Positions 1 through 64,000 of a stretch of DNA of 64,000 bases are shown here, piece after piece (position 1 is the stretch's first letter; the number at the start of each line of letters is the position of its first letter). The notes beneath the pieces were generated by a model. That model did not search any database. It saw nothing but the letters and a program-made list of their open reading frames with translations, and was not told the DNA's origin. The position numbers and the translations under genes were made by a program. The DNA is taken from assembly GCA_964473815.1 (NCBI GenBank), contig CAYYQK010000005.1, forward strand, positions 3,847-67,846. Reading direction: 5' to 3'. Source of the DNA: an uncultured Candidatus Saccharibacteria bacterium (GTDB taxonomy: Bacteria > Patescibacteriota > Doudnabacteria > UBA920).

Positions 1-6
1 GATAAA

Positions 7-258
7 ATGAAGCCAATCCGTGACTTTGCTAATATTGGCATCGGCGTAATTTTCGGTATCGCCGTTCTCTACGCTGTGGTCATGGTTGCTTGGTACGGCA
101 TTAAACTCCAGTCCTCTGCCTCAGACCCGATAAAGTCTCAAGAAGCTAAAGCGGGTCTTAAATCCACTGTGGTCGGTGTAGGTATTACCTTTGCTGCCAT
201 CTTCATTATCGGAATAATCCTGTATGTCTTAGGTTTGATCGGTATTAGAGAAAACTAA
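7..258 (+). CDS. VirB2/TrbC-like T4SS pilin (small two-TM protein)
   Basis: 83 aa with two hydrophobic helices flanking a hydrophilic loop; located first in an operon with VirB6/VirB3/VirB4 homologs. Confidence 0.4.
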   Translation: MKPIRDFANIGIGVIFGIAVLYAVVMVAWYGIKLQSSASDPIKSQEAKAGLKSTVVGVGITFAAIFIIGIILYVLGLIGIREN

Positions 259-267
259 TTTAAAGTT

Positions 268-1185
268 ATGGAAACAGAAGATACGCCAAAGAAGCAAAAC
301 ATCTTACAGAAAATAGATGGCTTCTTTGGAAAATTTATTCCCAGTTTCAACGCCAGAGCAATTCTCTATTTCAGTCTGATTTTCGCAACGGCTCTTTACC
401 TGCAAATTTGGCGTATAGGATCACATACTCCGCCGCCGCAAAAGCAAACAGAAACAGTCATAGCAGATGACTCATATTGGAATGGTAGTGAATACCATGA
501 CCGGATAAAGAACCAAACTGTTGAGTCTTTCACTAAGGAATTACAAAATTGGCTCAGTGGAAATAGTCAAGAATTTTCACGCAGGAAATTCGAGGACATG
601 CTGTTTATCAATAGCGCTTCAACCCTTGATACTGGCGGCAGCGTTGCCACAATTGTACCCGAGAGTTTCAACTATCTGGAAAACCATGCTAGAGGCAGAT
701 ATCAGTACGCTAAACAAAATGGTTTTCTCAGCGACAGCCCTACTTTAATTTCTTACGGCAATCTAGTATGTGATATTGGCGACCGGACGGAAAAAGATAC
801 CGGCATCGACATTTATGAATGGCGGTATGCATCTATGCCGAAGCTGGCTGCATTTATGAACACAAAGCCGGATTGGAAGGTACAAATCAAGGATAGAATT
901 TTAGATGTTAGTGATCCGAGAATTGAAGACGCTGGCTTGCTCGCCACCAAAACGAGCCAAAGCCAGCCGCCAGGACTATTCTCCTTCCTTATCTTCCAGG
1001 ATAAAAGCAGTAACAGAATTTATCTAGCAGATAGCGAGATTTTAGAAATGAACAGCGTGGATGCAAGACAAACCTTTAGCAATTTAGTGGGATTAAAGAA
1101 GCAACCAAAGCTATATTACAAATACGGCTTTGAAGGCTGCAAGCAAATCAATAATTCAACTTCTTCCTATGAACAATTTGATTAA
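268..1185 (+). CDS. T4SS-associated membrane-anchored protein (possibly VirB8/VirB5-like), hypothetical
   Basis: 305 aa, single N-terminal TM helix followed by a soluble domain; operon context only. Confidence 0.3.
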   Translation: METEDTPKKQNILQKIDGFFGKFIPSFNARAILYFSLIFATALYLQIWRIGSHTPPPQKQTETVIADDSYWNGSEYHDRIKNQTVESFTKELQNWLSGNSQEFSRRKFEDMLFINSASTLDTGGSVATIVPESFNYLENHARGRYQYAKQNGFLSDSPTLISYGNLVCDIGDRTEKDTGIDIYEWRYASMPKLAAFMNTKPDWKVQIKDRILDVSDPRIEDAGLLATKTSQSQPPGLFSFLIFQDKSSNRIYLADSEILEMNSVDARQTFSNLVGLKKQPKLYYKYGFEGCKQINNSTSSYEQFD

Positions 1186-2479
1186 CGCCATACTCTCAAA
1201 CTACGTCCCAACGATTATTATCGTTAGTTTAGTTATTGGCATATTTGCTATGGCTATTGCCGGAGTGATTAGGAACTCGGGCAAAGCAGATGATATCGCC
1301 CGCTCGAACGCCATTATGCAAACCGTGATTATCGGCTTCATTATGCTGTTCATTTCCGGAGCTTTCGTGTTTGCTTTCCACCAAACCTATGTCAGCCAGG
1401 TTTACAACAACGTCCGCGAAGATGTGGAAAGAAAACTGCCCGCTAACAGCGATACCAATAACACTGAATTGCTCGGTAATGAAGTAAAAGACACCGGTAT
1501 TACCACAAATGATTCCCGCTGTATTTTAGTGGTGGTGGATACTATTGATTGTGTTAAAAAGACCATTAATGACATTATTGGCAGCATCATTGAAAAAGTC
1601 GTTAGAGGGTTCGGTGTTGCCATAAGCAAGATCGTTGAAAAATTTAACTTCAAATTCTTATTTAACCTCCCGGCAGAAATTTTTGATAACAGCGATAATC
1701 TCCCCGCAGACCAAATGCAGCGTATAATTAACTTTAATGCCCTGCTCAAAGTTAGCGAGATTATCGGCCTAGCCTTTGTTTATCTCCTCATAATTACCCA
1801 TTATTTCAAATCTATTATCTTTTCTTTAGATAATGATTATTCCAGTGACTTTGTCGGCGACATCGGCAAAATGCTCTTAGGTTTTGCCGGAGTATTCTTG
1901 GCCAGATATATCGCTGAAGCCGTTATTCTGACAGGACAAGCATTTGCCTCCTTTCTGTTTAACACGCCCTTAGCAAACGGCCTTATCACTGCTTTAAAGG
2001 CTTTGGTCACAGATGCCCTCTGGGGAGGATTCAGCGGCTTTAGTGTGGCTTTAGTTGGCCTGGCTATCTTTGTGCTAATTTATATAATCCTGTTTGCTTT
2101 TGTGGTCTTCCGTAATGCCAAACGCTACTTCATTCTCCTCTTGATGATTCTGCTTGCTCCAATTTTTACGCCCATGCTGTTTTTTGACATGACTCGAAAT
2201 ATGGGCACGATCTTTTGGCAAAAGTTTATGGTTACGAGTTTCTCTTTAATTTTCGACCTCTTGATTCTCTTAATGATGTTTGTGTTTCTAAGTAGCGGCG
2301 GCATCACCCTGAGCAACCTCATTTTAATTCTAATCGGTCTAGCCATAATTGCCGATAGTAATAATCTATTGCAACAAATTGCCAATGCCGCCGAAGTCGC
2401 CGGATTTAAATCAGTTGTCAGGAAAGGGTTATCCTCCGGAACCGGACTTTACTACAAACTCAAAAGTTTAAAACAATAA
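1130..2479 (+). CDS. VirB6/TrbL-like polytopic inner-membrane T4SS protein
   Basis: 449 aa with many TM helices, located between pilin-like and VirB3/VirB4-like genes. The true start is probably at an internal Met after the 1185 overlap. Confidence 0.4.
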   Translation: MKAASKSIIQLLPMNNLINAILSNYVPTIIIVSLVIGIFAMAIAGVIRNSGKADDIARSNAIMQTVIIGFIMLFISGAFVFAFHQTYVSQVYNNVREDVERKLPANSDTNNTELLGNEVKDTGITTNDSRCILVVVDTIDCVKKTINDIIGSIIEKVVRGFGVAISKIVEKFNFKFLFNLPAEIFDNSDNLPADQMQRIINFNALLKVSEIIGLAFVYLLIITHYFKSIIFSLDNDYSSDFVGDIGKMLLGFAGVFLARYIAEAVILTGQAFASFLFNTPLANGLITALKALVTDALWGGFSGFSVALVGLAIFVLIYIILFAFVVFRNAKRYFILLLMILLAPIFTPMLFFDMTRNMGTIFWQKFMVTSFSLIFDLLILLMMFVFLSSGGITLSNLILILIGLAIIADSNNLLQQIANAAEVAGFKSVVRKGLSSGTGLYYKLKSLKQ

Positions 2480-2480
2480 C

Positions 2481-2933
2481 ATGGACGACAAGCAAACCAA
2501 AATAGATATACCCGATTCTATTGAAAGTTACTCGGTAACTCTGTTTTGGGGTCTAACCATAAAGCAAATCGTTTTAATGTTTGTAGCTACGCTATTTGTA
2601 GGTTTTGGGGTATTTGCTGTTGTAGCTAGAAATTATGCCACGCTTCTGCTCATGCTTATTATGGCTAGCCTCACTATGCTCGGCATGGTCGAAGTTAAAG
2701 GCCGCAATTTCTTTCGCTATCTTCTGTTCATCTTCAGTTATTACAAAACTAAACCGCGGGTGCTAATTTATCACCATTATCAAATTAGCGGACAGCTTCC
2801 AAAACAAAGAAAACAATTAGTTTACCAAAAAGAAAATAACAATAAACTACTCATTATTATGTTCATCAGCTTAATTGTAGGAATTATCGTTTTAGTTCTT
2901 ACGGGAATCCACCTCTACCATGTCGCTCACTAA
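2481..2933 (+). CDS. VirB3-like small membrane protein
   Basis: 150 aa with an N-terminal TM pair, immediately upstream of VirB4 with a 14-bp overlap (typical VirB3-VirB4 coupling). Confidence 0.35.
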   Translation: MDDKQTKIDIPDSIESYSVTLFWGLTIKQIVLMFVATLFVGFGVFAVVARNYATLLLMLIMASLTMLGMVEVKGRNFFRYLLFIFSYYKTKPRVLIYHHYQISGQLPKQRKQLVYQKENNNKLLIIMFISLIVGIIVLVLTGIHLYHVAH

Positions 2934-5316
2934 CCTATTATTTAAAACAAAACCGAAATTTAAAACCCTGCTTAACTTTTGGCAGTTTAAAGACTTGAAT
3001 GACGGAGTCATCATTATGAAAAACGGCTCGTACCGAATGTGCCTTGAAGTTTTTCCGGCGAACTTCGGCCTTATGGACGAGGAAGAAAAGAAACGAGCTA
3101 TTACAGGCTTTGAGCAAGTCTTACGAGAAATTGATGCGAAGTACCCTTTAAGGGTTCTTATTCAAACCCGCAAGACCAATGCCGAGGATTATATCGACCA
3201 AATTGAATACGCATACAGTGTTCGTAATATTGGCACTTATGACTTATTTCAAAAATACGCTGATTTCATCAGAGAAATCAGCAAGGATTATGAGATTATT
3301 ACCAAAAAATTCTATCTCATACTTGAGTTCAGTGAATTAAAATATACCCTGTCTAAAGACATCATTAGCCGAGAGGATAAGAATGCTAAGAAGAAACGGA
3401 AAATTTCTGAGCAAGAAATTTTCCAAGAAGCTAGAACCAGCATGATAAGCATCTTAACAACTTTTAAATCCCAGCTTAAGGCCATAAACCTTGAAAGCCG
3501 CATCTTGGAATCCGGAGATATCGCTAAAGCTATGATGGCTTATTTAGATGAAGAAAAGTTCTTAAACAATAGAGACTTCTTTGACGGACTGGATAATTTC
3601 CGCAAACAAGCTAAAGAATACGAATTGCCTTTTTCAGTATTAAATAAAATCAGCCCTAATTTTATTGAAGAAGAAAATATTGATCTGTTAAGCATTAACG
3701 GCAAACAATATTTAAGATCAGAGTTTGTCAGCGAACTCGGCTCTTATGCCTACATTGATTGGTTTAAAGAAATTATCATGTTTCCTTATGCCTCGGATAT
3801 TATGTTTACCTTTACCAGCAAAGATCCCAAAGATACGGTGGCGAAAATAACAGAAAAGCGCCACCGGATTGAATCGAAAATCTTTGATGAAAAGAGCCAG
3901 CATAAGCCTAAGAATATTGCCGACAATCTAATTTTGGAAAGCACCGAACGAATTGAAAAACAATACCTCCGCTCCGAAATAAAACCGATTGATTTGAAAA
4001 TTGAAATGACTTTTCGCTCCGACACCATTCAAGCTCTCAACATGGTGCATATGAATATGGAGCGAGTTTTGCAGCGCAAAATGATGCAATCAAGGATTTA
4101 TCACTACGAACAGATTGAAGGACTGAAAGGCACTTTCATTGCCGGCAACAGCGAAACGGAAATTCGCAATCACAGAGACATCAATACTGATGTCGCTTCC
4201 TTCACTTTTCCGTTCATTACCCCGCAAATTTCCTCCAATACCGGCATTCTCTACGGGGTTGATGAAATTAACCGCTCACTTGTTACCATTGACCGCAAAG
4301 AACTGGAAAGCTATAACCGCTCAATTATTGCCTCCACCGGAGCCGGCAAATCCTATTTCATAAAACTCGATTTGATACGCTCGAGGATGATCGGTTATCA
4401 GTCATTCGTCCTTGATGTGGAAAACGAGTTTGAAATGGTTACCAGTTACCTAAAAGGTAAATACATTGAGCTAAGTGATAAATCTATTTACTACATTAAC
4501 CCCTTTAATTTAGCCGGCGAGGAGTATAAGGCGCAAAAGATTGAATTCGTCAGGCAATTATTCCAAACTTTGTACTCGGGAGAAAAAATCAGCGTTACGG
4601 ATATTACCCACATAGAAAAAGCTATTGGCAGTGTTTATGACCGTCATTTGATAAACGGTACTCAGCCTGTCTTAAAAGACTTCATTGCTGCCATAGATCA
4701 GCTAATAAAGACGGAGGCAATCTCAGGACTGCTGACCGTACTTCGCTCTTACAGTGAACCAACTCATCCGCAGTATTACCTGTTTAACAAACAGCAAAAT
4801 ATTGATTTCGCTACTGATGATCTTATAGTTTTTGCTTTAAAGTATGTGGATAAAAGAGATTTCGTAGTCGCAGTAATTTTGGAAAGTTACTGGAATTATA
4901 TTAACCACCCGAAGAATAAAACGAAATTCAAAAACTTAATCATTGATGAAGCCAGTCAATTATTCCAGTATGGGCTTATCGTAGAAAAGCTAGCCTCCCT
5001 AGCCCTCAGAGGCCGCAAGTACAACTCCGGTGTAACAACCATTGTACAGTCAATCAATCACTACTATAACAGCGGGTTTCCGAGAACGAGTGATTTATTT
5101 GACCAATCCTCGCTGACTTTAGTAATGAAACACAAAGTCAGCGACTCGTTCGATAAGCTCAACGAAAAAGTGCACATCAACAAACCGGAGCGCACTTACT
5201 TAGAAAAACTAGAAATAGGTAAAGGACTACTAATAGTTAATAATTCCAAAATCCCCCTGTCCATTGAAGCCAGCGAAGAAGAAGATAGAGTTTGCACCAC
5301 TAAGCCGCCCAGATAA
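2920..5316 (+). CDS. virB4: VirB4/TrbE/CagE-family conjugal transfer ATPase
   Basis: 798 aa; Walker A 'IIASTGAGKSYF', Walker B-like 'LIIDEASQLF'; size and architecture typical of VirB4. Confidence 0.8.
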   Translation: MSLTNLLFKTKPKFKTLLNFWQFKDLNDGVIIMKNGSYRMCLEVFPANFGLMDEEEKKRAITGFEQVLREIDAKYPLRVLIQTRKTNAEDYIDQIEYAYSVRNIGTYDLFQKYADFIREISKDYEIITKKFYLILEFSELKYTLSKDIISREDKNAKKKRKISEQEIFQEARTSMISILTTFKSQLKAINLESRILESGDIAKAMMAYLDEEKFLNNRDFFDGLDNFRKQAKEYELPFSVLNKISPNFIEEENIDLLSINGKQYLRSEFVSELGSYAYIDWFKEIIMFPYASDIMFTFTSKDPKDTVAKITEKRHRIESKIFDEKSQHKPKNIADNLILESTERIEKQYLRSEIKPIDLKIEMTFRSDTIQALNMVHMNMERVLQRKMMQSRIYHYEQIEGLKGTFIAGNSETEIRNHRDINTDVASFTFPFITPQISSNTGILYGVDEINRSLVTIDRKELESYNRSIIASTGAGKSYFIKLDLIRSRMIGYQSFVLDVENEFEMVTSYLKGKYIELSDKSIYYINPFNLAGEEYKAQKIEFVRQLFQTLYSGEKISVTDITHIEKAIGSVYDRHLINGTQPVLKDFIAAIDQLIKTEAISGLLTVLRSYSEPTHPQYYLFNKQQNIDFATDDLIVFALKYVDKRDFVVAVILESYWNYINHPKNKTKFKNLIIDEASQLFQYGLIVEKLASLALRGRKYNSGVTTIVQSINHYYNSGFPRTSDLFDQSSLTLVMKHKVSDSFDKLNEKVHINKPERTYLEKLEIGKGLLIVNNSKIPLSIEASEEEDRVCTTKPPR

Positions 5317-6077
5317 TGTCGCTACTTCAAGTTACTCAATTAGCGCATGGTGTATATACCAATAGACGAAGAATCTCACGGATTATCGCCGCATTGGTAA
5401 TTGGCTTTGGTATTCTGCTATTTCTACTCTACTTTGTTGTTGCCACGGCTTTTGCAGTGATACAAGGCCAGGGCAATGTTACTGACAACGACCCTGGTGA
5501 TAGCGGTATCCCATTTACGGAATTTGAATACTTTCGCTACAAAACTATCAATAGCGAAGTCTGGTATGAATACCACCATAAATACTACTTCCCAACTTTG
5601 GGAAGGCTAACGCAAGGAGTAATCTTAGACAGCTCTGCCGCAGTGGGACTTCGCCATATTGCCTGGGATATTGCCGATAGAGTGTCTCGCCGCACAGAAG
5701 TAAAAGCCTTTTCCGAAGGCAGTGTTGCCGCAGTAAAAGATAATACGCTCTACAACACCACGAGGCGGTGGCGGTTTTGTAGTAGTAGCCCAAATGGAAT
5801 TTGCTGGTATGAAGTAGCAGAGAGAGCAGATGTCCAATATGCCTGTGGTAATGAAATAATTATCCAGCATCCAGACTCTTTGAGAAGCCAGTATTGCCAC
5901 TTAGCCAGTCTACCTAGCTTTAACAGTGGTGATCCTATTCAAGGTGGCCAGACTATTGGTTATCAAGGACAGACCGGCTGGGCGACCGGCAAACATTTAC
6001 ACTTTGCCTTATGGCGTGGTGGGCAGCCGATTGATCCCTCTTATGCTTTTACTCAAACGCACTTAGATGATTGGTAG
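5316..6077 (+). CDS. M23 family metallopeptidase (LytM domain), membrane anchored; possible VirB1-like cell-wall remodeller
   Basis: N-terminal TM helix; C-terminal 'GYQGQTGWATGKHLHFAL' (HxH) and upstream HxxxD-like 'HPDSL' motifs; start overlaps the virB4 stop (ATGA). Confidence 0.75.
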   Translation: MSLLQVTQLAHGVYTNRRRISRIIAALVIGFGILLFLLYFVVATAFAVIQGQGNVTDNDPGDSGIPFTEFEYFRYKTINSEVWYEYHHKYYFPTLGRLTQGVILDSSAAVGLRHIAWDIADRVSRRTEVKAFSEGSVAAVKDNTLYNTTRRWRFCSSSPNGICWYEVAERADVQYACGNEIIIQHPDSLRSQYCHLASLPSFNSGDPIQGGQTIGYQGQTGWATGKHLHFALWRGGQPIDPSYAFTQTHLDDW

Positions 6078-6079
6078 CT

Positions 6080-7239
6080 TTAAATACGTTTTTCGATTTT
6101 AACTTTCGAAAAATTCTTGTCTGTTTTCACTTCCACACCCGCTTGAGGAAACCAATACTCCCCGGCCTGCTTTCGTAAGTTAAAACTATTGGCATGAATA
6201 AAATGACCTAAGTAAGAATTAATAATTGCCTCCACTATTCTATTATCCTGAGAAGATTGCTTCTGAAACTGCCAAAGGCACTGCTTGAATCTACATACTA
6301 CTTTACGGCGTACTAATACATAGCTTGGTTTAATAAAATAGCCCAAAAAATCCAGACCTTGAGCAGCCGGTCGCAGAATAATTTTTTTGCCATTCAAGCT
6401 AAGATTGAGCTTTTCTTTGAGAAAAGTGGCAATCGGCTGAATATATGACCGCAGCTTTTCTTTGTCAGCATCGAAAATAACAAAATCATCCACGTAACGA
6501 ATGTAGCGAGTCACCGCTAATTGATGGGTAATAAATTGATCTAATTCATTGAGGTAGATATTAGCAAAAAACTGGCTCGTCAAATTGCCAATAGGCAGAC
6601 CCTCACCTGCAGCTGAAAATAGCGATTTTGATTCTGGAATGAGAAATTTATCACTGCATAAGCCTTTGCGAAGATAATTCTTGGTCGGATCCTGAAAAAT
6701 AATTTTTTGGACTAGCCATAGCACTTGGTGTCGCCAAATTTCACTAGATAATTCGCCCCCCCCCCGACTGAAATTTTTTCGTTGATTAAAGAAAACAGAA
6801 TATGCTTATCAATCGAACGAAAAAAACTCTGAATGTCGAGCTTTAAGTAATAATTACCTTTTCTTTCTCTTCCGACCTCGGCAATAAACTGTCTGGCTTT
6901 TGTAACAGCCCGGTGAGTACCTTTGCCTTTGCGGTTAGCGAAAGAATTATAAATAAAATCTTGTTCAAACAAAGCGAAAATTTCATTACACAGTAAATGA
7001 TGCACGATTCGATCGCGAAAATCGGCGGCAAAAATTTCTCGAGGAGTCGGGTAAGCAATAATAAAACAAACGTGCCGCGAGATTTGATAACGGCCGCTTT
7101 GGAGTTCAGAAAGTAACTGAATTAAATTCTTCTCTCGATTTAGCTCAAACAACAGAGCATTGGCTGTTTTTTTCTTGCCTCGGTGACAGTCTTTATAGGC
7201 TCGGTAGAGATTTTGCAAAGTAAAAATTGATTCGCTCAT
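6080..7239 (-). CDS. DGR reverse transcriptase, reading frame interrupted at a G10 homopolymer (two ORFs 6712..7239 and 6080..6724)
   Basis: Upstream ORF carries RT motifs 1-3 ('FAADFRDRIVHHLL'). Downstream ORF carries 'GLPIGNLTSQ' (IGxxxSQ, DGR-diagnostic) and 'YVDDFVIF' (YxDD). The frames join if the G run (minus strand of 6756..6765) is 11 or 8 nt instead of 10. Confidence 0.8.
6756..6765. repeat. C10/G10 homopolymer tract inside the RT coding sequence at the frameshift site
   Basis: Direct count gives ten consecutive C on the + strand. The upstream-frame stop codon lies 14 codons after the tract. Confidence 0.9.
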
Positions 7240-7279
7240 AGAAGTTAAAATAAGCCCAGGGCTGGAGGCGGGAGTGCTG

Positions 7280-7409
7280 GGACACAGCGGACGTAGTTGC
7301 TATTATCCATATTGTCGTTGTTGGAATTGCCATTGTAGAAATTCGTTAACCACGCGTTGTTCGGATTGTCCTCATAGGCAGTAGACGACCAGTAGTTGTC
7401 AGACTGGGT
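7280..7409 (-). repeat. DGR template repeat (TR)
   Basis: 130-bp near-identical copy of the 3' end of gene 7960..8916. All 14 mismatches are T on the + strand (A on the coding strand) in TR versus A/C/G in VR. ORF 7245..7475 overlying it is spurious. Confidence 0.85.
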
Positions 7410-7563
7410 AGCAATTAAAAGATTTCCGACTAACTTAAAATAATCAATTTCATTTATTCTTCCCACTGACCGCATGCGATACCGAAATCAGTGCAAAGAG
7501 CGGAAATCTGGATTCCCAAAGCCCACACTTGAAAGGCTCGCGGCCCATCAATTCCGGGGAGCG

Positions 7564-7920
7564 TCATTTTGAAACGCTTTTCCTCCAGCCCTCGGCTTGT
7601 TTTGAAAGAGCGACAGCTTGCTGCAAAAGATACAAATAGCTTTTTTCACCGCCAAGCTGCTTAAGCTCATTGGCAATACGCAGAAAAATAATAATTGATT
7701 CGCTTTGCCAGATCAAGTCACCCAGGAGCTTTCGTCTGGTCGATAGATCGCTGCTGTTATTGATCTCCAAAATAAGTCGAATGGCTTCAATATTGGCAGC
7801 TAATATTCCACTGCCGAGCAGATATTTATACTGCTTGCCGAATTTAGGGACCCGCAAATACATTTCCCGAAGCAAGGCGAAAGCAGTATTGTAAATCGGT
7901 AGATGAGAATATAGCGCCAC
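7564..7920 (-). CDS. avd: Avd-like accessory variability determinant (small helical basic protein)
   Basis: 118 aa, predicted helical, positioned between VR and TR exactly as avd in canonical DGRs; no strong motif, so the call is positional. Confidence 0.5.
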   Translation of the reverse strand: MALYSHLPIYNTAFALLREMYLRVPKFGKQYKYLLGSGILAANIEAIRLILEINNSSDLSTRRKLLGDLIWQSESIIIFLRIANELKQLGGEKSYLYLLQQAVALSKQAEGWRKSVSK

Positions 7921-7959
7921 AAAAAAACCAAATGATCAAAGAATCAAATTACCAAATTA

Positions 7960-8916
7960 CTATCCTCGGACACAGCGGACGTAGTAGCTATTACCCATAC
8001 TGTCGTAGTAGGAATCGCCATAGTAGAAATCCGAGAACCACGCGTAGTACGGATAGTCCTCATAGGCAGTAGACGACCAGTAGTAGTCAGACTGGGTGTT
8101 AGGGAAATAAGTAGTGTTAATGCTAGGATTAACCCGTCCATAGTCCACTATGGAATTTAATTCTCTTATATTGGGCAGATGCCAGTCAGTATGGCCAGCC
8201 AGGCTAAGAGCCTGACAATAATCTATCGCCGGAAAATGGCCAGCTCCCTGGTCGCCGTTACCGTCATCAAAGACATACGTGTCTGCACTGCCACCGGAAC
8301 AATCGCTGCCGGTTTGACCAGCAGAGCATTGCTGCCACATCAGGCCTGTGGAATTATCAGTAATAGTGCCGTTACTGTTGTCGGTGTAGGACAAAGCTAC
8401 TCCGGTCTGGGATTCTCCATCTTGACCAGTCCCGCTGCACGGCACCTGGCTAGCCGAGCTGTAGTCATCGCTAAAGGCATTGCAGTGGGTTTGGCCAGTC
8501 AGCAGAGAGGCAGCAGAAGAACCCGAAGTAGCAGTACCGGCAACCCCTAAATATGTTGTGCCTGTTAACACCTTGGTCGGATCAATGGTGGGAATCGCGT
8601 TGTAAATATCAGCTAAAGTGTGGAAGGTGCCAGCCGGACTGCCGCCAGTAGTCAGGCTATGGTCGCCTTCGGTGACTGTGGCGTTGGTCGTCAGACGGTT
8701 GTAAATGTCAGTTAAGGTATAAAAAGTGGCGGCTGGAAGGCTGGAGGGCGAAAGATTGCCGGCATGGGCCACCCCTGCCAAAACTCCTACGGTAATGACT
8801 ACGCTCACACTGCTGTGGAGCACAGTTTTTAGCCAATTTCTTTTAGAGGATGGCTTCATGGCCGAGACCTGGATAATGCTCCTGATCTTTGGACCCTGAT
8901 TTTTTGAGTTATTCAT
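7960..8916 (-). CDS. DGR target protein: secreted or membrane-anchored protein with a C-terminal DUF1566/Lcl-like (C-type-lectin fold) variable domain
   Basis: Signal/TM peptide ('VVITVGVLAGVAHA'; the likely true start is Met at ~8859); 'TGLMWQQ', 'DWHLPNIRELNSI'; C-terminus 'QSDYYWSSTAYEDYPYYAWFSDFYYGDSYYDSMGNSYYVRCVRG' matches TR-encoded '...NYW...NPNNAWLTNFYNGNSNNDNMDNSNYVRCV' with N/T/L codons diversified. Confidence 0.85.
   Translation of the reverse strand: MNNSKNQGPKIRSIIQVSAMKPSSKRNWLKTVLHSSVSVVITVGVLAGVAHAGNLSPSSLPAATFYTLTDIYNRLTTNATVTEGDHSLTTGGSPAGTFHTLADIYNAIPTIDPTKVLTGTTYLGVAGTATSGSSAASLLTGQTHCNAFSDDYSSASQVPCSGTGQDGESQTGVALSYTDNSNGTITDNSTGLMWQQCSAGQTGSDCSGGSADTYVFDDGNGDQGAGHFPAIDYCQALSLAGHTDWHLPNIRELNSIVDYGRVNPSINTTYFPNTQSDYYWSSTAYEDYPYYAWFSDFYYGDSYYDSMGNSYYVRCVRG
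7969..8098 (-). repeat. DGR variable repeat (VR) at the 3' end of the target gene
   Basis: 130 bp; 116/130 identical to TR, with the 14 differences all at TR-adenine positions. Confidence 0.85.
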
Positions 8917-8968
8917 GTGTTTATTTTTTAATTATTTATATTAGCTATTAACGTAACGCTTAACCCTC

Positions 8969-9994
8969 TTAACGGATGACCCGACTGTCATTTGGCACCA
9001 GCACAGGCAAGCCGGGATGATTCTTTAAGACCAAAAGGTCATTGGCATTGGCCGGAACCAGGTACTGAGCCAAACCGCCGTTGCTTAAGAAGATGTCCCA
9101 GCTTGGCACGCCAATCAGTCCCTGGGAGCCGATGTAATAAACTGTCCCTCTGTTTATTACCCAGGAACTCCAGGGGTGGGACTGGGTCGGTGAAGATAGA
9201 AAGTAACTGTCGGCTAAACGGTAACCGGGTAAGTTATCGGAAATAACATTATCTAGTTTATATCCTAATCCGACAAACGCTGGCCAGGAAGTAAAGCCCA
9301 CGGCCACGTACGGTTCAGTAATTAAGTAAATGGTTCCCTGGTAATTAACCAAAGTGCTGGGCGGATAAGAAGGAGGCATAGTCAGCGGTGCTTGCAAGCC
9401 GGGCGGGTTCGCCGGTGGCGGGACATTGGGTTGGCTTGACGGCGGAATGTAACTCCCACCACTGCCTCCACTACCTCCGGTGCCGCCGGAAGCAGGCCGC
9501 CACGTTGTGATAACTTTATAATCCACAGTGCCGCAGGAAGCAGTATCCGCACAGTTAAAAACAATCCAGCCCACGTTTTCGCCGTAAGCCGCGCCGTGGA
9601 ACACACCGCTGCTGTCTATGGTCACGCCAGCTCCAGCAGGGTTAAAGTGAAGCCAGCCCACGTTTTCGCCGTAGGCATAGCCGGCAAGCGTGCCATTAGT
9701 GTTAGACACCTTATAATCCACAGTGCCGCAGGAGGAAGTATTGGCACAATTCAGCGAAAGCCAGCCCACGTTTTCGCCGTAGGCATAGCCTGTCAAGGCT
9801 GAATCGGTTACGGTAACGTTGCCGGCCGAGATGCCGAAGTCCAGCCAACCGATATTTTCACCGTAAGCGTAACGGTTGGCAGGCTCAATAGTGCCTGTAG
9901 AGGCATGGACGCTGGGTGGGGCGAAAAACAATGCGATCGTTAAAGCAGCAATAATCGCAGCGTATACCTGCCGTTTATAGTAGTATAATTTCAT
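8969..9994 (-). CDS. Secreted repeat protein (four ~38-aa 'GYAYGENVGWL...N' repeats, Gly/Pro-rich linker, C-terminal domain), hypothetical
   Basis: N-terminal signal peptide; repeats 'YAYGENIGWLDFG', 'YAYGENVGWLSLNC', 'YAYGENVGWLHFNP', 'AAYGENVGWIVFNC', each followed by 'SCGTVDYKV'-like segments; 'GGTGGSGGSGGS' and poly-Pro linker. Confidence 0.5.
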   Translation of the reverse strand: MKLYYYKRQVYAAIIAALTIALFFAPPSVHASTGTIEPANRYAYGENIGWLDFGISAGNVTVTDSALTGYAYGENVGWLSLNCANTSSCGTVDYKVSNTNGTLAGYAYGENVGWLHFNPAGAGVTIDSSGVFHGAAYGENVGWIVFNCADTASCGTVDYKVITTWRPASGGTGGSGGSGGSYIPPSSQPNVPPPANPPGLQAPLTMPPSYPPSTLVNYQGTIYLITEPYVAVGFTSWPAFVGLGYKLDNVISDNLPGYRLADSYFLSSPTQSHPWSSWVINRGTVYYIGSQGLIGVPSWDIFLSNGGLAQYLVPANANDLLVLKNHPGLPVLVPNDSRVIR

Positions 9995-10032
9995 TTGGTT
10001 TCTAGGTTATTGACTTTGCACTTATTATATCA

Positions 10033-10041
10033 CCCCCCCCC
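10033..10041. repeat. C9/G9 homopolymer tract about 40 bp upstream of the start codon of gene 8969..9994
   Basis: Direct count gives nine consecutive C on the + strand, in the intergenic leader. Confidence 0.9.
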
Positions 10042-10717
10042 TTGATTTACAAGAAACTAGCCTAAAAACAGGCCTTTCTGTAGTATCCAAACTTATGTTC
10101 TATTCAATTGACAAGTGCCTGTTAAAATATGTCGCTAAAGATACTCATGATTACAAAATACTTCCCATATCTTGGTTAATTAATCACGCAGCAATGAAGT
10201 TTTCTAGGTTTTCGCTCATTATATAAATAATGTAGCAAGGATAGCCAAAAATTTAAAAAATCAGCATCGAAGTACTGATACTTTTTAATAGTCGTATTAA
10301 CTGGACTTTATTTCTGTTTTGTATTCTTCTCCCATCTTTCTTTGGACTTTTGGTCTTGGTTTTGGTATTTAGTTTTGGGGTTTGTAGTTTTGGAATTAGT
10401 TCTTTTGGTGGTCTTTGGGTTTTAAGAGTGGTGTTGGTTTTTTTAGTTAGATATGTTGACCTTGTAGTACGGTGTCGTTCAGTGGATTCTCTGGTGAGAG
10501 TAATAGTCAACGGATTGGCTATTAACTTTGAGCAGTAAAACCAATGGTTTTAGCTTCTCAACTAGTTGAACCCTAGTTCAACTAGTTCTTCCACCAGTTC
10601 CTCATACACTGAACACCTCCATCATATCTCAAAAATAACCTTTGTCAAGCGGGAATTTCGGAATGTGGGTATGGCAGGAGTTAAACCTCTTTCCCAGCTT
10701 GACGGATATACAGGGTT

Positions 10718-11467
10718 TTAGTAAAGTTCAGGGTTGCCCACCAGTAAAACACCCTTATTTATGAGGTGTTTTTTTATTAAGCGGGTCTGTGTTCTTAATG
10801 GTAATATTTTAGTCAAAAAAAGGCGTCTCTTTAATGGATCGCCATGGCAAATCACTCCAAAGTTTGGAGATTTTACCGCTTGAATTACCTTGAAAGATTT
10901 ATCGAGCGATAAATACTCACGACCATTAATGATGACTGGCTTGGCCCAGAAATGGGCAAGCTTTTCACCAAAATAATCATTCTCGTACAAAGCTGAAGCA
11001 ACTCGTTCGTGACGGCTTGGTAAATAACGCGGGCAAGCAACCGGATCAAAGTCGTGCCTTGATTTCTCCCACATTGCCTGAAAAGTTTCAGTAACACTAT
11101 TCCACACATTCATCAGAATGGAGTATGGAATGTCACCGTTAAGTATTAAGGAATGCAAATTATGCAATCCCCGACACTCGGAAATCATAACCTCATAACC
11201 ATCCACTGTTTCTTCCCATAGCACTTTAGGCAAGTGTTCCTCTATATAAGGAGAGAGCTGAGCCTTTCGGACAGCCTCTTCTTTCAGTGAAATTCTGGAT
11301 TTGTCCACGCATTTCACAGCATAAAGAAAAAAAGTGCCAGGGTGCCGAAAGATCGACACCCGGGCACCAGAACTACCAGGATATGACATAAGGATTAAGT
11401 CGAGGTCAGAGTCTTCTTGCAGCATCAGCTTAACTGCCTTGCTGGCTACTCGAACAATCTCTAGCAT
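10718..11467 (-). CDS. Phosphotransferase (APH/choline-kinase-like) family protein
   Basis: 249 aa; 'VICHGDP' catalytic-loop-like motif; weak. Confidence 0.35.
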   Translation of the reverse strand: MLEIVRVASKAVKLMLQEDSDLDLILMSYPGSSGARVSIFRHPGTFFLYAVKCVDKSRISLKEEAVRKAQLSPYIEEHLPKVLWEETVDGYEVMISECRGLHNLHSLILNGDIPYSILMNVWNSVTETFQAMWEKSRHDFDPVACPRYLPSRHERVASALYENDYFGEKLAHFWAKPVIINGREYLSLDKSFKVIQAVKSPNFGVICHGDPLKRRLFLTKILPLRTQTRLIKKHLINKGVLLVGNPELY

Positions 11468-11489
11468 ACTACCTCCCTGACTTACTCGG

Positions 11490-12500
11490 TTAGAAGTAAT
11501 CGATGCGCATCGCGGCCTTAACTTCCGAAAGGGTTTGCTGAGCCACTTTTTCTGCAGCTGCAGTACCTTTCTTCAGCATAGCCATGACCTCACCGGGATC
11601 CTTGGCAAATTCTTCCCGCTTTTTACGAATCGGGTCGAGCTCTGCCATAAGAATTTCCAGCAATCTTTTCTTAACGGTCACGTCTCCGAGACCACCACGC
11701 TGATAATGCGCCTTGAGCTCTGTCACCTCATCGGTATTAGAGTCAAAAGCATCCAGATATGAAAACACCGTATTCCCTTTCAAGGAACCAGGATCTTCAA
11801 CTCGGATATGGTTTGGATCTGTGTACATTGACATGACCTTCTTCTTCAACTCATCGGGACCCTCGGATAAATAAATGGCATTCCCTAATGACTTGCCCAT
11901 CTTTGCCTTTCCGTCGATACCAGATAGACGAGTTACATCCGAAAGTAGAGATGTCGGTTTAACCAATACCTCGGTCTTGTAAGTGCGGTTAAAAGTCTGA
12001 ACGATTTCGCGGGTTTGTTCCAGCATTGGTAGCTGGTCCTCGCCCACAGGAACCAAGTCAGCTTTAAATGCTGTAATATCAGCGGCTTGACTGACAGGGT
12101 AACAGAGGAATCCAGCAGGGATACTAGCTCCGAACTCCTTTTGCTTTATCTCTTCTTTCACTGTAGGATTGCGTTGCAACCGAGCGACAGTTACGAGATT
12201 AAGATAGTACATTGTCAGCTCCGATAATTGCGGGATCAACGATTGAATAAAGATCGTGCTCTTCGTAGGATCAATGCCAACCGCCAAATAATCCAACGCG
12301 ACATCCAAAATACTCTTCCGGACTTTATCCGGATTAGAGAAATTGTCAGTCAACGCTTGAACATCGGCGATCATGACAAACTGTTTGTGGTCTTCTTGAA
12401 GCTCAACTCGCTTTTTAAGCGAGCCGAGAAAATGGCCAAGATGAAGCGCTCCTGTAGGGCGATCACCGGTTAATACAACTTTTCGCTTGGTATTTTTCAT
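11490..12500 (-). CDS. trpS: Tryptophan--tRNA ligase
   Basis: 336 aa; HIGH motif 'TGALHLGHF', KMSKS motif 'KMGKS'; size typical of TrpRS rather than TyrRS. Confidence 0.8.
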
Positions 12501-12896
12501 TTCTATATTCTCCCTACAGGATAACTATTTTAGAGCTGCACTGTCAAAATCTAACACCTTAGAATTCTGGATATCCCCCTTGGAATTAGCAAAGTGCAAT
12601 TGTAAAACAAGATATGTTTTACCTAATATTAAATCACAAACCAAACTTCTTGTAAACCCCCTAAACTGCACTCAAAGACATAATTTAAGGCCCTCTTCTT
12701 GCCGTATCGCTCCCTTTAGGCTATATTATGAAGTCTCCGAAATAACAGGATACCACCGCAAAATATAGTCCTTAATAGGTTCCAAGTTTTTTGAGATCAT
12801 GTCCCCCAAAAAATAAATACCATTTTTGTATCTTTGCTTCAAGGATGTAGAAGTGGTATTTATTTTAGAAACAAACCAGATACGGAGGATCAGTTA

Positions 12897-13427
12897 ATGT
12901 TTAAAAAAGTTTCCGTGTTGCTGATTTTAGTAACACTCTTTACGGGAGCGGTAGCAGCGGCTCCTACCGCTCTAACTGCAGCTATGAACCGAGCTGACCA
13001 AGCTGTTCAGCTCGTTAAAGTTAATCATGATCATTTGACCCTCAGCAATCAACAGCTCGCTGAGACAGTCAAGACATTTCCGTCGAGCAAGAAATTACTA
13101 CGAGCGATACTTGCCCGAAATTACTTTGACTCAACCGAATTCGGTTCGAGCAAAGAGTTAGCCGATAAGGCGATGACTGATCTGGGTCGCATGATTGAAG
13201 GATGCGGGTTCAATGGAACGGTCTGGTTCCTAAGAGAACCAACTTCCAACGGTTATACCTCGCTCGATCACCCTAACGTTTCATTTTGCTCTTCCGTTAA
13301 AACTGGCGAATTAGGCGAAGCTAACAAACTGCGCTCCAAGCTGGTTAGCGAGATGAAAGAAATGACAGTGCCCGAAAATTTTGCAAACAATATCAATGAA
13401 GGAATTCGGCTGTCAGCCTATCGGTAA
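12897..13427 (+). CDS. Secreted hypothetical protein
   Basis: Signal peptide 'MFKKVSVLLILVTLFTGAVAAAP'; no recognised domain. ORF track starts at 12834; the internal Met at 12897 is preferred. Confidence 0.4.
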   Translation: MFKKVSVLLILVTLFTGAVAAAPTALTAAMNRADQAVQLVKVNHDHLTLSNQQLAETVKTFPSSKKLLRAILARNYFDSTEFGSSKELADKAMTDLGRMIEGCGFNGTVWFLREPTSNGYTSLDHPNVSFCSSVKTGELGEANKLRSKLVSEMKEMTVPENFANNINEGIRLSAYR

Positions 13428-13500
13428 GGAAACCGATCGAACGCCGTCTTTTGGCCCAGAGATAATATCAACGGGTCTTTTTTTATTGTCTATTAATGGC

Positions 13501-13529
13501 TTGACTATACCATACTTATGTGGTATAAT
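13501..13529 (+). promoter_or_regulatory. Canonical sigma-70 promoter (TTGACT - 17 bp - TGgTATAAT extended -10) for the GC-rich island
   Basis: Exact TTGACT and TATAAT hexamers with a 17-bp spacer and TG at -15/-14, about 40 bp upstream of ATG 13570; an AAGGAG RBS precedes the ATG. Confidence 0.6.
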
Positions 13530-13569
13530 ATAGCAAATAAATTTCAATTTAAAGGAGACCTTATAAACT

Positions 13570-14370
13570 ATGGAAAAAACATCCAATAGCGCTTCATTGA
13601 GTGTATCTGTTCAAAATGAACTCACGATCACCTCCCCCGAGCTCTTAATAGGAGCGAAAGATATGGGTTACCGCCCTGAACTTCTTCTCAAAAGGATTCA
13701 GGAGCATCTCCCCAATCCGGTTGAGGCTCGCCTCTATCTCGCGACAGGAGCCAAACTCCGGCATAGACCGAGCACCTTCAGTACCTTATTGAGAGAGTTG
13801 CTGGGTGGAGATGAAATCCACGAGGCAGACTTACTCGCTCGGTACGAAAACAGCGCGCGCAAGTTCGACAAACTGTTGTCGGATTTAGAGATAGCTTTTA
13901 CCCTAATCCTGCGCGCTCCGATTGACTACAACGGATTGAGAATTGGCGCCCAAACCGCGGCTCGGCTGGTCATTGCATACAGCGATGAAACCGATTCCTT
14001 TTTGGCATCAATAGTCGAAAACATCCCGGATATCGGAGATCTTTTTGGCTACAAACCAATTCCCTCCTACAGGACGAGCAGGTATCGGGACGACAGCTAC
14101 GTGTTTTACCCGGCAGAGAAAATTACCGGGCACGCTTTGGGATTCTGGGGACAAGTGATTTACCCTGAATTCGTAAAAGAAGGCCGACCCTACCCGACCG
14201 AGTTTCTCGATTACTTCGACGACAACGAACAGTATCGCCACGAAGCTTTCGCCTCCATGCAGGATGTCGAAAGATATGTTGACGATGAGGAACTAATTCC
14301 GTCGGAACTGAAAACGGTGGGCGGCTATTTCAAACTCGGTCAACCGAGCAAACCCAACTCTGGAGGATAA
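13570..14370 (+). CDS. Hypothetical protein, island gene 1
   Basis: 266 aa, no recognisable motif; GC-elevated; strong RBS; 2-bp gap to the next gene. Confidence 0.5.
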   Translation: MEKTSNSASLSVSVQNELTITSPELLIGAKDMGYRPELLLKRIQEHLPNPVEARLYLATGAKLRHRPSTFSTLLRELLGGDEIHEADLLARYENSARKFDKLLSDLEIAFTLILRAPIDYNGLRIGAQTAARLVIAYSDETDSFLASIVENIPDIGDLFGYKPIPSYRTSRYRDDSYVFYPAEKITGHALGFWGQVIYPEFVKEGRPYPTEFLDYFDDNEQYRHEAFASMQDVERYVDDEELIPSELKTVGGYFKLGQPSKPNSGG

Positions 14371-14372
14371 CG

Positions 14373-15701
14373 ATGAGCGTTTTTAACACAGAGGATTTGA
14401 TGAAAGCCATGTTAGGTGATCAAAAGAATCCTCTTCGGACCATCGGGTTCAGCAGTGAGCTCCTCCGTTTGGGTTTGAGTGAAGACGAATTGTGGGGATT
14501 TGCAAAAAAGGTCGCTCGCGATCTAACTGCAATCCTTCACCCTGACGCTAATAACTCGGACGAACGGGAAGCAGCTGTTGAAATTACCACAGCATTTCAG
14601 TCCCTAAAAGACAGAAATACTTTCCTGCGATCACTACGGGAATTTAAACACACTTACAACGAGGATCGTTCTAACGAAAACTTGAAAAAGCGTTCGCATG
14701 ATGCACAGCAAACCCGCGTTGACGAGCTGTCGAGGAAACTAAGAAAGGCTAGCGAGGTAAACGAAAACCTCTCAAGGGAAATTGGGAACTTGAGAGGGAA
14801 ACTAATAACCAAAACAGGCTCTGACATAGTTTTGCTTACCAATCCCAAGGATATGTCCCGCAAGCCGTTGCAACAAATTCGTATGCTCCGGCAAGCGCGA
14901 TTGGCGATCGCCATGTTCGTGCACGTTGCTACGTGGCAAGGCGTACCGGAAAGCCCGGAACGGTTAGAGGAGATCTTGAATAAGTATCAACTTGACCGAA
15001 AACGGGCTCTGAAGCAAATTGCTAACTTCAACGAAACGCACAAATCCAAGCGCATACTTGGGGGCGTGAAGGGTGACTTAATGTCTGGACACGTTGAACA
15101 AGCCCACCATGATTTAATGAAAGGTGGATTTGCTTCCAAAGTGTTCCAAGAGATGGTCCAAGAAGCGAACAAGCAACCGATACCAACTCTGAACTGGGAC
15201 TTTAATCGCTGCTTGCAGCAGTACAGCATCGCGAAAGGCGGTACTTACAAACGCCCGGTTCCAGATCCGACAGAAGTGCTGCAGAAAAGTTGCTTTGATT
15301 TTGACACCATCAAGCAGGTGTACAAGTCGCAGTTCGAGCAAGTTACTAATTTTCTCAGTCCTCACCTGGACCGCATTTCTGAAGTTTACATCCATCCTGA
15401 AGTCATAGACCTCACAGGTGGTATGCTGAATGATAATGTGGTAGTCGGGAGCGCGTTTCTGGGTGACAGCAATGTAGACCTCGGGGATAACCGTGCGATA
15501 TTTAACCTCGGTTCATTCCCCCTCGATCTATCTCGCCGTTACCTTTGCGAAGGCGGCCTGGTCGCGGTTGCTAATCCCATAAAGATAGGTATTGTTGGAC
15601 AAACATCTGCTGAGCGTGCAGCGCAGGTATCAGTTAAGCTGGCGAACAAAATCACCAGCTCGAACATGTATAGCTCGCGCATTCTAATAGAGTTTCTCTA
15701 A
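14373..15701 (+). CDS. J-domain (DnaJ-like, HPD motif) protein with coiled-coil and an unknown C-terminal domain, island gene 2
   Basis: N-terminal 'LGLSEDELWGFAKKVARDLTAILHPDANNSDEREAAVEITTAFQSLKD' matches the J-domain helix II-HPD-helix III pattern; central charged coiled-coil; GGAGG RBS. Confidence 0.55.
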   Translation: MSVFNTEDLMKAMLGDQKNPLRTIGFSSELLRLGLSEDELWGFAKKVARDLTAILHPDANNSDEREAAVEITTAFQSLKDRNTFLRSLREFKHTYNEDRSNENLKKRSHDAQQTRVDELSRKLRKASEVNENLSREIGNLRGKLITKTGSDIVLLTNPKDMSRKPLQQIRMLRQARLAIAMFVHVATWQGVPESPERLEEILNKYQLDRKRALKQIANFNETHKSKRILGGVKGDLMSGHVEQAHHDLMKGGFASKVFQEMVQEANKQPIPTLNWDFNRCLQQYSIAKGGTYKRPVPDPTEVLQKSCFDFDTIKQVYKSQFEQVTNFLSPHLDRISEVYIHPEVIDLTGGMLNDNVVVGSAFLGDSNVDLGDNRAIFNLGSFPLDLSRRYLCEGGLVAVANPIKIGIVGQTSAERAAQVSVKLANKITSSNMYSSRILIEFL

Positions 15702-15729
15702 GAGATTCTGATTTATTCCATATTCAAGG

Positions 15730-15757
15730 CCCGTCGTTCAAATGACGGGTCTTTTTT
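15730..15757 (+). terminator. Rho-independent terminator
   Basis: Stem cccgtc/gacggg with an 8-nt loop followed by T6. Confidence 0.6.
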
Positions 15758-15839
15758 ATTTCCCAAATTTTAATTCCTTTACACTGAAAGCATTTAAATA
15801 TAGACTGATTGCAAGTTCCATAAGGAGGAAACTTTCAAA

Positions 15840-17438
15840 ATGAAACCAAAAACATTGGAGGTGGTCTTAGTAAAGCCTTCAAAATACCTGCCCAACGGCT
15901 TCGTCGAGCGGTATAGACGGGGCTTTCTACCAAACATAACGCCATATCATATAGAGAGTTTGACTCCGAAAATGATTGGTGACACCAAAGTCAGAACCCG
16001 GATCGTCGACGAATACACTGCTCCGGATCTCAATTACTTTCGTCTCTTGCAAGCACCGTACGAACGCGATGTTGAACGTTTGGTTGCTTTTGTGGGAACG
16101 CAAAGTCATCAGTTTCCAAGAGCCGCAGATCTTGCTGCTCTCGCAGCCAAAAACGGCGTTAAAGCTGTCATCGGCGGTCCGCATCCAATGACCTGTAACA
16201 CAGAGGCACACCAAGGCAAAGGCGTGAGTTTTGCCCTTGCTGAAGGTGAACTTGTGTGGGGTCAGATTCTAGCCGACGCAATCAATGGCGAACTACAACC
16301 AGTTTACGGTAAGGATCAACGGTGGCAACACGAGCTTGAATCGACCGTAGTGAAACCGCCTCCGCCACATGTTTTGGATCGTTCTTTGGTTCGCATGCAC
16401 GGCGCATATCCAGCCCGAGGCTGCCCTTTCAAATGCACTTACTGCTCAGTGACCCAAATCTCTGGGCATGTTGTCAGGAAGCAAAGCGTCGAAGCGACAA
16501 TGGCCAGTTTGCATCTCGCGAAGAAGGCCAAAATCCAACTGATCGTTTTTGGTTCTGATAACTTCAACAAATTCGAAGATGCTGTTGAGTTACTGCATGC
16601 GATGATCGAGGAAAAAATTAACATCCCGTTCTTTGTCCAATGCGATACCCAAATCGCGGATGATGAAGAATTGGTCGAGTTGCTTGGCCGAGCGGGATGC
16701 GAATTTATCTTCGTGGGCGTGGAAAGTTTTGATGTTGCGACCCTTCAGGCCGCGAAAAAAACGCAAAACAAACCAGAAAAGTACGCGAAGATTATTGAGT
16801 ACTGCCGGAAATACGGCATCGCCTCAACCTTCTCGAACATCATCGGGTTTCCCAATGACACCGTAGAAAGTGTCAAAGGCCATATTCGCCTGGTCACAGA
16901 GATGGCTCCGGGAATGGCTTGGTTTTACATCCTCACGCCGATCCCGGGAACCAGGGATTACGAACAATTCCTGCGCGACGGATTGATAACGGAAAAAAAT
17001 CTCGATCGGTTCGACTGCACTGTGCCGGTTTGGAATCATCCGAATCTATCTCACCAACAACTCCTCGACCTTCAGTTTGGTGCGTATCAGGAATTTTACG
17101 GAATTCGAAATTCGTTCAAGCGCGTAATGAACGAGTGGTGGAATAAGCATCTTTCTGGAACGCAAAGCTATCGTCTGCTGGGCTTCAATCAGCTGATGAA
17201 TATGGCTGCCGCTCGTCAAAGACATCCCATGTCTGGCGGGGTTGGTCGACGGAATCTCGACAGGAATGTCGACTTTGCCCACATTCGCAGATCGACTTAC
17301 GGATACGATCTGTTGCCCCTTCCGGACCGATTAGAAGTACCGGAAAAAGATCAGGCCTTCACGCAAATTCACTTGTCAGGATCTTTAAAGAACCTCAAGA
17401 AAAAGCGCGAAGAGCAAAACCTAAAAATTGCGGCCTAA
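15840..17438 (+). CDS. B12-binding-domain radical SAM enzyme (class B rSAM-like), island gene 3
   Basis: 532 aa; N-terminal Rossmann-like region; 'GCPFKCTYCSV' CxxxCxxC radical-SAM cluster motif; perfect AAGGAGG RBS. Confidence 0.7.
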   Translation: MKPKTLEVVLVKPSKYLPNGFVERYRRGFLPNITPYHIESLTPKMIGDTKVRTRIVDEYTAPDLNYFRLLQAPYERDVERLVAFVGTQSHQFPRAADLAALAAKNGVKAVIGGPHPMTCNTEAHQGKGVSFALAEGELVWGQILADAINGELQPVYGKDQRWQHELESTVVKPPPPHVLDRSLVRMHGAYPARGCPFKCTYCSVTQISGHVVRKQSVEATMASLHLAKKAKIQLIVFGSDNFNKFEDAVELLHAMIEEKINIPFFVQCDTQIADDEELVELLGRAGCEFIFVGVESFDVATLQAAKKTQNKPEKYAKIIEYCRKYGIASTFSNIIGFPNDTVESVKGHIRLVTEMAPGMAWFYILTPIPGTRDYEQFLRDGLITEKNLDRFDCTVPVWNHPNLSHQQLLDLQFGAYQEFYGIRNSFKRVMNEWWNKHLSGTQSYRLLGFNQLMNMAAARQRHPMSGGVGRRNLDRNVDFAHIRRSTYGYDLLPLPDRLEVPEKDQAFTQIHLSGSLKNLKKKREEQNLKIAA

Positions 17439-17460
17439 GAATCCGCATTGTTATAACCAT

Positions 17461-17489
17461 GAGCCGCTCCACGAGTCGGCTCCTTTTTT
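17461..17489 (+). terminator. Rho-independent terminator
   Basis: gagccg...cggctc hairpin followed by a T-run. Confidence 0.6.
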
Positions 17490-17502
17490 ATACATAGTTA
17501 AA

Positions 17503-17539
17503 GCCCGCCGCTACTTCAAGCGACGGGCCTTATTTTTTT
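17503..17539 (+). terminator. Second tandem rho-independent terminator
   Basis: gcccgccgct / agcgacgggc stem (1 mismatch) followed by tattttttt. Confidence 0.5.
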
Positions 17540-17570
17540 ATTTAAGTTTTAGAAAATTTTATTTTCTAAA

Positions 17571-18299
17571 TTAAGAGCGATCAATCTTATCTAACCATTT
17601 GGAAGCTTTGTCGCGGCCACCAAGGCCGAATGCCAAGCCACCAGCTAAGGCAACCATTGCTACGAAACCTGTGAATAGAATTTGAATCAAGCTGGAAGCA
17701 ATTCCCAATTGAACCAATGCAGCCATCAGGGCGAAGATGACTACTGCCCATTTAGAAATTGTGCTTAAAGCATCAACTGCGGCCTTAGACATCCCAGAAG
17801 CAGTAGCTGTTCCATTAACAACGTTATATACAAAGTTGCCAGCAATTACGCCAAGCGCCAAAATAATAATGGCAACAACAACATTTGGAATGTAAAGCAA
17901 AACCTGGTTCAAGAACGAGGTAACCTGCTCAATATTCAAAATATTTACTACAGCGAGTAAAGTAGCAATGATGAAAAACCATTTCACTACCCAGGCAATC
18001 AGTGCTGTAATACTGATATCTGTGCCCAACTGACGATTGATGCCGGTCTTGTCGACCAAATCATCAATTTTGCCCATATCAAGAACCTTTTTCACCAGCT
18101 TGCCCAAGAAAGAAGCAATGAGCACACCGATGATCAGAACGATAACAGCCGCAATAAATGTCGGCAAACCGTTCAAAAACTGTGACCAAACATTATGCAA
18201 TGATTGTGAAATTGCATCCCCCCAGTTTTGGAAATTTCCATTGGAATCCATGTTTTTATGGTTAATTCTCTTTGCCCCAATATTAACATAAATTTTCAT
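17571..18299 (-). CDS. Polytopic membrane protein with conserved TM-helix repeats (MscS-associated type), hypothetical
   Basis: 242 aa, four or more TM helices, repeated 'G.L..KVL' motifs. Confidence 0.35.
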   Translation of the reverse strand: MKIYVNIGAKRINHKNMDSNGNFQNWGDAISQSLHNVWSQFLNGLPTFIAAVIVLIIGVLIASFLGKLVKKVLDMGKIDDLVDKTGINRQLGTDISITALIAWVVKWFFIIATLLAVVNILNIEQVTSFLNQVLLYIPNVVVAIIILALGVIAGNFVYNVVNGTATASGMSKAAVDALSTISKWAVVIFALMAALVQLGIASSLIQILFTGFVAMVALAGGLAFGLGGRDKASKWLDKIDRS

Positions 18300-18343
18300 A
18301 TTTGGGTCAAAGTCGGTGGATAACTTTTAGCCTCAAAGAATAG

Positions 18344-18997
18344 CTACAAATATTTCATAACGTCTAAAAATCCGCTCAGTTCTGCCTGAGTTTGTACATA
18401 ACCTTTTACACTTGTTCCCTGACCAATAATAATTCCCAGGTGCAAGTGCTTGCGCTCGCCATCAGTCTCCTTTGAGTATCCAGTGCCGAGCACTGCTATT
18501 TGCTGGCCAGCTTTTAATTCTGCGCCTACTTGAGCAGATACACTAGCGAGACGAATGTGGCCGTAAATAATTTTTACGGCTTTGTTATCGATGGTGCAAT
18601 ACTGGGTCACAACACCGCCGTAACCACTAATTGTACTTTTTGATGCCAGCTTGCCGTTGCAAATTGCATACACTGCGACGTCGGCATTAGCTTCTTCGGG
18701 AAAAGTTTCAAAATCTGTGCCGCTATGGAAACCAGTAAAACGCTCTGGTCGCACTGGAGAGGTTTTTGGAGTGATATAAATCCCAAACGGCTTCTTAGTC
18801 ACTCGTTCTTTGGCCCGCGAGATTGGTGCTACTACCTCTGTATGAGTTTCTTTGGATTGAGACGATGTTTGGTTAGTATTAGCATTGTTTGTTGCAGAGG
18901 TAGAATTTACAGGCGAATTGGTATTAACCGATTTCCCACAACTTACGGCAAGCAAAACTAGCGCAGCTGTGGCTGCGAAAATCATTTTTATATTCAT
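18344..18997 (-). CDS. M23 family peptidase, secreted (second copy in window)
   Basis: Signal peptide; 'HSGTDFETF' (HxGxD) and 'HLHLGII' (HxH) motifs. Confidence 0.7.
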   Translation of the reverse strand: MNIKMIFAATAALVLLAVSCGKSVNTNSPVNSTSATNNANTNQTSSQSKETHTEVVAPISRAKERVTKKPFGIYITPKTSPVRPERFTGFHSGTDFETFPEEANADVAVYAICNGKLASKSTISGYGGVVTQYCTIDNKAVKIIYGHIRLASVSAQVGAELKAGQQIAVLGTGYSKETDGERKHLHLGIIIGQGTSVKGYVQTQAELSGFLDVMKYL

Positions 18998-19004
18998 AGT
19001 GTTA

Positions 19005-20405
19005 TCAATTTAACAACAAAGAGATGATAGCAGCGCCACCTGAAATCACCATGAGCCAAACCACTACCCATCCGATTGCCGTGGTGAAACGTCGATTGGT
19101 CCACCTACCCATCAGTTCTTTATTGCTACTGATGCGCACAACAAAAAATAAAATTACCGGAGCAATTACTCCGTTTAAAACGGCAGAATAAATTAAAGCT
19201 TTAATGGGATTAATGCCTGTGAAATTCATAAGCAAGCCCAAAACCATTGCGATAATAATTACTCCGTAAAAACTATGGGCGCTTTTTAATTTGCGGTACA
19301 AGCCTTCTTTCCAGCCAAATGTTTCAGCCATAGCATAAGCTGCACTACCAGCTAAAACTGGAGCTGCTAACATACCTGTACCAATGATTCCCAGCGCAAA
19401 GAGTATATAAGCCTGCTGACCTGCGATTGGCCTGAGGGCGATCGCTGCCTCTTCGGCCGAAGTAACCATAATTCCCGCTGGAAACAATGTGGCCGCACAG
19501 GTTACTACAATGAAAAACATTACTGAGTTGGACAAAAACATACCAAACCAAACATCAGTGCGCATCTTTTTAACTTGATTCTTAGTCAGATCGTTATGGC
19601 GCAATCGCGCATGGCCTTTATGTCCTAAAGAGGCTAAGTGGCGGTCTTCGACTTCCTGCGATGTTTGCCAAAAAAATAAATATGGCGAGATGGTGGTTCC
19701 TAAAATAGCACAAATTAGCAGCAATGAATCTTTGGAAAGAACAAAACTTGGTACCAGAGTTTGCTTCAAAATGACTTGCCAGTCTAAATTTGGTATTACA
19801 AAAGCTGTCGCTACATATAACAACAAGATGAACGACAAATATTTTAAATATTTAGCATATCGTGAGTAGCTAACAAAAATTTGCAGCCCCAAACTTATGA
19901 TCGTAAAGAATAAAATCGCCACTATAAAAGGTAAGCCATGAAAAATCAACTGTGAGGCCTTAGACATTGCTCCCAAATCTGCGCCTAAGTTGAAGGCATT
20001 GGCAATAAATAATAGTCCGGATACAAAGTACAAAACCTTCGCAGAGTACTGCCCACGAATATTTTTTGCTAGCCCTCGGCCTGTAGCCATACCAATACGA
20101 GCGCACATTTCCTGCACCGTAGCCATAAGGGGGAAAGTAAACAATGCTAACCAGGTTAACTGAAAACCAAATTGCGCTCCAGTTTGTGAGTATGTAGCAA
20201 TTCCTGATGGATCATCATCCGAAGCACCAGTGGTTAAACCAGGCCCTAAAGATTCCCAATAATTTTCCGCTTCCTGTAACAGGGGCTTTTTGCTAAATAC
20301 ATGCGTACTTAAAACTTTTGCATCTTTAATCGCCTCATCCAATGCTTTTGCAGGAGTTTCGGCGACTTCGGTAACTACTTCATCAATCTTTTTTGTATTC
20401 ATTTT
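19005..20405 (-). CDS. mntH: NRAMP-family divalent metal (Mn/Fe) transporter
   Basis: 'GPGLTTGASDDDPSGIATYSQTGAQFGF' matches the Nramp signature region; 11-12 TM helices. ORF track extends to 20576, but the start is probably 'MNTKK' at ~20405; the extension overlaps the infC leader. Confidence 0.7.
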   Translation of the reverse strand, partial: KMNTKKIDEVVTEVAETPAKALDEAIKDAKVLSTHVFSKKPLLQEAENYWESLGPGLTTGASDDDPSGIATYSQTGAQFGFQLTWLALFTFPLMATVQEMCARIGMATGRGLAKNIRGQYSAKVLYFVSGLLFIANAFNLGADLGAMSKASQLIFHGLPFIVAILFFTIISLGLQIFVSYSRYAKYLKYLSFILLLYVATAFVIPNLDWQVILKQTLVPSFVLSKDSLLLICAILGTTISPYLFFWQTSQEVEDRHLASLGHKGHARLRHNDLTKNQVKKMRTDVWFGMFLSNSVMFFIVVTCAATLFPAGIMVTSAEEAAIALRPIAGQQAYILFALGIIGTGMLAAPVLAGSAAYAMAETFGWKEGLYRKLKSAHSFYGVIIIAMVLGLLMNFTGINPIKALIYSAVLNGVIAPVILFFVVRISSNKELMGRWTNRRFTTAIGWVVVWLMVISGGAAIISLLLN

Positions 20406-20504
20406 GTTTTTGATATTGATTTCAATCAGACATTTACCTCTATATATTATGGCAACTGAGCACTTTTGACAAATTTGCCCATAAAAGCTATAATTAGGCC
20501 ACGA

Positions 20505-21014
20505 ATGCAAACAACTCGCGTTAATCACCAAATCACCGCACCCGAGCTCCGCCTCCTCAATGATGAAGGCGAGCAATTGGGTGTGATGTCGTTATCAGAG
20601 GCTTTAAAATTAGCTGAAGAACACGGCCTTGATTTAGTGGAAATTTCGCCTCAAGCCCGACCGCCGGTGGTCAAACTAATCAGTTATGATAAGTTTAAAT
20701 ACCAGCAGAAGAAGCTTGAGCAGCAGCAAAAAAAGAAAGTCAAAAAAGTGGAAGTGAAAACGGTCCGCCTTTCGGCTAAAATCGCGACGCATGATATTCT
20801 AACCAAAGCCCGTAAAGCCGACGAATTTCTCACCGACGGTGATTGGGTGAAGTTGGAACTTCGCATGCGCGGTCGCGAACAAGCTTTTCTTGACGTAGCG
20901 CAGCAACAGATTGAAGCATTCCGGCAAGCTTTAACCGTCCCCTATCGAGTTGAAGTCGAAGCCAAAAAGATGGGCAATACGTTAAGTATGATCATCGCTC
21001 CATCAACTAAGTAA
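20505..21014 (+). CDS. infC: Translation initiation factor IF-3
   Basis: '[34 protein letters not shown]' aligns with the E. coli IF3 N-domain; an in-frame AUU at 20493 is the alternative, canonical IF3 start. Confidence 0.85.
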
Positions 21015-21025
21015 TTACATTTCAA

Positions 21026-21220
21026 ATGCCTAAAGCAAAAACCCATAAAGGAACTACCAAGCGTTTGCGCAAGACTGGTACTGGCAAGTTGATGCGTCGC
21101 ACTGCTGGCCAAGACCACTACAACTCTCGCGAAAGCGGTAAGGTAACCAAGAATAAACGCCGTGATACAGAAATGAGCAGCGCAAATCGCCGCTTAAAAT
21201 CACTATTGGTTCATCAATAA
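21026..21220 (+). CDS. rpmI: 50S ribosomal protein L35
   Basis: '[25 protein letters not shown]'; infC-rpmI-rplT conserved operon. Confidence 0.85.
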
Positions 21221-21246
21221 TTTTCAAATTTAACTGATTTAAAGAC

Positions 21247-21594
21247 ATGACAAGAATTAAACGTGGTGTTGCTGCAAGCAAGCGCCGCAAAAATTTACTG
21301 AAGCGCGCGAAAGGATTCGACAACCGTCGTTCCACTAACTTTCGCCAAGCTCGTGAAGCTCTCTTAAAAGCTGATACCTATGCTTACCGTGATCGTCGCA
21401 ACAAAAAGCGTGATCAACGCGCTATCTGGTTGGTACGCCTTGGTGCTGCTCTCCGCGATAACGGAACTACTTGGAGCAAATTCGCAGCTGTACTGAAAAA
21501 AGAAGGTGTAACCTTAAACCGCAAAGTACTTTCTGAAATGGCCATTAAAGCTCCGGAAAGTTTCGACAAAATGGTTGCAGAGCTCGCAAAGTAA
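21247..21594 (+). CDS. rplT: 50S ribosomal protein L20
   Basis: 'MTRIKRGVAASKRRKNLLKRAKGF' typical L20 N-terminus; 115 aa. Confidence 0.9.
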   Translation: MTRIKRGVAASKRRKNLLKRAKGFDNRRSTNFRQAREALLKADTYAYRDRRNKKRDQRAIWLVRLGAALRDNGTTWSKFAAVLKKEGVTLNRKVLSEMAIKAPESFDKMVAELAK

Positions 21595-21610
21595 AATATA
21601 CTTTATAAAT

Positions 21611-21638
21611 TAAAAACTCCCCGGCTGGGGAGTTTTTT
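21611..21638. terminator. Bidirectional rho-independent terminator
   Basis: aaaaa-ctcccc-ggct-ggggag-ttttttt, between convergent rplT (+) and 21649..22224 (-). Confidence 0.65.
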
Positions 21639-21648
21639 TGAATCAGGT

Positions 21649-22224
21649 TTACTTGTTGGCGTTTGTGTTAGCAGCTGGAGTAGTATTTGCTGGAGTGTTT
21701 GCAGCTGGAGTATTGGTGTTCTCTGCTGGTGGATTAGCTTTGTACTCGTTAATCTTCTTCACTACCTGACCATCTGACTTCATGTCTTCGTAGAACAAAA
21801 TCTGATCACGATTAATCTTCATTTCGTCGACTGGACCATGCAATTCCTTACCTAGCTTAACCAAAAGCAATTGCTGATTCTGTTGATTCTGAGCTTGTTG
21901 TTGGTTCAAACTATTTGCTGCATCGGTTGGCGGTGGAGTTTGGGTAACCTGCAAGTAGTAGATATCCCGCAAAGTTGCATAAGAAGCTGTCATACCAGAT
22001 AGCTTACCAAAGTAAACTTGACCATTAGTCAAGAATACTGCCTGGTATCCTGAGTTTGATTCGGTTTGTTCTGTTCCCTTTACATTGCTCGATTGGCTTG
22101 GGAACAAGCGATTGCGGAATAGCACTCCAAGGACAACGATCACTAAGAGGACTACCGCCAAGATGACCCAAGGCATGGCATTAGCGCCGCCGCGTCGAGG
22201 CATCATGTTATTGTCATCAGACAT
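21649..22224 (-). CDS. Membrane-anchored hypothetical protein with low-complexity C-terminal tail
   Basis: N-terminal TM helix; C-terminal 'TPAANTPANTTPAANTNANK'. Confidence 0.35.
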   Translation of the reverse strand: MSDDNNMMPRRGGANAMPWVILAVVLLVIVVLGVLFRNRLFPSQSSNVKGTEQTESNSGYQAVFLTNGQVYFGKLSGMTASYATLRDIYYLQVTQTPPPTDAANSLNQQQAQNQQNQQLLLVKLGKELHGPVDEMKINRDQILFYEDMKSDGQVVKKINEYKANPPAENTNTPAANTPANTTPAANTNANK

Positions 22225-22273
22225 TTAAATTTCCCTTTCTTTTGTATTTGTTACTATTAGAGATTTAGTGTTT

Positions 22274-23131
22274 TTATTGTAGCACGTTTGGAGCTTGTCC
22301 AGAAGGCTGAACTGTGGATTCCCCGGCGACAGCTGGAGCGGGATTATAAAAGGTTTTAGGAGTGTAGTAAACAGTTTGGGATTCTTGTGGATGGCCCAAC
22401 AAGGTGCCACTGATAGCACTAATAATTAGAAACGCCACTGCTGCCAAAGCTGATGTTGCCGCGAGCCAAGTGATGACCGTGAATTCTGGCTTTGGTACTT
22501 TAAATGGAATAGATGGAGCTGGTTCCGGTACCGACTGGCTCGGTTCTGTTAAAAATTGAGGATTTAGATCAAAATTCGATACATATGAATGTTTCAGCGA
22601 ATGGTGCTTTTGCCATATATCCGAAAATTCCTGAGCTTTTAGGAGTTCTGAATGGCGAGAAACTTCGGTCATTAGACGGTTAAGCATTTCTCGTAGCTCG
22701 GTCACTTCTCTTTGCAAAGCCTGAATGCGCATATTGGTGGCAATACTTTGCACAGTATTTGATTTAACTACCGGAGTAGCCACAGTGCGAATGGAAATTG
22801 GCAAACCTTCTACTTCACTCACTGTGATGCTTGGGAAAAGGTCTGGTAAGGCTTGTGAAAGCGGATCATTTTCTACACTAGTTACTTCTTGTAATTCTGC
22901 TGTTGCTTCCTGGACTTCATCAGATGAATCGTTTGGATCGTTCATTACCAAGTTGCCAGATAAATTGTTTAGCGCTTCCTGAGAAGTAAACCAGTTACGC
23001 CCCACCTTCTTCGCTGGTAAACGGCCTAAACGACAAAGCTGCCCCAAATAATCTTGGTGGTAGCCAGTTAGTTCAGCTGCTTTAGAAAGTGAAATTAATG
23101 ATGGATTGTTTTGAATATTTGTTTCAAACAT
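22274..23131 (-). CDS. Helix-turn-helix (excisionase/MerR-like) domain protein with C-terminal TM anchor
   Basis: 'LSKAAELTGYHQDYLGQLCRLGRLPAKKVGRNWF' HTH; C-terminal hydrophobic helix. Confidence 0.4.
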   Translation of the reverse strand: MFETNIQNNPSLISLSKAAELTGYHQDYLGQLCRLGRLPAKKVGRNWFTSQEALNNLSGNLVMNDPNDSSDEVQEATAELQEVTSVENDPLSQALPDLFPSITVSEVEGLPISIRTVATPVVKSNTVQSIATNMRIQALQREVTELREMLNRLMTEVSRHSELLKAQEFSDIWQKHHSLKHSYVSNFDLNPQFLTEPSQSVPEPAPSIPFKVPKPEFTVITWLAATSALAAVAFLIISAISGTLLGHPQESQTVYYTPKTFYNPAPAVAGESTVQPSGQAPNVLQ

Positions 23132-23213
23132 GTTTGGAGGTTAGCAATATTATAACACATTTCCATACTTTTTACTCTTGACGCCGCGATTAAATTGTTA
23201 GTATGATAAAAAT

Positions 23214-23696
23214 ATGCCACGACCTCTCTCTGACTTGTCCCGTCATATTCTAATTTTGCTCAATGATAAGGGCCCTTTAATGCTGCACCAGTTGTATGAA
23301 TTCTGCCCTGATGACGCCAGCAAGAAAAAAGTTTACGACACTGTCTTCCGTTTAACCGGACAGAGTTTAGTCGATTTAGCCAATGACCGTTATTCAATTT
23401 CTGAGGAAGGCAAAATCTTAATCCACACTATCGACAAAAAACGTGACGGTGTGTGGAAAATTATTATTTTTGATATTCCCGAAACCAAGCGTTCGGTTCG
23501 GAATGTGCTGCGTTCTAAATTGACCTCGCTTGGTTTTAAAAAGTGGCAGAATAGCATTTGGATCTCGCCGTTTACTTTGGCTCCTGAAATCGAAGAAGAA
23601 TTGAATCAGTTGGCAAAACACTTCTTCATTCGCTTAATGAAAACTACAGAAATTAACGTCACTGATGACTTAGAAAAAATGTTCGCGGATGAGTAA
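23214..23696 (+). CDS. PaaX-family-like regulator (N-terminal winged helix + C-terminal Cas2-like fold)
   Basis: 'WKIIIFDIPETKRSVRNVLRSKLTSLGFKKWQNSIWISP' resembles the Cas2/PaaX C-domain pattern; no CRISPR array or cas1 nearby. Confidence 0.4.
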   Translation: MPRPLSDLSRHILILLNDKGPLMLHQLYEFCPDDASKKKVYDTVFRLTGQSLVDLANDRYSISEEGKILIHTIDKKRDGVWKIIIFDIPETKRSVRNVLRSKLTSLGFKKWQNSIWISPFTLAPEIEEELNQLAKHFFIRLMKTTEINVTDDLEKMFADE

Positions 23697-24462
23697 ACCA
23701 ACGGGCAAAATCGGTATTTTCGATTCTGGCCTTGGCGGACTCATTATTCTAAAATCAATTCGAAAGCTATTACCGCAATACGATTACGTGTTCTACGGTG
23801 ATACTAAAAATCTCCCGTATGGTACCAAAACCCAACGGGAGATTTTTGATTTAACAATTGCCGGCATTCAAGAGTTGCGTCGCCAGGGTTGTATTTTAAT
23901 TATCATTGCTTGCAATACTGCGTCAGCAAAGGCATTGCGAAAAATTCAACAACAGTGGCTACCGAAAAATGCCCCGGACACAAAAGTTCTGGGTGTAATT
24001 GTTCCAACGATTGAATCACTGAAAAAGAAAGACTTCCCTGCGATCTTAATGGCTACGGAAAGCACGGTGAAATCGAAAGTTTATCAGAAGGAATTAAGTA
24101 AGATTATTTCAAAACTTCACTTAATTGATTTACCTGCACCGAAGTTAGTCCCTTTGATAGAGGCTGGGAAAATTGCTGCCGCAGCTACTGAGGCGAAAAA
24201 AATGGTTTCGGGCAAAGCCGGTAAGGCCAAGACTTTAGTTTTGGGATGTACTCATTATCCCTTACTAAACAAACAACTAAGGGACGAATTTCCAAAACTT
24301 AAAATTATTGACCAAACGAAGATCATTCCAGCCGCATTGAATAAATATATAAGCAAACATCAAGAAATAAAAATACAGTTATCAAATTCGGGTAAGGTTA
24401 AAATTTTGTTTTCGGAAATTACCCCAACAAACACAAAACTAGCAAAAAAGTGGTTCAAATAA
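23689..24462 (+). CDS. murI: Glutamate racemase
   Basis: 'IGIFDSGLGGL', 'IIACNTAS', 'LGCTHYPLL' conserved MurI motifs. Confidence 0.85.
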   Translation: MSKPTGKIGIFDSGLGGLIILKSIRKLLPQYDYVFYGDTKNLPYGTKTQREIFDLTIAGIQELRRQGCILIIIACNTASAKALRKIQQQWLPKNAPDTKVLGVIVPTIESLKKKDFPAILMATESTVKSKVYQKELSKIISKLHLIDLPAPKLVPLIEAGKIAAAATEAKKMVSGKAGKAKTLVLGCTHYPLLNKQLRDEFPKLKIIDQTKIIPAALNKYISKHQEIKIQLSNSGKVKILFSEITPTNTKLAKKWFK

Positions 24463-24516
24463 TAAAGCCGATCCCAAATCTGGAATCGGCTTTTCATTTC
24501 GGAGTACTGAAAACAT

Positions 24517-24894
24517 TTAGACCGTTGCGTTTTTTGTCTCTGACCAAAAAGCTTGGATCAGGGAGACGTCAGGAGGAATGCTAAAATTAATCAGCGTCGC
24601 AGTTTTTTCCCTGAACCCCGTTGATAGGCACCGGGAGCTGTCCTCAAGTAGAAACAGTTTAGCCTTAGGATTCCTTCGCTGAACCGATTGTGCAATTTCG
24701 GCGCTATCCGGCGTGGTACCGTGGGCCTTCATTTCCTCAAATGCCACCATGTCGTAATCGAAATGGCGGGCTAAGACATCTGCCGACTGCAAGGTCGTCC
24801 CGACGTGAACTTCCTTGGTTAAGAAAAACTGCTGCAAACAATCTGATATAAAATCAGGGTTTGTGCTAATTACTAAAATTCTTTCGGAACTCAT
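24517..24894 (-). CDS. Receiver-domain-like (CheY-fold) hypothetical protein
   Basis: 125 aa, beta-alpha pattern 'ILVIS...DMVAFE...KLFLL'; weak. Confidence 0.3.
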   Translation of the reverse strand: MSSERILVISTNPDFISDCLQQFFLTKEVHVGTTLQSADVLARHFDYDMVAFEEMKAHGTTPDSAEIAQSVQRRNPKAKLFLLEDSSRCLSTGFREKTATLINFSIPPDVSLIQAFWSETKNATV

Positions 24895-25005
24895 ATTTCA
24901 CCTCGTGTTGGATTGTCGATTCTGAATCGTATCACAATTACTCAGATTATTCAACCCATCAAAAAAGAGCCTACGAAAGGCTCTTTTTATATTAAATTAT
25001 GCGGA

Positions 25006-26040
25006 TTACCAATCCAATGTTCCACCAGTCTGATACTCGGTCACGCGGGTTTCAAAGAAGTTCTTTTCTTTATTCAAGTCTACGGCTTCACTCATCCATG
25101 GGAATGGATTCGACACGTTAAACTGTGTTGGCAAACCAACGCTGGCCAAACGACGATCAGCAATGTGTTCGATGTACTGCTTAAAGCCCTCGGCATTCAT
25201 CCCAAAGATTCCCTTAGGGAAAACGGTCTGTGCAAAAGTGTATTCCAACTTCGCCGCTTCTTTAACCAGATCAATTACATGCTGCTGGAATTCCGGAGTC
25301 CAAACCTCTGGTTGTTCTTCTTTAATTGTATTGATCAAATAGATTCCAAAATTCAAGTGCATGGACTCATCGCGCATGATGTACTGAATCTGTTCAGCGC
25401 TTCCCACCATTTTCTTTTGACGCTGGAAACCGAACATTACGGCGAACGCGCTGTAGAAAAAGATGCCTTCCATAATCAAAGAGAATACAACGATATTTTC
25501 CAAAAACTTTTGATCAGCTTCTAAAGTTCCAGTCTTAAAGTTAGGATCGAAAATACCTTCGTTGAAAGTCAAAATGAAAGATGCCTTATTGTAAATCGCA
25601 TCAACTTCGCGGTACATGTTGAAGATCTTACCTTCATCCATAGCCAAAGATTCCACAATATATTGGTAGGAGTGCGTATGGATAGCTTCTTCGTAAGCTT
25701 GGCGAAGCAAGTACATGCGACATTCCGGCGAAGTGATGTGTTTATACGCTGCCATAACGATGTTGTTGGCAGCAATTGAATCACCGGTCGTGAAGAATCC
25801 TAAGACCGTTTCCAAAGCCTGGCGTTCGTCTGCATTCAAAACATTATTAGACTTCCACTGCTCAATATCCATCTGCATGGAAATTTCGGTTGGCAACCAG
25901 TGGTTAGCATTAGCAGCCAAATAACTTTCCCACGCATAAACATGCTTCATTGGGTAAAGCTGAATTACATCGGCATCTTCCCCGTTAATGACCCGGCGCT
26001 TGTTAATATTAACTCTCTGATCAGTTTTAGTGATTGGCAT
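25006..26040 (-). CDS. nrdB: Ribonucleotide reductase class I beta (R2) subunit
   Basis: Ferritin-like diiron motifs 'EAIHTHSYQYIVESL', 'RDESMHLNF'; 344 aa; downstream of nrdA. Confidence 0.85.
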   Translation of the reverse strand: MPITKTDQRVNINKRRVINGEDADVIQLYPMKHVYAWESYLAANANHWLPTEISMQMDIEQWKSNNVLNADERQALETVLGFFTTGDSIAANNIVMAAYKHITSPECRMYLLRQAYEEAIHTHSYQYIVESLAMDEGKIFNMYREVDAIYNKASFILTFNEGIFDPNFKTGTLEADQKFLENIVVFSLIMEGIFFYSAFAVMFGFQRQKKMVGSAEQIQYIMRDESMHLNFGIYLINTIKEEQPEVWTPEFQQHVIDLVKEAAKLEYTFAQTVFPKGIFGMNAEGFKQYIEHIADRRLASVGLPTQFNVSNPFPWMSEAVDLNKEKNFFETRVTEYQTGGTLDW

Positions 26041-26088
26041 CTCTTTTCTTTCTGATTAATTCTATTATTTCGTTCTGATTCGTCCTGA

Positions 26089-29000
26089 TTATTGGCAGGC
26101 TTCACATTCCGGGTCGTCTAGACGGCAAAGCTTGAATGCGGTTTGGTCGAGGGTTGCAGCGCCGCCGGTATTCATAGAGAACCCAGCACTCATCGGCGAA
26201 ATTGGGGTTGGTTCTACTTTGTAGCTCACAGATTCTGTGACTGCTTCTGTGACAGTTTCACTTACGGTTTCTTCTACAACAGCGGCCATCATTTGTTCGG
26301 CAGCCATAACTGGTTCTTGAACTTGTGGCTGTACAGGTGCAACAGGTTGCGGTACTGGGTCGATGGCACCGGAAGGAATTTGATCTTCAACACGTTGACC
26401 TAATTTTGATTCTCCGCTTCGCAAGTGAGTTTTGCCAAATTCAGCGGCATTCACAGTAGACTTTTCTACCTGCGATGCAGCCAATGAACGCAAGTAGTAT
26501 GTAGTCTTCACACCCATATCGTAAGCGTAAATGTAAATGTCATTGATATCTTTACCACTCTTACCGCCGTAGAACACATTCAAACTTTGTGACTGATCAA
26601 TCCACTTACCGCGGAATGCTGCCGCGCGAATTAACCATTTGGCATCAACTTCAAAAACTTCTTTGTACTTATCTTTCAATTCCTGTGGGATGCCGGCGAT
26701 TTCACCAACACGGCCATCGTTAAATTTGAGCTGGGCGATCATATCGTCGTTCCACATACCGATCTTCTTCAAATCTTCCACCAAGTATTGATTAATAACC
26801 ACGAAGTCACCAGAGATATTGGCTTTTACATAAATGTTTTTGTAAATCGGTTCAATTGAAGGAATGGCACCAGAAATATTGGAAATAGTTGCAGTTGGAG
26901 CAATCGCCATGGTGTTTGAGTTACGCATGCCGTATTCAGCCACATGCTGACGAACTGGTGTCCAGTCCAAACGACCAGTGCGGGACACTGGAATTTCTTC
27001 ACCACGCTCTTGTTCCAGCAAAGCGATGGTGTCGACCGGGAAAATGCCCCGATCCCATTTACTGCCTCGGTAAGAAGAGTAAGCACCGCGTTCTTTGGCG
27101 AGCAAGCTTGAACCCATAATTGCGTAGTAAGACACTGCTTCCATGCTGTAGTCAGCAAATTCAACCATGGCTTCTGAATCAAAATTGATTCCTTGCTGGT
27201 AAAGCGCGTCGTGGAATCCCATGATACCCAAACCAACTGGACGGTGACGCAAATTTGAATTTTTTGCTTCAGGGGTTGGATAGAAATTTAAGTCGATAAC
27301 ATTATCGAGCATGCGCATTGCTGTGGTAACAGTGTACTGCAATTTTTCGACGTCAAACTGACCGCGGGCAATGTGACGGGCCAAGTTGATGGAACCCAAG
27401 TTACATACCGCAATTTCATCTTTGGAGGTGTTCAGCGTGATTTCAGTACAAAGGTTGGAGCTGTGAACTACACCAACGTGATCTTGTGGCGAACGAATAT
27501 TGCTTGGGTCTTTGAAAGTAATCCATGGGTGACCTGTTTCGAATAACATTGTGAGCATTTTCTTCCAAAGGTCACGCGCTTTCATTTGCTTGAAAAGCTT
27601 CAATTCACCAGCCATGCCTTTTTGTTCGTAGCGTTCGTACATGCGCTTGAATTCGCGGCCGTACAAGTCGTGCAGTTCCGGGGTTTCGTCGGGAGAGAAC
27701 AAAGACCACATCCCATCAGCTTTAACACGCTGCATGAACAAATCTGGAATCCAGTTGGAAGTGTTCATGTCATGAGTGCGGCGGCGTTCGTCACCAGTGT
27801 TTTTGCGAAGTTCCAAGAAATCTTCAATGTCATAGTGCCAAGTTTCAAGGTATGCGCAAGTCGCGCCGCGCTTGCGACCGCTGCGCGAAATTGCCACAGT
27901 TACGTCATTTGCAATTTTTAAGAATGGAATTACACCCTGGCTTTCAATACCGGCTTGCTTAATTAACGCACCAGTCGCGCGAAGCTTGCTCCAGTCATTA
28001 CCAAGCCCACCGCTCCATTTGGAGAGTTGAGCGTTGTCCCCGTAGGCTTTGAAAATATTTGCCAAATCATCTTCTACAGTTGTTAAATAACAAGATGATA
28101 GCTGGGAGTGGATCATACCCGAGTTAAACAAAGTTGGTGATGATGGCACAAAGTGCAAAGTCGAAATAACCCGGTAAAATTCTACGGCGCGGGCTTCTTT
28201 ATTTTCTTCGTTCAAAGACAAACCCATAGCGACACGCATCCAGAACATCTGTGGGGTTTCGAGTAATTCCTTGGTTTCTGGGATACGAGTAAAGTAGCGG
28301 TCGTTCAAAGTTTGTACAGCCAAGTAAGACAAAAGACTATCGCGATCGCGAACCAACTCAGAGGCAATATACTCTAAATTAAAAGTCAGCATGCGAGGGT
28401 CTAAACGACGGGCGGATACACCCTTGCTCACACAGCGGACAAACGCTTCTCGCAATTGTTCGTCTAACCGGTTGAAGTCAATGACATCTTGACCAATAAC
28501 TTCTTTGTAGAGTTTATTAGAAAGCGCGCGAGCAGCAACCGTTGAGTATGCTGGGTCACGTTCGATGAATGAGCGCAAAACCATGATAAGCGCTCGTTCA
28601 ATATCTGAAGTCTTAATGTCTTCATGAATTTCCAAACGCAATTGATTCATTACCATAGGTACGTCAATGCTGGCAGCTTCATCACCCAAAATCTTTTCCA
28701 AACTATTTTGCACTTTTGCAAGTGCAAAGGCTTCGGTCTTGCCATTGCGCTTGTGAACCATAATTTCCGCTTTGTCGATCTTCTCCAAAACTTCCTGCTT
28801 CTTTTCTTCGCGAACTTTGGTGTGCTCGTAGCGGTAAATAATATAAGCTTTGGCAACATCAAAAAGCTGAGCTTCCATCAGTTTCTTTTCAACAACGTTT
28901 TGCACGTCTTCTACCCCTGGCACACGCCCTTCGAACACAGTTTCGATTTCAGCAACAACCGCATCAGCAATTTGGTCGGTTAGCAAAGTATTGGCTTTGT

Positions 29001-29091
29001 AATTAACTTCTACGTAAGCGTGGTTGAGTGCGGATTTAATTTTCGCGGGATCAAACGGAACGGTCTCTCCGCTTCTTTTTTTAATTTCCAT
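26089..29091 (-). CDS. nrdA: Ribonucleotide reductase class I alpha subunit with two N-terminal ATP-cone domains
   Basis: 1000 aa; ATP cones 'KRSGETVPFDPAKIKSAL' and 'KRNGKTEAFALAKVQNSL'; catalytic core 'NLCTEI'; C-terminal Cys pair 'ECEACQ'. Confidence 0.9.
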   Translation of the reverse strand: MEIKKRSGETVPFDPAKIKSALNHAYVEVNYKANTLLTDQIADAVVAEIETVFEGRVPGVEDVQNVVEKKLMEAQLFDVAKAYIIYRYEHTKVREEKKQEVLEKIDKAEIMVHKRNGKTEAFALAKVQNSLEKILGDEAASIDVPMVMNQLRLEIHEDIKTSDIERALIMVLRSFIERDPAYSTVAARALSNKLYKEVIGQDVIDFNRLDEQLREAFVRCVSKGVSARRLDPRMLTFNLEYIASELVRDRDSLLSYLAVQTLNDRYFTRIPETKELLETPQMFWMRVAMGLSLNEENKEARAVEFYRVISTLHFVPSSPTLFNSGMIHSQLSSCYLTTVEDDLANIFKAYGDNAQLSKWSGGLGNDWSKLRATGALIKQAGIESQGVIPFLKIANDVTVAISRSGRKRGATCAYLETWHYDIEDFLELRKNTGDERRRTHDMNTSNWIPDLFMQRVKADGMWSLFSPDETPELHDLYGREFKRMYERYEQKGMAGELKLFKQMKARDLWKKMLTMLFETGHPWITFKDPSNIRSPQDHVGVVHSSNLCTEITLNTSKDEIAVCNLGSINLARHIARGQFDVEKLQYTVTTAMRMLDNVIDLNFYPTPEAKNSNLRHRPVGLGIMGFHDALYQQGINFDSEAMVEFADYSMEAVSYYAIMGSSLLAKERGAYSSYRGSKWDRGIFPVDTIALLEQERGEEIPVSRTGRLDWTPVRQHVAEYGMRNSNTMAIAPTATISNISGAIPSIEPIYKNIYVKANISGDFVVINQYLVEDLKKIGMWNDDMIAQLKFNDGRVGEIAGIPQELKDKYKEVFEVDAKWLIRAAAFRGKWIDQSQSLNVFYGGKSGKDINDIYIYAYDMGVKTTYYLRSLAASQVEKSTVNAAEFGKTHLRSGESKLGQRVEDQIPSGAIDPVPQPVAPVQPQVQEPVMAAEQMMAAVVEETVSETVTEAVTESVSYKVEPTPISPMSAGFSMNTGGAATLDQTAFKLCRLDDPECEACQ

Positions 29092-29135
29092 GGTTTCTTT
29101 GTTTCTAAATTATTGATATGAGTAAAATTTCGTTT

Positions 29136-29582
29136 CTAGAGTTTCAGAATCGCTTCCTTAAACTCTTCGATGTCTTCAAACTGTCGATACACACTGGCGA
29201 ACCTGATGTAAGCAACTTTGTCTACTTTTCGAATTGCCTTCATGATGATCTCGCCAATTGCATTACTGGTGATCTCTCCTCCGGAAGCTTTCTTCTGGAT
29301 TTCCTGTTCGACCGTGCCCAGGATTTTTTGGAAAGTTTGGTCAGTGTGCGGTCTTTTTTCAAAAGCCCGTCTCAGGCCCCGCTCTAGCTTTTCACGGCTA
29401 TACACCTGGCGAGTACCGTCACGTTTTAGCACAGTCAGATCGAGAATTTCGATTTGTTCATAAGTACTAAACCGGAACTCGCATTTCTCACATTCGCGAC
29501 GTCTTCGGATGGCTGCCGAATCTTCAGCTGGCCGGGAATCTACCACTTTTGTGTCACAATTTAAGCATTTGGGGCATTTCAT
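29136..29582 (-). CDS. nrdR: Transcriptional repressor NrdR
   Basis: 'MKCPKCLNCDTKVVDSRP...RRRECEKCEFRFSTYE' zinc ribbon plus ATP cone; 148 aa; heads the nrd operon. Confidence 0.9.
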   Translation of the reverse strand: MKCPKCLNCDTKVVDSRPAEDSAAIRRRRECEKCEFRFSTYEQIEILDLTVLKRDGTRQVYSREKLERGLRRAFEKRPHTDQTFQKILGTVEQEIQKKASGGEITSNAIGEIIMKAIRKVDKVAYIRFASVYRQFEDIEEFKEAILKL

Positions 29583-29718
29583 TGGGTTTTTGAAAATTAC
29601 TAAATATAGTATGCGCTTCCTAATTATACCGCTACATGTAGGGTTTCTCCAAAAATCAAAATTCCCTCGGAAATGAAATACTTTTTATTTTTTTGACGTT
29701 TTGCGACGGCAGTTATCC

Positions 29719-29754
29719 ACAAAAAACCTGCCAGGCAGTAAATTGCTGGCAGGT
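29719..29754 (-). terminator. Rho-independent terminator (minus strand) after the pilin operon / small ORF
   Basis: Perfect 9-bp arms acctgccag...ctggcaggt with an 11-nt loop, and an A7 run on + (T-run on minus). Confidence 0.55.
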
Positions 29755-29782
29755 ATTGTTAAGTTAAAAAATTAGGAAAATT

Positions 29783-30109
29783 TTATAAGAACTTGGGAGT
29801 GGATTTCCGGGGTTTTTTGGAACTATTTTTTTCAGATTTCATCAGGTAGATCGCTACTCCGATGGCGATGAGCAACAGGATAATGCCACCTAGGCCGTAA
29901 ATCACACTGCTACTGGCCTGCTGCTGTGTGGCCTGCTCCAAAGTAGTCTCTCCTACCGGCTTATTGGTATGAGGATCAATTTCTTCTATGGTTCTTTGCA
30001 GAGGAGCCCGCTCGACTCCCTGGGCAGCCGACTGTGAATATGATGAAGATTGATTATTCATAATTCTATTTATTCCAAAATTATATATGTTCCCTTTAAA
30101 GGCGCCCAC
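29783..30109 (-). CDS. Small membrane protein, hypothetical
   Basis: 108 aa, one TM helix, last gene of the minor-pilin operon. Confidence 0.3.
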   Translation of the reverse strand: MGAFKGNIYNFGINRIMNNQSSSYSQSAAQGVERAPLQRTIEEIDPHTNKPVGETTLEQATQQQASSSVIYGLGGIILLLIAIGVAIYLMKSEKNSSKKPRKSTPKFL

Positions 30110-31902
30110 GAACCGCCTGGTCCGCTGTAAAATGCTTCGCTAATCAATCCGCTGTCATAAGTCAGTGTTGCCCCGCCATCCATAGTGATTTGTTTTGCCG
30201 TTAGCGCTTTTAAAACACTGCCCCCACTTATATGCACATTTCCATCTTGGGCAATTAAAGCTACGGTGCCGGCTCCACCGGAAAGATAAATTGCATCATT
30301 CCCTGAGCAATTTGGGCCTGCGGGACAAGAGCTTGTTGTTATGACAAAAGGATAACTTCCAACGGCTCCTGAACCGGCAAAATTAGAGCCCCCTGTAAGA
30401 GTTACGTATCCATCCGTAACCAATACGCCACTATTACTTCCATAACTTGAATCAAGCTGAACTTTTCCACCATTACTTATGGTAATATTCCCATCCACCC
30501 AAACAGTTCCTGTCATTATCAAAGTGCCGCCGCCATTAACAGTTAAGTTACCCGTGATATGAGTAGGCCCCAATGTCGCCCCCGCAAATCCAACCGTAAC
30601 ATTACCGCTGGTCACTCCTCCAGCAGCTGCATCATTTTTCCAATCAGTGATGTTGTTGTCCGACAAAGGTAGAGGGGTTTGGGGAGGATCGCCTTGGGTG
30701 GTGTCACAACTCTTGTTAGTAAAGCTTGAGGTTTGGCAATATAAATACCCGGATAGTGTTGCTCCCATTACATTATGCCCCCAACCCTGATCATTTGAAG
30801 ATGTACCTATATACACGCCAGTATTGTATGAGTTCCCTCCAATATAGGAATATCCACCCCCTAAACTCAATCGGAAATATCCATCTAATCCGTTTGGTGA
30901 GGTATTAGACCATGCTCCCGTGCTTTGACGACCAATTTTTGCTGTCCCGTTTGCATAACCGTTAGAATTTGCGCCAATAATGTAGTAATTACTGGAATTA
31001 GAGCTCCCATCGATTACAAGCCAATAAGTTAAACTTGGATCCAGAACTGGAGTAGTTGGTAAAGACACCGTAACCCATCCAAAACTGGTAGTGACCGAGG
31101 ACGATGACAAAGTCGCCGATAGCAAAGTAGTTGAACCAGGCGAACCTGAGTTGTCCGTCACTATTCGAACCGTTTCATTCCCAGGATTCCCATTCTTCTT
31201 CATGAAGAATTGTACATTGGAAGTCGGGATTGAATCGGAGATTTTGAAACTTTGGGCAAAGTCTTCTGTCGCGCTTGCATTCCCAAAAGTAACACAGCTA
31301 GTGGAACTACACGAAGAAATACTTGCTGGTTGGTCATTGCTCTGGTCAACCGTTAAAGCAGAAGGATTTGCCGCAATGGCGCTACCTGTAATATGAACTC
31401 CCGTAGTAGCACTAATATTACCGTTAGAATACACACTCCCATTTATTGTTGACCCACCTGTTAAACTAAAGCCACCTGCCCCAGCCTGTACGCCATATCT
31501 AAATGAGATAACATTTGAGTTAATACCCACCTGAGTTTTTATTGTAATCTGAGAGGTTGGATTTGTGCTGTTTGGAATGTAAGCGGTGGAAGTAATTAAT
31601 TTATTTGTTGAATTAATATTTGAGATGGTTGTTGTGTAGGTTCCAGCACCCACAGCCACATTTGATTCTCCTGAAAAAGAAGAGCCTTGATTTAACTGAT
31701 AAATAGCTTTATCTAAACCCGCCTCCGCTATATTGAGTAACTGCACTTTCGCAACAGTATTGCGACTGGCTTTTATTTGAACAAACGTAGTTCCCCACAC
31801 TGCAACTGATAAAACAACCAGTACAGACATGACTATAATGCCAATGATCATTAAAGCACCGGATTCTGAGTTGATATTCAATTTATGTTTTTGAATAGTC
31901 AT
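30070..31902 (-). CDS. Large PilX-like type IV minor pilin / pilus-tip-associated protein
   Basis: N-terminal hydrophobic pilin-like segment 'GALMIIGIIVMSVLVVLSVAVWG'; Ser/Thr/Gly/Asn-rich beta-rich body; operon with two prepilins. Confidence 0.45.
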   Translation of the reverse strand: MTIQKHKLNINSESGALMIIGIIVMSVLVVLSVAVWGTTFVQIKASRNTVAKVQLLNIAEAGLDKAIYQLNQGSSFSGESNVAVGAGTYTTTISNINSTNKLITSTAYIPNSTNPTSQITIKTQVGINSNVISFRYGVQAGAGGFSLTGGSTINGSVYSNGNISATTGVHITGSAIAANPSALTVDQSNDQPASISSCSSTSCVTFGNASATEDFAQSFKISDSIPTSNVQFFMKKNGNPGNETVRIVTDNSGSPGSTTLLSATLSSSSVTTSFGWVTVSLPTTPVLDPSLTYWLVIDGSSNSSNYYIIGANSNGYANGTAKIGRQSTGAWSNTSPNGLDGYFRLSLGGGYSYIGGNSYNTGVYIGTSSNDQGWGHNVMGATLSGYLYCQTSSFTNKSCDTTQGDPPQTPLPLSDNNITDWKNDAAAGGVTSGNVTVGFAGATLGPTHITGNLTVNGGGTLIMTGTVWVDGNITISNGGKVQLDSSYGSNSGVLVTDGYVTLTGGSNFAGSGAVGSYPFVITTSSCPAGPNCSGNDAIYLSGGAGTVALIAQDGNVHISGGSVLKALTAKQITMDGGATLTYDSGLISEAFYSGPGGSWAPLKGTYIILE

Positions 31903-31904
31903 AA

Positions 31905-32462
31905 TTATTGATTTCTCAAAAAGATCACATCGTTTAAATGACTAGTTACTGTTGAAACATTTCGTACCGAGGCTTGCGTCTGCAAATCGACAGTTACTGT
32001 ATCGGCTGCAGCAGGGCTGGCATTATTGTAGGTGAAACTTAAAGAACTAACATTTTCACTAAGTAATTTTGTACCAGCATGTCGGGCACTGCTACCATTG
32101 GTTTGAATAAGTTGGTAAAGGGAGTTATTTGCTAAATAATAAATGACGTAATCACTGCCGTTGCTTATAATATTTCCATTACTGTCAAAAGCTGGAAGTT
32201 GTAGAACCAAAGTATGATTATCTGTAGTATAATTGGTACTACCAAAAGTTATGCTGCTTAATATATGGGAAGCCTGTGCAATGTACTTAGTCATGCTATT
32301 AAAAGCCTGGCGGGTACCGTCGGTTGTCTGTACCTCTGCCCTTTCCTGAAAATATACTTTGTTGTGCCATTCAAAAAGATTAAGCAACGCCACCATCAAA
32401 AAGGAAAAAATTCCTATGACAATAATAACTTCAATGAGTGTAAAACCTTTTTGGGATCTCAT
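31905..32462 (-). CDS. Type IV prepilin-like protein (N-terminal cleavage/methylation motif)
   Basis: 'KGFTLIEVIIVIGIF' prepilin peptidase site (G/FTLIE). Confidence 0.6.
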   Translation of the reverse strand: MRSQKGFTLIEVIIVIGIFSFLMVALLNLFEWHNKVYFQERAEVQTTDGTRQAFNSMTKYIAQASHILSSITFGSTNYTTDNHTLVLQLPAFDSNGNIISNGSDYVIYYLANNSLYQLIQTNGSSARHAGTKLLSENVSSLSFTYNNASPAAADTVTVDLQTQASVRNVSTVTSHLNDVIFLRNQ

Positions 32463-32860
32463 TGTCCGATCCCTCCTTGAGTGATGTAAGTTTCCAAATC
32501 TACGCTTTGAGTTTGGTTAGTCTGTTGATTCAAATAAGTAACTGTGACTTTGACATCTTTGGTTTTAGAATTTAAATCTGTCACAGTAATATTTCCGGCC
32601 CCATTTGGAATTTCTGACATTTGTGAATCTGTGAATGAGCCTGTGGACGGTAACGAAGCGAAGCTGGTCGTGCGTAAGCTTTGCATTTTTTTATCAGCAA
32701 TCCTTAAAGCCGACTCGCGATAGCGATTCATTCTATTAGTCACGACGGTTTTGGAGGTAGCTTCATACAAAACCAAAGACACTCCGATTAAAAAAACCGT
32801 GACCAAGACTTCTATCAAAGTGAAGCCATTTTGAATTGGAGTATTTTTATTTGCCTGCAC
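32459..32860 (-). CDS. Type IV prepilin-like protein (PilV-like)
   Basis: 'QNGFTLIEVLVTVFLIG' prepilin motif. Confidence 0.6.
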   Translation of the reverse strand: MQANKNTPIQNGFTLIEVLVTVFLIGVSLVLYEATSKTVVTNRMNRYRESALRIADKKMQSLRTTSFASLPSTGSFTDSQMSEIPNGAGNITVTDLNSKTKDVKVTVTYLNQQTNQTQSVDLETYITQGGIGQ

Positions 32861-33001
32861 TTTTCCTTATTTTGTTTCTATTTGCCGCCGATCGCCCATT
32901 GTCTACTTTTATATATAGTAGCATATTTAGGTGATAATCGGGGTTTGAAGGCTTGATTTTTTGGCCTAGATTTGCTAAAATGCCTGAGTACAATTTCATA
33001 T

Positions 33002-33299
33002 TCGGGAGTAGCTCAGTGGTAGAGCAATCGGCTGTGTCACAAACCATACGCAGCCCTGAATGGTAACATTTAGGTGATAACGAGGTGAATTGCTGGAAGC
33101 CTGTTTGCCGAAAGGCAATGGTAATCAGCAGCCAAGCTACTTAGTAGAAGGTTCAGAGACTATCCGCAAGGAGTACTGCGACTAGTTCGCGGGAAGCGCC
33201 TCGCATCCTAAGGGATGATGATATAGTCCACCCCTTTTCGAAAGATTAGGATAATGTGTAACCGATCGGTCCTGGGTTCGAATCCCAGCTCCCGAGCCA
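33002..33299 (+). tRNA. tRNA gene (Asn-GUU favoured by G73 discriminator, or Thr-UGU) interrupted by a group I intron in the anticodon loop
   Basis: 5' exon TCGGGAG-TA-GCTC-AGTGGTA-GAGC-A-ATCGG-CU; 3' exon ...AA-CCGAU-CGGUC-CUGGG-UUCGAAU-CCCAG-CUCCCGA-G-CCA. Acceptor, D, anticodon and T stems all pair. Confidence 0.8.
33034..33258 (+). ncRNA. Group I self-splicing intron (~223 nt) within the tRNA anticodon loop
   Basis: Contains group I core elements: P 'AATTGCTGGAA', Q 'AATCAGCAG', R 'GGTTCAGAGACTA', S 'GATATAGTCC'. The 5' exon ends in U and the intron ends in G; boundaries are uncertain by ~2 nt. Confidence 0.75.
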
Positions 33300-33301
33300 A
33301 C

Positions 33302-33335
33302 AAAAAACCACTAACTTGTTTAGCGGTTTTTTTGT
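33302..33335. terminator. Hairpin terminator following the tRNA, possibly bidirectional
   Basis: aaaaaaccactaa-cttgt-ttagcggttttttt. Confidence 0.45.
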
Positions 33336-33349
33336 TATTAAACTCTAGC

Positions 33350-33775
33350 TTAAGCTTTCTCTCGGCAATCAATCATCCATTCGATTCCGTATTTGTCTCG
33401 GAAGGAACCAAAGTAAGAACCCCAAGGGCTTTGGTTCATTGGTGATTCAACTTCTCCATCAGCAGACAACCCCTCGAACAAGCGATCTGCTTCTTCGCGG
33501 CTCTCCGCGCCAATTAAAATTTTGCTTCGGTTCTCGCGCTCGTTGGTCTTGCCCATAAACGCAGGAACATCGTTTCCCATCAACATAGTTGGTCCAATGG
33601 GTAAGGCAATGTGCATCAGTTTTTCTTTTTCTTCTTCTGGAACTTCAAATCCTGGATTTGGAATATCTTTAAAGCGAGTGAGGTCTACAAGTTCGCCACC
33701 GAAAACAGATTTGTAAAACTCAAATGCTTCTTCGGCATTGCCGTTAAAGTTCACATGCGGATGTATTGTTATCAT
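33350..33775 (-). CDS. VOC (glyoxalase/bleomycin-resistance/PhnB-like) family protein
   Basis: 'MITIHPHVNFNGNAEEAFEFYKSVFGG' typical PhnB-like N-terminus. Confidence 0.6.
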   Translation of the reverse strand: MITIHPHVNFNGNAEEAFEFYKSVFGGELVDLTRFKDIPNPGFEVPEEEKEKLMHIALPIGPTMLMGNDVPAFMGKTNERENRSKILIGAESREEADRLFEGLSADGEVESPMNQSPWGSYFGSFRDKYGIEWMIDCREKA

Positions 33776-33868
33776 AATTTAGCTTTTAATATTATATTGA
33801 TATTACCATTTTCTACATGATATTTCTATTATGCCTGATTCTCTAGTTTAGTTATTTTTTGTTATAGT

Positions 33869-34201
33869 ATGTACATGTCTACCCACATCTCAAAGATTTC
33901 CGGCGGCACTGCCCACAAATTACCACCCGACTTAAAAACTGCATTATCCAAAGACAAAAAATCTTTAGCTATTTGGGAAACTCTTACCCCACTCGCCCGC
34001 AACGAATGGATCTGTTGGGATATTTTTCCTAAACAAGAAAAAACGAGAAACGAACATATTAAGCGCACTGTTACGGAACTCAAACAAGGAAAGCGCCGAC
34101 CCTGCTGCTGGATTGGCTGTATTCACCGAAAGGACAAAGAAATTTCTCCGTCAATAAAAGCGGTACTCGCCGGGACGCTCGGCAAGGCAAAGAAAAAATA
34201 A
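33869..34201 (+). CDS. YdeI/OmpD-associated (bacteriocin-protection-like) family small protein
   Basis: 'LAIWETLTPLARNEWICW...KQEKTRNEHIKRTV' pattern; weak. Confidence 0.35.
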   Translation: MYMSTHISKISGGTAHKLPPDLKTALSKDKKSLAIWETLTPLARNEWICWDIFPKQEKTRNEHIKRTVTELKQGKRRPCCWIGCIHRKDKEISPSIKAVLAGTLGKAKKK

Positions 34202-34246
34202 AAATCGCCAGAACGGCGACTTTTTATTTATATGCGTTTAGGCACT

Positions 34247-35320
34247 TTAAATATTCAACTGAGTTACCATGCGTTTCGTAGAAAGATCCTGACTTGGCAA
34301 GGCGCGATCAAAAGAATTGGCCGGGACCTGCTCTTCAATCCAATAGCCATACGAATTAAATACATCCATATTAGAAAATGTGTATCGCCCACCAGCCTTA
34401 ACAACGAATAACGTCCCATGATCATTCACCAAAGTGCCCGATGGATGGGCCTGTTCAGTACTACCAATATTTTGTTCGTTGACCATAAATGAAGTATCAC
34501 CCGGATAAACATTTTTAAACTGATATCCTAGTTTCAAAAATACATCAGATGAAGTAAACCCAGCCCGTAATCCGTTGGTGATTAAATACACGGTGCCGTG
34601 GTCGTTTATTAATGCACCATCACGCGGCGGAATATAATAGGTCACTGGTGCACTGGCTCCATTTGGTGTGTAGTTAGTCAGTGGTAAATTCATATCAGCC
34701 TGATTCGCCTTCTTGACCTCTGACCATTTATTAAATCGGTAGGATAAAAATGCGCCTGCAGAAGTGTAAGGGCTACGACGGCCGCCAGTTTCAATATGAT
34801 AAACCGTGCCATCTGTTCCTAAAATATTTGTCCCAGGATCATGCGCGCCAGTATTCTGATCGGGTATATTTGGCGTCGCAGGATCAGTAGTTTTGTTTGC
34901 GCCACTCACTGTAAAGTACCCATCAGAAATTCCCTGGGCACTAAAATCAGGGGCTTTGTATACTACAAACTTATAATAATTTGCCTGAACGGCGTTTCCG
35001 CCATCACTCTTTGAAACATCAACAGTCCAAGTGTAAGTACCATTATTTGAAATTGGGGTTGGGGTTAAATTGAAAAATGCCTGATTCACGTCATCATAAA
35101 CCGAAGTGTTATCCTTATAACCCAAAACTGCTAAGTAAACTTGCGGGATTGTCCCATTTGTAGTCCAAGTGACCGTGACTTGCTGTCCTTGTGAAAAATT
35201 CTTTCCACCCATCAGACTAGTGATGGTAAAAGACTCTCCGGACGCAGCTATGGCTGGTTGAGGAAATAATACAACCAAAGCGAATAAACCAATTGCAAGT
35301 TTTGAAATTATATTTCTCAT
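34247..35320 (-). CDS. Secreted hypothetical protein
   Basis: Signal peptide 'LFALVVLFPQPAIAAS'; beta-rich, Thr/Gly/Asn-rich. Confidence 0.4.
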   Translation of the reverse strand: MRNIISKLAIGLFALVVLFPQPAIAASGESFTITSLMGGKNFSQGQQVTVTWTTNGTIPQVYLAVLGYKDNTSVYDDVNQAFFNLTPTPISNNGTYTWTVDVSKSDGGNAVQANYYKFVVYKAPDFSAQGISDGYFTVSGANKTTDPATPNIPDQNTGAHDPGTNILGTDGTVYHIETGGRRSPYTSAGAFLSYRFNKWSEVKKANQADMNLPLTNYTPNGASAPVTYYIPPRDGALINDHGTVYLITNGLRAGFTSSDVFLKLGYQFKNVYPGDTSFMVNEQNIGSTEQAHPSGTLVNDHGTLFVVKAGGRYTFSNMDVFNSYGYWIEEQVPANSFDRALPSQDLSTKRMVTQLNI

Positions 35321-35638
35321 AAAAGTTAAATAATGTTAGTTATATTATATCACCTTTTAAGTCAATTTGTGCTAGAATAGGCTTATGGAACACGAAACAT
35401 TCTGGAGCCTGCTCAGAGATCCCGCGCATTGGTATTTTGAACTTTTCCTAATTCTGATTTTCGACATTCTGATCGGTGCCTTAATTTGGCCCCGACTCAG
35501 GAAATCTTTTACTCATCATAAAGAAGATGATGAGCGCATCGACGAATTAGAAAAGCGCATCAAACAACTCGAAGACTCCCAGCGATAATTATATCGCTCA
35601 CAATACCGCCGGAAGGCGGTTTTTGTTATACTACCCCT

Positions 35639-35998
35639 ATGGACGCCCTAAAAGATCAGATCTACATACTCGAAACCCAGCTTTTACATGCTGATGTACG
35701 CAATTCACGCACTGCTCTTGATGAACTTCTTTCGGAAGATTTTTTGGAGTTCGCCGGAAGTGGAAATATTTTCGACAAGAAAAAAATCCTCGATAGCCTG
35801 CCTGGCGCCCCGACACCGCATTTCATCATGCATGACTTTGCTATCCATGAACTGTCACCGGTTTTAATTCTTGCTACCTATAAAATGGAAAAACAAGATA
35901 ACGACAGCGAATTTTCACTGCGCAGTTCGATTTGGCAAAAGGAACAAAATGCCTGGAAAATGCGTTTCCACCAAGGGACAATTTTAACTAAACAATAA
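35639..35998 (+). CDS. DUF4440 / NTF2-like (SnoaL-like) protein
   Basis: 'LDELLSEDFLEFAGSGNIFDKKKILDSL' resembles DUF4440. Confidence 0.4.
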   Translation: MDALKDQIYILETQLLHADVRNSRTALDELLSEDFLEFAGSGNIFDKKKILDSLPGAPTPHFIMHDFAIHELSPVLILATYKMEKQDNDSEFSLRSSIWQKEQNAWKMRFHQGTILTKQ

Positions 35999-36016
35999 TT
36001 ATTAATCACTACTTTT

Positions 36017-36433
36017 ATGAATCCCGTAGTACATTTTGAACTGCCAGTCGAAGATCGCGACCGCGCCAGCGAATTTTATAACAAAGCTTTTGGCTGGAAC
36101 GCAAATAAACTGGGTGAAGACATGGGCAACTACACTGTTGTGCAAACCACTGACACCGACGAAAATCGCATGCCAAAAACCCCCGGCCAAATTAATGGCG
36201 GGCTGTACATGAAAACTAAAGATGATCAATTCCCCACTGTTGTAATTGCCGTAGATGACATCCACGAGTCAATGAAAAAAGTTGAAGAAGCGGGTGGTCA
36301 AATTATTGGTGGTGGCCATGCTGCTGGTGAACCAGATGATATTCCTGGTGTTGGCCTCTACATTGCTGTTCGCGATTCCGAAGGCAATCGCATTGCGATC
36401 CTACAACCTAAAGGCATGGGCCCGCAAAATTAA
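36017..36433 (+). CDS. VOC/glyoxalase family protein
   Basis: 'VVHFELPVEDRDRASEFYNKAFGW' glyoxalase-like beta-alpha-beta-beta-beta start. Confidence 0.55.
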   Translation: MNPVVHFELPVEDRDRASEFYNKAFGWNANKLGEDMGNYTVVQTTDTDENRMPKTPGQINGGLYMKTKDDQFPTVVIAVDDIHESMKKVEEAGGQIIGGGHAAGEPDDIPGVGLYIAVRDSEGNRIAILQPKGMGPQN

Positions 36434-36485
36434 GTCAGAAATATTAGACGCTTTCGGCGTCTTTTATTTTTGATATAATAAAGTC

Positions 36486-37055
36486 ATGAATAAGAAAAAT
36501 TTTTGGCCATTTTTTATCTTTGCCATTATTCTGATCGTAATGGCCGCGATCGAACACTTCCAAGGCCGCCTCACCTATTGTGCTTGCGGATACATTAAAG
36601 TGTGGCACGGCATCGTTAATGATTCTGGCGACTCGCAGCACTTGTTTGACTGGTACTCTTTCACACATGTCTTACATGGTGTTCTTTTTTACTTTGGCCT
36701 GTGGTTAATAGACAGAAAAAAGAAACTCACTCTAACAACAAAATTTTTAATCGCCATTGGCCTAGCCGCTGGCTGGGAGATCTTAGAAAATTCTTCTTAC
36801 ATTATTGATCGTTACCGCACCGCCACATTTTCACTCAATTATTACGGTGACACAGTAATTAATTCTGTGGGTGACGTCATTTCCGCAGCGATCGGTTTCT
36901 TTATTACCTCGCGTGTGCGCTGGTGGATGTCACTCATTTTATTTATCGCCATCGAAACAATGCTCGCACTTGTAATTCGCGACAACCTGACCATCAACAT
37001 CATCATGTTGATTCACCCAATCGAAGCAATCAAAACCTGGCAGCAAGGTTTGTAA
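36486..37055 (+). CDS. Polytopic membrane protein, hypothetical
   Basis: 189 aa, 4-5 TM helices. Confidence 0.35.
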   Translation: MNKKNFWPFFIFAIILIVMAAIEHFQGRLTYCACGYIKVWHGIVNDSGDSQHLFDWYSFTHVLHGVLFYFGLWLIDRKKKLTLTTKFLIAIGLAAGWEILENSSYIIDRYRTATFSLNYYGDTVINSVGDVISAAIGFFITSRVRWWMSLILFIAIETMLALVIRDNLTINIIMLIHPIEAIKTWQQGL

Positions 37056-37517
37056 CTCATTTTATAGAAAAAATAAAAAGCGGCGAGTCCTGAACACAAA
37101 TAGTTATTCATTTCTCGCCCCAGTTTTTGATGTGTCTTGCCTTCATCTCTTCAAGCTCAGCTTCATCTGAGATGATGTCGAACTCGCCCATGAACCACTC
37201 TTTGGGGAAGGATCGCTTACATGTGCTCTCCTTATAACTTTTACACAATCTCTTTTGAGTAGCGTGGGTCATGCATTGGCAAAACATCCGTAAAGTATAC
37301 ATCTCAAAGCGATCGTCAATTTCGACCACCTGGCCGAATGAATGATCTGGTCAGTCGAACGGGTCTTTATCCGCTATTGGGAAGGGTCTTCTGCGAACCC
37401 AATTGCCTATCTTCGGAACATCAGACATAATACACCTCCTTCATTACTTATCCGTTTCAGGATATACTAATATAAACTTTTTACAATTAAATTGCAACTG
37501 TTAAATAAATAAAATAT

Positions 37518-38033
37518 ATGCAAAAAATTACTCCATTTCTGTGGTTTAATACCGAGGCCGAAGAAGCTATGAACTTCTACACCAGTGTATTCGCCAGTCG
37601 TCCTGGCACTGCAAACGGCGAATCAAAAGTTGCCAGCATTAAAAGATACCCAGATGGTCCACTGGAAGGCCCGATGAAAGGCATGGAAGGCAAAGTCCTT
37701 ACTGCTGAATTCTTACTCGATGGCCAGCGCTTTCTTTGCTTAGACGGCGGTCCAATCTTTAAACCAACTGCGGCGATGTCACTTTACGTAGAATGCGAAG
37801 ATCAAGCAGAAGTCGATCATTTTTGGACAAAGTTAAGCGAAGGTGGTAATCCAGAAATGCAACAATGCGGCTGGCTGCAAGACCGTTTTGGTTTCTCCTG
37901 GCAGATTATTCCAAAAGCACTTCCCCAACTTCTCACAGACCCAGACAAAGCAAAAGCAGACCGTGTTCTCGCGGCCATGATGCAAATGAAAAAAATTGAT
38001 GTCGCTGGCTTGGAAGCCGCGGCAGGCGTATAA
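37518..38033 (+). CDS. VOC family protein (PhnB/YjdN-like)
   Basis: 'MQKITPFLWFNTEAEEAMNFYTSVF' characteristic PhnB-like start. Confidence 0.55.
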   Translation: MQKITPFLWFNTEAEEAMNFYTSVFASRPGTANGESKVASIKRYPDGPLEGPMKGMEGKVLTAEFLLDGQRFLCLDGGPIFKPTAAMSLYVECEDQAEVDHFWTKLSEGGNPEMQQCGWLQDRFGFSWQIIPKALPQLLTDPDKAKADRVLAAMMQMKKIDVAGLEAAAGV

Positions 38034-38205
38034 TAAAAGTATGAAAATTAAGATTGAGCAACACACAATTTCAGGGGCAACCTGGATTGCTGCATGGTTA
38101 TTCACCATCGGCTTTCTGCACTTGTCCTTCTGGGCTGGTGTTTTGGCCATTCTAATTTGGCCATACTACTTAGGCGCACACTTCGCCCACTAATCTAAAT
38201 CCAAA

Positions 38206-38715
38206 ATGGATCACGATCACTCGCAACACGAGCTCGAGGCCACGCCTTTAGAGTACCTAAAATTTTGCGGAGTAATTTTAGGAATTATTCTTCTGTCATA
38301 CGCAGTCTCGACTTTCGGACAAACTTTCTCTTGGCAAAACTTCTTCCCAAAATTTATGGGAATGTTTTTCTTGGTGTTCGCGTTATTTAAATTTCTCGAC
38401 CTGCTCGGCTTTGCCACTTCTTACATTGGCTACGATGTCATCGCCAAACGTTCAATTACTTACGCTTACATCTACCCGTTCATAGAATTAGCAATGGCAC
38501 TTGGTTACTTATTTAAAATCCCTTACACAGAAGGGGTCACTTTGGTGTTCATGGCAATCGGTTCAATTGGAGTCCTTCGCGAACTGATGCGCCACAGCAA
38601 CATCAAATGCGCTTGCCTCGGCACTTACATTAAATTACCACTCACCACGGTGAGTTTAATAGAAGATGTGGTCATGGGGATAATGGCCTTGCTAATGATC
38701 CTCAAAATCTTCTAA
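38206..38715 (+). CDS. MauE/DoxX-like membrane protein
   Basis: 169 aa, 4 TM helices; weak family guess. Confidence 0.35.
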   Translation: MDHDHSQHELEATPLEYLKFCGVILGIILLSYAVSTFGQTFSWQNFFPKFMGMFFLVFALFKFLDLLGFATSYIGYDVIAKRSITYAYIYPFIELAMALGYLFKIPYTEGVTLVFMAIGSIGVLRELMRHSNIKCACLGTYIKLPLTTVSLIEDVVMGIMALLMILKIF

Positions 38716-38724
38716 ACTAAAACT

Positions 38725-38991
38725 ATGACCGAACAAGAAGCCATTACCAAACTTGAACAACTGGGATACACCGATGTTCACATCGTGCGTTTTGAGGCTG
38801 GCCACCAACTCGGCCAACACACTCACGACCTCATGACCGGTCACATTATTCTCACCGGAGAAATGTTTGTAACCGATGAAGATGGTACAGACGTGATCGA
38901 AAAAGGAGACTTGTTTGAAGTCCCTGCCGGAACTACTCATTCAGTTTCCGTTGGTACCGAGCCGTGCGCCATGGCCATGGGCACGAAGTAG
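38725..38991 (+). CDS. Cupin domain protein
   Basis: 88 aa 'GQHTHDLMTGHIILTGE...GDLFEVPAGTTHSV' two-His cupin motifs. Confidence 0.5.
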   Translation: MTEQEAITKLEQLGYTDVHIVRFEAGHQLGQHTHDLMTGHIILTGEMFVTDEDGTDVIEKGDLFEVPAGTTHSVSVGTEPCAMAMGTK

Positions 38992-39007
38992 CTATTGCTA
39001 CTGCCAG

Positions 39008-40504
39008 CTATTGCTGCCGCGCCAACTGCAACGCTTTTTCTCTTGCAATATTATAGGACTGCCAACTTTCAGTTTTTGGCAGTTTTTGTTTAGACTTTTC
39101 GATGTAATCGCGCTGCAACTGCTTATCTTCTTCAGTAGTTGGATTAAACTTTTCCAAAATTACCGGTGTTGCATCTGCTGACAAAGACAGTAAATATTTC
39201 GCGTCCAATTTGTCGGTACCAGCAAACTGCGTAAGATTTTTCTGAGCTACGTATTTATCCGGATTCAAAATATCCATTCCAACAAAAAAACAAATCAATA
39301 TTATTATTGTCCCAAGTGCAAAGAATGCATGTGGTTTGTTTTGAATTAACTTGATAGCCAACAGCACAAAAATTGCAGCAAGGAAAGTAATAAACCCAAA
39401 AACATACAAACGCATTTCGGTCATACCATATGCGGCCTGATATAAGGCCAGTCTTTGGAATGCTGAAATGATGATCACCATAACCTCTGCTGCAATTAGC
39501 AATGCCGGCAATATAAACCATTTTGTACGAGCTGCAAGTTTGCTAGTATAGTGATCAACACTCAATAAAATCAATAGCGTGCTAAAAGCCACGATCAACA
39601 ATTCCCAAAAACCCTTGCGGGCATATTCGGCGTAGGTGTATCCGGCAAAAGAAATATTTATTGCGCCTCCGAACATGTAATGCATCTGGAACAAGATGAA
39701 CAATAAAAACAAAGCAGCAATCAAAAATAAGAACACCGCGATTTCTATTTTCCGGTTTTCACCATTTTCATTTCCTAGCGGGCTAGCTATGTTTAGCAAT
39801 TCAGAAAGTTCCCCACTGATTTTATCTGAAGGATTAAATAGGTAGGCAAACAAACCCATGCACAAAATAAAAATTATAATGATAACTACAACTTGCGGGA
39901 TTAGTGTATCAGGAAGATGCCATGCAAAAGTGTTAGCAATAAACTGACGAAAGGCTAAATCTGCAGCAGCAAACAAAATTCCAAAAAATACTAGCACTGG
40001 TAAAGCAGTTAGAACTCCGATAAGTACCTGTCGGCTTTTCCCAAGTTGTACATTTTGAGCGCCCCGCAGCAAACTAAACAATGCGCCAAATCCGCGGCCC
40101 AAAAATTTAAATGGCCACAGTACTGCAGTAAAAAAATAATCAGCTAACGAAAAATTATTAATATTATCTAAAGTTACTGCTCGGACCATGAGCAAATACA
40201 TACCGAGGGCACCCAATGCATTTAAGAAGTCTACAAAACCATTGGCGCGCAGCATGGGCACAAAAATAAAAATCAAATATGGGAGTACAAACCACTGAGC
40301 AGGTTTAAAATTTAATTGACGACTACGCGTAAACCAAAACAGCATCCCCAAAACAAGCACACCATAAATAGTTACCGACACTCCCCAAATTTTGTTGAAA
40401 AATAAGTAATCAAATATAACCGCCAAAAAGCCGGCTACTAGAGGCCAGGGCCAGAACGAACTCATTTTTATATTAGTATCTTTGGTTTCAGCTGTAGTAT
40501 CCAT
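39008..40504 (-). CDS. Large polytopic membrane protein, hypothetical
   Basis: 498 aa with more than 10 TM helices. Confidence 0.4.
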   Translation of the reverse strand: MDTTAETKDTNIKMSSFWPWPLVAGFLAVIFDYLFFNKIWGVSVTIYGVLVLGMLFWFTRSRQLNFKPAQWFVLPYLIFIFVPMLRANGFVDFLNALGALGMYLLMVRAVTLDNINNFSLADYFFTAVLWPFKFLGRGFGALFSLLRGAQNVQLGKSRQVLIGVLTALPVLVFFGILFAAADLAFRQFIANTFAWHLPDTLIPQVVVIIIIFILCMGLFAYLFNPSDKISGELSELLNIASPLGNENGENRKIEIAVFLFLIAALFLLFILFQMHYMFGGAINISFAGYTYAEYARKGFWELLIVAFSTLLILLSVDHYTSKLAARTKWFILPALLIAAEVMVIIISAFQRLALYQAAYGMTEMRLYVFGFITFLAAIFVLLAIKLIQNKPHAFFALGTIIILICFFVGMDILNPDKYVAQKNLTQFAGTDKLDAKYLLSLSADATPVILEKFNPTTEEDKQLQRDYIEKSKQKLPKTESWQSYNIAREKALQLARQQ

Positions 40505-40606
40505 ATATTTATTATACGCCTCTGATTAGTGAAAGTAACTTGAAATTTTCCCGCTTACTCATGCGAAAACTGGATTTTTTTGTCAGAGTGTGCTATAATA
40601 ATAAAG

Positions 40607-41047
40607 ATGAAGTCTAAATTGAAACCAAAACGCAACTTTTTGCACACTTTATTCGAAGCCAGCGTGATTATCAAGGCTATTAATGGTACTTGGGAAACAA
40701 TCAGCGGGCTTGGTTTGTTATTATTCAGCCATGTGACAGTTGCTCACGCTTTTTCTGGAATCGCTAAACACGACATGACTCGCGGTACCCAAGACTTTGC
40801 CGGCATATATATATTAAGCCATGGGGTTGTGAATATTTTCTTAGCCTACTATTTGTACAAACAAAAACTGTGGGCCTTCTGGGTCTCTATTAGCTTCTTT
40901 GGTGCCTCCATGCTGTATCTGGGTTACCGCGCCATGAATCACCCATCGCTAATTCTCTACTGGTTAATTTTGTTTGATGCGATTTGCATTTATCTAACTA
41001 TTCACGAATACAACTATCGCAAAACTTTAGCCGCTACCGCAAAATAG
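40607..41047 (+). CDS. Membrane protein (DUF2127-like), hypothetical
   Basis: 4 TM helices; the start is probably 'MKSKLKPK' rather than the ORF-track 40580. Confidence 0.3.
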   Translation: MKSKLKPKRNFLHTLFEASVIIKAINGTWETISGLGLLLFSHVTVAHAFSGIAKHDMTRGTQDFAGIYILSHGVVNIFLAYYLYKQKLWAFWVSISFFGASMLYLGYRAMNHPSLILYWLILFDAICIYLTIHEYNYRKTLAATAK

Positions 41048-41087
41048 TTTTCAATAATTTTAAAAGCCGACATTGCTGTCGGCTTTT

Positions 41088-42158
41088 TTATTCTCCCTGG
41101 TCGTAGTTCTCCAGGTAAGTGGTCAATTGTTTGTTTACCCGAATGAATGTCGCGCATTTAGAAAATTCTTTTAATCGGCGAGCGCCAATGTAAGTTCCAG
41201 TACTACGCAGAGCACCAAACAGATCTTGCAAGAAATTGGCAATCGGTCCTTTGTAAGGCATTAAAACATAACGGCCTTCGCTTGCCCGATGAGTTTCTTT
41301 TTTACCATAAAATTCTTGTAACGCTTTATTCGAAGAGGATCCAAAATATTCTTTAAATTTCTTGCCATCTTTTTCGATTAAAGCGCCGGCGCTTTCATCA
41401 AAACCGGAAAATAGCGAACCGCACATATTGAAATCTGCGCCAGCGCAGAAAGCTTTGGCAATACATGACGGATATTGCTGGCCGCCGTCCGCAATAACTA
41501 ACCCCACGCCCTGGTCGTTAGCAATACCGTGAGCTGCGTCTGCGCATTCAATTACTGCAGAGAGTTGAGGGTAACCAACCCCGGTCATGCGACGGGTTGT
41601 GCAACTCGAACCAGGGCCAATTCCAACCTTTACTATGTCTGCGCCTGATAAAATAATTTCTTCAGTCATTTCGTTGGTTACAACATTACCGGCAATAATG
41701 ATATGTTCAGGCAAAAGCGCACGGACTTCCTTAATGGCAGCCATGAATCTTTCCAAATAACCATTCGGGACATCAATACAGACAAAAGAAAAGTGTTTCA
41801 TTAGATCTGCTGCCAACATTTCTTTAAGTTTTTCAATATCTTCGTCGCGGATCCCTAAAGTGTATGCAATGTAATCGGGATCATTAAAGTCTTCGAAAAA
41901 CTTTTTATAATCTTCAACCTTGTAATACTTATGGAAAGTGGTGATCATTTTGTGCGGCGATAAAACCTTCGCCATCTCGAAGGTGCCGCAGGTAGCCATA
42001 TTGGCAGTCATAATCGGTACGCCTTTCCATCGCTTGGGTGAGTGGTAAAAACGAAACTCACGCTCGAGATCAACTTCTTTGCGTGAGTTTAAAGTGCTTC
42101 GCTTGGGGCGTAGCAATACATCAGAATAGTCTAATTTTATTTCACTTTCGAGTCTCAT
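41088..42158 (-). CDS. guaC: GMP reductase / IMPDH-family enzyme without CBS insert
   Basis: 356 aa TIM-barrel; '[11 protein letters not shown]' catalytic Cys loop of the IMPDH/GMPR family. Confidence 0.65.
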
Positions 42159-42200
42159 TTGTGATTCTATGATCGGAGGATTTTAACCTTCGATATAGTA

Positions 42201-42446
42201 TCACTGATCGGCAATCGCTGCAATACGCCGGAAGGCTTCATCGACCACAGCTTCGTCTTTAGTTAAAACTAACAAGCCGCTGCGAATGCGGATCGCTAAA
42301 ATGTGAATATCGCCTTTATCGATCTTTTTAACTTCTTTACGTAGGTGAGTGGTAGTCTGCCGCGCCAAAAAGCGATCCGCGGCAGGACCTAAATAGTCTT
42401 TTACGATTTCTAAAATTTGGTCATATAAATGATCTTCTGGGGTCAT
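42201..42446 (-). CDS. Small hypothetical protein
   Basis: 81 aa, translationally coupled to the upstream membrane gene. Confidence 0.3.
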   Translation of the reverse strand: MTPEDHLYDQILEIVKDYLGPAADRFLARQTTTHLRKEVKKIDKGDIHILAIRIRSGLLVLTKDEAVVDEAFRRIAAIADQ

Positions 42447-43423
42447 TTAACCTCCTCGATTTCCACCAGTTTGCGGGCTCCCCTAGCGATCAATAAATAT
42501 CCAATTGCGATTGCTAACAGAATCAGGTAAATGATTATTAAAACGATTTTAATTGTAGCGTGATTCAATGACTGAGTAGCTTGGCTTAAAAATTGCAAAC
42601 CAATCAATAACGAAATCGTGGCAGTTAAACCAGTTGCTAGTGATAGAAAACTTTTTCGGTAAATAATGCCTGTGACAGTTTTTGCATAGGACCAAAAATT
42701 CAAAATTGCTAAACCACCGAAAAACCAAATCAACACATACGGCACTATGACAGTCAACACAATTAACCAGTCAGGTAAAGCATAAGTTGGCTGAATGAGT
42801 GGATCTGTTGAAATACTACGGAACGGATTTTGGAAAACTAACCAGACATAAATAAAAGTTAAAATTGCCAGAGCTGCCAAAACTACAGGACGATACACCC
42901 CAGCCCATTCCACTCCCCCAATACTATGGATCAGGCTTCTGGATGCCTGGTACAAATACCAAAAACCAGTTCCATACAATACAATGGTCAAATAATTTCT
43001 TAAAATAATATTAAAAATTTGAGCAGTATGTGAATGAGGGAAATAAGTAAAGATTGTCGCAATTACAGAAGGAACAACAACTACCAACAACAGCATAAAT
43101 AGCCCTAAGGTAATAGTGAGAAAACCTTTGTGCTCCGGAGCATCTTTTATGAGCCTGCTGTACCGTCGAAACCAAACAACGCCAAACAGGGCCGCGGACC
43201 ATATCAAAAAATATGGCACTACAATGGTCAGGCGCAGTAAATTGGTCTGAGCAAGCGTTAAACCATATCGACTGACGGCTTCAGCCGCCGGGGCCAGCAA
43301 AGTCAGGGCTACATAACCGATCCAGACTACCGTGAGCCAGGCAAATGCGTGCCGCATATCGCTATAAGCGCGGATTTTGGTGTTATTCATAATAATAGGG
43401 TATGACGTGCTTATGAAAATCAT
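42443..43423 (-). CDS. Polytopic membrane protein, hypothetical
   Basis: 326 aa, 8 or more TM helices. Confidence 0.35.
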   Translation of the reverse strand: MIFISTSYPIIMNNTKIRAYSDMRHAFAWLTVVWIGYVALTLLAPAAEAVSRYGLTLAQTNLLRLTIVVPYFLIWSAALFGVVWFRRYSRLIKDAPEHKGFLTITLGLFMLLLVVVVPSVIATIFTYFPHSHTAQIFNIILRNYLTIVLYGTGFWYLYQASRSLIHSIGGVEWAGVYRPVVLAALAILTFIYVWLVFQNPFRSISTDPLIQPTYALPDWLIVLTVIVPYVLIWFFGGLAILNFWSYAKTVTGIIYRKSFLSLATGLTATISLLIGLQFLSQATQSLNHATIKIVLIIIYLILLAIAIGYLLIARGARKLVEIEEVK

Positions 43424-43452
43424 CTGAAATTCCCATCATCTAATTTTAACAT

Positions 43453-45642
43453 TTGGTTTATAATGTAAGTAATATGGATACGGAGCAATTTCTGAACGCG
43501 ATTGCCGACCACGCCCCTGGCATCGTTGCAATCCACGATATTCAGACTGGAAAATATCTTTATATGAACCGAGCCATCACTAAGATTCTAGGGTATCAGC
43601 CTGAGGATTTTATTAATGGCGGCTTAGAATTTGCGGTTTCACTGATGCATCCGGATGATTTAGAAAAAACCATGGCAGCTAACCAAAGTGCTTTAGAAGA
43701 AGCAAATTCCCGACCTGAAACAAAAAAAGAAGATGAACCATTTGTGAGTTTTGAATACCGCTTGCGCCATAAAAATGGCGAGTGGGTTTGGTTGCGCACG
43801 GAAGGAACGGTTTACGAGCGAGATGACAAGGGACAAGTTAAGCTAATTTTAAACATCTCCCTCGATATTAATGAGCGCAAAAAAAATGAAGACCAGCTTC
43901 ATAACCTTCGCCGAACCTTTGAGCAACAACTGAGCAAACAAACTAAAAAACTCAGCGACAGTGAAAAAATGTTTCGCCGAATTGTAGAAGTAGTTGAAGA
44001 CTACGCAATTTTCCATTTGGACAATGAAGGGCGCGTAACTAGTTGGAACGAAGGGATTGGTAATATTCTTGGCTACTCAGCCGAAGAAATTATGGGGAAG
44101 CCAATCCGAATCTTTTTTACCGAAGAAGGCCAAAAGCAAGGTGAACATCTCAGAGAACTTGAAGATGCCAAATCTAAAGGCACTGTGGTGCAGGAAGGAA
44201 TTCGGGTACGCAAAGATGGCACCACCTTTTTTGCAGTGGCAACAACCACTCCTATTTGGGATGAAAAGGGTGAGCTTCAGGGTTTTTCAAAAATTATGCG
44301 TGATGTAACAGAACTAAAAGAGGCGGAAGAAACAATTCGTTACCACGCCTTACATGACACTCTAACAGGCTTGGCTAACCGTAAAGCTTTAGATGATCAT
44401 TTTCAGTTAACTAAGTCTTCGGCCATTCGTAACGGGCATAAAATCGCTTTAATTTTCCTCGACTTAGACCGGTTTAAGACGATTAATGATACGCTTGGGC
44501 ATGGTATTGGGGATTTGATTTTGAAAGAAATGGCGCAGCGCCTTAAAGGTGCTGTGCGTAAAATTGACACCGTAGCGCGTCTCGGTGGTGATGAATTTAT
44601 TATTCTTGTAAACGAAGTTCATACCGCACAAAGCATTGCCCGAGTGGCTGAAAAAATATTAAAAGCTGTTGCGCCTATTACCCGCGTGCAAGATCACAGT
44701 TTACACGTGACTGCCAGCATGGGGATTGCTATGTTCCCTGATGACGGCCAGGATATTTACTCCTTGTTAAAAAACGCGGACACAGCTTTGTATCGTGCAA
44801 AAGACGCAGGCCGTAATCGGTATCAATTTTACGATTACAGTATGAATATGCAGTCGGTGTCGCAGTTGTCTTTAGAGCAAGATTTGCGAACATCGGTTTC
44901 TAATGACCAGATGCAGGTTTATTACCAACCATTTGTAAATTTGCAAACTGGTGAAGTCGCTGGAGTGGAAGCTTTGGTGCGCTGGAATCACCCCCAGCTG
45001 GGAACATTGTTGCCGTTTAACTTCATCCCTTTGGCAGAAGAAACTGGCATGATTGTCCCTCTAGGAAAATGGATTTTAGATACTGTTTGCAAACAAGGTA
45101 AAGAACTACAAGACTTAGGGCAAAACTTTAAGGTCAGTTTAAACCTGTCTGGTCGCCAATTTGCAGAAACCGAGTTGGTTGATACAATCAACATTGCCCT
45201 CTTGGAGACGGGCTTTAAAGCGGAGAATTTGGAACTGGAAATTACCGAAAGCGTGGCAATGGAAAATATCGCCCGCACCAGCAACAAACTAAACGCGTTA
45301 AAAGAAGCTGGTATGTCTATTGCTATTGATGACTTTGGTACAGGATATTCATCGTTAAGTTATTTGAAAAAATTCCCTGTTCAAAAATTAAAAATTGATA
45401 AGTCTTTTGTAAAGCACGCCATTACTGACCCACAAGATTCGACTATCATTCGCGCGATTATTTCGATGGGACAAAGTTTGGGTTTAAGTATTTGCGCAGA
45501 GGGCGTTGAAACTGAAGGCCAATACGAACTCTTAAAAATGATGGGCTGTGATTACGCCCAAGGCTATTTAATAGCTAAGCCATTATCTAGTGAGCAGTTA
45601 AAAAAATGGTTGCTCAAACGTGAATCAGTAGAGCTCAACTAA
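43453..45642 (+). CDS. PAS-PAS-GGDEF-EAL cyclic-di-GMP signalling protein
   Basis: 'RLGGDEFIIL' (GGDEF), 'EALVRW' (EAL), two PAS-like regions ('NERK', 'RKDGTTFF'). Confidence 0.85.
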   Translation: MVYNVSNMDTEQFLNAIADHAPGIVAIHDIQTGKYLYMNRAITKILGYQPEDFINGGLEFAVSLMHPDDLEKTMAANQSALEEANSRPETKKEDEPFVSFEYRLRHKNGEWVWLRTEGTVYERDDKGQVKLILNISLDINERKKNEDQLHNLRRTFEQQLSKQTKKLSDSEKMFRRIVEVVEDYAIFHLDNEGRVTSWNEGIGNILGYSAEEIMGKPIRIFFTEEGQKQGEHLRELEDAKSKGTVVQEGIRVRKDGTTFFAVATTTPIWDEKGELQGFSKIMRDVTELKEAEETIRYHALHDTLTGLANRKALDDHFQLTKSSAIRNGHKIALIFLDLDRFKTINDTLGHGIGDLILKEMAQRLKGAVRKIDTVARLGGDEFIILVNEVHTAQSIARVAEKILKAVAPITRVQDHSLHVTASMGIAMFPDDGQDIYSLLKNADTALYRAKDAGRNRYQFYDYSMNMQSVSQLSLEQDLRTSVSNDQMQVYYQPFVNLQTGEVAGVEALVRWNHPQLGTLLPFNFIPLAEETGMIVPLGKWILDTVCKQGKELQDLGQNFKVSLNLSGRQFAETELVDTINIALLETGFKAENLELEITESVAMENIARTSNKLNALKEAGMSIAIDDFGTGYSSLSYLKKFPVQKLKIDKSFVKHAITDPQDSTIIRAIISMGQSLGLSICAEGVETEGQYELLKMMGCDYAQGYLIAKPLSSEQLKKWLLKRESVELN

Positions 45643-46364
45643 TATTCGGTGAGCTTACCGGCTTTAATTTCGATTTTATCTGCCTTTCGTAAAGTTTTAA
45701 TTTGTGTCGGACTTAAAATTTGGTTATGTGGGGAATCGGCCAGTTTTTGAATTAGTTCCATAATCCCCTGTTGAGAGGTTAACCAATTTAGTCTTGCGAT
45801 ACTCGGTTTGGAAAGATCAAATGGTTTTGAAAAAGTTCGCAATGTTTTTTGCCCTGTAGAGTTCAAAAAATATTCGTGAAAGTAAGACATTGCTAGTTCC
45901 CGCACGCCTGAGTAAACTGGTTCACGGTAACGCAAAACTGCGTGATTAGTTTTGCTAATTGCGCCCCAAAACTTATTTTTCGGACCACCACGAAATATTG
46001 CTACAACATGGTCTTCGTCATTTGGTGTGGTAGTAAGGTCGAGCAATAGCGGTTTGCGCCCGTGGTACCACAGTGCTGCCGCGGCTAATAAAGCGCCTTC
46101 AAAACAGTGCGCTGTTTGTTTATGCAACACTTGCTGTACGCAAAAACAGGGATCATCATCCGAAAAATTCATAGGAAGAGAGTTGAGATAATCCTGAATT
46201 TTTGCAGGAGAATTTAAACGTGCTAAAGTTTTCCGATCTGCTTTACTCAGATGCAAAAAAGCCGCAGCAGATTTTTTAATCTTGTGCGGCATTGTTAAAC
46301 CCTTTTTCAAATGCATCTTTGATTGGAATAATGTAACCATCCTGAAAAGATTCATCTGTATCAC
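45639..46364 (-). CDS. Hypothetical protein with possible Cys-protease/transglutaminase-like core
   Basis: 'CFEGALLAAAALWYHG' Cys...His arrangement; weak. Confidence 0.3.
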   Translation of the reverse strand: MIQMNLFRMVTLFQSKMHLKKGLTMPHKIKKSAAAFLHLSKADRKTLARLNSPAKIQDYLNSLPMNFSDDDPCFCVQQVLHKQTAHCFEGALLAAAALWYHGRKPLLLDLTTTPNDEDHVVAIFRGGPKNKFWGAISKTNHAVLRYREPVYSGVRELAMSYFHEYFLNSTGQKTLRTFSKPFDLSKPSIARLNWLTSQQGIMELIQKLADSPHNQILSPTQIKTLRKADKIEIKAGKLTEY

Positions 46365-46827
46365 CTGACATCATCGATGGAGCAACGTAATAAATTCCTT
46401 TGAAATTATACTTTGCATATTTTTCAAATTTGTCATCACTAAACACATGCTGAGCAGTTTTGTGATTCATATACCCTTGTACCACAAGGATAATCTGCGA
46501 CAGATCCTCACCCTGATTAGTCAGCCGCTCATTTTTATGCTCAATAGCGTTAATAGTGGGCTCTTCGGTGTAGTCAGCGCTTTGGGTTTGTTCATAGGCC
46601 ATAAAGGGCAATTCTACAGCATGAGTAAGTTGCAATTTTAGTTCTGGGAGATTGCCACTCTTGGAAATTGCGTACATATCGACCGGAGAGTTTTCTGTAC
46701 GTTCTGGCACCAGGTCATAATCAAAACCGTATTGCTTGTTTATTGAGCGCACGAAAACTGAGGCCCAAACATGTTCATCATTTCGTTTGTTGGTTTCGGA
46801 ATCCATAAAGTTATGCTGTCTATTCAA
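46276..46827 (-). CDS. Hypothetical protein
   Basis: 183 aa ORF; overlaps its neighbour, so one of the two starts is shorter. Confidence 0.3.
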   Translation of the reverse strand: MNRQHNFMDSETNKRNDEHVWASVFVRSINKQYGFDYDLVPERTENSPVDMYAISKSGNLPELKLQLTHAVELPFMAYEQTQSADYTEEPTINAIEHKNERLTNQGEDLSQIILVVQGYMNHKTAQHVFSDDKFEKYAKYNFKGIYYVAPSMMSGDTDESFQDGYIIPIKDAFEKGFNNAAQD

Positions 46828-47722
46828 TGCTGCTGCGACGAACGGGTTTTTTCTTCTTCGGTTTCTGCTTTGATAATCGGGCTGAATGACGAGTCATAAT
46901 AACTCCTTCGCGGTGGAAACCTAAATGCAAAGTTTCGCGGGAATGTTTTAGCTTGTCCTGCTTTAACATTTTATTAACCAAGTGCATGGCTTCATCAGCG
47001 TTGTCGACAATTTGGAAAAGATTTACATCCTGTCGGCCTATGGCTTTGTTGTGTCCATAAATAGTTTTATTGATCCAGTCGCTAAGCGGTGTCCAAAACT
47101 TTCTGTTCACTAAAATGACTTTGATCGGCGCAACTTTTTTGGTTTGAATTAAAGTGAGCATTTCGAACAGCTCATCCATGGTGCCGAACCCGCCGGGGAA
47201 GAAAACGTAAACTTGAGATACAGAAGCCAGCATTACCTTGCGAGTAAAGAAATAATGGAACGAGGTTGATTCGTTTACAAATGGGTTAATGCGTTGCTCG
47301 CTCGGCAGTTGAATGTTTAAACCAACTGATTCACCACCATATTTTAGAGCGCCTTCATTGGCTGCTTGCATAATTCCTGGGCCGCCGCCGGTAATTACTG
47401 CAAATCCGGCCTTGGCCAACTCAAAGCCGAGCTTATAGGCTTCTTTGTAAACACCTTTGTCTAAAGTTTCGCGCGCTGAGCCAAAGACAGTGACAGCTTT
47501 TCGGTAATGACGAATAAATTTGTAGCCATTTACAAACTCATTCATGATTTTTATCATCCGGCGGGACGAAAATCCCCCGCGGGCAATGCTAAAAATTGAT
47601 TCTAACTGTCCGGTTGACCAGGCAATATCTTCTTCATTAACATTGGCTGGCAAAACAGCACAAACCTGATGCATGTGCTGGTCTTTGGGGTTGTGAGGAT
47701 TTTTTGGAATTTTGTTACGCAT
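46820..47722 (-). CDS. LOG family (TIGR00730) nucleotide-binding protein
   Basis: 'ITGGGPGIMQAANEGA' and 'PGGFGTMDELFE' LOG signature motifs. Confidence 0.7.
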   Translation of the reverse strand: MRNKIPKNPHNPKDQHMHQVCAVLPANVNEEDIAWSTGQLESIFSIARGGFSSRRMIKIMNEFVNGYKFIRHYRKAVTVFGSARETLDKGVYKEAYKLGFELAKAGFAVITGGGPGIMQAANEGALKYGGESVGLNIQLPSEQRINPFVNESTSFHYFFTRKVMLASVSQVYVFFPGGFGTMDELFEMLTLIQTKKVAPIKVILVNRKFWTPLSDWINKTIYGHNKAIGRQDVNLFQIVDNADEAMHLVNKMLKQDKLKHSRETLHLGFHREGVIMTRHSARLSKQKPKKKKPVRRSSIE

Positions 47723-47742
47723 AACTATAGTATACTACAACT

Positions 47743-48264
47743 ATGAAGAAACAAGTTTTCAAGCGCGTCAATGTCAATGATCTGATGCAAAGAAATTATG
47801 TTTATGAGTTAGTCGCGCCTGTAGGTCGGCAATTTGCAGACAATTTTGCACCCGAGCTCACGCCAAAGCAAATGTTAGAGCTGGGTGTGTTCGGCGGAAA
47901 ATATATGACGGACTGCAAAAAAGAATTTCCTGCTAGTTGGTTTAAAAATGCAAAACTCAACCACGACACACATGACAAAGAATTAAATTATTTTAAAATT
48001 AACGCGTCGCAGCCACTGAGTGAGTGGGAACGCAAAGGTTGGATCAATAAACATCATGACCCGCGGGGTTGGTTTCAATGGTACTGTCGATATTATATGG
48101 GGCGCCGTGTTGAAAATTACGATGACATTCAAATCAAAAGGTGGCGCGCTATTCGCCGTCACATTGGGCAAATTAAGAAGCACTGCCATGTTCGCGACCT
48201 CTCTTGCCGCCGCAGACAACGCCAAGCACTCCTGCATTGGGCATATGACAGCCGCAAGATTTGA
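47743..48264 (+). CDS. Hypothetical protein
   Basis: 173 aa, Trp/Arg-rich; no recognised motif. Confidence 0.3.
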   Translation: MKKQVFKRVNVNDLMQRNYVYELVAPVGRQFADNFAPELTPKQMLELGVFGGKYMTDCKKEFPASWFKNAKLNHDTHDKELNYFKINASQPLSEWERKGWINKHHDPRGWFQWYCRYYMGRRVENYDDIQIKRWRAIRRHIGQIKKHCHVRDLSCRRRQRQALLHWAYDSRKI

Positions 48265-48379
48265 GCATTGACCAAACCGCCAAAAACTGCTAAACTAAGC
48301 ATGCAAGTGAAACTCGTTTTGTGTCAACGTAAGTGGTACCAAATATCGAGCCTATAATAAAAGTCGCCTTGCTCAATAT

Positions 48380-48691
48380 TTGAAAGATAGTATGAATAAC
48401 AAACTTTACGTTGGCAATTTGCCATACTCTACCACTGATGCTTCTTTGGGTGATTTGTTCGCTCAAGCTGGCACAGTTACATCTTCTTCTGTAATCACAG
48501 ATAAGATGTCTGGTCGTAGCAAAGGTTTCGGATTCGTAGAAATGTCTACTCCTGAAGAAGCTCAAGCTGCTATCACTAAGTTCCATGGCCAGGAATTCGA
48601 AGGTCGCGCTCTTACTGTAAGTGAAGCTCGTCCAAAAGAAGACCGTCCACGCCGTGACTTCGGTGGCGACCGCGGTGGTAACAACTGGTAA
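48380..48691 (+). CDS. RRM-type RNA-binding protein
   Basis: RNP-2 'LYVGNL' and RNP-1 'KGFGFVEM' motifs; RGG-like C-terminal tail. Confidence 0.8.
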   Translation: MKDSMNNKLYVGNLPYSTTDASLGDLFAQAGTVTSSSVITDKMSGRSKGFGFVEMSTPEEAQAAITKFHGQEFEGRALTVSEARPKEDRPRRDFGGDRGGNNW

Positions 48692-48766
48692 GCTACTTGC
48701 TTAACGCAAAATTTAAAGCCGTTCCGAAAGGAGCGGCTTTTGTTATTAAAATGCTACAATATATAC

Positions 48767-49642
48767 ATGACTTTGAATGAACTTGGCTGGAACAGATATT
48801 CGCGCAAACAGAAAGATGCAGCGCAAACAAAGACCCACGACAACGTGGGTCGTATTGGCGTTGAGAACAAAACCAATTTTGTTTTACACACTGAACATGG
48901 CGAACTAGCCGGAATCATTCAGGGAAAGTTTCGTCATACCACCAAAACTCAAAGCGACTTCCCCAAAGTTGGCGACTGGGTCACATTCAAAAAACTTCAA
49001 GGCGAAGACAAATGCGTCATCGAAAAGGTTTTACCACGGTATTCAATTATTGGTCGGCAAGCTGCTGGTGAAAAAGATAAATTTGATAAAGTATCCAAAA
49101 CTGACAAAAAAATCTATCAAAAATCTCAAAAGAAAAAACTGTACCGTGAACCAGAAATGCAAATTATTGCCGCCAACGTGGACTTGCTATTCATTGTTTT
49201 TGGCCTAGACCAAAGCTACAACGCGCCCTTAATTTCCCGCTACATTACTATGGCTTATGAAGGCGGAGTGGAACCAATTGTAATTTTAAACAAAACTGAC
49301 AAAGCCAAACTAAGTAGTAAGCTCGTCCGTGAGACCGAACAACTTTCGCCTGGTCTGGAAGTGCACGCACTGTCTGCAAAAACCACTATAGGTTTACACA
49401 AACTCGAAGCGCTTATTGAACCAGGACGAACAATTGCGTTCGTTGGGCCAAGCGGCGCAGGCAAATCAACTTTAATTAATGCGCTAATTGGTAGCAAAGT
49501 ACAGGCCACTGGCGAAGTTCGACTCGTAGATGCCAAAGGTCGCCACACCACCACGCGCCGCGAAATGTTCATTCTACCTCACGGTGGCATCTTAATAGAC
49601 ACACCCGGAATCCGCGAACTAGAAAACATTTCTTTAAAGTAA
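48767..49642 (+). CDS. rsgA: Ribosome small-subunit-dependent GTPase A (YjeQ/RsgA-like), lacking C-terminal zinc knuckle
   Basis: N-terminal OB fold; circularly permuted GTPase 'ILNKTD' (G4) preceding 'VGPSGAGKSTLINAL' (G1). Confidence 0.65.
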   Translation: MTLNELGWNRYSRKQKDAAQTKTHDNVGRIGVENKTNFVLHTEHGELAGIIQGKFRHTTKTQSDFPKVGDWVTFKKLQGEDKCVIEKVLPRYSIIGRQAAGEKDKFDKVSKTDKKIYQKSQKKKLYREPEMQIIAANVDLLFIVFGLDQSYNAPLISRYITMAYEGGVEPIVILNKTDKAKLSSKLVRETEQLSPGLEVHALSAKTTIGLHKLEALIEPGRTIAFVGPSGAGKSTLINALIGSKVQATGEVRLVDAKGRHTTTRREMFILPHGGILIDTPGIRELENISLK

Positions 49643-49693
49643 AGTTGATACGAGCTTAGATTGACAACTTCATCAATATACATTAAGCTATAT

Positions 49694-50125
49694 TTACAAA
49701 TTGCCATATGGCACTCGAGGAGCCCTTACGGGCTCCGTTTTTATTGAATTAAAAAATTGAAATTTTATATTTTCAAATTCTTTAGTATTCATTTTTCTTA
49801 TTCTTCTTAAAAACCGCTTTGTACTTAAAACTCGGGCTTGAGACAATAAAATTGATGTCCTCAATTTATTATGAATTGTGGGTAAATAGTACTTATTTAT
49901 TTTATTTTTAGAACTCAAAGGTAATATTAAAACCAAATCAGCACTATATTTTTTCAAAACCAAAACCGGCCTTTCGTACAAATTATTCTTCCCATCCTGT
50001 TCAAAACCTATATTTAAACCTAGTGAACACCACCAAATTTCTCTTTCTCTAAATTTTGGGCTAACGCGGTTGGTATAATGCAACTTTTTCTTAAGAGTAT
50101 TCCATTTGTCAAAATCTTTTCGCAT
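49694..50125 (-). CDS. MazF/PemK-family toxin-like protein
   Basis: 'REIWWCSLGLNIGFEQDGKNNLYERPVLVLKK...LVLILPLSSKN' matches the PemK/MazF pattern (G-IWWV-LG...G-EQ...RPVLVL...PLTS). Confidence 0.45.
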   Translation of the reverse strand: MRKDFDKWNTLKKKLHYTNRVSPKFREREIWWCSLGLNIGFEQDGKNNLYERPVLVLKKYSADLVLILPLSSKNKINKYYLPTIHNKLRTSILLSQARVLSTKRFLRRIRKMNTKEFENIKFQFFNSIKTEPVRAPRVPYGNL

Positions 50126-50248
50126 TTCTTAAACATAGCATGATCATACTCAAGAAAACTTAAAGTCTAGATAAAGTTTTCCTGAATTTCATAATAATAA
50201 ACAGCGCTAGCATTACACAGCGCTGCTTTCAATTTAATCTTTTTTCAA

Positions 50249-50710
50249 CTAACCCCGATACTTTTGCTCGCCTTTCGTACCCTTATGCTTGGGACACTGA
50301 CAAACTCCCTTGATAAATTCATCCCAATACTCTTTACCGTAATCGTAGAATAATTCTTCGCCTGGTTTAATATTGCGGGTGCAGCGAATTTTTATGCGCA
50401 TCCCGTATTGCACTGGCTCGCAATTTGTCTTTACACAAGAGTGATTAATGTATCGCGCAATGTTATCGCGTGCGTCACCACTAATTGTCCAGTCTTTACC
50501 CAGAGCAAATAGATACTTGCCGCCCTTGCGGTCAACTTCGTCATCATTTAATAATGGGCCGGTATACTCAATAATAAAGCTCCCTTTCTTGATAGGTGCT
50601 GTGGCGAATAATCCCAGGCCGGCAATAGATTTTTTGACTTCTAATTTATCGCGCTGGTCTTTTTCTTTGATTTTTGGCCGGCGCGGAACTTTAAATTTTT
50701 TTTGTGGCAT
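50249..50710 (-). CDS. SET-domain protein (putative protein-lysine methyltransferase)
   Basis: 'GLGLFATAPIKKGSFIIEYTG', 'INHSCVKTNCEP' (NHSCxPN) and 'EELFYDYG' (ELxxDY) SET motifs. Confidence 0.7.
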   Translation of the reverse strand: MPQKKFKVPRRPKIKEKDQRDKLEVKKSIAGLGLFATAPIKKGSFIIEYTGPLLNDDEVDRKGGKYLFALGKDWTISGDARDNIARYINHSCVKTNCEPVQYGMRIKIRCTRNIKPGEELFYDYGKEYWDEFIKGVCQCPKHKGTKGEQKYRG

Positions 50711-50716
50711 TAACTG

Positions 50717-51091
50717 TTATTCTTCCTTCTCTTCTTCTGACTCTTCAGGTTCTTCCTCAGAATCTTCTTGCATTGTAGATGCGAGTGGTTTTTTACCAAC
50801 GCTGTGCATCAATTTGTTAACTGGTACGACTACAAAATAGTAAACTACTAAAGCGACAATTAAGAAAGTGATGGCTGCGTTTAGAAAATTACCATACATT
50901 ATTTTACTGCCATTGATAGTTAGCACCCAATTAGAAAAATCGGGTTGTTTAAAAATGGCAGCAATAACCGGGGTGATGATGTCCTTAACCAATGAGTTTA
51001 CAATCGAAGTAAACGCTGCACCAATGACCACACCAATCGCCAAGTCCACCACATTCCCCCGCATTATAAAAGTTTTGAATCCTTTGTCCAT
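50717..51091 (-). CDS. mscL: Large-conductance mechanosensitive channel
   Basis: 'FIMRGNVVDLAIGVVIGAAF' MscL TM1 signature; 124 aa. Confidence 0.85.
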   Translation of the reverse strand: MDKGFKTFIMRGNVVDLAIGVVIGAAFTSIVNSLVKDIITPVIAAIFKQPDFSNWVLTINGSKIMYGNFLNAAITFLIVALVVYYFVVVPVNKLMHSVGKKPLASTMQEDSEEEPEESEEEKEE

Positions 51092-51103
51092 ATACTTTTT
51101 AAA

Positions 51104-51760
51104 TTATTTATTAAGGGCTTCGTCTATCAATTTTTTTAGATCTTCTTTTGAAGGCACGCTTTGGCTATCAACTTTAACTCCGTTAACATAGAAAGTTGGG
51201 GTACCGTTTAAACCAAGCGAGTCAGCATCTTTTAAGTCAGCATTAATTATATCTTTTGACAGGTGCTGAGACATTTCCACTTTAAATTTGTCAGTATCAA
51301 GTCCCAAGCTTCCTGCGTAAGCAATTAGAGTATCTGTAGGGTCTGGCATAGTACTCCATTCACTCTGTTTGTCATACAACAGGTCATGCATTTCCCAGAA
51401 CTTCCCTTGCTTCGCTGCAGCTTCAGCTGCTTCTGCACCAACACGGGCATTAGGGTGAATACTTTCCAGCGGAAATTCTCGCCAGACAAAGTTCACATCT
51501 TTATCTTTATACTCTTCCATTAATTGCTTAAATTCTGGGTAAGCTTTTTCACAAGCCGGACACTCAAAGTCTCCAAACTCAACTACATTCACTTTTGCGC
51601 TGGAAGATTTTGTCATGTGGCTAGTGTCACGGATGAGTGATTGCGAATCTACCGCCTTCCCAGGTTCAGCGCTGCGCGGATTGGCAAAAATAGCCAAGGC
51701 CACTCCAGCTGCCACTACTACAATCGCAATGGCAATAATAATTTTTGCTTCTTTAGACAT
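51104..51760 (-). CDS. DsbA-family thiol:disulfide oxidoreductase
   Basis: 'FGDFECPACEK' CPxC active site in a thioredoxin fold; N-terminal membrane anchor. Confidence 0.7.
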   Translation of the reverse strand: MSKEAKIIIAIAIVVVAAGVALAIFANPRSAEPGKAVDSQSLIRDTSHMTKSSSAKVNVVEFGDFECPACEKAYPEFKQLMEEYKDKDVNFVWREFPLESIHPNARVGAEAAEAAAKQGKFWEMHDLLYDKQSEWSTMPDPTDTLIAYAGSLGLDTDKFKVEMSQHLSKDIINADLKDADSLGLNGTPTFYVNGVKVDSQSVPSKEDLKKLIDEALNK

Positions 51761-51761
51761 T

Positions 51762-52190
51762 TTATTCAGCTCCTTTGGAAGATTTCCAATAAATAATTAA
51801 TGCGATACCAATTGCTGTGAACCCTGCGAATGACAAAAATGGAATTGTAATGAAATGAAACCACTCAATAAATTTTGTTGTGCAAGATACACCAGCTAAA
51901 CATGGCGCTGCAGCTTCTGGTAAAATTTTGTAATAAAGCAGGTTGTGATAGACAGCGATTACCCACCCTATTGGCAATAAAATAAATGCCGGCAAGATCA
52001 TGTCGCGGCTTTTTTTATAAATAGAAAAGCCCAAAATTGCCACTAAAGGATACATGCACACCCGCTGATACCAACATAAAACGCACGGGGGAAAATGCGC
52101 GATTTGGCTAAAATACAAACTCCCTAACGTAGCTATTAAGGCAATCGCAAATGCTCCATATAAAGCATTTTCTTTTATAAAGTTTTTCAT
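51762..52190 (-). CDS. Disulfide bond formation protein B-like (DsbB/BdbC)
   Basis: 4 TM helices; Cys pairs 'CVLCWYQRVC' and 'CLAGVSC'; adjacent to dsbA-like. Confidence 0.6.
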   Translation of the reverse strand: MKNFIKENALYGAFAIALIATLGSLYFSQIAHFPPCVLCWYQRVCMYPLVAILGFSIYKKSRDMILPAFILLPIGWVIAVYHNLLYYKILPEAAAPCLAGVSCTTKFIEWFHFITIPFLSFAGFTAIGIALIIYWKSSKGAE

Positions 52191-52220
52191 AAATCAATTA
52201 TATCATGTTAGGATAAGCTT

Positions 52221-53540
52221 ATGAAGAAGGTCTTTTTGTACATAGTTCTGGCGGGATTTACCATCGGAATTATTGGCGCATGGTGGCATGGGGCTCAAGA
52301 TTTGTTAGCTGCCGGTGACATTAATAGTGATTTAATAGTTCTAGGACGATTGCTTGGTTTAACGGCGGCTTTCTTATTGCCATTGCAATTAATCCTGATT
52401 GGTCGGGTAAAATGGGTTGAAACTGTTTTTGGTTTAGATAAGTTGTCGCGCCTGCATCGTACAAATGGTTTAATTATTCTGGCTCTAATTCTAGCTCACC
52501 CAATCATAATTATTTGGGCTTATTCAAAATTTGCTCAGGTTAGTTTTGTTGGACAGTATTTGCAATTTTTAAGTGGTCATATTGGTCAAATCTTACAAGC
52601 TACAATTGGGGTAGGAATTCTTCTTGCCACTATTATTTTGTCATTAACCATCGTTCGCAAAAAATTAAAATATGAGTGGTGGTATTATGTTCATGTTTTC
52701 AATTACGTAGCGATTTTTTTCATTTTTTTGCATGTAAAATATCAGACTAGCACTTCGCAATATTGGGAATGGCCAGCGCTCTGGATTGCTATTTATATTT
52801 TAACTGCTTTGAACGTAATTTGGTTTCGTTTTACTCGGCCAATTTTGCTAACCCTGCAGCATCAGTTTGCAGTTGGCCGTGTTGAAGACTTGGGTCTGGC
52901 GACCTCTATATATATTACTGGAAAAAATATGGAAAAATTTCATATTGATGCCGGACAATTTATGATTTTCCGTTTTTTGCAAAATGGATTTTGGTTGCAA
53001 GCACATCCATTTTCCATGTCAGAGGCACCTAACGGACATGAAATTCGATTGACCGCGAAGAAACTAGGAGATTTTACTAAAACGTTGCCACAAATTAAAG
53101 TTGGCACTCGGGTTATTATTGATGGGCCGCACGGTGTCTTCACCGAAAAACTCGCCACCAAAGAAAAGTTGTTGTTCATTGCCGGCGGAATTGGGATCAC
53201 TCCAATTCGTTCCATGTTTGAGGATATGGGCACGCGGCATCCAGACAAAATATTATTGTTCAGCAACAAGTCGCCGAGTGAACGAATTTTAGGAAATGAA
53301 GTAGACGCCTTAAGTTCGCAAAATAATTTTAAAATAATTGATATTTTTTCAGACACCAAAGTTCCTGACAAGGAATATGGTCGTCTCGACAAAGATATAC
53401 TCGCCCGACTTGTGCCTGACATTAAGGACCGAGATATTTTCTTGTGTGGTCCTCCGCCAATGTTAAAGGCCATACGCGCTGCGCTATCTGAACTCGGCGT
53501 GCCAAAATCACAGATACATTTTGAACGCTTTGCTCTTTGA
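52221..53540 (+). CDS. Ferric-reductase/NOX-like protein (transmembrane heme domain + FAD/NAD-binding domain)
   Basis: 6 TM helices with His residues; 'HPFSMS' FAD-binding motif; 'GGIGITP' NAD-binding motif. Confidence 0.6.
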   Translation: MKKVFLYIVLAGFTIGIIGAWWHGAQDLLAAGDINSDLIVLGRLLGLTAAFLLPLQLILIGRVKWVETVFGLDKLSRLHRTNGLIILALILAHPIIIIWAYSKFAQVSFVGQYLQFLSGHIGQILQATIGVGILLATIILSLTIVRKKLKYEWWYYVHVFNYVAIFFIFLHVKYQTSTSQYWEWPALWIAIYILTALNVIWFRFTRPILLTLQHQFAVGRVEDLGLATSIYITGKNMEKFHIDAGQFMIFRFLQNGFWLQAHPFSMSEAPNGHEIRLTAKKLGDFTKTLPQIKVGTRVIIDGPHGVFTEKLATKEKLLFIAGGIGITPIRSMFEDMGTRHPDKILLFSNKSPSERILGNEVDALSSQNNFKIIDIFSDTKVPDKEYGRLDKDILARLVPDIKDRDIFLCGPPPMLKAIRAALSELGVPKSQIHFERFAL

Positions 53541-53606
53541 CAAATACCACTCTCTGTGGTATTTTTCATCAAAATCAAACTATCAAAACTTAGAGGGAGG
53601 GAAAAT

Positions 53607-54033
53607 GGATATATTCAAAAATCTGATTTTTAATGCTGTGTTTTCTGGTTTGCTATTCGGGTCCTGGCCGCTCATCAACAAAGAATCAGGGCTGAATTCT
53701 TACGCATCGGCTACGGTTTATTGCTTTATTGTGCTTTGCTTTGTTGGCGGACTTACTCTGATCAACGGCGTGGGCGACTTAAGCGAAGTAAAGTGGCGGT
53801 ATTCACTTGCTGCTGGTTTGGTTGGTGGGGTCGCGCTTGCATCGTTTGCATATGCGATCACTCACGCCACAAAATCAGAGGCTGGAAATTTTTTTCTCAT
53901 TACACTGTTGTGTCAAATGTTGAGCCCAACCATTTATACGATAGTTGTAAACTGGGAACGTGATGGATTCCCGTCGGCTAAAAAGACGGCCGGGATTATT
54001 GGTGTGTTTGTGGTAGCATATCTGTTGGGGTAA
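53607..54033 (+). CDS. Small polytopic membrane protein (EamA/DMT-like half-transporter?)
   Basis: About 140 aa with 4 TM helices; start 'MDIFKNLIF' preceded by GGAGGG. Confidence 0.3.
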
Positions 54034-54258
54034 TACCTGTTGTGTCGACTGAGACCGGACTTTCTTACGAAAGTCCGGTTATTTTTTCTTAAGTTTTTCT
54101 TTATCTTTCCTTTATATTTTCTTAAGGAAAACTTGTCCCCTGCTTGTCCACATTTCCGCATTGACATGCGGAAAAGATATGCTTATCATAATTCCTTACC
54201 CAATATTTTTTAACTGTGTCATCGGGTGTAGGATGACACTGCTTGGAGTAACACAAGT

Positions 54259-54930
54259 ATGCGAATGTTAATTATTTCTAACGATGAAGTTGCGGCTTCA
54301 GAATTATTACGCGGGTTTAGGTCTGCAGGGTTCAGTGTTGACCATGCTCTGGAAAGTGAACAAGGTTCATTCTGGGCCCGCACTACAGATTATGATTTAG
54401 TTTTAATTGATGATCAGGAAGAAGAACGCGCCATTAATGTTTGTAAACACATTCGTTCATTGCGTAAGACTATGCCAATCGTGGTAATTTCCGATCATGC
54501 CGAAGCGCCGCGTAAAGTTGCAATGCTTAATGCCGGTGCCGATGACTGCGTAAGCAAAGATTGTTCTTTAGTCGAACTGAATGCACGCGTACGTGCAATA
54601 ATGCGCAGGCCAAAAAATATCGCTGATGATGTTCTTCGGGTTGATGATCTGCAAATGAACATCAATGCTTACGAGGTTACGCGTGCGCGCAAATCTGTTC
54701 GCCTTACCCGCAAAGAGTTTGGTTTGCTGGAATATTTATTGCGTAACAAAGGCCGTGTCATTCCCCGCACCGCATTAATTGAGCATGTCTGGGACATCCA
54801 TGCTGATTTATTTTCCAACACTTTAGAAACACACATTTTAAACTTAAGAAGAAAAATTGAAGCTCAAGGGAAGCGGAAACTAATTCATACTATCAATGGC
54901 CGCGGATACAAGCTGGCGGTAAGGCGTTGA
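54259..54930 (+). CDS. OmpR-family DNA-binding response regulator
   Basis: Receiver domain followed by winged-helix 'LTRKEFGLLEYLLRNKGRVIPRTALIEHVW'. Confidence 0.8.
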   Translation: MRMLIISNDEVAASELLRGFRSAGFSVDHALESEQGSFWARTTDYDLVLIDDQEEERAINVCKHIRSLRKTMPIVVISDHAEAPRKVAMLNAGADDCVSKDCSLVELNARVRAIMRRPKNIADDVLRVDDLQMNINAYEVTRARKSVRLTRKEFGLLEYLLRNKGRVIPRTALIEHVWDIHADLFSNTLETHILNLRRKIEAQGKRKLIHTINGRGYKLAVRR

Positions 54931-54977
54931 CCGGTCAACATTAGGAGCGTATACTTATTTATTAAGTATGCCTCTTT

Positions 54978-55550
54978 ATGAGAAAAATAATCGACGAAAT
55001 CAAACGAATCTGGACTAATTTTACCCCTGCAGGACAACGCACTTTTGGTGTAATTTTGCTGTGTTTCCTCGTCTTGGGGACTTATGCGGTTTACAAAAAC
55101 AGTCGGGAAAATGATAATAATCCGAAACCCACCATTGAAGAATTGCACCCAGATATTGGCGAAGCATTACCCCCTGATGTACAAGCACCACCGGAAAAAT
55201 CTGGTGTAAAAGTAGGTGCGACTGTTCCCGATGACAAGGGTACTGTTGCCGGTGAAAGTACAAATGATAAAGTCGCGACAAATTATTTAGCGCCCACCAC
55301 AGGCTCTGACTCTCTACCGTTTACTGTTTCCTCTTACGAAGCAGGTAATGAAACTCTTGCCACTTTAAATGCGCAACTAAAACTAAGTCTAGATGTATCA
55401 GAAATTACGGAAACAAATTTTGACAGTAATCTAGCTTTACAATTTAAAACCAAGCAGTCTGGTGACGGCCTGGTCTTTATATCAAACAATAAAATTTTCT
55501 ACCTTTACGGAAACAGTAAAGATTTTTCTAAATTTCAACTTCCCCGTTAG
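54978..55550 (+). CDS. Membrane-anchored hypothetical protein
   Basis: N-terminal TM helix; no motifs. Confidence 0.3.
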   Translation: MRKIIDEIKRIWTNFTPAGQRTFGVILLCFLVLGTYAVYKNSRENDNNPKPTIEELHPDIGEALPPDVQAPPEKSGVKVGATVPDDKGTVAGESTNDKVATNYLAPTTGSDSLPFTVSSYEAGNETLATLNAQLKLSLDVSEITETNFDSNLALQFKTKQSGDGLVFISNNKIFYLYGNSKDFSKFQLPR

Positions 55551-56265
55551 CCGAAATTTTGACAGTATAAACTGGCAAGTCTTTTGCTAATCGCTGCAAA
55601 GTTTCTGTTAACTGCTTACCAAACGCATCATCTAACGCTTTTCGAACTTGCGGTTCTTCTACAACGACTCCTTGTTCAGCAAGAACAGCTTGAGTTGTTT
55701 TGGCAATTTTGCTAAGCTGGTCGTCATGTAAAGTTTTTTGATACACAAATACTTCCTGCACTTCTTCGCCATTTCGCAATAATGGTTTTATTCCGTAATC
55801 TTCTGAGTCTATAACTATTACTCCCTGCTCGGCGTGATCCCCATGTACAGTTTCTTGCTGTGCACCTTTTTTAATTAAGTGAGGCAAGGCTTCAAAAATT
55901 GAATCAATTTGCTCTTGCTGCAAACCATAAGCAGCCGGATAAAATTTCGCTTGTTTTAAATGACCGCAACCGAGCCCCGGAACAGAATTTTCAGCATGCT
56001 CATCAGTATGGAAACGAAAATTTTGTTCACCACCAATACTGTCAGCAATAATTTTTACAACTTCATCGCTAGCTAAACTTTGGCCGAGCAAATTTAAAGC
56101 AGCAAACAAAGCCATCACATCACCGGCATCGCCACCCGGCTTAGCAGCCAAAGGCATGTCCGGGATGTTTTCGTAACGGCCATCAACGCAGCGAGCCAGT
56201 TTATTAGTTTCAGAAATTGGAAGTTTGGCAGATTCTACAAATTTTAACGCTTGTTCTTCAGACAT
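55528..56265 (-). CDS. Hypothetical protein with CxDxR and GCGH motifs (divergent beta-carbonic-anhydrase-like?)
   Basis: 'CVDGR' and 'FHTDEH...GLGCGH'; weak. Confidence 0.3.
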   Translation of the reverse strand: MSEEQALKFVESAKLPISETNKLARCVDGRYENIPDMPLAAKPGGDAGDVMALFAALNLLGQSLASDEVVKIIADSIGGEQNFRFHTDEHAENSVPGLGCGHLKQAKFYPAAYGLQQEQIDSIFEALPHLIKKGAQQETVHGDHAEQGVIVIDSEDYGIKPLLRNGEEVQEVFVYQKTLHDDQLSKIAKTTQAVLAEQGVVVEEPQVRKALDDAFGKQLTETLQRLAKDLPVYTVKISANGEVEI

Positions 56266-56383
56266 AAAAAATAAAATTATTAGTTGTGTTCCATCAAATC
56301 TTAAGGAATTTTTAGGTTTGAGTCAATAAAAAAAGCCCATCGCAAGACAGGCTCTAAAAAAGCATTTTGCTATATTTCGAAGT

Positions 56384-57043
56384 TCAGGCCGACGCGCCGC
56401 TGACTTGATCGACGTGTGAAATCGGTAACGGGTAAGCCGAGTTAAGCTCGTCCCACTCCATTTCCTTGTCCGAAACCAGTTCGACCAGCGGTATGCCGCC
56501 TTCTGCGGCGTTTACAAGATCTAACACGTAAGCTTTGGCAAGCACCGGCGTTAGATTCGCCTCAGAGAACTCCCTAATCTTCGCCACGGCCCTTGTGAGT
56601 TTTTCCTCCTGGAAATCACAGTCGTGATCCGGGTGGCTAAACGTGTTCTTGTTGGCCATGTCGCCGGCGCAGCCGGTATGACTGAGGAAGTAAAATGAGG
56701 TGATGCCGTTTTCGATCATTATTTTTACGGCACTCATGGCGTTACACCTCACCGACTCATTCGGGCTTATCAGGTCATTAACTGAGCCTGCTACCCTGTG
56801 AGGATAGTACTGCCCGGGTTTGAGCCCCAGGATGTTCTCGGCGAAATTCCTGTGGGCCAAGGTCAGCCGTCTATCCATACATCCATAAATGATTGCTGTC
56901 GGCTGAACCGAATCATCGACCATAGGTAATAAAGCAATTTGTTTTCGTTGCATCTGTCCTCCGTGGGTTGTAATTAAACATGGGATGTTGCCGCCAAAAT
57001 TAGCGACAGATCTAAAAATAACAAATTTTGCATTGTCTGTCAA
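56384..57043 (-). CDS. Beta-class carbonic-anhydrase-like protein
   Basis: 'GCMDRRL' (CxDxR) and 'SHTGCAGD' (HxxCG) zinc-ligand motifs; GC content of the gene is visibly above the window average. Confidence 0.45.
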   Translation of the reverse strand: MTDNAKFVIFRSVANFGGNIPCLITTHGGQMQRKQIALLPMVDDSVQPTAIIYGCMDRRLTLAHRNFAENILGLKPGQYYPHRVAGSVNDLISPNESVRCNAMSAVKIMIENGITSFYFLSHTGCAGDMANKNTFSHPDHDCDFQEEKLTRAVAKIREFSEANLTPVLAKAYVLDLVNAAEGGIPLVELVSDKEMEWDELNSAYPLPISHVDQVSGASA

Positions 57044-57087
57044 CGATGTTAGAATAAAGAAAACAATCGTGATAATTTTAAAAATTT

Positions 57088-57705
57088 ATGATCAAAACTT
57101 TAATTCTCAATGCTTCATTGAAGCACAAAGATAATGCAGCGCCATCAAATACCGAGGAGCTCGCTCAGTTAGTTATCGACAATATGAAAAAATATGCTGG
57201 CGACGAGGAAGTTGATGCCGAAATTATTCGTTTAGCAGATTACAAAATTGATGTTGGTTTAGGTTTTCAAGAAAGCGATGATGACCAATGGCCGGAAATC
57301 GTAAACAAAATTCGCGAAGCAGATATAGTAATTTTTGCAACGCCAGTTTGGTGGGGACAACGAAGTAGCTTGATGCAGCGCGCCATCGAACGCATGGACG
57401 CTTTCGATGAAGAAGTAATTGCCGGTGGTCGTAAAGAGTTACTAAACAAAGTGGCAGCCGTAGTAGTAACAGGCAGCGAAGACGGCGCCCAGCAAGTCAT
57501 CGCCTCTATATTAGAGGTGCTAACCTTCATGAACTTTACTATTCCCCCTCAAGCTGGATGCTACTGGGTCGGTGAAGTTGGTGATGATCCAAAAAATGAA
57601 CGTGAACAAAGGCTGCAAAGCAAAGCCGCTCCTCACATGGCTGAAGTTACAGCTAAAAACCTTGTACAGATGGTAAAAATTTTAAAAACTAACCCGTTAG
57701 CGTAA
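57088..57705 (+). CDS. NAD(P)H-dependent FMN reductase / flavodoxin-like fold protein
   Basis: 'ILNASLK...TPVWWGQRSSLMQRAIER' flavodoxin-like motifs. Confidence 0.55.
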   Translation: MIKTLILNASLKHKDNAAPSNTEELAQLVIDNMKKYAGDEEVDAEIIRLADYKIDVGLGFQESDDDQWPEIVNKIREADIVIFATPVWWGQRSSLMQRAIERMDAFDEEVIAGGRKELLNKVAAVVVTGSEDGAQQVIASILEVLTFMNFTIPPQAGCYWVGEVGDDPKNEREQRLQSKAAPHMAEVTAKNLVQMVKILKTNPLA

Positions 57706-58473
57706 ATGCCGTTAGCAAAAATTCACACACATAGAACAAGATTAGGGAAAGATATAGTTGCTGAGTTTATGCCTTCACAACGGCAAAACAAAAAGCAGCG
57801 AGTCATTATTTTTTGTGATGGCGCCCCTACAATTCCAAACAAACGCAACCTAATGCTTGAATTTAGCAGATTAGGTTTTTGGGTTTTTCACCCTCGCTAT
57901 CGTGGAACTTGGGAAAGCGATGGTAAATTTTTACAACAGTCCCCTCATCTAGACGTTCTTGATTCAATCACCGCTATTTCTCATGGATTCAAAGATTTGT
58001 GGGATAACAAAAAGTACAAATTAAATCCCGATCAAATTATTTTGGTTGGCGGTAGTTTCGGAGGACCTGCCCAACTTCTTGCCGCTAAAGATGAGCGCGT
58101 TAGTAAAGCAGTGGTTTTCGCTCCTGTTATAGATTGGAAAAAATTAGGTAGCGATGAACCAATTAGTTTTATGAAGAAATTTTTTCCCGAAGCATTTGGG
58201 AATGGATACAGAGTCGCAAAAAACGGTTGGGAAAAACTTCAAACCGGAAAATTTTACAATCCAATGTACGAGAGTGATACCATCCCTGGAGAAAAAATTA
58301 TTATTTTCCACGCAAAAGACGACAAAAGTTGCCCTTACGGATTATCTAAAAAGTTTGCTGAAAAAATAGGCTGTAAATTTGTCCCTATAAACAAAGGTGG
58401 GCACCAAGGGACTTCTTTATTATTTGAACCGAGATACTTCAAAATTTTCAAAAAGTTTATTGATCAAATTTAA
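57706..58473 (+). CDS. Alpha/beta hydrolase (dienelactone hydrolase / peptidase S9-like)
   Basis: 'LVGGSFGG' nucleophile elbow GxSxG; C-terminal His. Confidence 0.5.
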   Translation: MPLAKIHTHRTRLGKDIVAEFMPSQRQNKKQRVIIFCDGAPTIPNKRNLMLEFSRLGFWVFHPRYRGTWESDGKFLQQSPHLDVLDSITAISHGFKDLWDNKKYKLNPDQIILVGGSFGGPAQLLAAKDERVSKAVVFAPVIDWKKLGSDEPISFMKKFFPEAFGNGYRVAKNGWEKLQTGKFYNPMYESDTIPGEKIIIFHAKDDKSCPYGLSKKFAEKIGCKFVPINKGGHQGTSLLFEPRYFKIFKKFIDQI

Positions 58474-58484
58474 TCAAAATAATT

Positions 58485-59510
58485 ATGAAAAATAAAATTA
58501 TCATTGCTATTGTGATTATTATTGCTTCATTGGGAACTGTAGTGTTTTGGAAGTATCAAAACAAGCAAAAGGAAGTAAAACGTCAACAGCAAGAACAAGC
58601 CAAGGCTGATGTTCCAGCAATAAACGGTTTACCGGTCAACGAAGGTGTAGCCACTACCAGACCTTTGGCTGTGGTTATTGAGAATCACCCTGATGCCCGC
58701 CCGCAGTCCGGATTGTACTTCGCAGACATTGTGTACGAAACACTCGCCGAAGGTGGTATTACTCGCCTGTTGGCTATTTTTCAAACTCAAACTCCAAAAG
58801 AGATCGGGCCAGTTCGCTCAGCCCGACCTTACTTTAACAACATCGCAGACCAGTGGCACGCTGCCTTCGCGCACGTGGGCGGCAGCGAACTGGCCCTTAG
58901 CGAACTCGACTCAGACGTCTACAAAAACTTAACAGACATTAATCAATTTTCTTTTGGTGATTATTTTTACCGCAGCAAAGAACGCGTCGCCCCACACAAC
59001 GCCTACACAACCACAGAATTAATGCGCACGCTGCTCACCAAAAAGAAGTGGGACAAATGGGAGCAGCGCCATCTCGGCGATTTCGAAACCATCCCAACCG
59101 AAAAACTGCAAACTACCGTCACACAAATTAACGCCAAATTCTTCAGCCCTGCCTTCAATGTTGAATTCGACTTCGACCCTAGCACCGGCCTCTACAACAG
59201 AATCAACGGCGCCAAGCCGTTCGTGGATGCAATCAATAACACACAAATTGCGCCGCGCAATGTGCTTATAGAATTTGTTGATGATTACTCTGTACCCATG
59301 ACCCCAGCAAACGGACTTGGTTTGCACCTAGACGAAGATGGTCGCGCCTTGCTGTTCACCGGCGGCGGTGTCACCGAAGGAACCTGGCGCTACAAAGACG
59401 GCTTCACTCAGTATATGGGTGCAAACAACCAAACAATGAAGTTCCAACCTGGCCAAACTTGGATCATCCTCATGCCAAAAAGTTTAACTAACAATGTAAC
59501 TTGGAAATAA
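58485..59510 (+). CDS. DUF3048-like secreted protein
   Basis: N-terminal TM/signal; 'SARPYFNNIADQWHAAFAHVGGS' typical of DUF3048. Confidence 0.4.
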   Translation: MKNKIIIAIVIIIASLGTVVFWKYQNKQKEVKRQQQEQAKADVPAINGLPVNEGVATTRPLAVVIENHPDARPQSGLYFADIVYETLAEGGITRLLAIFQTQTPKEIGPVRSARPYFNNIADQWHAAFAHVGGSELALSELDSDVYKNLTDINQFSFGDYFYRSKERVAPHNAYTTTELMRTLLTKKKWDKWEQRHLGDFETIPTEKLQTTVTQINAKFFSPAFNVEFDFDPSTGLYNRINGAKPFVDAINNTQIAPRNVLIEFVDDYSVPMTPANGLGLHLDEDGRALLFTGGGVTEGTWRYKDGFTQYMGANNQTMKFQPGQTWIILMPKSLTNNVTWK

Positions 59511-59511
59511 T

Positions 59512-59982
59512 ATGAAAATTAAAGTAAACCAAAAAGCTCCTGACTTCAAATTGCCAGACCAAAATGGCGACATGCACAAACTTGCTGACTACAAAGGTCA
59601 GTGGGTGTTAATTTATTTCTATCCAAAAGATGATACGTCCGGTTGCACCACCGAAGCTTGCGCCTTGCGCGACACATTCCCCAAATTTGGAAAGCTCAAG
59701 GCCAAAGTTTTAGGTGTGAGCATTGACTCAGTAGCAAGTCACAAAAAATTCGCAACCAAATACAAACTTCCCTTCACATTGTTAGCAGATGAAGATAAAA
59801 AGATGGTCGAAAAGTATGGTGTGTGGCAAGAAAAAAGTATGTACGGCCGCAAGTACATGGGCACCATTCGCAACTCTTACCTAGTTGACCCGAGTGGCAA
59901 AATTGTGCGAATATACGAGAAGGTCAAACCTGCAGACCACGCTGAGCAAGTTTTGACTGACCTCAAAGAACTCCAGAAATAA
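59512..59982 (+). CDS. bcp: Peroxiredoxin Bcp (thiol peroxidase)
   Basis: 'FYPKDDTSGCTTEACALRD' peroxiredoxin active site. Confidence 0.8.
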   Translation: MKIKVNQKAPDFKLPDQNGDMHKLADYKGQWVLIYFYPKDDTSGCTTEACALRDTFPKFGKLKAKVLGVSIDSVASHKKFATKYKLPFTLLADEDKKMVEKYGVWQEKSMYGRKYMGTIRNSYLVDPSGKIVRIYEKVKPADHAEQVLTDLKELQK

Positions 59983-59984
59983 CT

Positions 59985-60260
59985 ATGAACAAACACGTAA
60001 ACATTACAATTCACGGCAAAGTCCAAAAGGTGGGATTCCGATTTGCCGCTATTGAACAAGCTATAGACCTCGAGCTAACCGGCCTAGTCAAAAACTACGA
60101 AGATAACAAAGTTGTCATCGAAGTGGAAGGCGAAGTCGACCAACTCAAAAGATTCCTGCAATGGTGTCACGTTGGTCCGAAAGGCGCCAAAGTCGATAAA
60201 GTCGACTATGAGTCAACAGAAAATTTACAAAACTACGAAAAGTTTACCGCGGAAACCTAA
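59985..60260 (+). CDS. acyP: Acylphosphatase
   Basis: 'ITIHGKVQKVGFRF' and 'GLVKNYEDNKVVIEVEG' acylphosphatase signatures; 91 aa. Confidence 0.75.
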   Translation: MNKHVNITIHGKVQKVGFRFAAIEQAIDLELTGLVKNYEDNKVVIEVEGEVDQLKRFLQWCHVGPKGAKVDKVDYESTENLQNYEKFTAET

Positions 60261-60333
60261 GGCTGGGTCCGCGGTTTTAGTATTGACATTTCGCAAAAAT
60301 AAGCGCAAAATAGGGCCAAAGGAGGCTACTGCC

Positions 60334-60594
60334 ATGAAAACCTATTGGTTTGCAAAGGTGTCGTTCTTCTACCTCAGTTTCGCTTTGTTTGTTTCTGGTG
60401 TTATCCTGCCAATTTACGGTTTGTGGCAAGTCTATGCTGGGTTCAAAGATAAAAAGCATCTGGATGTCCAAATCCTGATGGATCGGTCAATGTTCCTCAC
60501 CGCGATCGGATCTATACTCATTATCCTGGGAATGTTGATCTACAAGATCGTAATGCATTTCGACAACTCCAGTGTCGCAAGCCGCGACAACTAA
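60334..60594 (+). CDS. Small two-TM membrane protein, hypothetical
   Basis: Start 'MKTYWFAKV' preceded by AAGGAGG; the ORF track's longer frame from 60112 is unlikely. Confidence 0.3.
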   Translation: MKTYWFAKVSFFYLSFALFVSGVILPIYGLWQVYAGFKDKKHLDVQILMDRSMFLTAIGSILIILGMLIYKIVMHFDNSSVASRDN

Positions 60595-60638
60595 AAAGCA
60601 CCGACTCTCCTGCCGGTGCTTTCGCTTTTCTATTTAAC

Positions 60639-61967
60639 TTAGTAATCTCGCAACTTATGAATGTCGCCGTGCTCTTTAATGCGTTCAAGAGCTTTAGCTT
60701 CAATCTGACGAATACGTTCGCGTGTTACGCCGAACTCTTCGCCCACTTCTTCCAATGTGTGAGTCACGCCGTCTTCCAAACCAAAACGCATCTTCAAAAT
60801 TTTCTGTTCGCGTGGGTCTAGGTCGCGCAAAATATTTTGCACATATTCTTTTAACAACTGGCGGCCTGCTTGTTCGGTTGGCTTTGGACGATCTTCATCT
60901 TCAATGAAATCTTGAAGGTAAGAACCTTCGTCATCTGGACCGTCATCGCCTACTGGGGCATCTATAGAAACAGTTTCCTGGGAAATTTTCTTTAAATGAT
61001 AGACTTTATCTACGTCGATTCCCATTTCGGCAGCAATTTCTTCTGGTAAGGGTTCGCGTCCCAAGTCTTGTACAAGAGAACGTTCAGCCTGGGCATACTT
61101 ATTCAAAGTTTCTACCATGTGCACTGGAATACGAATGGTGCGGGACTGGTCAGCCAAAGCACGAGTGATAGCCTGACGAATCCACCAAGTTGCATATGTC
61201 GAAAATTTAAAACCTTTGGTCCAATCGAACTTTTCTACAGCGCGGAACAAACCTAAGTTCCCTTCTTGAATCAAGTCGAGCAAACCAAGGTTACGGCCCA
61301 TGTACTTTTTCGCAATAGATACAACCAAACGCAAGTTCGCTTCGGTTAAACGCTTACGAGCGGCTTCATCACCTTTCAAAATTCTTTTTGCGAGTTCAAT
61401 TTCCTCTTCACTCTTCAAAAGTGGCACTTTACCGATTTCACGCAAGTACATTTGAATGCTGTCATCGTAAATATCGCCAAGGTCAAAACCTTCGAGCAGC
61501 TCATCTTTCTTTTTCTTACCAGCAGCTTCTTGCGCTGTTTCTTCACCACCACTCTTTTGTTCCCAAACGCTGGCTACTTCCTGATCAACAAGTTCAATCC
61601 CTTGCGCTTCCAAAGCATCCATAACGTGTTCAATTGTAGAAATATCATTTTCTAGAGTTGGGAACACGTGCAAAATTTCGGCTTCTGTAACGAAACCGCG
61701 AGCCTTACCTTTGTGCATCAACTCTGCGAGTTGTGCGTCCAGCTTAGCCTGTTCTGCTGGTTCGAGAAGTGGCTTCTTTATTTTCGCAATTGGCTTGTGA
61801 GCCGGCTTAACTACTTTCTTCACGCTCTTTTTAGCGACCACTTTTTTAATCGGCTTTGCAGGCTTGTGAGCCGGCTTCTTTGCCGCAGTCTTTGGACGCT
61901 TTGAAACAGCCACCTTTCGAGCTGGCTTGGTTGCCTTCTTATTCAATTTTTTGAGATTCTTTGCCAT
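60639..61967 (-). CDS. rpoD: RNA polymerase primary sigma factor (sigma-70)
   Basis: '[13 protein letters not shown]' region 2.4/2.3, region 4 HTH '[24 protein letters not shown]'; Lys-rich N-terminus. Confidence 0.9.
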
Positions 61968-62078
61968 TAAAAATATTAATTACTAACCAAACAAACATCT
62001 AACAAAAACAAACGTGGCAAAACAGAAACCCGCAGGTCTGTTCTGCTATATAATTACATATTAAAATGATTTTTATTT

Positions 62079-63884
62079 CTAACTTTCGAGTTTTTGCTCG
62101 AGAGCATATCGATCACTGCTTAATTCAGTAAATTTCTCGGTAAATTGTTTTACCGCTGAATCGTCGTGCAGGGACTCGGCTTTCTTGATGGCTGTCGTGG
62201 TATCTTGCAGTTGCTTATTGATACCAGCCTTCTTAAATAGATAAAAGCTCTTTTTTAGCTCACGCATTAGCGCCAGCTCATTGCCGTTTAGATTTTCTAA
62301 ACTAGATTCTACCATAAACTGAGCTTCGTTGGCAAGTGCCTCATTGGCCGGGGTTCGGTCTACTTCTGGCAGCGGTTCATTGATGAGTTTGGCGTTCATG
62401 AGTGGTCTGAGAGGCGGGGAAATGTATTCTGTGGGCAAACCCTCTTCAGCGACGAACGCGCGGTACTCCGAGTAAGTCATTAAGCCTCCCAAAATCTCCT
62501 TTTCGTGGATGCTTTCTTGGGTAACTTGGACCGGTTTTGGTAATGGATCGCGACGATTTGGTTGTTGATTAGGATTGATGTTCGGCTGCCCTAACGGTTT
62601 TAATGTAGCGCGGAGTTCGTTTTCGGTAACTGCAAATCGTTCGCTAATTAAACGTATGTAGTGGCCTTGCTCCAAGGGATTGGAAAGGTATCTGAGCAGT
62701 GGCACAACTTGTTCGGTTAAATATTGTTTTTGCTCTAAACTTCCAAACTGATGTTGGTGCTCAGCCAAGTCCAAATAGTAATCAATGAACCAAACTGCAT
62801 CGCCAACTGCTTTGCGCCATGAGCCGGGGTTTTTTGGGATTAGTTCGCCAGCGTCTTTGGCATCTTTTAATACGATGACTTTGATACGGAAGCCCATAGC
62901 GAGAGCAATTTCACCTGCGCGGCGCAGGGCTTGAATACCAGCTAAGTCTGCATCAAAACAAAACTTTAAATTTTTAGTCATTCGGCCAATGAGACGCAAG
63001 TGGTCATCAGTCATAGCCGTGCCGCTTGTGGCAACTGTGTTTTCAAATCCTGCCTGATGAGCCAAAATACAATCCATCTGACCTTCTACTATTACCGCTT
63101 CGTCGGCTTTACGGATTGCGAGCTTCGCGGTGTCGAGCCCAAACAAAAGTTTGCTTTTATTATAGACTGCTGTTTCTGGACTATTGATATACTTGGCTTG
63201 TGTTTGTCCGTCTTTAGTTGTCTCCGCACTCGGCATCACGCGTGCAGTGAATGCGACGGTTTCACCATAAAAATTGCGAATGGGGAAAGTTATTCTGTTG
63301 CGGAAACGATCGAAAATATTCCCACGGTCATTTTTGGCCACGACGCCCGCCGCAAGCGCTGCTTGTGATGTTACTTTTTTGGTTTGCAATGCTTTGCAGA
63401 GCGCATCGAAACTGTCTGGCGCAAACCCAATTTCCCATTTGGCAATTGTTTGGTCGTTAAGACCGCGGTCATTTAAATATTGCTTAGCTAGTTTGCCGGC
63501 TTCTGTGTTTAACTGCGCATGATAAAACTTCGCAGTAAAATTATTAATGCGAATTAAATCTTCAGTTTGCTTTTTATCTTCTTTGGCTTCGAAACTTCTT
63601 TCGGGTAAAGTCACGCCGGCTCGCGCTGCAAGTTGCTGTAATGCTTCCCGGAATTCTAAATTTTCGTAGCGCATCACAAAACCAAACACATCACCACCTT
63701 CGCCGCAACCAAAGCAATGCCAAATTTGCTTTTGCGGGGAGATCATCAGGCTGGCAGTTTTTTCATTATGGAAAGGGCAGGTAGCTTTAAAATTAGCCCC
63801 TGACTTTTTTACAGGAATGTACGATGAAATCACCTCAACAATGTCGAGTCTATCCTTAATATCTTGTAAAGTATTATCTGCCAT
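62079..63884 (-). CDS. dnaG: DNA primase
   Basis: Zinc-binding 'CPFHNEKTASL...WHCFGCGEGGD'; TOPRIM 'VIVEGQMDCI'; immediately upstream of rpoD (conserved dnaG-rpoD operon). Confidence 0.9.
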   Translation of the reverse strand: MADNTLQDIKDRLDIVEVISSYIPVKKSGANFKATCPFHNEKTASLMISPQKQIWHCFGCGEGGDVFGFVMRYENLEFREALQQLAARAGVTLPERSFEAKEDKKQTEDLIRINNFTAKFYHAQLNTEAGKLAKQYLNDRGLNDQTIAKWEIGFAPDSFDALCKALQTKKVTSQAALAAGVVAKNDRGNIFDRFRNRITFPIRNFYGETVAFTARVMPSAETTKDGQTQAKYINSPETAVYNKSKLLFGLDTAKLAIRKADEAVIVEGQMDCILAHQAGFENTVATSGTAMTDDHLRLIGRMTKNLKFCFDADLAGIQALRRAGEIALAMGFRIKVIVLKDAKDAGELIPKNPGSWRKAVGDAVWFIDYYLDLAEHQHQFGSLEQKQYLTEQVVPLLRYLSNPLEQGHYIRLISERFAVTENELRATLKPLGQPNINPNQQPNRRDPLPKPVQVTQESIHEKEILGGLMTYSEYRAFVAEEGLPTEYISPPLRPLMNAKLINEPLPEVDRTPANEALANEAQFMVESSLENLNGNELALMRELKKSFYLFKKAGINKQLQDTTTAIKKAESLHDDSAVKQFTEKFTELSSDRYALEQKLES

Positions 63885-64000
63885 ATCACTTTAATTTAAC
63901 AGTAAAAGGGCTGCTTTAGCAACTCGACAAAAGGGCAAATAAGTGTTAAAATAAACTGTATTTTGGAGGTTTATTCTAATTTTAGAAATAGGGAGAGGTC

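Follow-up and report, generated by a model that had tools for sequence, protein, structure and literature searches.

The window, the whole 64-kb stretch of DNA that was analysed, contains a genuine diversity-generating retroelement (DGR) of a CPR-type (Patescibacteria-like) bacterium, in which the tip of a secreted lectin-like protein is rewritten. The cassette reads in the order promoter, partner surface protein, Lcl_C target with VR, Avd, structured RNA, TR, and reverse transcriptase (RT), as seen in Table 1. An earlier note on this DNA had proposed the canonical DGR order of target with VR, avd, TR, and RT, and this was confirmed, with all of them on the minus strand.

Table 1. Features of the DGR cassette and the adjoining genes, with positions in the window
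Feature	Position	Strand	Remarks
PrgI (PF12666)	2481..2933		Pfam match
TraG P-loop/TraC-like (VirB4-type ATPase)	2920..5316		profile match
Peptidase_M23	5316..6077		profile match
RT, C-terminal part, second frame	6080..6755 (mechanical ORF 6080..6724)	-	IGNLTSQ, YVDD, thumb; Pfam RVT_1 E 2e-19; aligns to bRT 175-316
G10 homopolymer	6756..6765	-	RT frameshift site; 11 G, 8 G, or a -1 slip restores frame
RT, N-terminal part	6712..7239	-	175-aa ORF; aligns to bRT residues 10-161
Long-range helix, downstream arm	7247..7268	-	begins 9 nt past TR end, stops 8 nt before RT ATG
TR	7280..7409	-	40 adenines; 6 AAC and 6 AAT codons in VR frame
Structured RNA domain	7419..7561	-	~140 nt, between avd stop and TR
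avd	7564..7920	-	118 aa, GTG start; between target and TR
Long-range helix, upstream arm	7582..7603	-	inside avd 3' end, coding KQAEGWRK
DGR target gene	7960..8916	-	318 aa; signal peptide; C-terminal Lcl_C/DUF1566 C-type-lectin-like domain; ends VRCVRG
VR	7968..8097	-	last 43 codons of target; A-derived substitutions span 7986..8085
Partner gene	8969..9994	-	341 aa; signal peptide; GYAYGENVGW repeats; directly upstream of target
Promoter-like site TTGTAA-N17-TATAAT	10024..10052	-	ahead of operon; near-consensus
G9 tract	10033..10041	-	inside 17-nt promoter spacer

The adenine footprint and the proteins around it

A single direct repeat was reported by the repeat search (7277-7409 and 7965-8097, 133 nt, 89% identity), and its 27-nt core occurs twice in the 64 kb, where 0 occurrences were expected by chance. 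When TR and VR were compared base by base at an offset of 688, exactly 14 mismatches were found in 130 nt. All 14 TR positions are T on the plus strand, i.e. A on the coding (minus) strand, for which the hypergeometric p is 1.1e-8, given 40 adenines in the 130-nt TR. This bore out the claim of a 130-bp repeat with 14 mismatches confined to TR adenines, apart from the position of VR (7969..8098), which had been placed one nucleotide off. The earlier count of 40 adenines in TR was also correct, but that of seven AAC codons was not. Every one of the 14 TR-to-VR changes is non-synonymous, and 13 codons are affected: AAC became TAC, AAT became TAT, GAT, or AGT, TTA became TTC, ACG became TCG, and GAT became GGT. 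From the codons listed previously, TAC and TTC (VR) and AAC and TTA (TR) were recovered, whereas GAC, AGC, TCT, and ACT are absent.

The one mismatch that is not at an adenine (C in TR, G in VR, at 7279/7967) is located just beyond the 3' homology boundary. In VR, this boundary is the GC-rich GTCCGCTGTGTCC, which appears similar to an IMH, and after it the bases diverge (GAGGAT in VR vs CAGCAC in TR). Because there are 14 A-to-N changes and zero other differences across 130 nt, the footprint indicates that the element has been active recently. The only other copy of the locus (L001) is identical in sequence. An ORF over TR (7245..7475) is simply an image of the VR frame. A hairpin or cruciform is present downstream of VR in BPP-1 and in many, but not all, DGRs. 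None was seen downstream of VR in this locus, where the DNA fold of 7890..7985 was no better than that of shuffled sequences (z +1.75). Two relatives, L011 and L166, do carry a C-rich/G-tract hairpin downstream of the target.

The target probably starts at M20 (8859), which gives the 299 aa annotated in NCBI/ENA (P0123). Residues 183-317 match Pfam PF07603 (Lcl_C/DUF1566) with an E of 2.9e-37 and 128 bits compared to a gathering score of 34.9. The AlphaFold model has a pLDDT of 81, and of above 90 in the C-terminal domain. The top Foldseek match of this model was the C-terminal domain of Legionella Lcl (8q4e_A, probability 1.00), followed by the C-type lectin-like domains of snaclecs, CLEC-2, CD94/NKG2A, and MBP-C, pointing to the DUF1566/Lcl-like C-type-lectin fold that had been suggested for this end of the protein. 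VR is found at the 3' end of the target, within this predicted fold, as would be expected of a DGR, whose VR falls in a C-type-lectin-fold (or Ig) domain. The signal peptide and the terminal VRCVRG were likewise present in the ORF, as had been stated.

Directly upstream of the target, the partner protein gave no Pfam or NCBIfam match. In L002 (P0246), L011, L096, and L165/L166 (P0347), its homologues directly precede Lcl_C DGR targets, and its relatives bear C-terminal PG_binding_1, SLH, or CarboxypepD_reg domains. Avd matches Pfam bAvd (PF22296) with an E of 4.4e-7 and 30.8 bits, which is under the gathering score of 40, and NCBIfam DivGenRetAVD with an E of 0.001. All 20 aligned Avds from related loci match PF22296 (best E 3.5e-19), and identity to the Avds of L002, L010, and L102 is 76-80%. 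The position is conserved as well, with at least 60 candidate ORFs for Avd homologues upstream of RT in related loci. A profile search of the PDB returned only a weak match (2gsc, E 0.023). By family profile and position, the 118-aa ORF between VR and TR belongs to the bAvd family, in agreement with its first reading as avd.

The reverse transcriptase and its frame break

The N-terminal ORF carries true RT sequence up to the G tract, and its 14 codons beyond the tract are out of frame. An intact, expressible RT gene was not found in the window, and the earlier description of the DGR as complete fails because the reading frame is interrupted at G10. The identical G10 sequence is present in Logan contig ERR4682891_268886, an independent assembly made with a different assembler. 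The addition of one G, the loss of two, or a -1 slip restores the frame, and one added G or the slip would give a 386-aa RT with every conserved motif. This repaired RT retains all columns invariant among 22 homologues. IGNLTSQ (I217-Q223) aligns on I181-Q187 of bRT, and YVDD on the YMDD with D215/D216, and both motifs named in the earlier note are present; the bRT residue numbering was verified against a preprint (10.1101/2023.10.23.563531). Motif 4 (IGxxxSQ) and the catalytic YxDD are invariant in 23 homologues.

In the PDB, the best match of the RT was bRT (8ub7, E 1.1e-47), compared to 1.5e-12 for the GsI-IIC group II intron RT, 7.5e-11 for a retron-type RT, and 4.6e-6 for Drt3a. By E value, known DGR RTs are nearer to it than the RTs of group II introns, retrons, or defence systems. 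An A-mutated TR/VR pair accompanies the RT in at least 40 of its ~80 genomic relatives, and 53 related loci have TR just upstream of RT with at least 80% of mismatches at A. These searches upheld the assignment to the DGR type. The A-only mismatches, the Lcl_C target, the bAvd-family Avd, and a bRT-like RT with TR/VR-bearing relatives therefore identify a DGR of a known kind, from the clade common in CPR. It is an otherwise ordinary member of a well-known family, and the exception is the RT gene, which is broken inside a run of ten G.

RNA elements around TR and comparison with known DGRs

The arms of the long-range helix form a 22-nt inverted repeat that is 91% complementary (20 of 22 positions paired), and this helix, which brackets TR, forms in the MFE fold. 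It has the same placement in 13 related loci. The RNAalifold consensus of 11 loci has 21 pairs, and compensatory changes are present at 10 of these; the counts lean towards the helix because the sequences had been chosen for pairing. In the structured RNA, a CCC/GGG stem encloses a variable hairpin. The RNA also contains two conserved stretches, UUUGGGAAUCCAG and GAGGAUAAA, and a long-range stem of 8 bp (GCUUCCGC/GUCGGAAGC). Its covariance model R1 gave 80.2 bits (E 2.4e-20) in its sole match in the window and matched 21 distinct related loci, upstream of RT every time. In the alignment, 94.5% of cells are paired compared to 73% in shuffles, and the covariation score is 0.659 compared to 0.21 in shuffles (0/500) and 0.07-0.18 in slid controls. 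There was no Rfam match at E <= 1. This RNA is a putative functional element. The partner gene upstream of the target, the covarying helix around TR, and the ~140-nt covarying RNA are three features common to the relatives.

The prototype for comparison is the DGR of Bordetella phage BPP-1 (mtd-avd-TR-brt). It has the same order of target with VR, avd, TR, and RT, adenine-specific mismatches, an RT with IGxxxSQ and YxDD to which the present RT aligns, a bAvd-family Avd, and a target with a C-type-lectin fold. The duplex that the avd 3' end forms with sequence on the downstream side of TR is also alike in kind to the avd:Sp 'cPRT Stop' of BPP-1. The two differ in that the present DGR is cellular and that of BPP-1 phage-borne, the target here is Lcl_C/DUF1566 instead of Mtd, and the RT here has a ~40-aa insertion in addition to the frameshift. 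Unlike in BPP-1, there is no hairpin after VR. The helix here has 21-22 bp and an upstream arm ~170 nt before TR, whereas the BPP-1 arm is immediately upstream. TR ends only ~38 nt before the RT ATG compared to a 140-nt Sp in BPP-1, and the protein-binding stem-loops and primer strand of a BPP-1-type ~140-nt downstream spacer were not found in this short gap. In contrast, the present locus has the ~140-nt covarying RNA between avd and TR, and the protein-binding RNA elements of BPP-1 are all downstream.

The Legionella pneumophila DGR (LdtA), of category 'd' or CLec2 (Wu et al. 2018, PMC5758913), is similar in that VR falls within the C-terminal, DUF1566-type domain of a protein that is secreted or at the surface, and the Lcl C-terminal domain is the closest structural match of the target as modelled. 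It differs in that the present locus gave no evidence of a lipobox or TAT signal, belongs to a CPR-like organism, and has the GYAYGENVGW-repeat partner gene linked to it.

Paul and colleagues are said to have recognised a DGR clade of CPR/Patescibacteria in 2017. According to Roux et al. 2021 (PMC8144416), DGRs of clade 2 are abundant in CPR. The nearest homologues of RT, Avd, target, and partner come almost entirely from Patescibacteria MAGs, and the present DGR shares with this clade a cellular location and a short target whose CLec-type C-terminus is the sole recognisable domain. Unlike its clade members, it has an RT frameshifted at G10, and even the closest RT is only ~59% identical. Within the literature searched, we found no description of the upstream RNA domain or the poly-G tracts for the CPR DGR clade.

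Beyond the observed footprint, parts, and RNA structures, the mechanism, including where priming occurs and what the upstream RNA does, is one that we infer by analogy with BPP-1. The RNA from the avd 3' end through the RT start would fold, with the avd 3' end pairing to the short TR-RT spacer in the 21-22-bp helix and the structured domain and TR enclosed by it. TR would then be copied into cDNA by RT and Avd, with misincorporation opposite adenines. The cDNA would replace VR, with GTCCGCTGTGTCC as the putative 3' limit of transfer. The outcome would be the recoding of up to ~25 codons on the ligand-binding face of the secreted C-type-lectin-like domain.

The poly-G tracts and the state of the element

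The promoter scan found 10 of 12 matches, a 17-nt spacer, and a TG before the -10, and this promoter-like site would drive the operon. G/C runs in the window number 21 of length 5, one of length 6, none of length 7 or 8, and then one G9 and one G10. These two tracts are the only G/C runs of at least 7 in the 64 kb, both are on the coding strand of this operon, and GGG is the rarest Gly codon (13%). Orthologous promoters with G9 or G10 were found in L011, L096, L165/L166, and L007. They differ only in tract length, with G9 in L165/L166 and L096 and G10 in L011, and the length differences were seen between lineages only. The G10 site is a variable-length loop in the RT alignment.

We regard 6080..10052 as one operon-like DGR cassette of the clade common in CPR/Patescibacteria, and the frameshift inside G10 most likely as a real slipped-strand length variant, so that mutagenesis would be OFF in the dominant genotype. 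We give this reading a probability of roughly 55%. The OFF state would be reversible: one more G in the tract, ribosomal slippage by -1, or transcriptional slippage by +1 would each restore mutagenesis.

A sub-case adds selection for the tracts themselves and is possible, if doubtful: both would be contingency loci, with RT translation OFF at G10 and ON at G11 or G8, and operon transcription ON at G9 with its 17-nt spacer. The population would then switch hypermutation and expression of the surface proteins on and off by slipped-strand changes. Precedents are the promoter tracts of Neisseria porA/opc and Bordetella fim and the poly-G tracts of the Treponema pallidum tpr promoters. The locus resembles these, and the poly-G genes of Campylobacter and Helicobacter, in having one tract (G9) within a promoter spacer and another (G10) that puts an ORF out of frame, both far longer than other runs in the fragment. 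Also in favour are the restriction of such tracts to this operon, the orthologous promoters that differ in tract length, and the in-frame G10 at the same RT loop of L091 despite 53% RT identity and 57% GC. Compared to other DGR loci of low GC, those of this clade have a 3.6 times higher density of G runs of at least 8 (Poisson P 0.004 in a post hoc test). However, L165 and L166 come from two samples and are both G9, the closest relative (L002) has GGGGGCGGG at that RT loop and no long tract at all, and a G tract beside the -10 could be a fixed promoter element. Some G tracts in relatives are simply part of a hairpin behind the target gene, of which they form the 3' arm (L011 at 3266, L166 at 2753). 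Poly-G phase variation of the DGR is plausible from these sequences.

It is rather unlikely that the DGR is fully intact and active, which the earlier note took for granted, with a true tract of 11 G (or 8 G) miscounted as 10 G in sequencing or assembly. The RT is otherwise perfect, with all invariant columns retained, TR and VR show no non-A differences, and homopolymers are well known for indel errors. Both the Logan contig and the MAG were probably made from the same reads and could therefore share a systematic homopolymer error. Against this, two different assemblers gave the same tract length, and the intact 11-G or 8-G form of RT is absent from a 15-billion-protein collection. Furthermore, the other long tract, G9, is of just the length at which the promoter spacer measures 17 nt; therefore, long G runs are not obviously miscounted here.

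The missing intact copy would also suit a decaying DGR, in which an ordinary inactivating frameshift in a mutable tract leaves VR fixed and the element heading to loss. About 2% of related RTs are frameshifted at unrelated sites (L159 in a T6 run, and L163), and plain decay or assembly error is therefore a realistic background. Decay is nevertheless unlikely, given that RT, avd, TR, and the RNA elements carry no further lesion and that TR and VR do not differ at any non-A position. A G10 tract reverts at high frequency anyway, and an irreversible loss is therefore improbable.

It is quite improbable that the 10-G allele yields full-length RT at a low, tuned level through recoding, either by RNA polymerase slippage of +1 G or by a programmed -1 ribosomal frameshift on G GGG GGG. 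A -1 shift in the run gives exactly ...SVGGGGELSS..., continuing into the conserved W..VLWL motif, and the stop-free overlap of the two frames exists only around the tract. However, no stimulatory structure was seen downstream of the tract, G runs are known to be poor as slippery sites, and the L091 tract is in frame, so that recoding is unnecessary there.

That the locus is not a DGR, with the 130-nt repeat a remnant of duplication or recombination and the RT taken from a group II intron, retron, or defence system, is effectively refuted by the A-only mismatches, the match to bRT, by far the best solved relative, the A-mutated pairs in relatives, and the presence of Avd, TR in its position, and a CLec target, despite NCBIfam and PADLOC matches to group II, Drt, and retron RT models that are all far under curated cut-offs. 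Group II intron RTs and maturases do share the RVT_1 fold and an N-terminal extension, and the best NCBIfam match was TIGR04416, but at 104.7 bits compared to a cut-off of 300. The RT also has IGxxxSQ instead of QGxxxSP, TR/VR and Avd are present, and the Rfam search of the region found neither a group II intron RNA nor a member of any other family.

Returning to the slipped-strand reading, we tentatively propose that this CPR DGR lineage departs from BPP-1 in two respects: a ~140-nt structured domain upstream of TR, joined to the TR-bracketing helix on its avd-side strand, and activity gated by two hypermutable poly-G tracts in the promoter spacer and the RT ORF. With such two-tract gating, the DGR mutator itself would be phase-variable, which would place a stochastic ON/OFF switch on targeted hypermutation. 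No report of a DGR reverse transcriptase gated by a homopolymer tract was found in the literature searched.

The type IV secretion module that had been noticed beside the DGR was borne out by the PrgI, TraG/TraC-like, and Peptidase_M23 matches. A VirB4-type ATPase, a PrgI-like protein, and a cell-wall hydrolase are the genes of a Gram-positive PrgI/PrgJ/PrgK-like system. The pilin genes that had been mentioned there were not confirmed: two ORFs next to the VirB4-like gene (268..1185 and 1130..2479) had no Pfam match. The functional tie to the DGR that had been suggested was unsupported, as the two sets of genes are convergent and merely adjacent. In the closest relative, L002, the DGR is in a different neighbourhood, with pilM, ribosomal protein L19, and Fic.

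Adenine-restricted differences and the parts of the cassette

The cassette is a real diversity-generating retroelement (DGR) and belongs to the DGR clade of CPR bacteria, which is of a known kind (PMC8144416; PMC5758913) and already known to be abundant (PMC8144416). The identification made in an earlier note was, therefore, confirmed. As a DGR, it is one more example of a known clade and of modest value, and possible gating by poly-G tracts and an RNA domain upstream of the template repeat (TR) raise its interest somewhat over that of the DGR alone.

The sole long direct repeat of the DGR region covers 133 nt (7277-7409 and 7965-8097) and is 89% identical. TR and the variable repeat (VR) were compared base by base over 130 nt at a fixed offset of 688 nt, which gave exactly 14 mismatches, all of them T on the plus strand of TR, whose minus (coding) strand thus has adenine there. 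Since 40 of the 130 nt of TR are A, the probability of 14 random mismatch positions all falling on A is 1.1e-8. The changes affect 13 codons of the target gene and are all non-synonymous, as seen in AAC>TAC (five times), AAT>TAT/GAT/AGT, TTA>TTC, ACG>TCG, and GAT>GGT. The earlier note was right in substance about the adenine-only mismatches, but it had VR at 7969..8098 instead of 7968..8097, counted 7 AAC codons in TR where there are 6 AAC and 6 AAT, and quoted some codon changes that are absent from the sequence. Just 3' of the 130-nt block, the copies part after the GC-rich GTCCGCTGTGTCC, with GAGGAT... in VR and CAGCAC... in TR, and the C/G difference at 7279/7967 belongs to this divergence. 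Like an IMH/IMH* pair, this divergence may mark where information transfer stops on the 3' side. A hairpin or cruciform was looked for 3' of VR and was absent. Within the repeat, a core of 27 nt that is poor in A has only 2 sites in the 64 kb (0 expected) and, therefore, there is one VR; no others were found with this core at up to 3 mismatches. A mechanical 76-aa ORF over TR (7245..7475, minus strand) is no more than TR translated in the frame of VR (…QSDNYWSSTAYEDNPNNAWLTNFYNGNSNNDNMDNSNYVRCV…), and gene callers may annotate it, or a 37-aa ORF of Logan in the avd-TR spacer, as genes.

The reverse transcriptase (RT) region matches Pfam RVT_1. Its best match by far among solved structures was 8ub7_A (328-aa chain, E 1.1e-47), followed by a group II intron RT (1.5e-12) and retron-type RTs (~1e-10). 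8ub7_A is the Bordetella phage bRT; its I181, Q187, and D215/D216 in the alignment match exactly the residues named for bRT in a cryo-EM preprint (10.1101/2023.10.23.563531), and the alignment places IGNLTSQ on IGSLTSQ and YVDD on YMDD. Of ~80 genomic relatives of the RT, at least 40 are preceded at a short distance by a repeat that differs from a second copy almost exclusively at A, and the number rises to 53 once metagenomic loci are added. These matches and relatives suggest that the RT is of the DGR type, as had been proposed, and stands apart from the RTs of group II introns and retrons. Group II, Drt, and retron/defence classes were also tried with NCBIfam and PADLOC and were rejected, as all matches were sub-threshold or generic and those in NCBIfam were far under the cut-offs.

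The Pfam match of the target C-terminus supports the C-type-lectin fold claimed for it, and so does its AlphaFold model (45 homologues; pLDDT 81, and >90 across the C-terminal domain). In Foldseek against the PDB, the closest structure was the C-terminal domain of Legionella Lcl (8q4e_A, probability 1.00), followed by many C-type lectin-like domains, including snake-venom snaclecs, CLEC-2, CD94/NKG2A, MBP-C, and LOX-1. Public annotation begins the target at M20 (299 aa, protein P0123), a start that leaves a typical signal peptide with the end AHA. Mutagenic retrohoming like that of the prototype Bordetella phage DGR (BPP-1), directed into a secreted C-type-lectin-like protein, would be the best explanation of the mechanism.

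The accessory protein Avd scored E 4.4e-7 against Pfam bAvd (30.8 bits, under the gathering score of 40) and E 0.001 against NCBIfam DivGenRetAVD. bAvd was matched by 20 of 20 aligned Avd homologues from related loci, with a best E of 3.5e-19. Avd is 76-80% identical to the same-position ORFs of three related loci (L002, L010, and L102), compared to 55-59% for the RT among the nearest relatives. Sequence searches of the PDB with target and Avd gave no matches, and an Avd profile reached only 2gsc, weakly, and not 4DWL.

The partner gene lies 52 nt upstream of the target gene on the same strand and has no Pfam match. In L002 (P0246), L011, L096, and L165/L166 (P0347), the gene immediately before the Lcl_C DGR target encodes a homologue of the partner's repeat domain. 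In this family of proteins with signal peptides, for which >1000 homologues were found, the repeat part is without a Pfam domain and the C-terminal part is interchangeable, being PG_binding_1, SLH, or CarboxypepD_reg (cell-wall/S-layer anchors). The partner is a conserved DGR-linked gene and plausibly provides a cell-wall anchor for the diversified protein. A conserved partner with anchor-bearing relatives suggests that the lectin-like protein could be displayed via a two-protein surface complex.

Features of the cassette, its neighbourhood, and related DGR loci (L-numbers; from genomes and metagenomes)
Feature	Coordinates	Strand	Remarks
T4SS core	2481..6077	+	PrgI-like gene (PF12666), 798-aa VirB4/TraC-like ATPase, M23 peptidase
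RT ORFs	6712..7239; 6080..6724	-	175 aa and 214 aa, joined by frameshift in G10
G10 (plus-strand C10)	6756..6765	-	G on coding strand; RT frameshift site
TR	7280..7409	-	template repeat
TR-bracketing helix	7603..7582 with 7268..7247	-	22-nt inverted repeat; first arm in last avd codons
R1 match	7419..7561	-	80.2 bits, E 2e-20; sole match in 64 kb
avd	7564..7920	-	118 aa; GTG start at 7920 fixed by homology
VR	7968..8097	-	variable repeat
Target gene	7960..8916	-	Pfam Lcl_C/DUF1566, residues 183-317, E 2.9e-37, 128 bits (cut-off 34.9)
Partner gene	8969..9994	-	341 aa, signal peptide, 5 or 6 GYAYGENVGW-type repeats
Promoter-like site	10052..10024	-	TTGTAA-ATCAA-G9-TGA-TATAAT; best in front of cassette; 17-nt spacer
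G9	10033..10041	-	within the 17-nt promoter spacer
Partner homologue, L002	12140..13090
Partner homologue, L011	~1439..2317
Partner homologue, L096	~70..948
Partner homologue, L165	5001..5876
Partner homologue, L166	966..1841
G/C tracts (8-12 nt), L011	337..347; 1417..1426; 3266..3275		related CPR DGR cassette, as for all tracts below
G/C tract, L096	49..57
G/C tract, L007	1332..1340
G/C tracts, L165	3894..3903; 4980..4988
G/C tracts, L166	945..953; 2753..2763
G/C tract, L103	1517..1525
G/C tract, L133	2948..2955
G/C tract, L142	2168..2179

RNA structures around the template repeat

TR is bracketed by a 22-nt inverted repeat, whose second arm starts 9 nt past TR and stops 8 nt short of the RT ATG. 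Folding of 7620..7200 to minimum free energy produces the helix, and this fold exceeds shuffled sequences in stability (z -2.9). Relatives were searched by an ungapped helix scan with shuffles, and the same placement with different sequences was found in 13 related loci. An RNAalifold consensus of 11 of the 13 has 21 pairs, 10 of them with compensatory changes, counts that are biased upward because the arms were selected for pairing. In distant non-CPR relatives, the scan gave no separation of helix from background. Part of the avd 3' end is doubly constrained, since it codes for KQAEGWRK and also forms one arm of the helix.

The ~155 nt from the avd stop to TR contain conserved structure. A CCC/GGG stem surrounds a hairpin whose sequence varies; two single strands, UUUGGGAAUCCAG and GAGGAUAAA, are conserved; and an 8-bp long-range stem pairs GCUUCCGC with GUCGGAAGC. 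A covariance model of this RNA (R1) was built from 14 loci and also detected 7 further distinct loci outside the seed. All matches lay 200-340 nt ahead of the RT start and on the same strand as the RT, and the more distant DGR loci had none. In the 21-sequence alignment, which was fitted to the model and, thus, favours structure, 94.5% of cells were paired versus 73% in shuffles and the covariation score was 0.659 versus 0.21 (0/500 shuffles), with slid controls at 0.07-0.18. Double changes were seen in 14 of 20 pairs, and the long-range stem was 100% paired. No Rfam 15 family matched 5900..10300 at E <= 1.

In the BPP-1 DGR RNA, an avd:Sp "cPRT Stop" duplex and a TR:Sp primer duplex position self-primed cDNA synthesis. 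The TR-bracketing helix corresponds in kind to the avd:Sp duplex. Inspection by eye for a primer:template duplex like that of BPP-1 turned up nothing beyond a hairpin of 4 bp (GCUG/CAGC) at the 3' end of TR. In contrast to BPP-1, the downstream spacer here is ~38 nt and a structured domain lies upstream of TR, and from this arrangement we infer that the protein-binding scaffold of this clade may be carried by the opposite strand of the bracketing helix, ahead of TR. The covarying upstream RNA and the very short downstream spacer suggest that the scaffold for self-primed cDNA synthesis can be organised unlike that of BPP-1. Such a layout would be relevant to DGR engineering and also to annotation, because the published conservation scan covered only 40 nt upstream of TR.

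Poly-G tracts and the reading frame of the reverse transcriptase

The RT is out of frame at G10 in the dominant assembled genotype and, therefore, the DGR, which had been called complete, is not demonstrably so. A gain of one G, a loss of two, or a -1 ribosomal slip at G10 gives a continuous RT of 385-386 aa (...EKISVGGGGELSSEIWRHQVLWL...), which keeps every invariant column of 22 homologues (51-60% identity). The Gly residues encoded by G10 fall in a loop whose length varies, where an insertion of ~40 aa that bRT lacks begins. L002, the closest relative, has GGGGGCGGG at this position, and L091 (Ga0209542_10124946; 53% RT identity, 57% GC) has an in-frame G10 at the same loop (956..965, DAGGGQ). 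NCBI, ENA, and Logan hold the RT halves as separate proteins, and neither the 11-G nor the 8-G intact form was present in a collection of 15 billion proteins. No RT relatives above 60% identity were found in GTDB genomes or JGI metagenomes.

We favour the reading, at a probability of about 0.55, that G10 is a genuine slipped-strand variant and that the element is currently OFF but could revert. A more tentative step within this reading is that the G tracts are selected switches that exert contingency control. The G/C homopolymers of the window comprise 21 runs of 5 and a single run each of 6, 9, and 10, with lengths 7 and 8 unrepresented, and GGG is the rarest Gly codon (13%). The two long runs are the only ones in the window and both are G on the coding strand of the cassette, which fits contingency control, as do the tracts at the promoters of relatives. 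In the window, the promoter-like site with G9 ends 29 nt ahead of the ATG of the partner gene. L011 has TTGCCA-AAACGCTC-G10-TATAAT, L165 and L166 have the same promoter with G9, and L096 has TTGCAA-AAGCAGTC-G9-TATAAT, all preceding partner homologues. L007 has TTGCCA-AATTGGTT-G9-TATACT in front of a different, 295-aa protein. A TAnnnT -10 box directly follows most tracts of the related cassettes, and a TTGCCA-like -35 is spaced 17-18 nt from it; the genes behind these promoter tracts are the partner/target operon, avd, or a second RT gene. The tracts of L133 and L142 are found where avd and the RT gene meet. G runs of at least 8 are 3.6 times denser in the sub-clade loci (7/116 kb) than in other low-GC DGR loci (10/599 kb), with a Poisson P of 0.004 in a post hoc test. 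However, length heterogeneity was not observed within any one population, and two samples with the same partner protein (L165 and L166) did not differ in tract length, both having G9. Also, some G tracts of relatives (L011 and L166) simply supply the 3' side of a hairpin that follows the stop of the target gene. Literature searches found no paper linking DGRs to homopolymer phase variation. Should the lengths of G10 and G9 truly vary, the cassette would be a naturally occurring case of hypermutation switched on and off stochastically, and would be relevant to the still open problem of how cells keep down the cost of an active DGR.

Another possible explanation is that the frameshift is plain decay, and ~2% of related RTs are indeed frameshifted at unrelated sites (2 of ~160: L159 at ~3260, in a T6 run, and L163 at ~1340..1370). 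We consider this unlikely, since a long-dead element would not fit with the lack of a second lesion in any part of the cassette and of any non-A difference between TR and VR. An assembly artefact in the length of G10 is similarly doubtful, since the same 10 G are found in a Logan contig, an independent assembly of run ERR4682891 that is identical to the window over 2078..9679.

Genomic surroundings

The RT gene and the convergent M23 peptidase gene have their stop codons 2 nt apart. The type IV secretion (T4SS) module claimed beside the DGR was borne out as a core of the Gram-positive type, with PrgI-like, VirB4/TraC-like, and M23 genes. Two ORFs upstream of this core (268..1185 and 1130..2479) had no Pfam match, and the pilin genes also claimed there are at most putative. 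A horizontally acquired island was considered and rejected, since the GC content around the DGR is not anomalous. The DGR of L002 has a different neighbourhood from that of the window. Second RT genes lie beside the DGRs of L011 (~364..1390, MARIQFIHTYQ...) and L165 (~3918..4942, MSRIQLGHT...), each with its own upstream G10-G11 tract and -10 box, and L165 has an additional bAvd gene on the opposite strand.

Elsewhere in the window, a group I intron (33026..33250, within 33002..33310 on the plus strand; Rfam RF00028, 76.7 bits, E 1e-17) interrupts a tRNA gene with the 5' half GGGAGTAGCTCAGTGGTAGAGCA... and the 3' half ...GGTTCGAATCCCAGCTCCCGAGCCA. ARAGORN called no tRNA in the unspliced 64 kb. 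After in-silico splicing of the intron, it called a tRNA, and one splice choice gave tRNA-Thr(TGT).

Follow-up and report, generated by a model that had tools for sequence, protein, structure and literature searches.

A poly-G tract splits a DGR reverse transcriptase gene in an uncultivated Patescibacteria genome and is a candidate on/off switch for hypermutation

Introduction

How the hosts of DGRs control mutagenic homing is an open question, as nonstop rewriting would erode useful variants, and population surveys merely hypothesise alternating phases of diversification and selection (PMC8144416). The locus described here raises this question in a concrete form. In a 64-kb stretch of DNA from an uncultivated CPR-type bacterium (the window, by which we mean the whole stretch analysed), the reverse transcriptase (RT) gene of a DGR is broken at a run of ten G, and a sequence-only reading of the window had offered three accounts of the break: a sequencing artefact, pseudogenisation or an on/off switch controlled by slippage. 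We ask which of these accounts the locus and its relatives favour.

Results

The RT gene is split at a run of ten G

At 6765..6756 the minus strand of the window carries a run of exactly ten G (plus-strand C10, 6756..6765), in the context ...AAA ATT TCA GTC GGGGGGGGGG CGA ATT..., which is read in the first RT frame as ...GAA AAA ATT TCA GTC GGG GGG GGG G CG AAT.... The RT gene comprises the following features:

6080..7239, minus strand: whole DGR RT gene, 386 aa (G11) or 385 aa (G8), supported by the RVT_1 match, alignment and an AlphaFold model
6712..7239, minus strand: RT N-terminal ORF, 175 aa, with the catalytic-Asp motif YLKLDIQSFF; protein P0121 of the public gene calls
6756..6765, minus strand: G10 homopolymer in the RT gene, the proposed slippage tract, at an OFF length
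6080..6805, minus strand: RT C-terminal frame, whose first start (GTG 6724) gives 214 aa with LPIGNLTSQ and YVDD; protein P0002

Frame A starts at ATG 7239, reads ...KISVGGGANYLVKFGDTKCYG (…KISVGGG across the G run) and ends at TAG 6714..6712, 14 codons past the run. The second frame, which contains LPIGNLTSQ and YVDD, is open from 6805, 13 codons ahead of the run, and extends to 6080; it reads ...SRGGGELSSEIWRHQVLWLVQK..., with …SRGGGELSSEIWRHQVLWL… as the stretch across the tract. The window allele is in this way split at G10 rather than read as one uninterrupted RT frame, with an overlap of 31 codons between the two frames (27 flanking the tract and about 3 inside it) and of 13 nt between the 175-aa ORF and the GTG-started 214-aa ORF. 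Changing G10 to G11 in silico gave a single RT ORF of 386 aa, and changing it to G8 gave one of 385 aa. The sequence-only reading had described the tract, the stop 14 codons beyond it, the downstream frame open across it with the catalytic IGxxxSQ and YVDD motifs, and the fusion of the two frames by G11 or G8, and direct reading of the window bore out each of these points.

The restored RT has the features of an intact enzyme

The restored RT gives a Pfam RVT_1 match (E=2e-19), and over its whole length the G11 version can be aligned with 29 intact RTs (51-60% identity) of MAGs of the CPR type, Paceibacteria and Nomurabacteria among them, with all invariant and near-invariant residues of these RTs present on both sides of the tract. 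The signatures of the DGR clade are found in it, (I/L)GxxxSQ as LPIGNLTSQ and YxDD as YVDD, and its AlphaFold model has a pLDDT of 83.9 and a pTM of 0.83. As far as its sequence can be read, the RT is broken by nothing but the length of the ten-G run. In the model, the Gly residues of the tract form a short loop (160-166) between two helices, a stretch that is also a region of variable length in the RT alignment, and it is probable, taken together with the whole switch reading set out below, that the tract occupies a permissive surface loop of the RT.

The two pieces could also be the working form of the enzyme, the 175-aa and 214-aa products both being made and assembling into an active two-piece RT. 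The 13-nt overlap of their ORFs could permit translational coupling; however, we found no Shine-Dalgarno sequence ahead of GTG 6724, where the C-terminal frame starts, and the break separates the catalytic-Asp motif from the template-binding motif within what the AlphaFold model predicts to be one fold. Moreover, in the relatives described below the break points and tails vary by lineage, and the tails are plain out-of-frame read-through. We regard a split enzyme as scarcely credible.

The tract is unusual for the window

The window has a G+C content of 42.5% (64 kb) and contains only three G/C runs of at least 6 (C6, C9 and C10) vs. about 9-11 expected. Two runs of at least 9 were observed vs. 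about 0.1 expected (Poisson P about 0.006), and both of them lie inside the 4-kb DGR cassette with G on the coding strand. No Gly codon of the window is rarer than GGG (13% of 1141), and among the five Gly-Gly-Gly sites in its long ORFs the RT site alone is coded GGGGGGGGG, the remaining four having mixed codons. Contingency loci are marked by an uninterrupted homopolymer within an ORF, of a length that allows slippage (about 8 or more) and unusual for the genome, and the G10 of the RT is such a run.

An alternative is that the run was miscounted at this locus during sequencing or assembly, the true tract being G11 or G8 and the RT intact. Long G runs are error-prone on Illumina, and all three records of the window locus trace to one sample: besides the window there are an ENA scaffold and a Logan contig of run ERR4682891 (sample SAMEA7428533), neither of which differs from it, G10 included, and when a neighbour gene was used to look for the locus elsewhere, only the same sample came back. 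Against a miscount, both of these further records agree on G10, and we saw no other homopolymer-linked gene break in the window, where ORFs of at least 150 aa cover 81% of the sequence despite 144 A/T runs of at least 6, which argues against general homopolymer miscalling. We consider a miscount at this locus distinctly unlikely, and further evidence on it comes from the alleles described below.

The DGR appears complete and recently active

The remaining parts of the cassette lie upstream of the RT on the same strand, in the order promoter, YGENxGW gene, target with the variable repeat (VR), Avd-like gene and template repeat (TR):

7277..7409, minus strand: TR, with its core at 7280..7409
7564..7920, minus strand: Avd-like accessory gene, 118 aa (Pfam bAvd)
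7960..8916, minus strand: DGR target gene, 318 aa, with a C-terminal Lcl_C / DUF1566 domain (Pfam Lcl_C, E=3e-37)
7965..8097, minus strand: VR at the 3' end of the target gene, from the TR/VR comparison
8969..9994, minus strand: first gene of the operon, a secreted protein of 341 aa with YGENxGW repeats, which has homologues in DGR operons

The VR, the only one in the 64-kb window, spans the last ~45 codons of the target, whose Lcl_C domain is C-type-lectin-like. The 118-aa gene matches bAvd at E=4e-7 and 30.8 bits, which is under the curated Pfam cut-off of 40, and it agrees with relatives in position and size. The 341-aa protein with YGENxGW repeats has no Pfam match; its homologues open the DGR operon in loci L009, L092, L083 and L101, and adjoin the DGR in L085. 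The count of 14 VR/TR differences made in the sequence-only reading held: TR and VR differ at 14 of 130 nt, 14/14 of these differences fall at TR adenines (TR has 40 A), and there is no non-A mismatch between TR and VR in these 130 nt. Since the parts are all present, the Avd-like gene as a candidate, and every TR/VR difference lies at a TR adenine, the DGR seems to be complete and to have rewritten its target recently. Its sole visible defect is the length of one homopolymer.

G tracts recur at the same RT loop in both phases

If the tract were a contingency locus, relatives would be expected to have kept it in place, some at ON and some at OFF lengths, and this is what we found. At least six separate lineages, whose mutual identity is 51-55%, have uninterrupted runs of G9-G14 in this one inter-helix loop of the RT. 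Among the 120 best full-length homologues, GGG tripeptides fall into two clusters, and the cluster at the tract loop includes uninterrupted G runs in three lineages, all of them in frame (3/120 of these best homologues, or a few per cent of the clade). A fourth in-frame tract came from a pattern scan of JGI metagenomes (G8, a gap, then a W-L..II-F..D-P motif), which gave 7 matches, 2 of them RTs (L097 and L098) and the others G-rich junk. The in-frame tracts are:

L087: TTG GGG GGG GGT, G9, in frame
L091: GCG GGG GGG GGG CAA, G10, in frame
L092: GCG GGG GGG GGT, G9, in frame
L097: G10, in frame, 96% identical to L092, from the metagenome pattern scan

The second GGG cluster, near residue 126 of the RT family, was considered as a second tract and rejected, as its codons are mixed in L085, L086 and L092 and form no homopolymer. 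At the tract site itself the closest homologue has an interrupted tract (GGGGGCGGG), and another homologue has GGA GGT GGT.

Two further tracts split RTs that are otherwise free of stops:

L101 (NCBI MAG): G9, restored by G10 or G7
L102: G13, restored by G12 or G15

In both loci the tract is the only G/C run of at least 6 within 10-12 kb, and in L101, as in L102 and the window RT, a change of 1 nt toggles an otherwise intact gene. L101 also has three non-A TR/VR mismatches. A query with the RT N-terminal fragment returned many short RT fragments, and 9/10 of those ending inside the tract loop stop right after GGG or GGGG; P0122, P0142, P0147, P0130 and P0214 end right past GGG or GGGG in this same loop, and for P0147 the gene call gives an N-terminal fragment and then an RVT_1 fragment that overlaps it. 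L101 and L102 are the DNA behind two of the fragments returned by this query. The set in frame (ON) comprises L087, L091, L092, L097, P0226 and P0216, and the split set (OFF) comprises the window, L101 at G9, L102 at G13, P0224, P0223, P0130 and others. As a separate observation, an ON:OFF ratio near 1:2 among tract-bearing RTs is also what unselected random length would give.

RTs with and without the tract are interspersed in a neighbour-joining tree, and since those that bear it are only 51-55% identical to one another this suggests that the tract arose repeatedly, or was repeatedly kept, at a single permissive loop. Runs of at least 8 in 60 related loci of low G+C were G on the RT strand in 12 cases and C in none. 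In 80 GTDB loci selected for good matches all RTs were single intact HSPs, with no run of at least 7 inside the RT; this set is unfit for measuring how often RTs are split, because only the best matches were kept.

Nearly identical alleles differ only in tract length

When proteins are clustered at 90% identity, whole and split versions of the RT fall together. The L092 lineage includes P0226 (G10, ON), P0224 (G11, OFF) and P0223 with P0219 (G14, OFF): P0226 is whole and reads EDPGGGRASGLHDEISW, P0224 reads EDPGGGAGIRVA-stop, P0223 reads EDPGGGGAGIRVA-stop, and P0219 is the matching C-terminal fragment of P0223, both being listed with an 8.1-kb contig that is apparently the same. The N-terminal parts of P0226, P0224 and P0223 are identical at 164/164 residues, and P0219 matches P0226 at 195/196 residues on the C-terminal side. 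Re-translating the L098 DNA with G10, G11 and G14 reproduced exactly the sequences of P0226, P0224 and P0223. In a JGI lineage the alleles are ON versus +1: P0216 (438 aa, whole, ON) stands against P0130 and P0217 (split, OFF; both listed with a 5.9-kb contig), the two versions being identical at 235/235 and 199/199 residues and differing by one extra Gly codon's worth of frame. These ON/OFF allele pairs come from two homologous lineages, at the level of consensus assemblies and proteins, and the window locus comes from one sample, no ON allele of its RT being found among 5.8 billion clustered proteins. Read in this way, the alleles differ in length alone, which is the pattern expected of a hypermutable tract.

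Tracts of this kind do cause trouble in sequencing, as indicated by the G-biased junk near the tracts of P0221 and P0230, two fragments of the same clusters, and at the contig end of L098, and this junk speaks for a miscount. An apparent G18 in L098 was rejected as a large expansion, since it sits at the start of the readable stretch and may be a contig-end artefact; for this locus the downstream DNA alone was used. However, as a general account, miscounting needs consensus errors in most tract-bearing RTs, including the 4-nt gap between G10 and G14, and on the sequences compared here a miscount at a single locus cannot account for the tract pattern across the family.

The tract might also be normal at ten G and be recoded at the RNA level, with RNA polymerase slippage or ribosomal -1 frameshifting yielding a little full-length RT and so throttling its dosage. 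The 31-codon overlap means that a shift there gives full-length RT, and the VR shows recent A-specific change. But no stable structure lies downstream of the tract (the 131-nt MFE is no better than that of shuffles, z = 0.33), and the shift required is +1 nt in the window and L101 and -1 nt in L102, with many relatives in frame; as its direction differs between lineages, it fits poorly with one programmed event, and a programmed -1 frameshift was on both grounds rejected as the main mechanism. Moreover, G-rich slippery sites are poor sites for ribosomal shifting, and the best documented cases of transcriptional slippage in bacteria are on A/T runs. There is a precedent in the DGR RT of the gut phage Quimbyvirus, which lies in three overlapping frames, is reported active, and has been interpreted as relying on a pair of programmed translational frameshifts that are fixed in its lineage (Benler et al. 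2021, PMC8008677). As in Quimbyvirus, the RT of the window is not one ORF and yet its VR shows adenine-specific variation; unlike in Quimbyvirus, the break is at a homopolymer of allele-variable length and in-frame versions exist, which points to switching at the DNA level. We consider RNA-level recoding very improbable, although a run of this kind may undergo some slippage in RNA.

These comparisons answer the call of the sequence-only reading for a G-run check in orthologous RTs, since uninterrupted G9-G14 was found at the same loop in several independent lineages and in both phases, and of the three accounts that it had offered they favour the slippage switch, the near-identical alleles of different tract length included.

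A second G tract lies in the operon promoter

The second long run of the window stands in a predicted promoter that precedes the DGR operon's first gene by about 30 nt:

10024..10052, minus strand: sigma-70-type promoter, TTGTAA-17 nt-TATAAT, with a TG extended -10 and G9 in the spacer
10033..10041, minus strand: G9 tract in the promoter spacer; apart from G10, no other G/C run of the window reaches 7

The 17-nt spacer reads ATCAA-G9-TGA, which places the repeat between the -35 and -10 hexamers. Upstream of the homologues of the YGENxGW-repeat gene the tract is G9 in the window, G10 in L009, G11 in L085 and G14 in L092, and in each of the three relatives it lies directly 5' of a -10-like box (in L009 the promoter is TTGCCA-18 nt-TATAAT). 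We found no such tract upstream of the homologues in L083 and L101, nor upstream of the L086 orthologue of L085, and in some relatives no convincing -35 box could be placed. Poly-G phase variation in promoter spacers is known from the tpr genes of Treponema pallidum, and the two properties of porA- and tpr-type switches, a repeat in the spacer and a length that varies between homologous promoters, are both seen here. We infer that the promoter tract may alter transcription. A third G10 of L009, upstream of avd, was rejected as a promoter tract, because it could equally be the 3' arm of a terminator-like hairpin (CCCCTCGCG/CGCGAGGGG).

Discussion

Non-adaptive decay or a contingency switch

The most serious rival is non-adaptive decay, in which poly-G is simply the most mutable site of a gene under relaxed selection and G10 is the first hit of pseudogenisation, reversible in principle but no maintained switch. 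OFF is at least as common as ON in tract-bearing RTs, where a ratio of roughly 2:1 is expected if phase is not selected, most relatives, the closest one included, have no tract or an interrupted one, and the non-A TR/VR mismatches of L101 would suit a decaying element. Conversely, no second lesion was found in the window RT, in L101 or L102, in P0130 with P0217 or in P0223 with P0219; the TR/VR differences of the window are wholly A-specific; uninterrupted runs of 9-14 G recur at one loop across the lineages even though these genomes avoid G/C runs and GGG codons; and a second tract is present in the promoter of the same operon. On balance we hold decay to be unlikely.

We reasoned that a reversible on/off switch for hypermutation is the most likely account, because a run at the same site recurs in related elements at both working and broken lengths, and we think it probable, judging from the comparison of sequences, that G10 is a real hypermutable poly-G contingency tract in the RT loop and that this genome was sampled at an OFF length. 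Against this count the small share of RTs in the clade that bear the tract, its interruption in the closest homologue, the single sample and missing ON allele of the window locus, the consensus-level origin of the ON/OFF alleles together with the sequencing trouble seen around such tracts, and an ON:OFF ratio that random length would give as well. Under such a switch, slipped-strand mispairing in DNA replication would gain or lose G; G11 or G8 would give full-length active RT (ON), and G9 or G10 would leave a stump of 175 aa that has neither the template-binding motif nor YVDD (OFF). With the RT OFF, the current sequence of the variable repeat would be frozen, and with the RT ON, adenine-specific rewriting of the Lcl_C target would resume. 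Independently of this, the G9 in the promoter spacer would adjust how strongly the target operon is expressed, and the genome would have been caught with the RT OFF and the promoter at its optimal 17-bp spacing. We infer from the alleles of relatives that switching may occur within the window population and be reversible, and the recurrence of the tract suggests that it may be maintained by selection, beyond mere tolerance. The broader proposal, that DGRs of CPR/Patescibacteria are under two-tier poly-G phase-variable control, with the RT-loop tract gating diversification and the promoter-spacer tract gating expression of a surface operon, is one that we advance tentatively, as a possibility just short of an even call on the loci compared.

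Comparison with known systems

Intragenic poly-G contingency loci are known from Neisseria, Campylobacter and Haemophilus, e.g. the lgt genes and hmbR/hpuAB (PMC2192423, PMC3786947, PMC8355987), and the pilus of Bifidobacterium breve is switched by replication slippage in a G tract (PMC9187656). The RT tract resembles these loci in being an uninterrupted G run of about 9-14 in an ORF, unusual for the composition of the genome, in that a change of 1 nt toggles an otherwise intact gene, and in having close alleles with ON and OFF lengths. It differs from them in what is gated, which is neither a surface structure nor a modification enzyme; as the gated gene is the RT of a targeted mutagenesis system, the switch would control a mutator. 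It differs also in its host, an uncultivated CPR-type (Patescibacteria) bacterium, and in that switching is here a prediction from sequence. The promoter tract is closest to that of Neisseria meningitidis porA, where poly-G phase variation acts in the promoter spacer (PMC3639595). As in porA, a G tract fills the spacer between -35 and -10, which at G9 is of optimal length, and homologous promoters have G9, G10, G11 and G14; unlike in porA, the tract would control the target operon of a DGR, its effect being putative.

In other respects the element resembles canonical DGRs (of the Bordetella phage BPP-1 type, and the DGRs of CPR; PMC5758913, PMC8144416), with what appears to be the full list of parts, A-specific TR-to-VR change, an Lcl_C / C-type-lectin-fold target and an Avd-like gene. 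No genetic on/off control of the RT is described in the DGR surveys that we searched (these two included), and the literature searched yielded no account of a DGR RT switched by a homopolymer, the frameshifted RT of Quimbyvirus aside, nor of phase variation in Patescibacteria. Contingency loci of phage genomes do use hypermutable repeats for bet-hedging in a conflict or interaction system (preprint PMC12633550); unlike the present case, they concern other genes and other hosts, with no retroelement. Poly-G phase variation and DGRs are thus each well known, and it is their combination of which we found no report.

If the switch is real, a heritable and reversible change within the RT gene would be a simple mechanism for alternating diversification and selection, by which a lineage could lock in a useful variant and later resume the search. 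It would be the first contingency locus controlling retroelement-based hypermutation and the first evidence of SSR phase variation in the CPR radiation, and it would mean that homopolymer phase variation reaches beyond host-associated pathogens into uncultivated CPR bacteria. DGR surveys that demand an intact RT ORF will miss such elements or misclassify them as dead.

A G tract in the promoter of the DGR operon

In front of the DGR operon we predicted a near-consensus promoter:

Window 10024..10052, minus strand: predicted promoter, TTGTAA / TG-TATAAT

Its 17-bp spacer is occupied by a G9 run (window 10033..10041, minus strand), and in homologous operons a run of G10, G11 or G14 lies immediately 5' of a -10 box. 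Judged from sequence, the G9 run looks like a second phase-variable tract, which would act at the level of the promoter. G/C homopolymers are strongly avoided across the whole window, where ~10 runs of at least 6 nt would be expected and 3 are observed. A/T homopolymers of 6-8 nt are common (n=144).

G runs at other DGR loci

In the stretch 1966..3376 of the related locus L009, a G11 run precedes a second and different RT gene (341 aa), and the opposite strand carries a gene of 106 aa. The same locus has a G10 run ahead of avd (5253..5262), for which there are two readings: a promoter tract, or the 3' arm of a CCCCTCGCG/CGCGAGGGG hairpin. DGR RTs outside CPR likewise have long G runs nearby on the RT strand:

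L078 and L082 (two Brachyspira records), 7234..7245, RT strand: G12, ~110 nt downstream of the RT
L071, 2297..2306, RT strand: G10, within an ORF of 784 aa that lies upstream of the RT
L017, 8817..8825, and L029, 8650..8659 (two Omnitrophota loci), RT strand: G9 and G10, respectively, at ORF 5' ends

Several short contigs or fragments (proteins P0221 and P0230; L098 1..18, L096 and L099) have very long G/C runs or substitutions biased towards G. They are sequencing junk of a typical kind and call for caution over tract lengths called from assemblies. Two other assemblies of this locus, ENA scaffold L001 and Logan contig L002, stop exactly at window position 2078; the window itself runs on, and self-BLAST found no repeat at this position.

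Genes within and beside the DGR

In several relatives (P0003, P0068, P0125, P0130, P0216) the RT gene call reaches upstream through the TR, and an Lcl_C-like peptide is thereby joined to the N-terminus of the RT; the fusion is probably an artefact of the open TR frame. Type-IV-secretion-like genes adjoin the DGR on the opposite strand:

Window 2481..6077, plus strand: PrgI-like gene; VirB4/TraG P-loop ATPase, 798 aa; M23 peptidase

The first gene of the operon in these DGRs encodes a secreted protein of a family with repeated (Y/W)(G/S)ENxGW motifs; at L085 the gene adjoins the DGR instead. Its copies are as follows:

Window 8969..9994, minus strand
L009 3390..4304
L092 965..1879
L083 9140..10090
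L101 3310..4137
L085 9112..12648, adjoining the DGR

Some members of the family also contain PG_binding_1; the window copy of the protein has no Pfam match, and its gene contains an internal direct DNA repeat of ~40 nt (9650..9688 and 9758..9797, 95% identical).

Follow-up and report, generated by a model that had tools for sequence, protein, structure and literature searches.

Three adjacent genes (g1, g2 and g3) on one strand of a 64-kb stretch of DNA, the whole of which is here called the window, raise the question of whether a J-domain protein, its neighbour of no recognisable family and a radical SAM (rSAM) enzyme act as a single module, as was proposed in a preliminary description of the sequence, or belong to separate units. 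Our analysis supported that description in part. The region consists of two independent units, a g1–g2 cassette and a separately transcribed rSAM gene, g3, and the best explanation overall, which we hold with slightly better than even confidence, is a probably horizontally spread pair of CPR bacteria, encoding a J-domain-like protein and its partner, with an unrelated rSAM gene next door.

Organization and base composition of the locus

All three open reading frames (Table 1) carry the strong ribosome-binding sites previously described, with Shine–Dalgarno sequences AGGAG upstream of g1, GGAGG upstream of g2 and AGGAGG upstream of g3. The reported coupling of the first two genes was also seen, as they are separated by 2 nt and the GGAGG of g2 sits within the 3′ end of g1. 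The promoter described as textbook was recovered upstream of g1. It is one of only five sites in the window that match at 11 or more of the 12 consensus positions, where shuffled sequences gave 1.8 on average. The single hairpin after g2 and the two after g3 all fold stably with a T-run behind each, in agreement with the terminators first proposed, and the second of the g3 hairpins may be shared with a convergent gene (17571–18299). A simple terminator scan picked up only the g2 hairpin of the three. A weaker promoter-like site falls between the g2 terminator and the Shine–Dalgarno sequence of g3.

Table 1. Features of the g1–g2 cassette and of the adjoining gene g3, in window coordinates
Feature	Protein residues	Nucleotides	Strand	Remarks
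g1–g2 promoter		13501–13529	+	TTGACT-17-TG-n-TATAAT; extended −10; 11/12 consensus positions
g1 ORF		13570–14370	+	266 aa
g2 ORF		14373–15701	+	442 aa
g2 J-domain-like module	~17–85	14421–14627	+	N-terminal
g2 HPD motif	56–58	14538–14546	+	
g1–g2 intrinsic terminator		15726–15753	+	12-bp stem, −18.1 kcal/mol, z −6.6, then T-run
Putative weak g3 promoter-like site		15778–15806	+	TTTACA-17-TAGACT; 9/12; consensus match only
g3 ORF		15840–17438	+	532 aa
g3 CxxxCxxC	C195/C199/C202	16422–16445	+	
First g3 terminator hairpin		17461–17482	+	−13.1 kcal/mol, z −4.3, then T-run
Second g3 terminator hairpin		17499–17532	+	−16.2 kcal/mol, z −3.8, then T-run

The GC contents of g1, g2 and g3 (0.497, 0.474 and 0.487, respectively) exceed the mean of the window ORFs (0.430, sd 0.035) by z 1.3–1.9 and compare with 0.425 for the whole window. 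The rise in GC noted earlier is real but was overestimated; the surroundings had been placed too low, at 38–40 %. Nor is there one acquired GC-rich block; g1–g2 and g3 are independently elevated units, as a relative of g3 at locus L023 is GC-rich (0.516 vs 0.409) where the pair is absent. Two other genes of the window (7960–9994) are GC-richer than g1, g2 and g3, and the neighbours in the window are housekeeping genes (TrpRS, Nramp and an MS channel).

Conservation of the gene pair

Eleven distinct lineages (the window and loci L001, L003, L004, L008, L014, L016, L022, L030, L033 and L035) carry a g1 homolog with a g2 homolog directly after it. The two genes lie a few nucleotides apart or overlap in most of these loci (the gap is 120 nt in L003), and their adjacency persists even at 27–31 % g1 identity. 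They are usually translationally coupled, and g1 accompanies g2 as an obligate partner, always on its upstream side. When all ORFs lying up to 6 kb from the pairs were compared with one another by BLAST, no further common neighbour emerged.

The real unit runs from the promoter through g1 and g2 to the terminator, and promoter and terminator alike recur at the other loci. In 6 of the 11 loci an extended −10 (TGnTATAAT, with at most one mismatch) precedes the g1 homolog by 49–75 nt, TTGACA-type sites are found at this side of g1 in L033 and L016, and an extended −10 or near-consensus promoter is present in eight pair loci. The sequence TGGTATAAT is common to the g1 promoter regions of the window, L001, L008 and L030. 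Downstream of g2, a hairpin with a T-rich tail was observed in 9 of the 11 related loci. DNA homology between L001 and L008, the g2 proteins of which are 59 % identical, starts ~80 nt upstream of g1 and stops at the 3′ end of g2.

The module is rare and is found in Saccharibacteria-type (CPR) bacteria. At 50 % clustering, a library of 1.84 billion representatives contained 62 from the g1 family, and four relatives of g2 were found among 5.8 billion clusters. Short g2-like homologs (L018–L021) were located on contigs of higher GC (~0.52–0.57) that appear unlike Saccharibacteria genomes, and those of L020 and L021 stand alone beside an integrase and tRNA-Ser.

Probable mobility of the pair and a possible role in conflict

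Circumstantial evidence suggests that g1–g2 is probably a mobile accessory module that has spread horizontally. The GC content of the pair is 0.42–0.55 in hosts of 0.30–0.47; at each of these nine loci, and in the window too, the flanks are poorer in GC than the pair. The difference in L004 is 0.498 against 0.298, and the pair there occupies an island, spanning ~8.9–11.7 kb, between an N-terminal fragment of an integrase (phrog_1, E 5e-6) and a fragment of a rolling-circle Rep (phrog_3419, E 1.5e-5). Neighbourhoods of the pair are unrelated from locus to locus, although at 59 % protein identity ordinary genome rearrangement could also account for the loss of synteny. No flanking repeats were found around the pair in the window, and the searches of viral contigs, phages and plasmids given below were likewise negative.

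A module of this kind might serve conflict between mobile elements and their hosts, in anti-phage or abortive-infection defence, addiction or the takeover of a host, by hijacking or gating DnaK as opposed to a housekeeping chaperone function. Its rarity and patchy distribution, fast evolution, strong promoter and terminator, foreign GC and changing neighbourhoods would fit such a role, as would the integrase and Rep remnants beside it in L004 and L005 and the integrase-associated solo genes. There are also precedents, since a T4-related phage encodes the J-domain protein Rki, which targets DnaK and makes sigma32 more stable (PMC3486835), and phage sensing by bNACHT25 is mediated by DnaJ (PMC12169576). 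Like Rki, g2 is ORFan-like and accessory, a J-domain protein encoded away from the core chaperone operon and possibly on a mobile element; it differs from Rki in its far greater size, which includes a coiled coil and a C-terminal region, and in having an obligate partner gene. However, a scan of IMG/VR viral contigs with g2 gave no match, neither protein of the pair matched the GenBank phage set, the PLSDB plasmid set or PHROG, and PADLOC assigned neither to a defence system, the possibility raised in the preliminary description. No effector-type domain (such as a nuclease, pore, NADase or protease) was seen in either protein, and the housekeeping surroundings in the window include no defence island. 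We consider a role in conflict unlikely.

The divergent J-domain-like module of g2

The g2 protein is basic as a whole (pI 9.0), and consists of an N-terminal J-domain-like module, itself acidic on the whole in the protein of the window (pI 4.8), a long basic helix (~residues 81–148) and an uncharacterised C-terminal region. Its J-domain had been called unmistakable; the HPD motif and J-like similarity are indeed present, but the Pfam DnaJ model (PF00226) scored 15.5 bits (E 0.02), below its cut-off of 27.8, and matched 6 of the 11 family members. Catalogues of J-domains based on Pfam or InterPro will probably miss g2 for this reason. Pfam searches gave no DnaJ_C or zinc-finger match.

More sensitive comparisons placed the module among J-domains. 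A g2 family profile searched against the PDB returned J-domain chains as 17 of the 19 matches listed (best E 0.006), and hhalign against eight canonical J-domains gave a probability of 92.9 % (P 3.7e-7) for an alignment that spans only helix II, the HPD and helix III. H56 and D58 never vary and P57 is retained in 10 of the 11 members, the remaining one carrying HED, although the proteins are otherwise only 17–45 % identical. The basic residues K45, K46 and R49 of helix II align with R22, K23 and K26 of DnaJ, and helix III keeps its AF..L.D motif across the family. Helices predicted at 37–55 and 62–77 in the AF2 secondary structure flank the HPD in a J-domain-like manner, within a model that is poor overall (pLDDT 39). 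From its sequence, the likeliest reading of g2 is a highly divergent class C J-domain protein (JDP), as defined in PMC8215388 and PMC10410713. The HPD and helix III region is the best-conserved part of g2, which suggests that selection acts on that surface.

The region could instead make no contact with Hsp70, being either the relic of a J-like domain or a helical hairpin that arose by convergence, with the pair forming a structural or regulatory heterodimer. This would agree with the sub-threshold profile scores, the replacement of the core Tyr (DnaJ Y25) by Ala in the family, an insertion of ~9 residues before helix II, ahead of the aligned J-region, relative to canonical J-domains, the single HED variant and the acidic J region. 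It is harder to reconcile with the retention of H, D and, nearly always, P in such dissimilar proteins, with the conserved helix III motif, with the predominance of J-domain chains among the PDB matches listed or with the hhalign P value, and we regard it as decidedly improbable.

As a divergent J-domain protein, g2 resembles the class C members HscB, DjlA and DjlB/DjlC (PMC8215388, PMC10410713) in its N-terminal J-domain-like module with the HPD between two helices, and in lacking a G/F region, zinc finger and DnaJ C-terminal domains, the unique remainder presumably setting specificity. It differs from DjlA/B/C in having no TM anchor, from HscB in having neither an HscB_C domain nor isc or hscA neighbours, and from class C JDPs in invariably having a partner gene directly upstream, the product of which has no assigned fold.

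The partner protein g1 and a proposed mechanism

The g1 protein (200–266 aa across the family) is acidic (pI 5.0), soluble and mainly alpha-helical. A family search of Pfam, NCBIfam, PADLOC and PHROG yielded no match, which bears out the earlier report of no recognisable motif. Structure prediction, recommended in the preliminary description for g1 and the C-terminal domain of g2, was informative in part; g1 was modelled with confidence (pLDDT 83, pTM 0.80), in contrast to g2, but Foldseek against the PDB and BFVD found no fold match (best E 0.6). By their pI values, the two proteins of the pair are complementary in charge, as partners might be.

We propose that the N-terminal J-domain of g2 docks on the cell's DnaK (Hsp70), that its HPD loop would trigger ATP hydrolysis by DnaK, and that the coiled coil, which is basic, and the C-terminal region would confer specificity. 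The dedicated partner of g2 would be the acidic g1, to which it is coupled in translation; g1 may be a client remodelled by DnaK, an adaptor that brings clients or a CbpM-like regulator of the J-domain. The module would, accompanied by a g1–g2 complex, recruit DnaK to g1 or to a target bound by g1, and any role downstream is likewise conjectural. Genes for DnaK and DnaJ share a contig with the pair of L004. A comparable arrangement is the CbpA–CbpM operon of gamma-proteobacteria, in which a J-protein is co-transcribed with a modulator that binds its J-domain (PMC8215388); in each, a two-gene operon pairs a J-domain protein with a dedicated partner that is not a chaperone. CbpM is described as small and as related in evolution to transcriptional regulators, and is encoded downstream of cbpA (PMC8215388), whereas g1 is encoded upstream, is 200–266 aa long and has no Pfam family and no Foldseek match in the PDB or BFVD, and g2 is not a class B JDP.

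Saccharibacteria live as epibionts on actinobacterial hosts, and g2 might accordingly be an effector sent into the host to subvert its DnaK, with g1 as its cognate chaperone or immunity protein. The confinement of the pair to the Saccharibacteria-type lineage and the look of an effector–chaperone pair, with an acidic protein encoded upstream of a basic one, are consistent with this idea. However, signal peptides and TM segments are absent from both g1 and g2 (19-aa hydropathy of at most 1.0–1.35), no secretion-system gene is consistently close to the pair, and the short g2-like homologs occur on contigs that appear unlike those of Saccharibacteria, so that we consider it very unlikely.

The adjoining radical SAM gene

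The g3 gene encodes a stand-alone rSAM enzyme of class-B-like architecture that belongs to a large, widespread, strongly conserved and uncharacterised family and happens to adjoin the cassette. The rSAM assignment of the preliminary description held (Radical_SAM PF04055, E 3e-22), as did the class-B-like architecture; the B12-binding domain (PF02310) stayed below threshold, at 17.8 bits against a cut-off of 32.1, and cobalamin binding by g3 is at most putative. All named NCBIfam families fell far below cut-off, the best being HpnJ (98 vs 578 bits). The closest solved relative was AprD4 (6fd2; profile E 5e-18), and g3 aligns to solved structures over the core only (~residues 188–401). It shares with class-B-like enzymes (AprD4, HpnJ, PhpK, BchE and TsrM-type) the radical SAM core with CxxxCxxC, an N-terminal Rossmann-like region and a weak B12-binding signal, and is set apart from them by its sub-threshold NCBIfam scores, core-only structural alignment and lack of conserved neighbours.

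We identified 1,688 homologs of g3, with ~50 % identity in Acidobacteriota and Planctomycetota, and an alignment of 25 sequences had a mean column identity of 61 %. The relatives are monocistronic in unrelated contexts, and their loci contain no conserved neighbour, no RiPP-like precursor, a link suggested earlier, and no g1 or g2 homolog. Conversely, no g3 homolog was present in any pair locus that has several kilobases of downstream sequence. The proposal that all three genes form one functional cassette, for HscB-like Fe–S delivery or maturation or as a modification or defence module, draws on their adjacency, shared strand and elevated GC in the window and on the part of HscB-type J-proteins in Fe–S cluster transfer (PMC8215388), but is almost certainly wrong, because homologs of the pair and of g3, the co-occurrence of which the preliminary description had itself made decisive, were not found together at any of the related loci, g2 and g3 are parted by a strong terminator as well as by a promoter-like site distinct from that of the pair, the rSAM family is >10 times more abundant and extends across several phyla, and the rSAM gene of L023 is GC-elevated by itself in a partly syntenic position. 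The rSAM gene is followed by the MS-channel and Nramp genes both in the window and in L023.

Gene pair and radical SAM gene

Our study revealed that two adjacent genes of the window, g2, encoding a J-domain-like protein, and g1, encoding its partner, form a translationally coupled, obligate pair that is independent of g3, the radical SAM (rSAM) gene that follows them. The preliminary description had proposed the three as a candidate functional unit. Co-occurrence was assessed with g1, g2 and g3 using tblastn and HMM searches over 36 loci. Among the contigs of g1/g2 relatives and matches from reference genomes and metagenomes, a g1 homolog was found immediately 5' of a g2 homolog in 11 distinct lineages, in most of them with a spacing of a few nucleotides or an overlap (at locus L003 the gap is 120 nt), and the pairing persists where the identity of g1 to the window protein falls to 27–31 %. 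Relatives of g2 numbered 4 among 5.8 billion protein clusters, and the g1 family comprised 62 representatives in a library of 1.84 billion. No g3 homolog was located near the pair at any pair locus, including those with ~7–10 kb of downstream sequence, and neither g1 nor g2 was found near g3 relatives at the rSAM loci compared. The trio was therefore rejected: the association of a J-domain protein (JDP) with a radical SAM enzyme is not real, and a tempting but false link is removed. Our literature search found no account of this pair, nor of a system combining a J-domain with a radical SAM enzyme, in Saccharibacteria/Patescibacteria.

The proposal of a single, horizontally acquired GC-rich block had to be revised as well. 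The GC contents of g1 (0.497), g2 (0.474) and g3 (0.487) do exceed the mean of the window ORFs (0.430 ± 0.035), but the elevation is modest and two other window genes are richer. The closest rSAM relative (L023, 67 % identity) shares with the window its downstream MS-channel and Nramp genes; its GC content is 0.516 against 0.409. Since this rSAM gene is GC-elevated alone, without the pair, the block is two independent units lying side by side. The two richest genes of the window (7960–9994, minus strand; GC 0.508 and 0.526, z 2.2–2.8), one with an Lcl_C domain and the other without a Pfam family, possibly represent a separately acquired segment.

Organization and expression signals of the cassette

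The three ORFs and the promoter 5' of g1 were recovered as previously described. Only five sites of this promoter quality occur in the 64 kb window, compared to 1.8 in shuffled sequence. The coupling of g1 and g2 was likewise confirmed, as 2 nt separate them and the GGAGG serving g2 sits within the last codons of g1; Shine–Dalgarno sites also precede g1 (AGGAG) and g3 (AGGAGG). All three proposed terminators were found, one hairpin 3' of g2 (−18.1 kcal/mol, z −6.6) and two 3' of g3 (−13.1 kcal/mol, z −4.3, and −16.2 kcal/mol, z −3.8), each followed by a T-run.

Genes and promoter of the g1–g3 region in the window
Feature	Position	Strand	Description
Promoter 5' of g1	13501–13529	+	TTGACT-17-TG-n-TATAAT; 11/12 consensus positions, extended −10
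g1	13570–14370	+	ORF, 266 aa
g2	14373–15701	+	ORF, 442 aa
g3	15840–17438	+	ORF, 532 aa

The g1–g2 pair has strong expression signals of its own. In eight of the 11 loci the g1 homolog is preceded, at a distance of 50–100 nt, by a promoter that is near-consensus or has an extended −10, TGGTATAAT being common to the window and three other pair loci (L001, L008 and L030) upstream of g1. In nine loci the g2 homolog is followed by a stable, T-tailed hairpin. Two of these loci, L001 and L008, whose g2 proteins share 59 % identity, are homologous at the DNA level from ~80 nt 5' of g1 to the 3' end of g2, with unrelated flanks. The conserved entity is therefore promoter, g1, g2 and terminator. No further gene is shared among the pair loci. 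In L014, a high-GC locus, a 562-aa ORF directly adjoins g2; it was considered as a cassette member and excluded, as a terminator hairpin precedes it and it has no Pfam match.

g2 as a divergent J-domain protein

At the sequence level, g2 carries a conserved, HPD-bearing J-like module. The best-conserved stretch across 11 members is the N-terminal 85 residues, with N19, L21, G25, L40, H56, D58, A74, L78, D80 and F84 invariant, and outside this part the members share 17–45 % identity with the window protein. The HPD tripeptide, which J-domains carry in the loop between helices II and III, occupies residues 56–58; H and D are present in all 11 members and P57 in 10. The member at L035 (1751–3022) has HED in place of HPD, its J-like domain being otherwise conserved, and this could be a natural motif variant or a degenerate copy.

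The J-domain had been called unmistakable. The conserved HPD and profile–profile alignment favour it, but the Pfam score for the ~63-residue J-domain remains below the cut-off: PF00226 (DnaJ) scored 15.5 bits against 27.8 (E 0.02) on g2, and matched six of the 11 members, weakly, at E up to 1. This was the only match to g2 in Pfam, NCBIfam, PADLOC and PHROGs, whether the single protein or family members were used. J-domain chains made up 17 of the 19 listed matches of the g2 family profile in the PDB (best E 0.006). Using hhalign, the family aligned to a hand-compiled reference profile of eight canonical J-domains with a probability of 92.9 % (P 3.7e-7), over only 39 columns; K45, K46 and R49 of g2 were paired with R22, K23 and K26 of DnaJ, HPD with HPD, and the AF..L.D motif of the g2 family with AYEVLTD of DnaJ. 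Structure prediction for g2 gave an AF2 model of pLDDT 39 from five sequences, too poor for a fold search; in this poor model helices 37–55 and 62–77 flank the HPD, as expected for the four-helix J fold, and are followed by a helix of ~68 residues.

Neither DnaJ_C nor DnaJ_CXXCXGXG was found in g2 by Pfam, whereas the canonical DnaJ of the L004 contig shows both. The G/F region, the zinc-finger-like region and the DnaJ C-terminal beta-sandwich are absent, as in class C JDPs (class definitions from PMC8215388 and PMC10410713). Because J-like similarity is combined with a lack of class A/B domains, we read g2 as a putative, very divergent class C JDP with sub-threshold profile scores. Its departures from the canonical J-domain are an insertion before helix II, a core Tyr replaced by Ala and an acidic J region. 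The C-terminal region of g2 is unrelated to g1 (hhalign probability 0.1 %).

The partner protein g1

The absence of a recognisable motif in g1 held under every search used. Neither the single protein nor family members received a family assignment in Pfam, NCBIfam, PADLOC or PHROGs, and the AF2 model, which is confident (pLDDT 83, pTM 0.80) and consists of two helical domains and a small hairpin, had no Foldseek match in the PDB or BFVD. Profile matches of the g1 family in the PDB were dismissed as marginal helical-repeat noise (best IFT172, E 0.005), and g1 was rejected as a J-like protein (hhalign probability 0.4 %). The protein is acidic (pI 5.0) and soluble, and its charge is complementary to that of g2. 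Only E52, P67 and G138 are near-invariant across the 62 sequences, which suggests that g1 serves in binding or as a scaffold and is not an enzyme.

Possible mechanism and comparison with known systems

In the mechanism that we propose, g2 would dock on DnaK via its J-domain and trigger ATP hydrolysis, upon which DnaK would clamp g1, or a target bound by g1 and the C-terminal region of g2. Alternatively, the J-domain may be gated by g1, as CbpM gates CbpA. The contig of the L004 pair carries genes for both DnaK and DnaJ; the 64 kb of the window carry neither.

The pair most resembles a class C JDP that has a partner protein of its own, and its nearest analogies at the operon level are CbpA–CbpM and HscB–IscU. 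Neither fits. CbpM is a small, regulator-related protein encoded 3' of its J-protein gene, whereas g1 lies 5', is 200–266 aa in length and has no Pfam or structural match. In contrast to HscB/IscU, g2 shows no HscB-type match and the pair has no isc/hscA or other conserved neighbours. The nearest accessory JDP is phage Rki, which the pair does not match either.

Candidate purposes of the pair are a specialised chaperone task, mobile-element maintenance and defence. PADLOC-DB v2 returned no match to g1 or g2. We consider it unlikely that the cassette is a mobile, DnaK-hijacking CPR module that aids its carrier element, and hence an undescribed conflict or maintenance system; under such hijacking the carrier might benefit, for example, through replication or establishment, through addiction, or through the exclusion of rival elements and phages.

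Saccharibacteria and other CPR bacteria have small genomes that retain few chaperone components. If g2 works as a JDP, it adds a lineage-restricted class C family that standard profiles miss and brings an obligate partner, g1, into these small genomes. A compact cassette with its own signals and signs of horizontal spread can easily be synthesised and tested, and could reveal a new use of Hsp70 by mobile DNA or epibionts.

Distribution and mobility of the pair

Relatives of g1 and g2 are labelled as Candidatus Saccharibacteria MAGs, and in gene context the pair loci appear to resemble small CPR genomes. The GC content of the pair is 0.42–0.55 in hosts of 0.30–0.47 and lies above that of the flanks in all nine such loci and in the window; in L014 (GC 0.68) the pair, at 0.62, is lower than its flanks. 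The contrast is extreme at L004 (0.498 compared to 0.298), where an island of ~2.8 kb (8723–11671; the same region in L005, L015 and L017) has a GC content of 0.40–0.53 in a contig of ~0.30. At its borders lie the N-terminal part of an integrase (phrog_1, E 5e-6) and a 103-aa fragment of a rolling-circle Rep with an SYLVKYMAK motif (phrog_3419, E 1.5e-5). The island also contains the g1–g2-like pair and a 67-aa ORF, and looks like a decayed integrated element.

Four further loci (L018–L021), on contigs of ~0.52–0.57 GC, some from peat/bog metagenomes, carry a solo, short g2-like gene (324–327 aa) with no detectable g1 partner. In L020 (7568–10936) and L021 this gene lies just 3' of a tyrosine integrase and tRNA-Ser(GCU), which suggests that integrative elements carry the J-like family beyond the CPR bacteria as well. 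Against mobility, the surroundings of the pair in the window are housekeeping genes, no convincing att-like repeats flank the block there, and no match was obtained in IMG/VR (g2 family) or in GenBank phages and PLSDB plasmids (g1 and g2). Taken together, horizontal spread of the pair is likely rather than proven.

The separate radical SAM enzyme g3

The assignment of g3 to the B12-binding class of rSAM enzymes was upheld for the rSAM core, with a solid match to PF04055 (Radical_SAM; 79.9 bits against a cut-off of 29.5, E 3e-22) and a CxxxCxxC cluster (C195/C199/C202) invariant in 25 homologs, as are Cys 119, 268 and 287. The B12 domain fared less well: PF02310 (B12-binding) scored 17.8 bits against a cut-off of 32.1, and no solved B12 domain aligned to g3 by sequence. 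The best solved relative is AprD4 (6fd2), over the core only. TIGR04013 aligned over residues 78–372 with 63 bits against a cut-off of 251, and no named NCBIfam rSAM family reached its cut-off, HpnJ (97.8/577.6) and PhpK (95.2/600) scoring best and the BchE, AprD4, HpnR and RiPP C-methyltransferase families scoring below these. In PADLOC-DB v2, g3 had a weak match to the candidate PDC-M51A through its rSAM core (E 9e-10).

A role in RiPP maturation, for which precursor-peptide ORFs had been suggested as evidence, found no support, as no RiPP precursor or conserved tailoring or transport neighbours were present beside g3 and its relatives, and the DNA between the genes around g3 holds only terminators. 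Both g3 and its relatives are monocistronic amid unrelated housekeeping genes. The family yielded 1,688 matches, with ~50 % identity in Acidobacteriota and Planctomycetota and a mean column identity of 61 %, and we flag it as a large, very strongly conserved rSAM family spanning several phyla. At L025 (1751–4456 and 8045–9450), where the relative of g3 has 64 % identity, Y1_Tnp (IS200/REP-type) transposase genes lie on both sides of the rSAM gene, one on each, and an RVT_1 reverse transcriptase and bAvd gene (DGR-like) lie ~4 kb 3' of it.

Other features of the window

A tRNA gene at 33003–33298 (plus strand) has its anticodon loop split by a full-length group I intron at ~33034–33256 (Rfam RF00028, 76.7 bits, E ~1e-17 to 3e-19). 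The unspliced gene is missed by ARAGORN; splicing in silico most often gives tRNA-Thr(UGU), and with a TGTGT repeat at both intron junctions the alternative solutions are His(GUG) and Leu(UAA). Thr would be unusual among the bacterial tRNAs that host group I introns. At 20466–20494 (plus strand) lies a sigma-70 consensus that is perfect at 12/12 positions (TTGACA, 17 nt, TATAAT); it overlaps the Nramp ORF of the minus strand (19005–20576) at the 5' end of that ORF and points away from it.
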